Assembly: GCA_046539235.1 (NCBI GenBank) | Contig: JBKHHI010000018.1 | Coordinates: 6,561-30,560 of the forward strand | Direction: 5' to 3' | Length of the DNA: 24,000 bases | Origin: Coleofasciculus sp. | Lineage (GTDB): Bacteria > Cyanobacteriota > Cyanobacteriia > Cyanobacteriales > Coleofasciculaceae | Shown here: one piece after another, positions 1 to 24,000 of the stretch | How the letters are laid out: each line of letters opens with the position of its first letter | Position numbering within the stretch: position 1 is the first letter of the stretch | The notes under the pieces: model-generated | Told to the model about the DNA's origin: nothing | Seen by the model: the letters and a program-made list of their open reading frames with translations, nothing else | Databases searched by the model: none | Program-made: the position numbers and the translations under genes

Positions 1-93
1 GGTCAAGGTTTCAGCGTTGGGCTTTGTCCTAATCGCCTTGGCGACTGCTATAAAAGGTTTAGTGTTAAATCTGTCCTAATTTTGATCGGGATA

Positions 94-121
94 GTAGGGG
101 CAATTTATCAATTGTCCCTAC
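94..121. repeat. Imperfect 28-bp palindrome GTAGGGGCAATT-tatc-AATTGTCCCTAC. Dispersed-repeat-type hairpin; possible terminator of the minus-strand gene ending at 149.
   Basis: 12-nt arms with one mismatch (G:U-compatible in RNA), read directly. Lies just downstream of the stop of CDS 149..1048(-). Confidence 0.5.
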
Positions 122-148
122 AGATTAGAGTCCCTCTACATTGCCAAA

Positions 149-1048
149 TTAACTGTTAGATGGATTACTCATGGAGTTAATGTCCTCAATCGGTAAACCT
201 AAGGCTTCTGCTATTTGATTGGCGGTTAATCCCATAGCGAATAACTTGGGAATAGCTTCTCTTCGGGCAATTTCTGCTTGTTCAGCCCGTTGCCTTTCTT
301 GTTCAGCCCGTTGCCTTTCTTGTTCAGCCCGTTGCCTTTCTTGTTCAGCCCGTTGTCTTTCTTGTTCAGCTCTCTCACTTCCAGTTAGGAGCAAATTTCC
401 CTCACTATCCCACCAGCGCAACCAAATTTGAGTTTGATTTTGATAGGTTCCTTGGAGCAATCCCAATTCTATACCTAAAGGTTCAATGGGATAATGGTTT
501 CGTTGGTTCGGGTTCATCAGGCGGTAGGAACCATTAACGAAGTGATAAACCTCTAACTGGTTCGTCTTGATTTCAAAAATTCCATAGTAAGGAATCCGGA
601 GAATCTGCTCATAAACCCAAAACTTACCCGGTTTCGTTTTTTCTCCTTGGGATGAGCGGGATAATGGCGTGCGATCGCGCTCTTCGGAACCATCGCCACT
701 GGCAAATTCTAAGGCAATCATTGGCGCGATAAATTCGTGCCAAATTACATAAGAACGGCGAATTTGACCGTCTAGTTTTGGGGGAACATTGGGGACATAA
801 AACCAATCGGGAGCTTCTGCTCCTTTTTCTGGCGGTTCTGTTTGTCGCCAGTATATGCCACAATCTTGTCCAATGGCATATTGTCCGTCGGGATGAATTC
901 TTTCTAGAATGGGTCCGAGGGAGTCGGTAAGAATAAGGCTTTGGGGATGCTCCTGGAAGTTCTTCACGAATTCGCCATTGGATTCAGGGAGTTGGGTATG
1001 ATCCGGGAACGGAGGAGGTAGAACATTGGGTTCTAGGCTCTGGCTCAT
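149..1048 (-). CDS. Uma2-family (DUF820, restriction-endonuclease-like) protein with a C-terminal (ERQRAEQ)n heptad tract and an HTH-like tail
   Basis: 299-aa ORF with an ATG start. The N-terminal 220 aa has the typical cyanobacterial Uma2 layout (HPQSLILTDSL..., PDWFYVPNV, E...EFASGD..., YGIFEI). The tail AMGLTANQIAEALGLPIEDI resembles a short HTH module. Confidence 0.8.
   Translation of the reverse strand: MSQSLEPNVLPPPFPDHTQLPESNGEFVKNFQEHPQSLILTDSLGPILERIHPDGQYAIGQDCGIYWRQTEPPEKGAEAPDWFYVPNVPPKLDGQIRRSYVIWHEFIAPMIALEFASGDGSEERDRTPLSRSSQGEKTKPGKFWVYEQILRIPYYGIFEIKTNQLEVYHFVNGSYRLMNPNQRNHYPIEPLGIELGLLQGTYQNQTQIWLRWWDSEGNLLLTGSERAEQERQRAEQERQRAEQERQRAEQERQRAEQAEIARREAIPKLFAMGLTANQIAEALGLPIEDINSMSNPSNS
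285..368. repeat. 21-bp tandem repeat GCCCGTTGCCTTTCTTGTTCA x4 (4th copy has one substitution; a degenerate partial copy lies at 264-284), in frame inside CDS 149..1048
   Basis: Read directly. On the minus strand it encodes AEQERQR repeated about 5 times. Confidence 0.95.
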
Positions 1049-1119
1049 GGCAATTGCGTCTGCGATCGGGTTGCCCTATTATAACGATTGTCCGCGATCG
1101 CAAAGGCGGAGTTTCCTTT

Positions 1120-1161
1120 GACGAATGACGAATGACAAATGACAAATGACAAATGACAAAT
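1120..1161. repeat. STRR-like heptamer tract: GACGAAT x2 + GACAAAT x4
   Basis: Six contiguous heptamers read directly, in the intergenic gap between the start of CDS 149..1048(-) and the Tex stop codon. Confidence 0.95.
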
Positions 1162-1164
1162 TAC

Positions 1165-3321
1165 TTACCTCTGTTGCGCCGCCCGCATGGATAAGCCAAT
1201 TCGCTTTAACTTCTCATCCACCGACATAACCCGCACATTTACGACTTGTCCCACTTTGACGATTTCTTTGGGATCGTCCACAAATCGATCCGCCAGTTGG
1301 GAAATATGCACCAACCCATCCTGATGCACGCCAATATCTACAAATGCGCCAAAATTCGCCACATTCGTGACAATTCCTTCTAACTCCATCCCCACTTTTA
1401 GATCAGAGAGTTCTTTCACGCCTTCCTTAAATGTGGCATATTTAAACTCAGCACGAGGATCACGTCCCGGCTTTTCTAATTCCCGGATAATGTCTTTCAG
1501 GGTGGGTAAGCCAACGGTATCCGTCACATATTTTTTTAAATCAATAGATTTGAGGCGATCTGCGGCTTTAGGAATTTGTTTCAAGGGAACCCCAATATCT
1601 TTCGCGATCGCTTCCACGACGGGGTAACTTTCCGGATGCACGGCGGTATTGTCTAGGGGGTTATCGCCACCGCGAATTCTCAGGAATCCGGCGGATTGTT
1701 CAAAGGCTTTGGGTCCTAATTTGGCGACTTTCAGCAGACGACGGCGATTGGGGAATGCGCCATTTTCATTGCGATAGGTGACGATATTTTTGGCAATGGT
1801 TGGAGTTAAACCCGACACAAAGGTTAATAACTCTTTCGATGCCGTATTCAAATCCACACCCACATAGTTCACACAGCTTTCTACCGTGTCATCCAGCTTC
1901 TTTCGCAGTAACTTTTGATCCACATCATGCTGGTATTGTCCCACACCAATGGATTTGGGATCAATTTTCACCAATTCCGCCAAAGGATCTTGTAAACGGC
2001 GTCCAATACTAATCGCCCCGCGCACGGTAACATCTTGATTGGGAAATTCTTCCCGCGCCACATCACTGGCGGAATAGATAGACGCACCCGATTCATTTAC
2101 AATCACGCTAATCGGTTTCCGCTCTAGGGTTTTAATCACATCCCCGACAAACTCATCGGTTTCCCGCGATGCTGTACCATTCCCGATCGCGATTAATTCG
2201 ATCTGGTATTTTTCAATCAGGGTTTTGACTGTGGTAGCCGCTTGGGTTGGTTTTCCGGTATGGGGAAAAATAGTTTGATATTCCATAAATTTCCCCGTTT
2301 CATTCAACACCGCCACTTTACACCCGGTTCGCAATCCTGGATCAATCGCTAACGTAGGTTTCATTCCCGCTGGGGGAGAAAGTAGGAGTTCTCGTAAATT
2401 GGCTTCAAAAGTTTTAATCGATTCAAAATCAGCATAGGCTTTACGATCCATCCGCACTTCCGTAATTAGGGAATTTTTCATCAAGCGGTTAAAGCCATCA
2501 TGGATCATTTCTCGATAAAACTGCCGCACTTCTGGAATTTTCGTGCGAATAGTTTCTGATTCTAAATACGACTGGACAAACTCTTGATCAAAGTCCAGAT
2601 TCAGGCTTAAAATTCCCTCGCTTTCCCCGCGAAATAACGCCAGCATGTTATGCGGCGCAATATCCTTTGCCTTGATTTGGAAATTGCGGTACATTTCATA
2701 TTTAGTGCTGCCTTCGGGGTAATCGTCTTTAATCTTGGAGACAAATCGCCCATTTTTCATTAAATAGTCGCGCAAGTATGCCCGGAATTCAGCGGTTTCG
2801 GCGACTTCTTCGGCTAAGATATCAGACGCCCCTTTCAGCGCATCGGCGGCGGTTTTGACACCCTTTTCTTCAGAAATATAATTAGTGGCTTCTGCTTCCA
2901 AGGAGACGGGTTTGGCGGTGGGGGTATTCAGGGATTTAATAAATTCAGCCAGAGGTTCCAACCCTTTTTCTCGCGCTACGGTGGCTCTAGTGCGACGCTT
3001 GGGGCGATAAGGGAGGTAAAGGTCTTCTAACTCATTTTTCTGGAAACAGGACTCGATTTTCGCTTTCAGTTCATCCGTCAGTTTCCCTTGAGACGCGATC
3101 GCCTCCAGAATCGTGGCTTTGCGTTCTTCGAGTTCACTCAGGTAAGCGTAGCGTTCTGCGATCGCGCGAATTTGGACTTCATCCAGAGAACCGGTGCGTT
3201 CTTTGCGATAACGGGAAATAAAGGGAATCGTGGCGCCCTCGGCTAAAAGAGACAGGGTATTTTCCACCTGATTGGCCCAGAGGGAAAGCTCTTGTGCTAG
3301 GACGGAGGGAATATTCAGCAT
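1165..3321 (-). CDS. tex: Tex-like transcription accessory protein (Tex N-domain, YqgF/RuvC-like, HhH, C-terminal S1 RNA-binding domain)
   Basis: 718-aa ORF with an ATG start. N-terminus IPFISRYRKE-TGSLDEVQIR; C-terminal S1 domain GMELEGIVTNVANFGAFVDIGVHQDGLVHISQLADRFV. Confidence 0.93.
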   Translation of the reverse strand: MLNIPSVLAQELSLWANQVENTLSLLAEGATIPFISRYRKERTGSLDEVQIRAIAERYAYLSELEERKATILEAIASQGKLTDELKAKIESCFQKNELEDLYLPYRPKRRTRATVAREKGLEPLAEFIKSLNTPTAKPVSLEAEATNYISEEKGVKTAADALKGASDILAEEVAETAEFRAYLRDYLMKNGRFVSKIKDDYPEGSTKYEMYRNFQIKAKDIAPHNMLALFRGESEGILSLNLDFDQEFVQSYLESETIRTKIPEVRQFYREMIHDGFNRLMKNSLITEVRMDRKAYADFESIKTFEANLRELLLSPPAGMKPTLAIDPGLRTGCKVAVLNETGKFMEYQTIFPHTGKPTQAATTVKTLIEKYQIELIAIGNGTASRETDEFVGDVIKTLERKPISVIVNESGASIYSASDVAREEFPNQDVTVRGAISIGRRLQDPLAELVKIDPKSIGVGQYQHDVDQKLLRKKLDDTVESCVNYVGVDLNTASKELLTFVSGLTPTIAKNIVTYRNENGAFPNRRRLLKVAKLGPKAFEQSAGFLRIRGGDNPLDNTAVHPESYPVVEAIAKDIGVPLKQIPKAADRLKSIDLKKYVTDTVGLPTLKDIIRELEKPGRDPRAEFKYATFKEGVKELSDLKVGMELEGIVTNVANFGAFVDIGVHQDGLVHISQLADRFVDDPKEIVKVGQVVNVRVMSVDEKLKRIGLSMRAAQQR

Positions 3322-3641
3322 CGGGTCTTTATGGGTCTATTCTTTCTAGAATTAGCACAGGATCAAGATTTCGCGATCGCACTACTCGTACCACTCCCTT
3401 GCCAGTCACGCATTCTTTGGGTTGGGATAGGTTCAGCCATTAACCTACAGGATATCACCGATAACATCTCCACAAAACCCGCCCTTCGTTCAAGCTGATA
3501 TCTTGATCCAGTCAAAAACCTCACCGTTGAGGATTATTTTACGGCTTCTCAGGTATTTTTGGCGTAGGATGCGATCGTCTCCAGAAGCACCCAAAATTTT
3601 ATTCATTTTACTATAATCAGTAGTGACTCAAACCCGTTTAG

Positions 3642-5159
3642 ATGCATAGGAGCTTTTCAACTATGGCTGACAAAGAACAAGATTTAGCGTCTCTCGTTGC
3701 GAAAATTGAACAGCTCGAAGAACGTCAAATTATTACAGCCAATTATTTAGTAGGGGTTAAGCGTCAGTTGAATCAGCTTACTGATAAGTTGGAGGATTTG
3801 CAACGGCGCGTTGAGCCACAACAGGTGGTGGAGCCAAGCTTAACCAATAGTCCAACTCCTGATCAAGGAATATCTAACGATATAACTAATTTTAGCGATG
3901 AGAAATTTAAGGTATTGAGAATCACTCAAGTTTTGGGCGTCTACGGAGATATGCTCCTATTAGAAGCTTATTTAGCTGAAGACAAGAGTCAGGAAGCACC
4001 AATAACGGCTCAAGAATTTTGGCGTCTGTATAATAATGGACAAAAAGATTTTACCGGAATTAATCTAGCTGGAGCAGATTTTGGGAAAGACTCCCCAAAA
4101 GATGTTAATCTAAGCCAAGCCAATTTATCCGGAGCAAAACTAAGTGGCAGTTGGCGTAATAACAACTTCAGTCGGGCAAATCTGTGTGGAGCTAATCTGT
4201 GTGGAGTAGACCTATATTTGGCAAACCTACGTTGGGCAAATCTCAAGGGAGCAGATTTGAGTAATGCAAACTTATCGAGTGCGAAACTGAATGAAGCTAA
4301 CTTAGATGATGCATACCTTTATCAGGCAAAACTGCAATTTGTTGAGTTAGAGAAAGCCTCTCTAAAAAAGGCAAACTTAAGCAAAACCAATTTAAGTTCA
4401 GCGTCCCTGCGTGAGGCAAATCTGAGTGAGGCAAATCTTAGCCAAGCGAGTTTATCTGAAACAACTAATCTCAGCATGGCAAATCTCAGTGGGGCAAACT
4501 TAAAGGCGGCAAACTTAGAGAAGGCAAAACTGATGAGAACTAACCTTAGTCATGCCAATTTGAGTCAAGTTAACCTAATTGGGACAGACCTCGAAGGAGC
4601 CAACCTTCAAGGAGCTAACCTCCAACAAGCATTTTATAGCACAACTACAATTTTCCCGATGGGATTCGATGCGACTCAAACGGGTGCTTATTTGATTGCT
4701 CCTGGCGTTTCACTGCAAAATGCTAACTTAGCAGGTATGAACCTGAATACCTTAAACCTGAGGGGAGTCAACTTACAAGAAGCCAATCTCGCTGGTGCTA
4801 ATTTATATCAAGTCAACTTGAGTGGAGCCAATTTGCAAGCCGCAGATTTATGTCGAGTCAACTTAAGTAATGCCAATCTAACTGGAGCGGATTTACAAGG
4901 GGCAAATCTAAGTGGAGCCGATCTAACGCAAGCTAATCTAACTGGAGCAAACCTACAGCAGGCAAAATTAAGTGCAGTAGACCTGTATTCTGCTAAGTTA
5001 AATGGTGCCACCTTGAGTGAGGCAGACCTACGTGGGGCAAAATTCTATAGGACAAATCTAGAAAAAGCTAACTTGAAAGATGCAAAACTGGATGGAGTCA
5101 TGTTAAGTGATGCAAATCTTAACGGTGCTATCATGCCTGATGGGACAACTCAGGAATAG
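3642..5159 (+). CDS. Pentapeptide-repeat protein with an N-terminal coiled-coil region
   Basis: 505-aa ORF. From residue ~140 onward it has long runs of A(N/D)LxG/ANLSxANL pentapeptides. Alternative start at 3663 (MADKEQD). A TATAAT hexamer lies at 3612-3617. Confidence 0.93.
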   Translation: MHRSFSTMADKEQDLASLVAKIEQLEERQIITANYLVGVKRQLNQLTDKLEDLQRRVEPQQVVEPSLTNSPTPDQGISNDITNFSDEKFKVLRITQVLGVYGDMLLLEAYLAEDKSQEAPITAQEFWRLYNNGQKDFTGINLAGADFGKDSPKDVNLSQANLSGAKLSGSWRNNNFSRANLCGANLCGVDLYLANLRWANLKGADLSNANLSSAKLNEANLDDAYLYQAKLQFVELEKASLKKANLSKTNLSSASLREANLSEANLSQASLSETTNLSMANLSGANLKAANLEKAKLMRTNLSHANLSQVNLIGTDLEGANLQGANLQQAFYSTTTIFPMGFDATQTGAYLIAPGVSLQNANLAGMNLNTLNLRGVNLQEANLAGANLYQVNLSGANLQAADLCRVNLSNANLTGADLQGANLSGADLTQANLTGANLQQAKLSAVDLYSAKLNGATLSEADLRGAKFYRTNLEKANLKDAKLDGVMLSDANLNGAIMPDGTTQE

Positions 5160-5164
5160 TTGAT

Positions 5165-5743
5165 TTAAATTAGAGGAAAGACTTTGGCTAAATCTAGGAT
5201 TAAATCTGGAAAGTAGGGCAACTCTATTGTCTGATCCGGCAATATAATTCGCTTTAAGCTGTATCCAAAACTATTCCGACCCTTGTGATAGGGCTGGCTA
5301 TAGGCTTCTAGGTGATTGTCGATTAAGTTAAAAAGCCAATAATCGGAAATACCCGCTTCAGCATAGAGTGACAGCTTAACCTCTCGGTCATACTTGAGCG
5401 TTGAATCAGCAATTTCTATAACAAAGTAAACGTCCTCAGGTTGGGGTAGCGAAAAGCGATAATTATCCGCTCGTTTCCGTAAAATAGCAAAATCGGGTTC
5501 TGGTTCGCTATTGGATGACAAAATAATCGGATCTTGACATTGTAACTTAGCTCGACCTGTAACTAATCCCGCCAATTCTTCGAGTAAATCTCGACAACAA
5601 TTAGTATGGGCTGTACCTTTCGCCGCCATCTGCATGATTTCTCCACGAATTAATTCCACTCGGTCATCTTCGGTGAAAAATCCCAACTCTGCTAAACGGT
5701 GATAGTCCTCAAGCGTGAAGCGTTTGGCTGTTGTCGATGTCAT
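5165..5743 (-). CDS. Uma2-family (DUF820) endonuclease-like protein
   Basis: 192-aa ORF with an ATG start. FTLEDYHRLAELGFF...RVELIRGEI..M, PEPDFAI, VIEIADSTLKYDREVKLSLYAEAGISDYWLFN is the canonical Uma2 pattern. Confidence 0.88.
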   Translation of the reverse strand: MTSTTAKRFTLEDYHRLAELGFFTEDDRVELIRGEIMQMAAKGTAHTNCCRDLLEELAGLVTGRAKLQCQDPIILSSNSEPEPDFAILRKRADNYRFSLPQPEDVYFVIEIADSTLKYDREVKLSLYAEAGISDYWLFNLIDNHLEAYSQPYHKGRNSFGYSLKRIILPDQTIELPYFPDLILDLAKVFPLI

Positions 5744-5777
5744 AGGTATCGGTGGTCATATCGTCTAGACTACTACC

Positions 5778-5810
5778 AGATCCCCGACTTCTAGAACAAG
5801 TCGGGGATCT
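5778..5810. repeat. Perfect 13-bp-stem hairpin AGATCCCCGACTT-ctagaac-AAGTCGGGGATCT (dispersed palindromic repeat type)
   Basis: Arms are exact reverse complements, read directly. Intergenic. Confidence 0.85.
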
Positions 5811-5863
5811 AATTCGCTAATTCGCTCCTGTCAAGCGTAACAAAGCCCCTCCAGAGAGAATGC

Positions 5864-6190
5864 TCACTTCCAGGTTAGCGATCGCGAACTGATCCGTTTA
5901 CCCAATACCCGGCTGGGAAAACAAAGCAACTCCAGCCAAATCAGTTTCAGGTAAAACGCCTGTCTGTATTGGGCAAACAGTCGAATTTTCTGCCATAAAA
6001 GCAATAATTGCAGTTTCAGCCGCACGGTGAATTCCCTGGTTAACATGACTCTGGTGTTGTTGTCGTAATTACCGATGATTACCGTTTTACCGCAAAAAAT
6101 GCCTCGGCGCGATCGCAAAAACGCCAATCGCCCCAATCGATTCATGCGATAATGCACAGGATACCCGGTGGACTTGCACTCCCAATCATG
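5864..6190 (-). pseudogene. Probable decayed gene remnant split over three reading frames; family not recognised
   Basis: On the minus strand, protein-like segments appear in different frames (…LSHESIGAIGVFAIAPRHF… / …GKTVIIGNYDNNT… / …HVNQGIHRAAETAIIAFMAENSTVCPIQTGVLPETDLAGVALFSQPGIG*). The single 97-aa ORF in the track has an implausible composition. Confidence 0.3.
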
Positions 6191-6194
6191 ACTT

Positions 6195-6854
6195 ATGCTC
6201 AGACAACTTGGTTTTTGGATACTCTGGGTTGGCTTTCTCGCTTATGCCTTTCTGTTTGCGCCTCCCCAGCAACCTGATACCTTTGACCTGATTACCAATC
6301 TTTCCACAGGCAACTGGGATGGGATTAATCCCTTAATTATTGCCCTATTCAACATCATGGGCATTCTACCGCTAGCATACGCCTGCTTCGTGTTTATCGA
6401 TGGACGGGGACAGAAAATTCCCGCTTGGCTGTTTGCTACCGTCTCCTTTGGTGTGGGGGCGTTTGCGTTACTCCCCTATCTTGCTTTACGTCAACCGAAT
6501 CCTGAATTTCCTGGCTCAAAAAATATTTTCCTGGGTATTCTCGATTCCCGTTGGTTAGGTGTTGTTCTCACCCTCGGCACCTTGGTATTACTAGGATTTG
6601 GCATCCTCAACGGCGATTGGGCAAACTTTATCCAGCAGTGGCAAACCAGCCGTTTTATCCATGTGATGAGTTTGGACTTTTGCCTATTGTGCTTGCTTTT
6701 CCCGGCACTGGTGGGTGATGATATGGCACGACGCGGCTGGAACAATCCCACCCTATTTTGGGCAGTTGCACTGATACCGTTAATTGGTTCGCTAGTCTAT
6801 CTGTGTCTGCGCCCTCCTCTTCCAGACACCGAGGAAGCCATGGCAACCGCGTGA
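6195..6854 (+). CDS. Multi-pass integral membrane protein of unknown function
   Basis: 219-aa ORF with an ATG start and about 6 hydrophobic segments (FWILWVGFLAYAFLF, IIALFNIMGILPLAYACFVFI, etc.). No catalytic motif recognised. Confidence 0.7.
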   Translation: MLRQLGFWILWVGFLAYAFLFAPPQQPDTFDLITNLSTGNWDGINPLIIALFNIMGILPLAYACFVFIDGRGQKIPAWLFATVSFGVGAFALLPYLALRQPNPEFPGSKNIFLGILDSRWLGVVLTLGTLVLLGFGILNGDWANFIQQWQTSRFIHVMSLDFCLLCLLFPALVGDDMARRGWNNPTLFWAVALIPLIGSLVYLCLRPPLPDTEEAMATA

Positions 6855-6883
6855 AGGTTGGCAAAACCCTTGATATACCGTAG

Positions 6884-6900
6884 GGTGGGCATTGCCCACC
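6884..6900. repeat. Short GC hairpin GGTGGGC-att-GCCCACC (common cyanobacterial dispersed palindrome); possible terminator for 6195..6854
   Basis: 7-bp perfect stem, 30 nt downstream of the stop codon. Confidence 0.5.
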
Positions 6901-6940
6901 AGCATACCAGTTAGTACCATTCATCTTAATGGACTTGAGC

Positions 6941-7155
6941 TAAGTAGTCGGACTGGCATAAAACGGTAGTATTAAATGCAAGTAAATCGCCCTCAAACCC
7001 TTACTGTTCCCTGTTCCCTGTTAAGAGTTCCCTAATCTCAACCGTTAACTTTAATTGTGTCCACCTACTTACATCTGTTATAGCGACAGCCATAACTCAA
7101 AAATTGATAAACTTTAACCGATTCTCAGCAAAAACTAATTCAACCCCAGTTTAAT
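6941..7155 (+). other. arsM upstream module, copy 1: block A TAAGTAGTCGGAC (6941-6953), block B CCCTCAAACCCTTAC (6990-7004), block C GATTCTCAGCAAAAACTnATTnAACnnnnGTTTAAT (7120-7155)
   Basis: The same three blocks occur in the same order and orientation upstream of arsS (16862-17017). An imperfect inverted copy of block A (GTCCACCTACTTA) lies near 7059-7071. Confidence 0.7.
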
Positions 7156-7203
7156 ACTCTTAGAGAAAGAATGCTGACAGCATAAATCGTCATCGAGTCA
7201 ACT

Positions 7204-7238
7204 ATGACCAATGACATAAGACCAATGACAAACAACAA
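7204..7238. repeat. Degenerate heptamer tract (ATGACCA ATGACAT AAGACCA ATGACAA ACAACAA) immediately upstream of the arsM start
   Basis: Read directly. Related to the TGACCAA/TGACAAA tracts elsewhere in the window. Confidence 0.8.
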
Positions 7239-7243
7239 ACACT

Positions 7244-8206
7244 ATGACGTATCTAGAAACAACCGCAGAATTCTACAGTGAAGTCGCCCAAACCCCGCAA
7301 GTGGGGTTATGTTGTGTGCAGAGTTCTCCCCTGCAACTCCCCGGACTGAAAATCCCCCAACAAATGCAGGAAATGAACTATGGTTGTGGAACCACCGTTC
7401 ATCCGGCGGAACTGATAAACGAGCCAACGGTACTCTATTTGGGCGTGGGTGGTGGTTTAGAAGCCCTGCAATTTGCCTATTTCTCCCGACGTCCGGGTCG
7501 GGTTATTGCCGTTGATCCCGTCAAGGCGATGCGGGAAGCGGCGACACGTAACCTAGAAAGCGCAGCTCAAGATAATCCTTGGTTTAACCCTAGCTTTATC
7601 GACATTCGTGAAGGCGATGCCTTTGACCTACCTGTACCCGATGCTTCGGTTGATGTTGTCGCTCAAAATTGTCTATTTAATATCTTTGAACCCGAAGACC
7701 TAACTAAAGCCTTGCAAGAAGCCTATCGGGTGTTAAAAATTGGCGGACGCTTGATTATGAGTGACCCCATCGCCACCCGTCCGATTCCTGAGCATTTACG
7801 CCAAGATGAACGGTTACGGGCAATGTGCTTATCGGGTGCTTTAACATACAACGAGTATATTCAACATTTGGTTCATGTTGGGTTTGGTCAAGTCGAAATC
7901 CGGGCGCGGCGCCCTTATCGGTTGTTGGATTGTCAAAGTTACAAGTTAGATGAGCCGTTGCTGCTGGAAAGTTTAGATTCTGTGGCATTCAAAGTGCCGA
8001 TTCCGGAAGATGGTGCTTGCATTTTCACCGGAAAAACGGCGATTTACAGTGGAAGCCAAGAGGTTTTTGATGATAACGCGGGTCATGTTCTGCAAAAAGG
8101 TGTTCCGGCGTCGGTGTGTGATAAAACAGCCGCTAACTTGGCGATGTCAAAAGATATCATGATTACTGATTCCACCTGGTACTATACTGGCGGTGGTTGC
8201 TGTTAA
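7244..8206 (+). CDS. arsM: Arsenite S-adenosylmethionine methyltransferase ArsM (cyanobacterial, arsenosugar-associated type)
   Basis: 320-aa ORF with an ATG start. SAM motif I VLYLGVGGG. Cysteines at C23/C24 (GLCC), C48 (YGCG), C143 (QNCLFN) and C195 (MCLSGAL) are spaced like the four conserved ArsM cysteines. The C-terminus ends GGGCC. Confidence 0.85.
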   Translation: MTYLETTAEFYSEVAQTPQVGLCCVQSSPLQLPGLKIPQQMQEMNYGCGTTVHPAELINEPTVLYLGVGGGLEALQFAYFSRRPGRVIAVDPVKAMREAATRNLESAAQDNPWFNPSFIDIREGDAFDLPVPDASVDVVAQNCLFNIFEPEDLTKALQEAYRVLKIGGRLIMSDPIATRPIPEHLRQDERLRAMCLSGALTYNEYIQHLVHVGFGQVEIRARRPYRLLDCQSYKLDEPLLLESLDSVAFKVPIPEDGACIFTGKTAIYSGSQEVFDDNAGHVLQKGVPASVCDKTAANLAMSKDIMITDSTWYYTGGGCC

Positions 8207-8249
8207 AGAATCGAGGTGAATCGGGCGCATCTCGGTGATTGGTTTCAAT

Positions 8250-8277
8250 GTAGAGACGTTGCATGCAACGTCTCTAC
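8250..8277. repeat. Perfect 28-bp palindrome GTAGAGACGTTGCATGCAACGTCTCTAC (dispersed element family)
   Basis: Read directly. A 30-bp relative lies at 19783-19812; degenerate copies lie at 9386-9410 and 9811-9837. Confidence 0.9.
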
Positions 8278-8310
8278 CATAAGATGCGTCCTAACCGCTA
8301 TGGCGATTGC

Positions 8311-8458
8311 TATAATACCAAATCCGCCTTTATCACCCCCTTTTTCCACGGCGATTGAAATCGCTGCTACACAAATGTATGCGAAGCCTTCCCGAAGGGT
8401 AGTCCGCCTGCGCGGACTAGGTTATAACGGGGGTAGCTAACCCGGATTTGGTATAATA
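8311..8458. mobile_element. 148-bp MITE-like element with perfect 16-bp terminal inverted repeats TATAATACCAAATCCG / CGGATTTGGTATAATA
   Basis: TIRs read directly. Its interior (CCACGGCGATTGAAATCGCTGCTACACAAA...AGTCCGCCTGCGCGGACT...GTAGCTAACCCGGATTTGG) recurs at 13240-13516. Confidence 0.75.
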
Positions 8459-8740
8459 TCATGTCCCTACTAACACGGCTTGAAAGAACTGCCACCACTG
8501 CTTATATGGAGCATTAGGCGCGACGGGTTGAGTGATTGCGCGTTTGTCTAGTTCTAATGTCTCACAAATTTCTTCAAATTTGGAGATAGAAACTGCTTTA
8601 CTGTTGACGAAATTACTAACTGTGGATAGAGCAATTCCTAGATGTGCGGCTAAGTCTCCCTGAGTCAAGAAGCCTTGACGCTCAAGCGCTGATAATACTG
8701 TTGGCTTATTGTCTGGATGAATCTTGACCGAACGGGACAT
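8459..8740 (-). CDS. Small HTH (XRE-like) domain protein; possibly the N-terminal fragment of a larger gene cut by the adjacent MITE
   Basis: MSRSVKIHPDNKPTVLSALERQGFLTQGDLAAHLGIALSTVSNFVNSKAVSISKFEEICETLELD is the HTH module often found at the N-terminus of large cyanobacterial multidomain proteins. The stop codon directly abuts the MITE TIR at 8458. The start was moved to the internal ATG at 8740 because the upstream extension runs into a repeat. Confidence 0.55.
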   Translation of the reverse strand: MSRSVKIHPDNKPTVLSALERQGFLTQGDLAAHLGIALSTVSNFVNSKAVSISKFEEICETLELDKRAITQPVAPNAPYKQWWQFFQAVLVGT

Positions 8741-8830
8741 CGCTGATTTCTCGAAATCTATCCAGATTCTAGCAATCTTAATCCTGGGAGATCCCCCCAA
8801 ACCCCCCTTAAAAAGGGGGGCTTATTGTTC

Positions 8831-8999
8831 CTGACTTTTCACGGTACGGCATAGAATTTTGAGGTTTTAGGTTGTTCATAGGGTATGGTGCATGATTGTG
8901 TAGGGGCGGGTTTTACCAATAACATTCCGGCTGAAACCATTAACTGCACTAAACCCGCCCCGACTTTCGTCGATTTCAAGACTTCCGGTGAAAAGTCAG
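8831..8999. mobile_element. 169-bp MITE-like element: 12-bp perfect TIRs CTGACTTTTCAC / GTGAAAAGTCAG, flanked by a 10-bp direct duplication CTTATTGTTC (8821-8830 and 9000-9009)
   Basis: TIRs and flanking duplication read directly. The interior carries a nested hairpin GGGGCGGGTTT...AAACCCGCCCC. Confidence 0.75.
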
Positions 9000-9094
9000 C
9001 TTATTGTTCACCCCCGCATAACAAAAAGCGAAGCAACATTTAACCCAACGACTCCACCTATCGATCCCACGCCGTTATTGCAGTATGGCGATAA

Positions 9095-9364
9095 TCCGAC
9101 GGCGATTATTCTGAGTATCGCTATTCTACTCTGGGTCTTGCGTCCGGTGATGTTACGCCAACAATCAAATCCTGGGGAAACGCCGAGATCGACTCAGGAT
9201 ATGTATACGGCTTCGGGTAAACGTGCGATCGCGTCCTTCCCACAGGGGATACCATCGCTGATATTGTTTCCGCCTTAAAGAAACTCAATCCGGCTGCTGC
9301 TGAAATGTTCGTTGAACTGTATTTGGGTCAACTACTTAAGTCTAATAGCTTGAAAGGGGAGTAA
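9095..9364 (+). pseudogene. Possible gene fragment with an in-frame TAA at 9218-9220; family not recognised
   Basis: One frame reads ...GDVTPTIKSWGNAEIDSGYVYGFG*TCDRVLPTGDTIADIVSALKKLNPAAAEMFVELYLGQLLKSN.. with no usable start codon. Confidence 0.25.
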
Positions 9365-9440
9365 AAGAAGGCGAATTATCACATAAAGACGCGCCCTGAT
9401 ACGTCTCTACCTTGCACCTCAGCTACAATTAAGGAGACGT

Positions 9441-9456
9441 TTCAAGAAAAGTTGAT
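9441..9456. promoter_or_regulatory. Inverted repeat TTCAA-GAAAAG-TTGAT overlapping the arsR start codon; candidate ArsR operator
   Basis: Read directly. It lies downstream of a TACAAT -10-like hexamer at 9424-9429. The same (A/T)TCAA-N6-TTGAT motif occurs at 9961-9976 and 16847-16862. Confidence 0.45.
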
Positions 9457-9781
9457 GCAAAGCACCGCCTCCCCGACCAATCTGAGTCTGATTACCTCCA
9501 GCTTCCATGCTTTATCTGACCCGATTCGGATCAAACTACTGGAACTGTTGCGAGAACAGGAACTGTGTGTGTGTGAACTCTGCGAAGTGCTGGAAGTGAG
9601 TCAGTCGAAGTTATCGTTTCACTTGAAAACTCTCAAAGAAGCTAGCTTGGTTCGCGCCCGTCAGGAAGGGCGTTGGGTTTATTACAGCCTGAATTTGCCT
9701 CAATTTGTGCTGTTAGAACAATATTTGGCAGAATACCGCCGCTTTAGCCCCATTTTATCGGGTCGTCCCTGTTCGGATTAA
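9455..9781 (+). CDS. arsR: ArsR/SmtB-family arsenite-responsive repressor
   Basis: Has the ELCVCELC motif (the CVC-x2-C As(III) site of R773-type ArsR) followed by the HTH VSQSKLSFHLKTLKEASLV and RQEGRWVYYSL. The track start at 9452 is TTG; the ATG at 9455 is preferred. Confidence 0.9.
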   Translation: MQSTASPTNLSLITSSFHALSDPIRIKLLELLREQELCVCELCEVLEVSQSKLSFHLKTLKEASLVRARQEGRWVYYSLNLPQFVLLEQYLAEYRRFSPILSGRPCSD

Positions 9782-9953
9782 TACCTGGGGTTCAAGGGCG
9801 TAGGGGTGTTCCAGACGTAGCATGGCGCATCTCTACAATTGTCCGATATCAACTTTTTTTGGAGTATCGCTATAATCAGCCTTATGCCCTCTGTCTCCTG
9901 CCTCTGGAGTCTTGGCTACTGCTCTACATCGCCTCAATCGTGGATATAAGGGC

Positions 9954-9976
9954 TTGACAAATCAAGTTTTTTTGAT
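9954..9976 (+). promoter_or_regulatory. Candidate ars operon promoter: -35 TTGACA (9954-9959) followed by inverted repeat ATCAA-GTTTTT-TTGAT (9961-9976)
   Basis: Read directly, 44-66 nt upstream of the pstS-like ATG. The -10 element is weak (TACGTT at 9976-9981). Confidence 0.5.
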
Positions 9977-10019
9977 ACGTTAAAAGTAATCCCATAGTTC
10001 TAGAAGGGGGTCGAGTTCA

Positions 10020-11048
10020 ATGAAGGTTATCCCCAGACCACAAATCCTGCCATGGACAAAACTGGCGCTAATCGCCACGGCTACGGCACTCTTGGGTGCC
10101 TGTTCCCAAGTTCAGTCGCAGTCGCCCCAACCGATTGAAATCGATGGTTCGAGTACGGTGTATCCGATTACCAAGACTGTTGCTGAGGCATTTACAGCCA
10201 CGACAAAAGCGCCCGTCAATGTCAGCGTGGGCTTTTCGGGTACAGGAGGTGGGTTTAAAAAATTCTGTTCCAGTGAAATCGATATTAATGGTGCCTCTCG
10301 CCCGATTCAAGCCGATGAGATGGCAGCCTGCAAACGATTCGGGGTGGCTTACATTGAACTCCCCGTTGCCTTTGATGCGATTACTGTCGTGGTGAATCCC
10401 GAAAATGATTGGGTAGACAGTCTCACGGTGGCAGAGTTGAAAAAAATCTGGGCACCCGAAGCCCAACGCCAAATCACTCAATGGAATCAAGTCCTGGAGT
10501 CTTTTCCCCAGAAACCTTTAAATTTATATGGTCCGGGGACAGATTCTGGCACCTTTGATTATTTTACCGAAGCCATCGTCGGTGAAGCGGGGTCGAGTCG
10601 TAGCGATTATATCGCCAGTGAGGATGATGAAATCCTGGCACAGGGGGTGAATCGAGACCCAAATGCTTTGGGCTATTTTGGCTTAGCCTATTACGAAACC
10701 AATCAAGATACATTAAAAGCGATCGCGGTTGATAGTGGCAAGGGGGCTGTCTTGCCCTCACGTCAAACCGTTGAGAATGCAACCTATCAACCCTTAACTC
10801 GACCGTTGTTTATCTACGTTAACGGGGCGGCTGCCCAGAGAAACCCAGCGTTACGAGAATTTGTGGCGTTTTACCTGGAGAATGCCCCAGTAATCGTCAG
10901 TTCGGTTGGCTATGTGCCGCTACCAGAGGAGGGGTATCACCTAGCTAACGTGCATTTCTTTCAAAACAAGGTAGGCACTGTCTTTGACGGTCAAGCTGAA
11001 TTTAATCTCACTATCGGTGAGTTGTTACGCAAACAGAAAAAGTTTTAA
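10020..11048 (+). CDS. PstS/SphX-family periplasmic phosphate-binding lipoprotein (orphan; no pstCAB in the window)
   Basis: 342-aa ORF. Lipobox LLGAC at residues 24-28. [25 protein letters not shown] and [14 protein letters not shown] are typical of the PBP-like-2 phosphate binders. Confidence 0.8.
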
Positions 11049-11078
11049 CTATTAGCGGTTGCAGTTTGATTCATTCCT

Positions 11079-12230
11079 ATGAGTACTAATTCATCTAACG
11101 CCACACCATCACCACCCCAAGTTGGGGGTCAACTTAGTTTCTTTGAAAAATATCTCACCGTTTGGGTAGTACTCTGCATCCTTGCAGGTATCGCCCTGGG
11201 TAAATTATTTCCCGGTGTGGCAGTGACACTGGATGCCATGAGTGTTTATCAGGTATCCATTCCTATCGCCATCTGCCTGTTTTTCATGATGTATCCGATT
11301 ATGGTGAAAATTGATTTCACCCAAGCAACTCAGGCAGTGCGGGCGCCGAAACCGGTGATTTTAACCATGGTGGTGAATTGGTTAATTAAACCCTTCACGA
11401 TGGTGGTTTTTGCCCAGTTTTTCCTGGGTTGGTTGTTTCAGCCTTTGCTATCGCAAACGGAGATCATTCGTGGGGCGGAAGTTACCTTGGCAAATTCTTA
11501 CATCGCTGGGGCAATTTTATTAGGCATTGCCCCTTGTACGGCGATGGTTTTGATGTGGGGGTATCTGTCTTACAGTAATCAAGGACATACCTTGGTGATG
11601 GTGGCGGTGAATTCGTTGGTTATGTTGTTTCTGTATGCTCCCTTAGGACGATGGTTATTAGCGGCGAATAATTTAACTGTACCCTGGCAAACCATTGTGT
11701 TATCGGTACTGATTTATGTGGGGTTGCCGTTAGCGGCGGGGATGTATAGTCGGTATTGGATTTTTAAACATAAGGGAAAAGAGTGGTTTGAACGGCGATT
11801 TATTAAGTATCTGAGTCCGATTTCGATTGCGGCGCTTTTAATTACGTTGGTTCTTTTGTTTGCGTTTAAGGGAGAACTGATTATTAATAACCCGCTACAT
11901 ATTTTGCTGATTGCTGTACCGTTGTTTATTCAGACAAATTTTATTTTCTTGATCACTTATGTGGCGGCGTTGAAGTTGAATTTGACCTATGAAGATGCTG
12001 CACCTGCGGCGTTAATTGGGGCGAGTAATCATTTTGAGGTGGCGATTGCCACGGCGGTGATGCTGTTTGGGTTGAATTCGGGGGCGGCGTTGGCGACGGT
12101 TGTCGGGGTGTTAATTGAAGTTCCTGTGATGTTGATGTTGGTGGAGTTTTGTAAGCGCACAGCGATGTGGTTTCCACGGGAACCGGAGAAGGCAACATTG
12201 CGTGATCCGCGTTGTGTTAACCCTTACTAA
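11079..12230 (+). CDS. acr3: ACR3-family arsenite efflux permease
   Basis: 383-aa ORF, polytopic. N-terminal [23 protein letters not shown] and the APCTAMV segment are characteristic of Acr3. Starts 30 nt after the PstS-like stop. Confidence 0.9.
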
Positions 12231-12331
12231 TCATTCTCTTTGTCATTCTTTATCCCCATAACAAATGATCCGAGCTAATAACAGACTTCCCTTTTCCTTA
12301 AACTCACCATCCTTGATCCTGTTATTGACCC

Positions 12332-12739
12332 ATGAAAAGAGTAATTTTTGTCTGTCAAAAAAACTCTTGCCGTTCCCAAATGGCAGAAGGGTTTGCTCGC
12401 TTTTTAGATGAAAATCGGAAATTTTCCTTCGCCAGTGCTGGACTGGAAGCGAGTCAGGTTCATCCACTGGCGATTCAGGTTATGGCTGAGGTGGGTATTG
12501 ATATTAGTCAGCACCAGTCTAAACTGTTGAGTGATTTCAATGCTGAAGACTTTCCGGCTGTGATATCGATGTGTGACTGTGGTAAAGATTTACCGGAGGA
12601 GTGGTTGATAAAGGAAACTTTCTACGAGTGGCGATTAGATGATCCCCATGATGAACCGATAGAGGTATTTCGCCAAGTTCGCGATGAAGTGGAAAGACAG
12701 GTCAAAGCTTTATTGTTATTGCTGAATATTAAGGGATAG
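12332..12739 (+). CDS. arsC: Arsenate reductase ArsC, LMW-PTPase fold, Synechocystis hybrid type (paralogue 1)
   Basis: P-loop C8-X5-R (VCQKNSCRS) and a CxC pair (MCDCG, C81/C83). Confidence 0.88.
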   Translation: MKRVIFVCQKNSCRSQMAEGFARFLDENRKFSFASAGLEASQVHPLAIQVMAEVGIDISQHQSKLLSDFNAEDFPAVISMCDCGKDLPEEWLIKETFYEWRLDDPHDEPIEVFRQVRDEVERQVKALLLLLNIKG

Positions 12740-12833
12740 ACAGGAATAGCGGTGATTTTTTGAACTTAGTTTCGGCTAATGCCTCAAAGATTAGATTGTA
12801 GTAAACCAACGAAAATTAGTAGTCAGGATTACC

Positions 12834-13229
12834 ATGAAACAAGTTATGTTTGTCTGCAAAAAAAACTCCTGTCGTTCCCAAATGGCAGAAGGATTTGCTC
12901 GCACGTTAGGAGAGGGAAAAGTTGCGGTGACGAGTTCGGGGTTGGAGGCGTCTGAAGTGAATCCTACGGCGGTTGAGGTGATGTCGGAAATTGGGATTGA
13001 TATTAGTGACCAAACGTCTAAGCCGTTAAGTGATTTTAATCCTGATGATTATAATGCAGTGATTTCTTTGTGTGGCTGTGGGGTTAATTTGCCTGAACCT
13101 TGGATATTGCGGGAGGTGTTTCAGGATTGGCAATTGGATGATCCGGCGGGTGAACCGATTGAGACGTTTCGGCGAGTACGAGATGAGATTAAAGAGCGAG
13201 TTGTTAAGTTAATTGATGCATTGGGTTAA
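12834..13229 (+). CDS. arsC: Arsenate reductase ArsC, LMW-PTPase fold, Synechocystis hybrid type (paralogue 2)
   Basis: VCKKNSCRS P-loop (C8) and LCGCG (C80/C82), the catalytic cysteine pattern known for Synechocystis ArsC. AGGA sits 7 nt upstream of the ATG. Confidence 0.9.
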   Translation: MKQVMFVCKKNSCRSQMAEGFARTLGEGKVAVTSSGLEASEVNPTAVEVMSEIGIDISDQTSKPLSDFNPDDYNAVISLCGCGVNLPEPWILREVFQDWQLDDPAGEPIETFRRVRDEIKERVVKLIDALG

Positions 13230-13239
13230 TCTCTTGTTG

Positions 13240-13516
13240 CCACGGCGACTAGAAGTCGCTGCTACACAAACAAAGTCCGCCTGCGCGGACTGGATTATTC
13301 CCCCCTGCGAGGGGGGAGGACAGAGGATGCTGCGCTTTTTTTGCACGGAAGGGGAAGAATTCAAAGCCTCTCCAAATAAAAAAATATATTCCGCTTCCCT
13401 CTCCTTGTAGGAGAGGCGTCGGGAGAGGTTCGGAGAGAGGTTTTCCAGAGAGGTTTTCCAGATCCCGTGAAAAGTCAGGATTATCAAGAGAGTAGTTAAC
13501 CCGGATTGGCTATGAA
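13240..13516. mobile_element. Second, 5'-truncated and nested copy of the 8311-8458 MITE family, interrupted by other small repeats
   Basis: CCACGGCGACTAGAAGTCGCTGCTACACAAAC..AGTCCGCCTGCGCGGACTGG at the left and GTAGTTAACCCGGATTGGCTATGAA at the right align with the 8311-8458 element. Nested inside are hairpins CCCCCCTGCGAGGGGGG and CCTCTCCTTGTAGGAGAGG, a 13-bp tandem GAGAGGTTTTCCA x2 (13435-13460), and a right-TIR copy GTGAAAAGTCAGG (13467-13479) of the 8831-8999 family. Confidence 0.65.
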
Positions 13517-13568
13517 CCCTTCCCAACACGGGGAGGGACTTTTTGTGGCAATATTCTCTGACTAGGGG

Positions 13569-13600
13569 TTGACTTTATACCTAGGTATAAGGTTTATGAT
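13569..13600 (+). promoter_or_regulatory. MerR-type promoter: -35 TTGACT (13569-13574), 20-nt spacer containing the perfect 16-bp palindrome TTATACCTAGGTATAA (13575-13590), -10 TATGAT (13595-13600)
   Basis: All elements read directly. An over-long 19-20 nt spacer with a central dyad is the hallmark of MerR-family-activated promoters. Confidence 0.7.
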
Positions 13601-13619
13601 TAAGGCACTGGATTCTGAT

Positions 13620-14336
13620 ATGAGCTGGGGCAATATGCTTCAAGTTGGTGAAGTGGCGCGTAAGTTGGGACTTAATCCCCAAACCCTTTACTTTTACGAA
13701 CGGATTGGATTGATTCCGAGTCCGAAACGTACTGAGGCTGGATATCGCTTGTTTGATGACCAGGATATTGAACGGTTGTCCTTTATTAGTCGGGCGAAGG
13801 CGTTTGGTTTAAGCCTGGACGAAATTAAAGAATTACTGGTATTGCAAGATGGTAATTCTCTGTCTTGTGGTGAAGTTTATCAGATGTTGCTGAAAAAAAT
13901 TCAGCAAATTGAAGACAATATCCAGCAATTGCAACGGCTTCGAGCAGAATTATTACCTTTGCTCAATCGTTGTCAAGAAAATGCTCAACGGTTGGGTGAA
14001 GAACGCCAGTGTGTTGTCTTTAAGGATGTTGATTATAGCGGTGAAGACAAGGCTGGGTTTGATCATGATTCCAATTCTTATGAGGTTTTAAGTGTGGATA
14101 CGCTTACGGTAGAAATTCTGGGAACGGGTTGTAAAAAATGCCATCAATTAGAGGAAAATGCCCGAAGTGCGATCGCGTCTTTGGGTATTGCGGCTGAAGT
14201 CGTGCCAATTACTGACCCTGTGGAGATTGCTAAACGACGGGTTATGTCTACTCCAGCGTTAGCTGTGAATGGCAAAGTGGTGAGTAAAGGAAAGGTAATT
14301 TCCCCAGAACAAATTAAACCGTTGTTGCAGTCTTAA
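13620..14336 (+). CDS. MerR-family transcriptional regulator fused to a C-terminal CxxC thioredoxin-fold domain (Thioredoxin_3 / redox-active disulfide protein 2 type)
   Basis: N-terminal HTH VGEVARKLGLNPQTLYFYERIGLIPSPKRTEAGYRLF, a dimerisation helix, and Cys residues in SCGEV, NRC and RQC. The C-terminal 80 aa are EILGTGCKKCHQLEENARSAIASLGI...VMSTPALAVNGKVVSKGKV. The track start at 13569 (TTG) is the -35 hexamer, so the start was moved to ATG 13620 (alternative 13635). Confidence 0.8.
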   Translation: MSWGNMLQVGEVARKLGLNPQTLYFYERIGLIPSPKRTEAGYRLFDDQDIERLSFISRAKAFGLSLDEIKELLVLQDGNSLSCGEVYQMLLKKIQQIEDNIQQLQRLRAELLPLLNRCQENAQRLGEERQCVVFKDVDYSGEDKAGFDHDSNSYEVLSVDTLTVEILGTGCKKCHQLEENARSAIASLGIAAEVVPITDPVEIAKRRVMSTPALAVNGKVVSKGKVISPEQIKPLLQS

Positions 14337-14339
14337 GTT

Positions 14340-14380
14340 ATTCGTCATTTGTCATTTGTCATTTGTCATTCGTCATTTGC
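14340..14380. repeat. Heptamer tract ATTCGTC ATTTGTC x3 ATTCGTC ATTTGC (reverse complement of the GACGAAT/GACAAAT tract)
   Basis: Read directly, immediately after the MerR-Trx stop codon. Confidence 0.95.
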
Positions 14381-14420
14381 AACAACACCTAATATTTAAC
14401 ACCTAACCAAGGATAATTTT

Positions 14421-14724
14421 ATGGTTGATTTATTTTATCCATTTGATTGGTTAGCTAGCCAAATTGTAACTAAATTTTTGGGTTTATCATTGCATTCATC
14501 TCTGGGGTCAGCGCTTTTTCTACGATGTCCCCAAAGTTCTGACTCTATTAATTGTGATTAGTTTTATAGTGGGAACGGTGCAAACCTTTCTTGACCCGCA
14601 AAAGATTCGCTATTGGATTAGTGGCAAGCGGACGATTTTTGGCAATGGTTTAGCGGCAACGGTTGGTATCGTTACCCCTTTTTGTTCCTGTTCCGCCGTG
14701 CCGTTATTTATTGGCTTTAGTTGA
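14421..14724 (+). pseudogene. arsP: ArsP-type (COG0701/YraQ-like) permease pseudogene: +1 frameshift in a T5 run (14515-14519) and loss of roughly the C-terminal two thirds
   Basis: ATG at 14421 is preceded by AAGGA. Frame 0 gives MVDLFYPFDWLASQIVTKFLGLSLHSSLGSALF and then stops at 14559. Frame +1 continues FYDVPKVLTLLIVISFIVGTVQTFLDPQKIRYWISGKRTIFGNGLAATVGIVTPFCSCSAVPLFIGFS*, which includes the TPFCSCS vicinal-cysteine motif of ArsP-family permeases. Only about 100 codons remain. Confidence 0.75.
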
Positions 14725-14768
14725 AATCTAAGCTGAAATCTTCTTGTTGGGAAAACCTAACCCCCCAA

Positions 14769-14793
14769 CCCCCTTCCCTGCAAGGGAAGGGGG
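14769..14793. repeat. Hairpin CCCCCTTCCCT-gca-AGGGAAGGGGG (common dispersed palindrome) between the arsP remnant and the CRISPR array
   Basis: 11-bp perfect stem read directly. Confidence 0.85.
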
Positions 14794-14803
14794 AGCCGGA
14801 AAT

Positions 14804-15052
14804 GTTTCAATCCCTGATAGGGATTCAGGGGAATTCCAAGTATCAATCAGGCAGTTTCCAGTCTGATTGGTGCGTTTCAATCCCTGATAGGGATTCAGGG
14901 GAATTCCAAGCATTGATGCAATGATCGCCAAGTACGGGCTAACAGTTTCAATCCCTGATAGGGATTCAGGGGAATTCCAAGAAAATAATGGGGAAAGTAA
15001 TAATGGCTGGTAAGAGTTTCAATCCCTGATAGGGATTCAGGGGAATTCCAAG
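14804..15052 (-). CRISPR. Orphan CRISPR mini-array: 4 identical 37-nt repeats (plus strand GTTTCAATCCCTGATAGGGATTCAGGGGAATTCCAAG) and 3 spacers (33, 34, 34 nt)
   Basis: Repeats at 14804-14840, 14874-14910, 14945-14981 and 15016-15052. Spacers at 14841-14873, 14911-14944 and 14982-15015. The repeat has an internal 7-bp stem AATCCCT/AGGGATT. On the minus strand it ends ...CCCTATCAGGGATTGAAAC, the usual Cas6-type 3' handle, so minus-strand transcription with the leader at 15053 onward is inferred. No cas genes are in the window. Confidence 0.9.
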
Positions 15053-15421
15053 GGCGGTCATCTGGAAACCTGACACTATGTAGTTTTCATGGTACGGTTG
15101 CGCGGCTGATGAAAATAATAGCATCTCAGGGATAGGTCTTGGCAAGAGTCTATTCATAAAATCTCCTGAAAACCAGTTACAGCAAGCTTTTCAAGATTTG
15201 CGCGGCTGAGATTTTGCCGTAATGAGGTTCAACCTCTTGTACACAAAGCAATTCAGCCATTTTTCTCAACGGCTTCAAAAAAACACCTACCCATCCGCGC
15301 ATTAACCTAAATCAATGACAAGGCGGCAAATCCTAACTGGATAAGGAATACAGCCTCAAATTTTAACTCGTCGGAAAAAACACCTACTGGTTGTCGCATC
15401 TAGACCGAGAAACTGGCATGA

Positions 15422-16291
15422 TTGGGTAGAAGTTCACCAAGCTATCCTACTGTGAGTGCGATCGCGCTCTTTCTTGTTAACCAACACCAAGCAAGGATCA
15501 ACTTAGTTGTGGCAATTATCCCCAGACTCATAGGATTAGGCTTAATTTTAGTCTACTGCTTTTGGATCAATCCAGCACTAGCCGGACAATTAGCCGATCG
15601 CATGGCGCAGTTTCCCGATTGGCACACTAAACCCCCAGTAACGGCGGCGATGGGGGATTTGGTTTATCCCGATTGGATGGAGGGAACTTGGAATGTTACC
15701 AGCACCCTCATCGAACAAGTTACACCCTTAGCGCCAGAAATAGTCACGCCGGGATTTAAGAGTAATCGCCGCTATTTAAATCAGCCGATGCAGTTTCAGG
15801 TACGGTTTGAACGGGTGGATCAAGTTCAATCGAAATCTCGCGATCGCATTATACCCCTTCCCCAGCAAACAGAATCCGGCGTAGTTGCGGATCGAGAATT
15901 TAATGGCTTGAATATCGCCCAAGCCTATCTCGGCGAAGACGCCATTCGTTCAGTCAAGGTTGATCCGGCGTCTGTAAATCGGCAAATAACCGAATTGCGA
16001 TCGGGACGCCAACTTATCTCTATTGTTACAGGTCGAAACACAGAAACCCCCAGCCGCGATCGCTTTATTGCCACAGAAGTCACTAACCAATACTTTCGCG
16101 GTACAACCCAACCCTATTTAAATCAGGTGGAAACCACAACCGCTTATGATCAATTGCCATCACCAGATTCCGGAATTGAAGCATGGCAAATCACCGCGAT
16201 TTACCTTTCCCCTCAAGATCCTGATTATTTTCAGGCGTTGGATCAACCCGTCGCCTTGTATCGGTATCGACTCCAATTAGAACCGATCTAA
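15422..16291 (+). CDS. Conserved hypothetical protein with an N-terminal signal/anchor (function unknown)
   Basis: 289-codon ORF whose track start is TTG. More plausible starts are GTG 15452 or GTG 15509 (giving MAIIPRLIGLGLILVYCFWINPALA-GQ, which is signal-peptide-like). The mature part (FPDWHTKPP..YPDWMEGTWNV...) has no motif I can assign. Confidence 0.65.
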   Translation: MGRSSPSYPTVSAIALFLVNQHQARINLVVAIIPRLIGLGLILVYCFWINPALAGQLADRMAQFPDWHTKPPVTAAMGDLVYPDWMEGTWNVTSTLIEQVTPLAPEIVTPGFKSNRRYLNQPMQFQVRFERVDQVQSKSRDRIIPLPQQTESGVVADREFNGLNIAQAYLGEDAIRSVKVDPASVNRQITELRSGRQLISIVTGRNTETPSRDRFIATEVTNQYFRGTTQPYLNQVETTTAYDQLPSPDSGIEAWQITAIYLSPQDPDYFQALDQPVALYRYRLQLEPI

Positions 16292-16559
16292 TCGTTATGA
16301 CTTGCTGAATAATGGTTGGGGTAAGAGAAGGAAACAGGGGAAAGGTAAGAAGCCAGACAATAAGCTGTCATGCCTTTAAATTGGGAATGGGTAGTGAGCA
16401 AGATGCAAAGCCTGCGGCATGGCTTCGCTAAACGCACTGAACGTGATTTCGCCATTATTGATATTAAGGTTTAAATGCCGAACAGCTTACTGTAGCCGGG
16501 GTCAAATAAATTAAAGTCGGGCTTATCTGAGCAATATTCAACCGGACATGATATTATAA

Positions 16560-16730
16560 TTAAAAATCCCACATTGCTATTAAAGTGCCAGGATTTGCTG
16601 ATAATTTAATCCACCGACACGTTAATTTTTTCTTACTCAGAGGCTTGGCATCCATCAAGAAGGCTTTGCCTGTTAATCTAGAACTATCATAAATTGTTTC
16701 TTTGCGGGATTTCTCTTTCACTCCTTTCAT
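16560..16730 (-). CDS. Possible 56-aa basic small protein
   Basis: ATG at 16730 is preceded by AGGAG at a 7-nt spacing. Translation: MKGVKEKSRKETIYDSSRLTGKAFLMDAKPLSKKKLTCRWIKLSANPGTLIAMWDF*. It falls below the ORF-track length cutoff and no family was recognised. Confidence 0.3.
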   Translation of the reverse strand: MKGVKEKSRKETIYDSSRLTGKAFLMDAKPLSKKKLTCRWIKLSANPGTLIAMWDF

Positions 16731-16846
16731 CGTTTCGCTCCTGAGCTAATGGCATGAATTAACCCAAGCTTAACCTGTTAGTTAAGCGTTTTGGTGAAGC
16801 AGTAATGAAGGTTGAACTCAAAACTGTAAAGCTTTTATTTTTTGTT

Positions 16847-16862
16847 TTCAAAGATTATTGAT
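16847..16862. promoter_or_regulatory. Inverted repeat TTCAA-AGATTA-TTGAT upstream of arsS; third copy of the candidate ArsR operator motif
   Basis: Read directly. It abuts block A of the shared upstream module, about 260 nt upstream of the arsS ATG. Confidence 0.35.
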
Positions 16863-17017
16863 AAGTAGTCGGACAAAAGAAAACAGCACGCTCACTAAGT
16901 TTTGTAAACAACCCTCAAACCCTTACAAAGGACGTAGCTTGCTTCTTTTCGGAAAGCGAGTATGACGAATGACGAATGACTGATTCTCAGCAAAAACTCA
17001 TTGAACTGCTGTTTAAT
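16862..17017 (+). other. arsS upstream module, copy 2: block A TAAGTAGTCGGAC (16862-16874), block B CCCTCAAACCCTTAC (16912-16926), heptamers ATGACGA x2 (16962-16982), block C GATTCTCAGCAAAAACTCATTGAACTGCTGTTTAAT (16982-17017)
   Basis: Blocks match the arsM upstream copy at 13/13, 15/15 and 30/36 positions, in the same order and orientation. Confidence 0.7.
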
Positions 17018-17120
17018 TGATCTCGGTCAGACTAAATGATTTATTATAGACTCAGCTAGCCGATATGGATTTGGCTAGTCAGATGCTGAAGTCAAGATAC
17101 ATTTCCAGAGATTTAACGTA

Positions 17121-18116
17121 ATGACACAGACAGCCACATTAGCGGTAACCCCGTTTAGTCAAAAACTGAGGACACCTTTAACCAAAAATCAAATTACGGT
17201 TCTGCAAATCAATCTGGGAAAACGCTGTAATCTCGCCTGTACCCATTGCCATGTAGAAGCGGGACCTAAACGCACGGAAGAACTGACCCCGGAAATCTGT
17301 GACCAACTTATCGAACTGATTCATCGCTTCCCGCAAATCCAAACCGTTGATTTAACCGGGGGTGCGCCGGAAATGAATTATGGGTTTAAACCCTTAGTTG
17401 AAGCAGCGCGGGCAATGGGAAAGGAGGTGATTGTGCGGTCAAATTTGACAATTTTCTTTGAACCGGGATTCCAGGATTTGCCAGAATATTTTGCCCAACA
17501 TCAGGTGAGAGTTGTTGCCTCGCTTCCCTGCTATTTAGAGGATAATGTGGATAAAATGCGGGGGAAAGGAGTTTACAATGATTCGATTCGGGCAATTCAA
17601 CGGTTAAATCAATTGGGGTATGGAAAAAATCCGCAGTTAATCCTGGATTTGGTTTATAATCCAGCGTTGCCTGTGAGTGAAGATTTTTACTTAACGCCGA
17701 ATCAGGTGAAGTTGGAACAGGACTATAAACGGTTCCTTAAGGAAAATTTTGATATTGAGTTTAACCAGTTGTTCGCGATTACCAATTTACCCATTGGCAG
17801 AACCAAGTTTTATCTGCAACGAACCAAGCTGTATACACCGTATCTGAAGTTTCTGGAAGATAATTTTAATCCGACGACGGTGGAACATTTGATGTGTCGA
17901 AATGAACTCTCGATTGATTATCGAGGAAATGTTTACGACTGTGATTTTAATCAGATGGAAGAAATACCCGCTAAGTCTCGCACTGGGGAAACGTTAACCG
18001 TGGGTAAGCTATTAGCCGCAGGAAGCTTAGATATCATTGACGAAATTCGCACAGCTTCCTATTGTTACGGTTGCACCGCCGGGTGTGGTTCGAGTTGCGG
18101 TGGTGCTTTGACTTGA
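17121..18116 (+). CDS. arsS: Radical SAM / Cys-rich-domain protein ArsS (arsenosugar biosynthesis)
   Basis: 331-aa ORF. Radical SAM motif CNLACTHC (CX3CX2C) near the N-terminus, TGGAPEMN, and a C-terminal Cys-rich tail SYCYGCTAGCGSSCGG typical of this family. Confidence 0.85.
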   Translation: MTQTATLAVTPFSQKLRTPLTKNQITVLQINLGKRCNLACTHCHVEAGPKRTEELTPEICDQLIELIHRFPQIQTVDLTGGAPEMNYGFKPLVEAARAMGKEVIVRSNLTIFFEPGFQDLPEYFAQHQVRVVASLPCYLEDNVDKMRGKGVYNDSIRAIQRLNQLGYGKNPQLILDLVYNPALPVSEDFYLTPNQVKLEQDYKRFLKENFDIEFNQLFAITNLPIGRTKFYLQRTKLYTPYLKFLEDNFNPTTVEHLMCRNELSIDYRGNVYDCDFNQMEEIPAKSRTGETLTVGKLLAAGSLDIIDEIRTASYCYGCTAGCGSSCGGALT

Positions 18117-18137
18117 GTGCAGGGGATTCAGGTTATC

Positions 18138-18179
18138 ATGACAAATGACTAATGACAAATGACCAATGACCAATAACAA
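18138..18179. repeat. Heptamer tract ATGACAA ATGACTA ATGACAA ATGACCA ATGACCA ATAACAA (TGACCAA is the complement of the classical STRR heptamer TTGGTCA)
   Basis: Read directly. It fills the gap between the convergent arsS and ROK kinase stop codons. Confidence 0.95.
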
Positions 18180-18180
18180 C

Positions 18181-19077
18181 TCATAATTCATCATTTCTCA
18201 TTTGCAGTGCTAATTTGGCAGCCCCAACCATTCCCGCCTGATTACCTAGCGTAGCGGGAAGTAACTGTAAACCTGTACGAGAACTCGGTAACACTCGACG
18301 TTCAATTTCTGCCCAAGCCGCCGGGAAGAAAAATTTGGCACTTGCACTAACTCCACCGCCAATAATAATCGCTTCTGGAGTGAGGACATAAATTAAACTC
18401 GCCAATCCTGCACCTAAATCCCGTCCGTAATGGTGCCAAAATTCTAACGCCTTTGGATTGCCTTCATTTGCCAAAATCCCCAGTTCAGCTGGTTCTTTTC
18501 CGGTACGGTGACGAATTGCCCCAATGGACAGATATTGTTCCAGAGAACCTTGATTGCCACTATTACAAGGTGGACCCTCTGGATTTAACGTGATTAACCC
18601 TAACTCCCCGGCTGCGCCCTGAGCACCGACAAAGAGTTTCCCATCTAGAATAACTGCACCGCCGACGCCAGTACCCAACGTTAGCATAATCAAATGGCGA
18701 AACTGACGTCCTGCACCTAACCAAGCTTCGCCTAAACCCGCGCAATTGGCATCATTGGCGATAATCGTCGGACAACCTGTTTTAGCTTCTAACCAATCGG
18801 CTAGGGGAATATCATGCCAATCATTGAGGTTAATCGCAACTCGGGCAATCCGTCCGGCTGCATCAGCAGGTCCGGGAGTACCCACACCAATGGCAATCAC
18901 GCTATGGTTAGTATCAAGTTGTGCGATCGCGTCAGCCATTACCTCAACCACGGCTTTTGGAGTTGAGGGTTGGGGCGTCGCCACCGTTACAGATTGGATG
19001 CAAGTGCCATTTTTCTGGAAAAGTCCCAGCTTAATCGCGGTTCCGCCTAAGTCAATACCAATTACATCATTTGTCAT
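18181..19077 (-). CDS. ROK-family sugar kinase (probable glucokinase)
   Basis: 298-aa ORF. N-terminal ATP-binding motif IGIDLGGTAIKLGLF; DANCAGLGEAWLGAG; GTGVGGAVILDGKL. Confidence 0.85.
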   Translation of the reverse strand: MTNDVIGIDLGGTAIKLGLFQKNGTCIQSVTVATPQPSTPKAVVEVMADAIAQLDTNHSVIAIGVGTPGPADAAGRIARVAINLNDWHDIPLADWLEAKTGCPTIIANDANCAGLGEAWLGAGRQFRHLIMLTLGTGVGGAVILDGKLFVGAQGAAGELGLITLNPEGPPCNSGNQGSLEQYLSIGAIRHRTGKEPAELGILANEGNPKALEFWHHYGRDLGAGLASLIYVLTPEAIIIGGGVSASAKFFFPAAWAEIERRVLPSSRTGLQLLPATLGNQAGMVGAAKLALQMRNDEL

Positions 19078-19104
19078 TTGTCAGGGAACGGGGAACAGGG
19101 AACA
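19068..19104. repeat. Two abutting heptamer tracts: CATTTGT x2 (overlapping the ROK kinase start codon) and GGGAACG/GGGAACA x3
   Basis: Read directly. The ATG at 19075-19077 (minus strand) is part of the TGACAAA repeat (ATGACAAATGATG). Confidence 0.9.
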
Positions 19105-19156
19105 CCTCGACTTCGCTCGGTGTGTCACAGGGAACAGGCTATATTATTAAATCACA

Positions 19157-19702
19157 TTAATCGGCAATATTAAATGAATTCCAAAAGGCTTGGAAGTCTT
19201 GTGCGGCGCGGCGGTAATTAGCTTCTTTGTGTTCTAAAACAGCTTGGGAGATTTCGCCATCTTGGTATTGTTCTTGGGCAAGTTCAAATTCGAGTTTAGC
19301 GATTTGATACGCTTGTTTTTTCAGCGTACCTTCTACCGAACCCACCCAGTTGGGAAAACCCAGATGCTGCGTTTCCCAGTCAGTATGACCAATTTCCGCC
19401 ATTTTGCGATCGCCTAAAATGGGTTGGCTGGTTTCGGTTAACTGTTGGAAGCTGGACAGGGCTTGTTTAATTTGCTGAATTCGTTCTAGAGAATTTGAGA
19501 GAGAAAAGCGTTCGTTTAGAGTATCGTCAATGGGTTCATCGGGATGAATCGGAGAGAGGAATGGACTATCTTGAGATACATTGTCGGGTTTAGGTAGTTG
19601 GGCGACAGAACTTGTCCACCACAACCCTGCACTAGCAAGAGGGATGAGTAATAACCCGCCAATGGCGGCGAAACCTATAGACTTGGGTTGGATAAATTTC
19701 AT
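19157..19702 (-). CDS. Hypothetical secreted or membrane-anchored protein
   Basis: 181-aa ORF with an ATG start and an N-terminal hydrophobic segment FAAIGGLLLIPLASAGLWW. The rest is helical and Q/E-rich with no recognisable motif. Confidence 0.6.
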   Translation of the reverse strand: MKFIQPKSIGFAAIGGLLLIPLASAGLWWTSSVAQLPKPDNVSQDSPFLSPIHPDEPIDDTLNERFSLSNSLERIQQIKQALSSFQQLTETSQPILGDRKMAEIGHTDWETQHLGFPNWVGSVEGTLKKQAYQIAKLEFELAQEQYQDGEISQAVLEHKEANYRRAAQDFQAFWNSFNIAD

Positions 19703-19782
19703 AAAAATCTGAATTCCCAGCTTTTAATTATTCGACGAGAGTGAGACAATTTCCGGTTCCTTTGGAATAGGAGATTGGTGAC

Positions 19783-19812
19783 TGTAGAGACGTAGCATGC
19801 TACGTCTCTACA
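19783..19812. repeat. Perfect 30-bp palindrome TGTAGAGACGTAGCATGCTACGTCTCTACA; possible bidirectional terminator downstream of the permease gene
   Basis: Read directly. It lies 26 nt downstream of the permease stop codon (19838) and belongs to the same family as 8250-8277. Confidence 0.85.
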
Positions 19813-19837
19813 CCTGTAAACCTCTCCCTCATCTCCC

Positions 19838-20713
19838 CTATCGCCCACGGGGATTAATGATCTCCGTTAATCCTTCTCCCAATAGCGATAAACCAATCAC
19901 CATAGATGTCATCGCTAAACCGGGGAATAAAGCTGTCCACCAAATCCCTGTAGGTAAAGCATCCAGCGCTTGACGCAAATCATGTCCCCATTCTGGGGTT
20001 TCTGCCGGTAGTCCTAGTCCCAAGAATCCCAGTCCACCTAAAATTAAAATAGCGTCGGCGGCGTTGAGGGTAAATAACACCGGGACGCTTTGAATCACAT
20101 TCAGAAATAGGTAACGGGAAAGAACCCGCCTAGGGGAAGCACCCATCGCTTGCGCGGCTTCGATAAATAATTCCGTTTTGACGCTGGCGGTATGGTTACG
20201 GACAACGCGATAATATTGGGGAACATAAGAAATACTCAGTGCGATCGCGGCATTAAATACGCCTCGCCCAACCACAAAGGCTAAGGTAATAGATAACAGC
20301 AATCCCGGCAAAGTATAGATCGTATCCATCAAAAACAGCAACACCCGATCCAATTTACCGCCGAGATATCCACTAACTAACCCCAAAGGAACACCAATAA
20401 TTAAACTCAAGCTGGTTGCTAGAATCACCACCTTTAACGCCGCTTGAGTACCAAATAAGGTGCGGGAGAAAACATCATACCCTTGGCGTGTCGTACCGAA
20501 CCAGTGTTCACCACCGGGAGGTTCATGAATCGGGTTAATCAGGGATGCGGTGGGATCTTGCAGCCATCCCCATGCTTGAAAAACAGGGGCAAAAATAGCG
20601 ATGAGGATGAACACCAAGGTGATAATCACCCCCACCGCCATCAGTTTCATCGAAAGGCTGGCATATCGGCTAAAACGTAAAAGATGAGGCAATCGCAGTC
20701 GCGTCAGGGTCAT
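19838..20713 (-). CDS. ABC transporter permease subunit, DppC/OppC/NikC type
   Basis: Has the EAA-loop IEAAQAMGASPRRVLSRYLFLNV and about 6 TM segments. The track start at 20719 is TTG; the ATG at 20713 is preferred, giving an ATGA overlap with the NUDIX stop codon. Confidence 0.85.
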   Translation of the reverse strand: MTLTRLRLPHLLRFSRYASLSMKLMAVGVIITLVFILIAIFAPVFQAWGWLQDPTASLINPIHEPPGGEHWFGTTRQGYDVFSRTLFGTQAALKVVILATSLSLIIGVPLGLVSGYLGGKLDRVLLFLMDTIYTLPGLLLSITLAFVVGRGVFNAAIALSISYVPQYYRVVRNHTASVKTELFIEAAQAMGASPRRVLSRYLFLNVIQSVPVLFTLNAADAILILGGLGFLGLGLPAETPEWGHDLRQALDALPTGIWWTALFPGLAMTSMVIGLSLLGEGLTEIINPRGR

Positions 20714-21147
20714 TGGCAAGGTTTCCTCGCCAAGAAATCTAATAAAATTGTCTGGTGAGGTTGCCCTAAGGGACGCACCTGACCCGCTACTTCCGAATAA
20801 GCCTGACCCGCCTGAATTTGTTCGGGCGTCAATAAACCCAGATCCCAGCCCTCTTGTAATACCAATTGATTCAATTCCACCGTTAAAGGGGCGTGGAATA
20901 TATGACGAATAACCTGGGCATCATTATAGCAATCAAACGTTGCCAATTGGGGGGGAGAATAGGAAATCTCTTCGAGTAATTCTCGCCGCATCCCCACCTC
21001 TGGCGTTTCTCCGGGTTCAAGATGACCGCCAAAGAACCCCCAGCACCCCGGATAAAGAATGCCAGGGATATCGTTCCTAAGCTGCATCAGGAACCGTCCC
21101 GAACGGTAGAGAATCGCGATCGCGACTTCAATTGATTGACTCTTCAT
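20710..21147 (-). CDS. NUDIX hydrolase
   Basis: NUDIX box GGHLEPGETPEVGMRRELLEEI. The start was moved to the ATG at 21147 (MKSQSIEVAIAILY) because the longer track ORF overlaps the upstream gene. Confidence 0.85.
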   Translation of the reverse strand: MKSQSIEVAIAILYRSGRFLMQLRNDIPGILYPGCWGFFGGHLEPGETPEVGMRRELLEEISYSPPQLATFDCYNDAQVIRHIFHAPLTVELNQLVLQEGWDLGLLTPEQIQAGQAYSEVAGQVRPLGQPHQTILLDFLARKPCQ

Positions 21148-21151
21148 AAAA

Positions 21152-21547
21152 TTATTCAGCTTTCCGTTCAAGCTGTTCGGTTTCCTGAAGGTAAACTTCA
21201 CCCATTTCTTGCCCACCGATGGGAATACTTTGGAATTGTAGCTGTCCCCCAATTACCACCTGATCACCCACATTGGGAAGTTCTTGATTGCTCACGACCC
21301 AAATTTTGCCCGTGGTATCCTCAAGTTGATAAGCCCCTGAGTTCAAAAAGGGGGCTTGGGTGATGACTTGACCTTGAAGGTAAACCACTTCCTGGGCATT
21401 CTGATCAGATGGGAGTTCACTAATCGCCGTAACATCTACAGTGTTAGCGCTACCCATACCATTCGGACTACCTAGCAAAGGAACATTGCTACAACTTACC
21501 AGTCCTCCCCCAAACAGCAAAGCGCACATTGGCAGTAGATAAAACAT
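21152..21547 (-). CDS. Small lipoprotein, possibly OB-fold-like
   Basis: Taken from the internal ATG at 21547: MFYLLPMCALLFGGGLVSC with lipobox LVSC. The upstream 70 codons of the track ORF look non-coding. Its stop codon lies 4 nt before the NUDIX start. Confidence 0.6.
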   Translation of the reverse strand: MFYLLPMCALLFGGGLVSCSNVPLLGSPNGMGSANTVDVTAISELPSDQNAQEVVYLQGQVITQAPFLNSGAYQLEDTTGKIWVVSNQELPNVGDQVVIGGQLQFQSIPIGGQEMGEVYLQETEQLERKAE

Positions 21548-22014
21548 AGTTGACCTTTGGCGGGTTGGAATTGACGAGCAAAGGCGTGAGCGATGGTCGT
21601 TTTGAGCAGACATTGCCATGACTGTTCCCCACGCTAAATAGTGTACATCCCGGTTATAGCTTAGATGCTTGAGAATTGAATAGCGGGTGAGTGACACCAC
21701 TGCCCGTACAATAATCAAAGTCCTTTGATGTCTGTTAATCTTTAACCTGCCCGTCAACTACCCCGCCTATAGTCTAGCTATAGACGAAGCTTGAAAAAGT
21801 TTATGTTGACCAGCCTAGGTTCTCAGAGAACTACGTTATGTCCAAGTGTTAAAGTTCCTACCAGGGAATGCGTAGCTAGTTCCCTGCTCTAGAACCCCAC
21901 CATTAAACAGGTCATAGGGAAAAGCCAGTGTGGTGGAGAAAGTACCGAGACATAACTTTGGCGAAGCTAACGTTACTCCGTGCGGGGAAGACGCCCAAAA
22001 ACCATTGGGCAATT

Positions 22015-22041
22015 GGGTAGAAACTGCACCTCTTTCTACCC
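22015..22041 (+). terminator. Hairpin GGGTAGAAA-ctgcacctc-TTTCTACCC followed by ACCACTTTTG; terminator- or attenuator-like element upstream of folD
   Basis: 9-bp perfect stem read directly. The T-run is only 4 nt, so assignment as an intrinsic terminator is tentative. Confidence 0.35.
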
Positions 22042-22094
22042 ACCACTTTTGAATCAGTTCACTTACTTAGGAGGCGTGGCTTTCGTCTTCGCCC

Positions 22095-23012
22095 ATGCTT
22101 ATTGGTATGGCCGAGGTATCCAGCCGCGAAATATTAATGAAATCTGTTTACCCTCAGTTACTGGATGGCAAAGCTCTGGCTCAACGCATTCAAGATCAGC
22201 TCAAAGCGGAAGTAGAACGGCTCAAATCCACTTATAGACGCCCACCTGGATTAGCGGTGCTAATGGTGGGCGACAATCCAGCTAGCGCCGCCTACGTGCG
22301 GAATAAAGAACGTGCCTGTGCCAAAGTTGGGATTGCCTCCTTTGGGCAACATTTTCCGGCTGATGTCTCTCAAGCCGAGGTTGAGCAAGCCATTCATCGC
22401 CTTAATCAAGACCCAAACGTCGATGGTATCCTCCTGCAACTTCCTTTACCTGAACATCTCAATGGCGTCTATTTACTCCACCAAATTGATCCTGATAAAG
22501 ATGTCGATGGACTGCATCCCCTAAATTTAGGGCGTCTGGTGCGAGGTGAAACGGGACTGCAAAGCTGCACCCCAGCCGGAGTCATGCGCCTGTTGCGGGA
22601 GTACCAGATTGATGTGAAAGGAAAACACGCGCTTGTCGTCGGACGGAGTATTTTGGTCGGCAAGCCAATGGCGCTAATGTTACTAGAAGCTGATGCTACC
22701 GTTACTATTGCCCATTTGCGTACCCAAAATTTGGCTGAACTGACTCGTCAAGCGGATATCTTGATTACTGCTGCCGGACGCCCTAATCTAATTACGGCGG
22801 ATCAGGTTAAACCGAATGCCATTGTGATTGATGTGGGTATAAATCGCGTCACCGATACTCAAGGAAAATCCCGTCTCGTGGGTGATGTGGATTTTGACGC
22901 CGTTCGGGACATGACCCAATTTATCACCCCGGTTCCTGGTGGTGTTGGACCGATGACGGTGACAATGTTATTGCAAAATACTGTTTTTAGCTATACCAGA
23001 ACTCACTCATAA
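22095..23012 (+). CDS. folD: Bifunctional 5,10-methylene-THF dehydrogenase / methenyl-THF cyclohydrolase FolD
   Basis: [54 protein letters not shown] and [10 protein letters not shown]. The start is ambiguous (ATG at 22095, 22107 or 22137). Confidence 0.93.
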
Positions 23013-23070
23013 CGCCCCTAGGCTCGTAGAATTGTTAAGACAGTGAACAGACGATTTAAGGAATGATGGC

Positions 23071-24000
23071 ATGGTAGCAACAGATGGGCGACCTGCCCCC
23101 AATGGGGAATCCCCAGCCTTTGATTTATCAACCTATCTAAAAGAGCGCAAAGCTCAAGTGGAGGCGGCTTTAGACCATTCTTTGCCCCTAGGTTATCCAG
23201 AAAAGATTTATGAGGCAATGCGCTATTCCCTCTTAGCTGGGGGGAAACGGTTGCGTCCGATTCTCTGTCTGGCAACCTGTGAACTGATGGGTGGCACGAT
23301 TGAAATGGCAATGCCAACCGCCTGCGCGTTGGAAATGCTCCACACCATGTCGTTAATTCATGATGACCTTCCCGCCATGGATAACGACGACTACCGTCGG
23401 GGTAAACTCACCAATCATAAGGTCTACGGTGAGGATATGGCGATTCTCGCTGGTGATGGTTTGCTGGCTTATTCGTTTGAATATGTTGCCACCCAAACCC
23501 AGAAAGTTCCAGCCGAGCGAGTGTTGCGGGTGATTGCTCGTTTAGGTCGAACCGTGGGCGCGGCTGGATTGGTTGGGGGTCAGGTGGTTGACTTGGAATC
23601 TGAGGGAAAATCTGATATTCAAGAGGAAACCCTCCATTACATTCACACCCATAAAACTGGAGCGTTGCTGGAAACTTGTGTCGTTTGTGGTGGAATTTTG
23701 GCAGGTGCAACCGATGCGGATATAGAACGCCTGTCTCGCTATGCTCAAAATATTGGCTTAGCGTTTCAAATTATCGATGATATCCTGGACATCACCGCAA
23801 CTCAGGAGGAATTAGGCAAAACGGCGGGGAAAGACCTGCAAGCGCAGAAAGCAACCTATCCTAGCCTCTGGGGACTAGAAGTTTCTAAAGCTAAAGCTCA
23901 AGAGCTGATTGAAGATGCCAAAGGTCAACTAGAACCGTTTGGTGAGCACTCTCAACCCTTAATTGCTCTGGCTGATTTCATTACCGCACGGACGCATTAG
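23071..24000 (+). CDS. crtE: Geranylgeranyl diphosphate synthase (type II polyprenyl synthetase)
   Basis: 309-aa ORF. First Asp-rich motif [17 protein letters not shown] and second Asp-rich motif [14 protein letters not shown] lies upstream of the ATG. The TAG stop is at 23998-24000. Confidence 0.9.

Follow-up and report, generated by a model that had tools for sequence, protein, structure and literature searches.

An over-long spacer of 19-20 bp with a dyad is typical of MerR-type promoters, and in Tn501 the operator itself reads TCCGTAC-N4-GTACGGA. The mercury ligands of these regulators are cysteines C82, C117 and C126 in the Tn501 protein and C79, C114 and C123 in the Bacillus megaterium one. 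To our knowledge and in the literature searched, control of arsenic resistance in bacteria has been demonstrated only for repressors of the ArsR/SmtB family, and no description of a MerR-type arsenic regulator was found in that literature. Synechocystis PCC 6803 has a MerR-type autoregulator, Slr0701, for which experiments showed a response to HgCl2 and control over a distant merA gene; the inverted repeat that it binds is reportedly shared by the upstream regions of its cyanobacterial homologues (PMC6741143). On the arsenic side, the ArsP and ArsE families have organoarsenical-resistance members, and an ArsR-ArsP-ArsE operon is induced by arsenic in P. mercurii (bioRxiv 10.1101/2022.10.17.512643; PMC6205960).

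In the present work, we compare these systems with a gene of Coleofasciculus sp. carried by a stretch of 24,000 nucleotides, hereafter the window, whose product a sequence-only reading had proposed to be a MerR-class arsenic sensor. The gene and its relatives define a previously unstudied cyanobacterial cassette, and related operons hint that this family of MerR switches may sense arsenic.

The coding sequence extends from 13635 to 14336 on the forward strand and specifies 233 amino acids plus the stop codon. It starts at ATG 13635 (MLQVGEV...), the start common to all orthologues, which is preferred over the in-frame ATG at 13620, whose use is unlikely; at the related locus L013 the upstream ATG runs into an in-frame stop. 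The TTG at 13569, which the list of open reading frames gave as the start, was ruled out as a start codon, being part of the -35 hexamer TTGACT. The same amino-acid sequence is on record for Coleofasciculus sp. (P0001), and the full-length product bears the database name 'MTH895/ArsE family thioredoxin-like protein', which overlooks its MerR half; the present analysis corrects a name that ignores the regulator. An origin of the fusion in an assembly or frameshift artefact is ruled out by 16 in-frame clusters with conserved cysteines, found in isolates and metagenome-assembled genomes of several genera.

The gene product is predicted to be a MerR-family, effector-activated transcription factor joined to a CxxC domain of the ArsE/MTH895 type. 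The MerR module (13635..14024, forward strand) comprises a winged helix-turn-helix (HTH), a long dimerisation helix and a sensor loop, as delineated by Pfam, NCBIfam and PDB matches and by an AlphaFold2 model. The MerR, MerR_1 and MerR-DNA-bind domains are recognized by Pfam with E-values of 1e-16 to 1e-21, the N-terminal HTH matching PF00376 (3.7e-16) and PF13411 (8.6e-19) and the dimerisation region PF09278 (2.5e-21); no ArsR-type HTH_5 match was obtained in the Pfam scan of the protein. The module is followed by a disordered linker (14025..14096; pLDDT <50), also delimited by DNA alignment with loci L079 and L058, where the two genes are separate, and then by a Thioredoxin_3 or MTH895-ArsE domain (14106..14327). 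This C-terminal domain matches PF13192 (6.7e-25) and PDB 1ilo, the MTH895 structure (2e-12), and scores 86.2 bits against the cut-off of 62 of the NCBIfam model TIGR00412 'MTH895/ArsE'. Since the best PDB match of the MerR module is the B. megaterium MerR (4ua1, 1e-27), with PbrR and CadR next, both folds were already identified by sequence. The AlphaFold2 model places in order the winged HTH (pLDDT >90 across residues 10-70), a 43-residue helix (residues 83-125 in a 238-residue numbering), the linker and a thioredoxin fold modelled as beta-alpha-beta-alpha-beta-beta-alpha (pLDDT 85-91); dimerisation itself is a prediction. The HTH, the long helix and the 80-residue CxxC domain read from the bare sequence are thus borne out by the HMM scans and the structural model.

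The fusion scores 101.7 bits with TIGR02051, the Hg(II)-MerR equivalog, below its cut-off of 150.85, and the ZntR, CadR and CueR models score equally, each below its own cut-off. Three cysteines at C78 (13866-13868), C113 (13971-13973) and C126 (14010-14012), all within the MerR module, form the presumed sensor site with spacings of 35 and then 13 residues, exactly as noticed at first sight; two more, C166 (14130-14132) and C169 (14139-14141), make up the CxxC motif of the ArsE domain. All five are invariant across the 16 fusion clusters, which range from 50 to 100% identity, so that the conservation of the sensor cysteines on which the first proposal had been staked holds among orthologues. 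The CKKC sequence and the cis-Pro motif TPAL of the ArsE domain are likewise invariant among these clusters. C78 and C113 align exactly with C79 and C114 of 4ua1. The third sensor cysteine sits four residues further out than in that protein (C79/C114/C123) and falls at positions 121-126 across the clade. The triad is, as judged from these alignments, a signature of the whole MerR clade and not peculiar to the fusion, and it also occurs in clade members heading merF-merT mercury transport operons.

Upstream of the gene, a terminator-like hairpin followed by a T-run (13517..13546, forward strand; an 8-pair stem with 6 G-C pairs, then ACTTTTTGTG) separates the preceding arsR-pstS-acr3-arsC-arsC unit from a promoter of MerR type. 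The latter consists of the -35 hexamer TTGACT (13569..13574), a 20-nt spacer (13575-13594) and the -10 hexamer TATGAT (13595..13600), with an imperfect 20-bp operator dyad at 13573..13592 whose core is the perfect 16-bp palindrome TTATACCTAGGTATAA at 13575-13590. This arrangement had been recognized from the window and recurs well beyond it. The motif cTTGACcTTATAC-N4-GTATAAGGTnTAnnaT is found in 69 of 85 distinct upstream regions of homologues, where TTGAC is also kept, and the full conserved promoter reads TTGACc-TTATAC-N4-GTATAA-TAnnaT, the spacer measuring exactly 20 nt in 68 of these 69 cases. The clade consensus operator is CCTTATAC-N4-GTATAAGG, and about a dozen further loci carry the same operator between merR and trx3, directly upstream of trx3-arsP_1. 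The palindrome occurs once in the window, and no extra operator copies that might define an ars-island regulon were found there. Because the statistics within the window alone are not strong (0.7 chance matches expected with <=2 mismatches), its significance rests on cross-species conservation.

The genomic context of the fusion was surveyed in 80 species-representative loci. MerR and Trx3 genes occur together in 56 of them, as separate genes in 46 and fused in 10, and arsP_1 follows in all 53 cassettes whose contig continues. The fusion merges the two leading genes of merR-trx3-arsP_1, a cassette widespread in cyanobacteria. The small Thioredoxin_3 protein is normally encoded by a separate gene near arsP; the idea of a purpose-built sensor combining a cysteine triad with a redox domain does not survive the survey, given the 46 cassettes with separate genes and the clade-wide triad. 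What the gene represents is a read-through fusion of two neighbouring genes of one operon. According to the alignments with L079 and L058, the linker derives from the former 3' end of merR and the merR-trx3 intergenic region, and it retains a Shine-Dalgarno-like GAGG (14082-14085) and a relic trx3 start codon, GTG at 14094-14096, which is ATG in sister genomes. Such fusions occurred at least twice independently: those of Phormidium and of Coleofasciculus belong to different clades (100% bootstrap for each), linkers differ among fusion lineages, and the Coleofasciculus fusions have their nearest relative in L079, with separate genes (62% bootstrap). The combination is rare: among 1.84 billion proteins, it is shown by only two to three representatives of clusters built at 50% identity. 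A Pfam census of 290 neighbouring ORFs revealed no further universally conserved neighbour. From the recurrence of the fusion it can be argued that sensor and ArsE work together.

The link to arsenic varies along the clade. The cassette lies inside an ars island in six or more Coleofasciculus genomes, and the island of the window already has a canonical ArsR (9452-9781, HTH_5) with an ELCVCELC motif. Of the fusion lineages examined, Coleofasciculus is the sole one located in such an island; no ars gene occurs within 8-10 kb in five of about six fusion lineages and in most separate-gene cassettes. Ars-linked cassettes are also found at L079 (pstS-acr3-arsC-glyoxalase-merR-trx3-arsP1), at L058 (acr3-arsC-pstS-merR...), at L066 (adjacent arsR-gapdh-MFS) and at L035 (divergent arsH, 7e-115). 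In four genomes of the Acaryochloris/Thermosynechococcaceae group, a MerR with the same operator and cysteine triad heads a merR-acr3-arsC operon, in three different sets of flanking genes and with no ArsR within 5 kb. Besides this group, the ars-linked lineages number five. These cases did not form a single arsenic-linked sub-clade in bootstrap tests, Coleofasciculus, L079 and Acaryochloris grouping together in 6.5% of replicates. The association of orthologues with ars or arsP genes expected at the outset is thus sound as far as ArsP_1 is concerned but is limited to Coleofasciculus, among fusion lineages examined, when the ars island is considered. The merR-acr3-arsC operons without a nearby ArsR and the five ars-linked lineages are the reason why arsenic sensing is favoured by the comparison over other effectors. 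The suggested existence of a MerR-class arsenic sensor draws its comparative support mainly from relatives and less from the fusion itself.

Mercury is a serious rival effector, as are other soft divalent metals (Cd, Pb, Zn or Cu, for instance), because other clade members head merF-merT operons and Slr0701 was reported to respond to mercury (PMC6741143); we nevertheless consider this explanation less likely. Under it, trx3-arsP_1 would be functionally equivalent to merP-merT/merF, pairing a small CxxC protein with a membrane protein with vicinal cysteines to move the metal, and the position in the ars island would reflect mere clustering of toxic-element genes. The best solved relative is indeed a mercury sensor followed by PbrR and CadR, and Firmicute Hg-MerR1 proteins (42-44% identity) are both the closest non-cyanobacterial and the nearest plasmid-borne relatives. 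A cysteine equivalent to position 79 marks MerRs sensing +2 ions, as Changela et al. reportedly described in 2003. The same operator is found in members heading merF-merT/HMA-zf_CopZ operons (L011/L042/L043, L087), and Thermosynechococcus carries merR-trx3-arsP_1-zf_CopZ, so that the middle genes look interchangeable. Full-length ArsP_1 proteins fall below both curated subfamily cut-offs and match the Cu/Zn exporter model SO_0444 equally closely, and most cassettes are not near ars genes. On the other hand, a sensor of mercury alone would have no reason to head the merR-acr3-arsC operons of four genomes, and about six independent ars linkages, as opposed to two or three mer linkages, lie far above random placement. 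The outlying third cysteine indicates a binding loop different from that of the Hg, Pb and Cd sensors, and the score of the fusion falls well short of the MerR equivalog cut-off (102 against 151 bits). Slr0701 itself may lie outside the clade, being absent from the closest 120 relatives in three protein searches. One clade member (P0176) is named after it in one source. Two exact searches of metagenomes with primer-derived Slr0701 DNA gave no match.

Two further explanations dispense with a metal ligand or with a present-day role. The sensor cysteines could form a thiol-redox switch, oxidised by disulfide stress or electrophiles and reset by the tethered thioredoxin domain, no metal or metalloid being sensed. 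The tether does place a CxxC thioredoxin fold some 25 residues or less from the third sensor cysteine, and the MerR proteins that sense redox or electrophile signals include NmlR and SoxR, whose models also match the fusion. These matches reach 57 and 49 bits, though, while metal-sensor models score about 100 bits; the three-cysteine geometry fits the metal sites of MerR, PbrR and CadR, most genomes encode the thioredoxin protein in a gene of its own, paired with a permease, and the genes that recur nearby concern arsenic and mercury, not oxidative stress, all of which makes a pure redox switch very improbable. The locus could also be decaying, the fusion gene persisting as a leftover without current role whatever its ancestral effector. 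What follows the fusion in this strain is a remnant at 14421..14718 on the forward strand (ArsP_1, 1.6e-11 in Pfam; tblastn/blastn against L001 and L012-L015), in which residues 1-32 and 35-102 lie in different frames and residues 103-331 are deleted, the deletion abutting a CRISPR mini-array shorter than that of strain PCC 7420. The remnant does not amount to an intact ArsP_1 permease (PF03773) with its vicinal cysteine pair; it keeps the C-S-C motif. In sister genomes arsP_1 is intact, and orthologues keep the same motif. The window copy is, by these alignments, a truncated pseudogene, so that only the autoregulated fusion protein would remain in this strain. The early description of the gene as lying upstream of an arsP-type gene is therefore right for every continuing cassette but applies here to a pseudogene. 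Decay of the whole locus is nonetheless improbable: neither the fusion ORF nor its promoter is damaged, all five cysteines are preserved, the protein is 89-95% identical to those of sister genomes with an intact arsP_1, and the deletion, seen in one contig, may be an assembly collapse at repeats.

Returning to the arsenic interpretation, the best explanation of the locus, to which we give an even chance, is an autoregulated MerR-ArsE activator acting at a promoter with a conserved dyad and responding, most likely in Coleofasciculus, to a trivalent arsenical. By analogy with the family, a dimer would sit on the dyad and bind a soft, thiol-seeking ligand through Cys78 of one subunit and Cys113 and Cys126 of the other; binding would twist the promoter into a form used by RNA polymerase. 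Activation would then induce the fusion itself and, in genomes where it is intact, the ArsP_1 permease. The gene neighbourhood points to As(III) or a methyl or aromatic arsenical, most likely trivalent, as the ligand in Coleofasciculus. As for the tethered ArsE domain, it would contribute to the permease pathway, and it may also hand over an arsenical to the sensor thiols, strip it from them or re-reduce them. We also advance, tentatively, a broader proposal: the clade would hold the first MerR-family sensors of trivalent arsenicals, activators replacing ArsR at acr3-arsC or arsE-arsP, and the ArsE fusion would be a chaperone-to-sensor relay loading, unloading or re-reducing the thiolate site.

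If correct, a MerR-type activator would constitute a second and mechanistically opposite class of bacterial arsenic regulator, and its positive-acting, tightly off, arsenical-inducible promoter could serve in biosensors. The recurrent sensor-ArsE fusion also provides a 'Rosetta stone' hint at the still obscure biochemical role of ArsE/MTH895. Even if mercury were the effector, the work defines merR-trx3-arsP_1 as a conserved cyanobacterial cassette, along with its operator and further members of the regulon.

Set against the systems outlined at the beginning, the fusion resembles the MerR of Tn501 and B. megaterium (PDB 4ua1/5crl), with which it shares the HTH, a long antiparallel dimerisation helix, a three-cysteine site whose first two members align and a promoter whose dyad occupies a spacer stretched to 19-20 bp; merR comes first in the cassette, an order also seen in Gram-positive mer operons. 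It differs from MerR by an identity of only about 42-44%, by a score below the equivalog cut-off, by a third cysteine placed 13 and not 9 residues past the second, by an operator, TTATAC-N4-GTATAA, distinct from that of Tn501, by downstream trx3-arsP_1 (acr3-arsC in relatives) instead of merTPA and by the added C-terminal thioredoxin domain. For Slr0701, no trx3 or arsP_1 partner is described, and its paper states no operator sequence. The role proposed for the fusion is that of ArsR/SmtB repressors of the R773 ArsR type, whose As(III) thiolate site controls acr3, arsC and arsP, and in other phyla the ArsP-ArsE pair is controlled by ArsR (bioRxiv 10.1101/2022.10.17.512643). These repressors, however, have an unrelated winged-helix fold (HTH_5) and act by derepression, not by promoter remodelling. 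The C-terminal domain has the CxxC, cis-Pro and ArsP_1 permease partner of ArsE/MTH895 proteins (TIGR00412, PF13192) but, unlike them, is covalently joined to its own regulator. Finally, CoaR (MerR with a CbiC-like domain, L002), MerR-MerF (P0079) and MerR-HMA (P0225) similarly unite a MerR core with a domain of the regulated pathway, and the latter two likewise seem to have arisen by joining to a gene further down the operon; what sets the Coleofasciculus protein apart from all three is that its added domain is a thioredoxin fold.

The product of the fusion gene (13635-14336, plus strand) matches a recorded protein, P0001, with 100% identity in a protein search, and the public annotation of the fusion reads only 'MTH895/ArsE family thioredoxin-like protein'. 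Pfam and NCBIfam models match both halves, namely a MerR HTH with MerR-DNA-bind and a Thioredoxin_3 or 'MTH895/ArsE' domain exceeding the curated cut-off, which confirms the MerR and CxxC thioredoxin-fold architecture proposed in the sequence-only reading. Among solved structures, the N-terminal half comes closest to Bacillus megaterium MerR (4ua1, 1e-27) and the C-terminal half to MTH895 (1ilo), and AlphaFold2 predicts two confident domains with a low-confidence linker (about 24 residues, pLDDT <50) between them. By every testable criterion the protein belongs to both the MerR and the ArsE/MTH895 families, and it is not an ArsR. The ORF list, like the earlier reading, began the gene at TTG 13569, but this triplet is the -35 box. 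All orthologues start at a Met encoded at 13635 (MLQVGEV...), in one sister genome a stop codon follows the upstream ATG in frame, and the fusion protein is therefore 233 aa long. Its sensor cysteines are Cys78, Cys113 and Cys126, and Cys166/Cys169 form the CxxC motif; all five are invariant in the 16 protein clusters sharing the MerR-ArsE architecture, which bears out their expected conservation.

The promoter is present as originally described, with a -35 box TTGACT (13569-13574), a 20-nt spacer, a -10 box TATGAT (13595-13600) and the perfect palindrome TTATACCTAGGTATAA (13575-13590). A terminator-like hairpin (13517-13537) separates it from the upstream arsC. Across the related cyanobacterial MerR clade, cTTGACcTTATAC-N4-GTATAAGGTnTAnnaT occurs in 69/85 distinct upstream regions, and in 68/69 of these the spacer measures exactly 20 nt, with flanks that are unconserved. 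A dyad within an over-long spacer typifies MerR-type activation through promoter remodelling, and by analogy the same mechanism would operate at the promoter of the fusion. In about 12 genomes without the element upstream of merR, the operator lies between merR and trx3, directly ahead of trx3-arsP_1, which identifies the latter as the regulated genes. Extra operator-promoter copies are found in loci L018 and L047 (at 7404), L023 (14839) and L026 (2634); those of Anabaena precede a 156-aa DSP/BLH-phosphatase-like gene just before merR and those of Leptolyngbya a gene for a 320-aa Tat-exported CT0912-like/ABM-like protein, both possible further members of the regulon. A Pseudanabaena sub-clade (L062, L069-L091, about 15 loci) has the same operator without trx3 or arsP_1; its MerR C-terminus is cysteine-rich (C78, C84, C113, C119, C122, C129, C143) and a fatty-acid desaturase gene always follows merR about 100-250 nt downstream.

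Stand-alone cyanobacterial MerRs, 130-160 aa long and numbering in the hundreds, share 57-77% identity with the N-terminal half of the fusion, and their cysteines match it in identity and spacing. Their neighbourhoods reveal a three-gene cassette composed of merR, a 76-80-aa Thioredoxin_3 gene (trx3) and an ArsP_1 permease gene. Among 80 species-representative genomes, merR and trx3 are separate in 46 and fused in 10, and arsP_1 comes next in 53/53 merR and trx3 loci whose contig continues. The cassette permease (arsP_1 of L001, L010, L002, L009 and others) exists as two subtypes only about 25% identical, one of about 330 aa with TPFCSCS, found in all ars-island cassettes, and one of about 438 aa with AVCSCT. 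Fused genes keep a Shine-Dalgarno-like GAGG within the linker and, 8 nt on, the old trx3 start codon (GTG at 14094 in the window, ATG in sister Coleofasciculus genomes). Both align with the merR-trx3 intergenic region of unfused genomes, so the fusion arose by read-through of two adjacent operon genes. Given this origin and the presence of the triad in stand-alone MerRs, we do not regard the triad and CxxC domain as a designed composite sensor.

Such read-through occurred at least twice. Phormidium/Oscillatoria and Coleofasciculus fusions form separate clades with 100% bootstrap each, the closest relative of the latter is an unfused gene, and the linkers of different fusion lineages are unrelated. 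Two more fusion lineages, L002 and L003, suggest up to four events, a number that the alignment is too short to prove. The combination is rare, with only two or three 50%-identity representatives among 1.84 billion proteins; analogous MerR-MerF and MerR-HMA fusions were also found. The ArsE domain was once a free-standing protein partnering the permease and is now tethered by a disordered linker, and the third sensor cysteine lies 5 residues before that linker. Recurrent independent fusion suggests that sensor and ArsE interact; handing over ligand or re-reducing the sensor thiols would be the obvious tasks for the ArsE domain. Fusion would mainly enforce 1:1 stoichiometry and keep ArsE near the third sensor cysteine. 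Because an internal ribosome-binding site and start codon have been retained, free ArsE may be made too.

In this strain, arsP_1 is a pseudogene (14421-14718), with codons 1-32 and 35-102 in different frames, a frameshift near 14516 and codons 103-331 missing; five sister genomes (PCC 7420 plus four other Coleofasciculus) keep the gene intact. The break adjoins a small CRISPR array; either the sequence was truly deleted or the assembly collapsed over the repeats. This array (14804-15052), straight after the truncated gene and within the ars island, holds the 37-nt repeat GTTTCAATCCCTGATAGGGATTCAGGGGAATTCCAAG four times at intervals of 70-71 nt, matching Rfam CRISPR-DR5 on the minus strand (41.8 bits; gathering score 40). 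C. chthonoplastes PCC 7420 carries a homologous array of about 10 repeats (L001, 12336-13074). Between the fusion-gene stop and the arsP_1 start, a heptanucleotide tandem repeat, (ATTTGTC) x 5.7 (14340-14379), is reminiscent of the STRR (short tandemly repeated repetitive) sequences known from filamentous cyanobacteria; this intergenic length varies from about 70 to 400 nt across Coleofasciculus genomes.

The effector is not settled by sequence alone, since ZntR, MerR, CadR and CueR models each score about 100 bits against the fusion protein, all under their own cut-offs; the Hg-MerR equivalog model is not passed. Mercury or another soft metal is a less likely effector than an arsenical but a serious one. 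The closest non-cyanobacterial relatives are Firmicute Hg-MerR1 proteins, and Synechocystis Slr0701, possibly a member of this clade, is by experiment an Hg-responsive autoregulator (PMC6741143). Gloeomargaritales and an Elainellaceae MAG place merR(-merF)-merT/HMA-zf_CopZ behind the same operator, and Thermosynechococcus merR-trx3-arsP_1-zf_CopZ (L009) ends in zf_CopZ, as if the middle genes were interchangeable. The mer-type loci (L011/L043 of Gloeomargaritales, 6001-7721; L042; L087) have a clade MerR and operator ahead of merF, merT-HMA and a zf_CopZ-type putative Fe-S metallochaperone, and VI4D9 has merR and merF as one fused gene. No further universal neighbour emerged when 290 flanking ORFs were surveyed with Pfam in an unbiased way.

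On the arsenic side, the cassette sits within an ars island (arsM, arsR, pstS, acr3, one or two arsC, cassette, arsS) in the window, as it does in six further Coleofasciculus assemblies (L001, L012-L016). The window's arsenosugar-type arsM and arsS, its arsR-pstS-acr3 and its two arsC occupy 7244-8206, 9452-13229 and 17121-18116. Both arsM and arsS have equivalog-level NCBIfam matches; the tandem glutaredoxin-type arsC copies are 60% identical, and PCC 7420 has only one here. The predicted ars association stands for Coleofasciculus but is exceptional among fusion lineages. Linkage to ars genes recurs in four other lineages: Stenomitos (L079), a Thermosynechococcaceae MAG (L058), Pantanalinema (L066, with arsR-gapdh-MFS alongside) and L035 (with a divergent arsH). 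Since a 5-9 Mb genome holds one or two ars clusters, chance alone would be expected to produce considerably less than one such linkage across about 65 lineages. Most tellingly, a merR of this clade heads merR-acr3-arsC operons in Acaryochloris marina, A. thomasi, another Acaryochloris MAG and a Thermosynechococcaceae MAG (L061, 2634-4663; L092, L093 and L094, 5001-7054), with the same operator and Cys triad. In L094 the merR stop overlaps the acr3 start. These four operons have three unrelated sets of flanking genes and no ArsR within 5 kb, and they are better evidence for arsenic sensing than the fusion itself. They make the proposed MerR-class arsenic sensor plausible, with mercury still a live alternative. 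In our reading, this is a diversified clade of sensors for soft, thiol-seeking elements, and arsenicals, at about an even prospect, are the likelier effector of the Coleofasciculus fusion.

Our literature search found no description of a MerR-type arsenic regulator or of a merR-trx3-arsP_1 cassette. The island also encodes a canonical ArsR (ELCVCELC motif), which probably serves acr3-arsC in response to As(III), and therefore the MerR system could, speculatively, be tuned to organoarsenicals, a specialization that would fit the published work on ArsP and ArsE.
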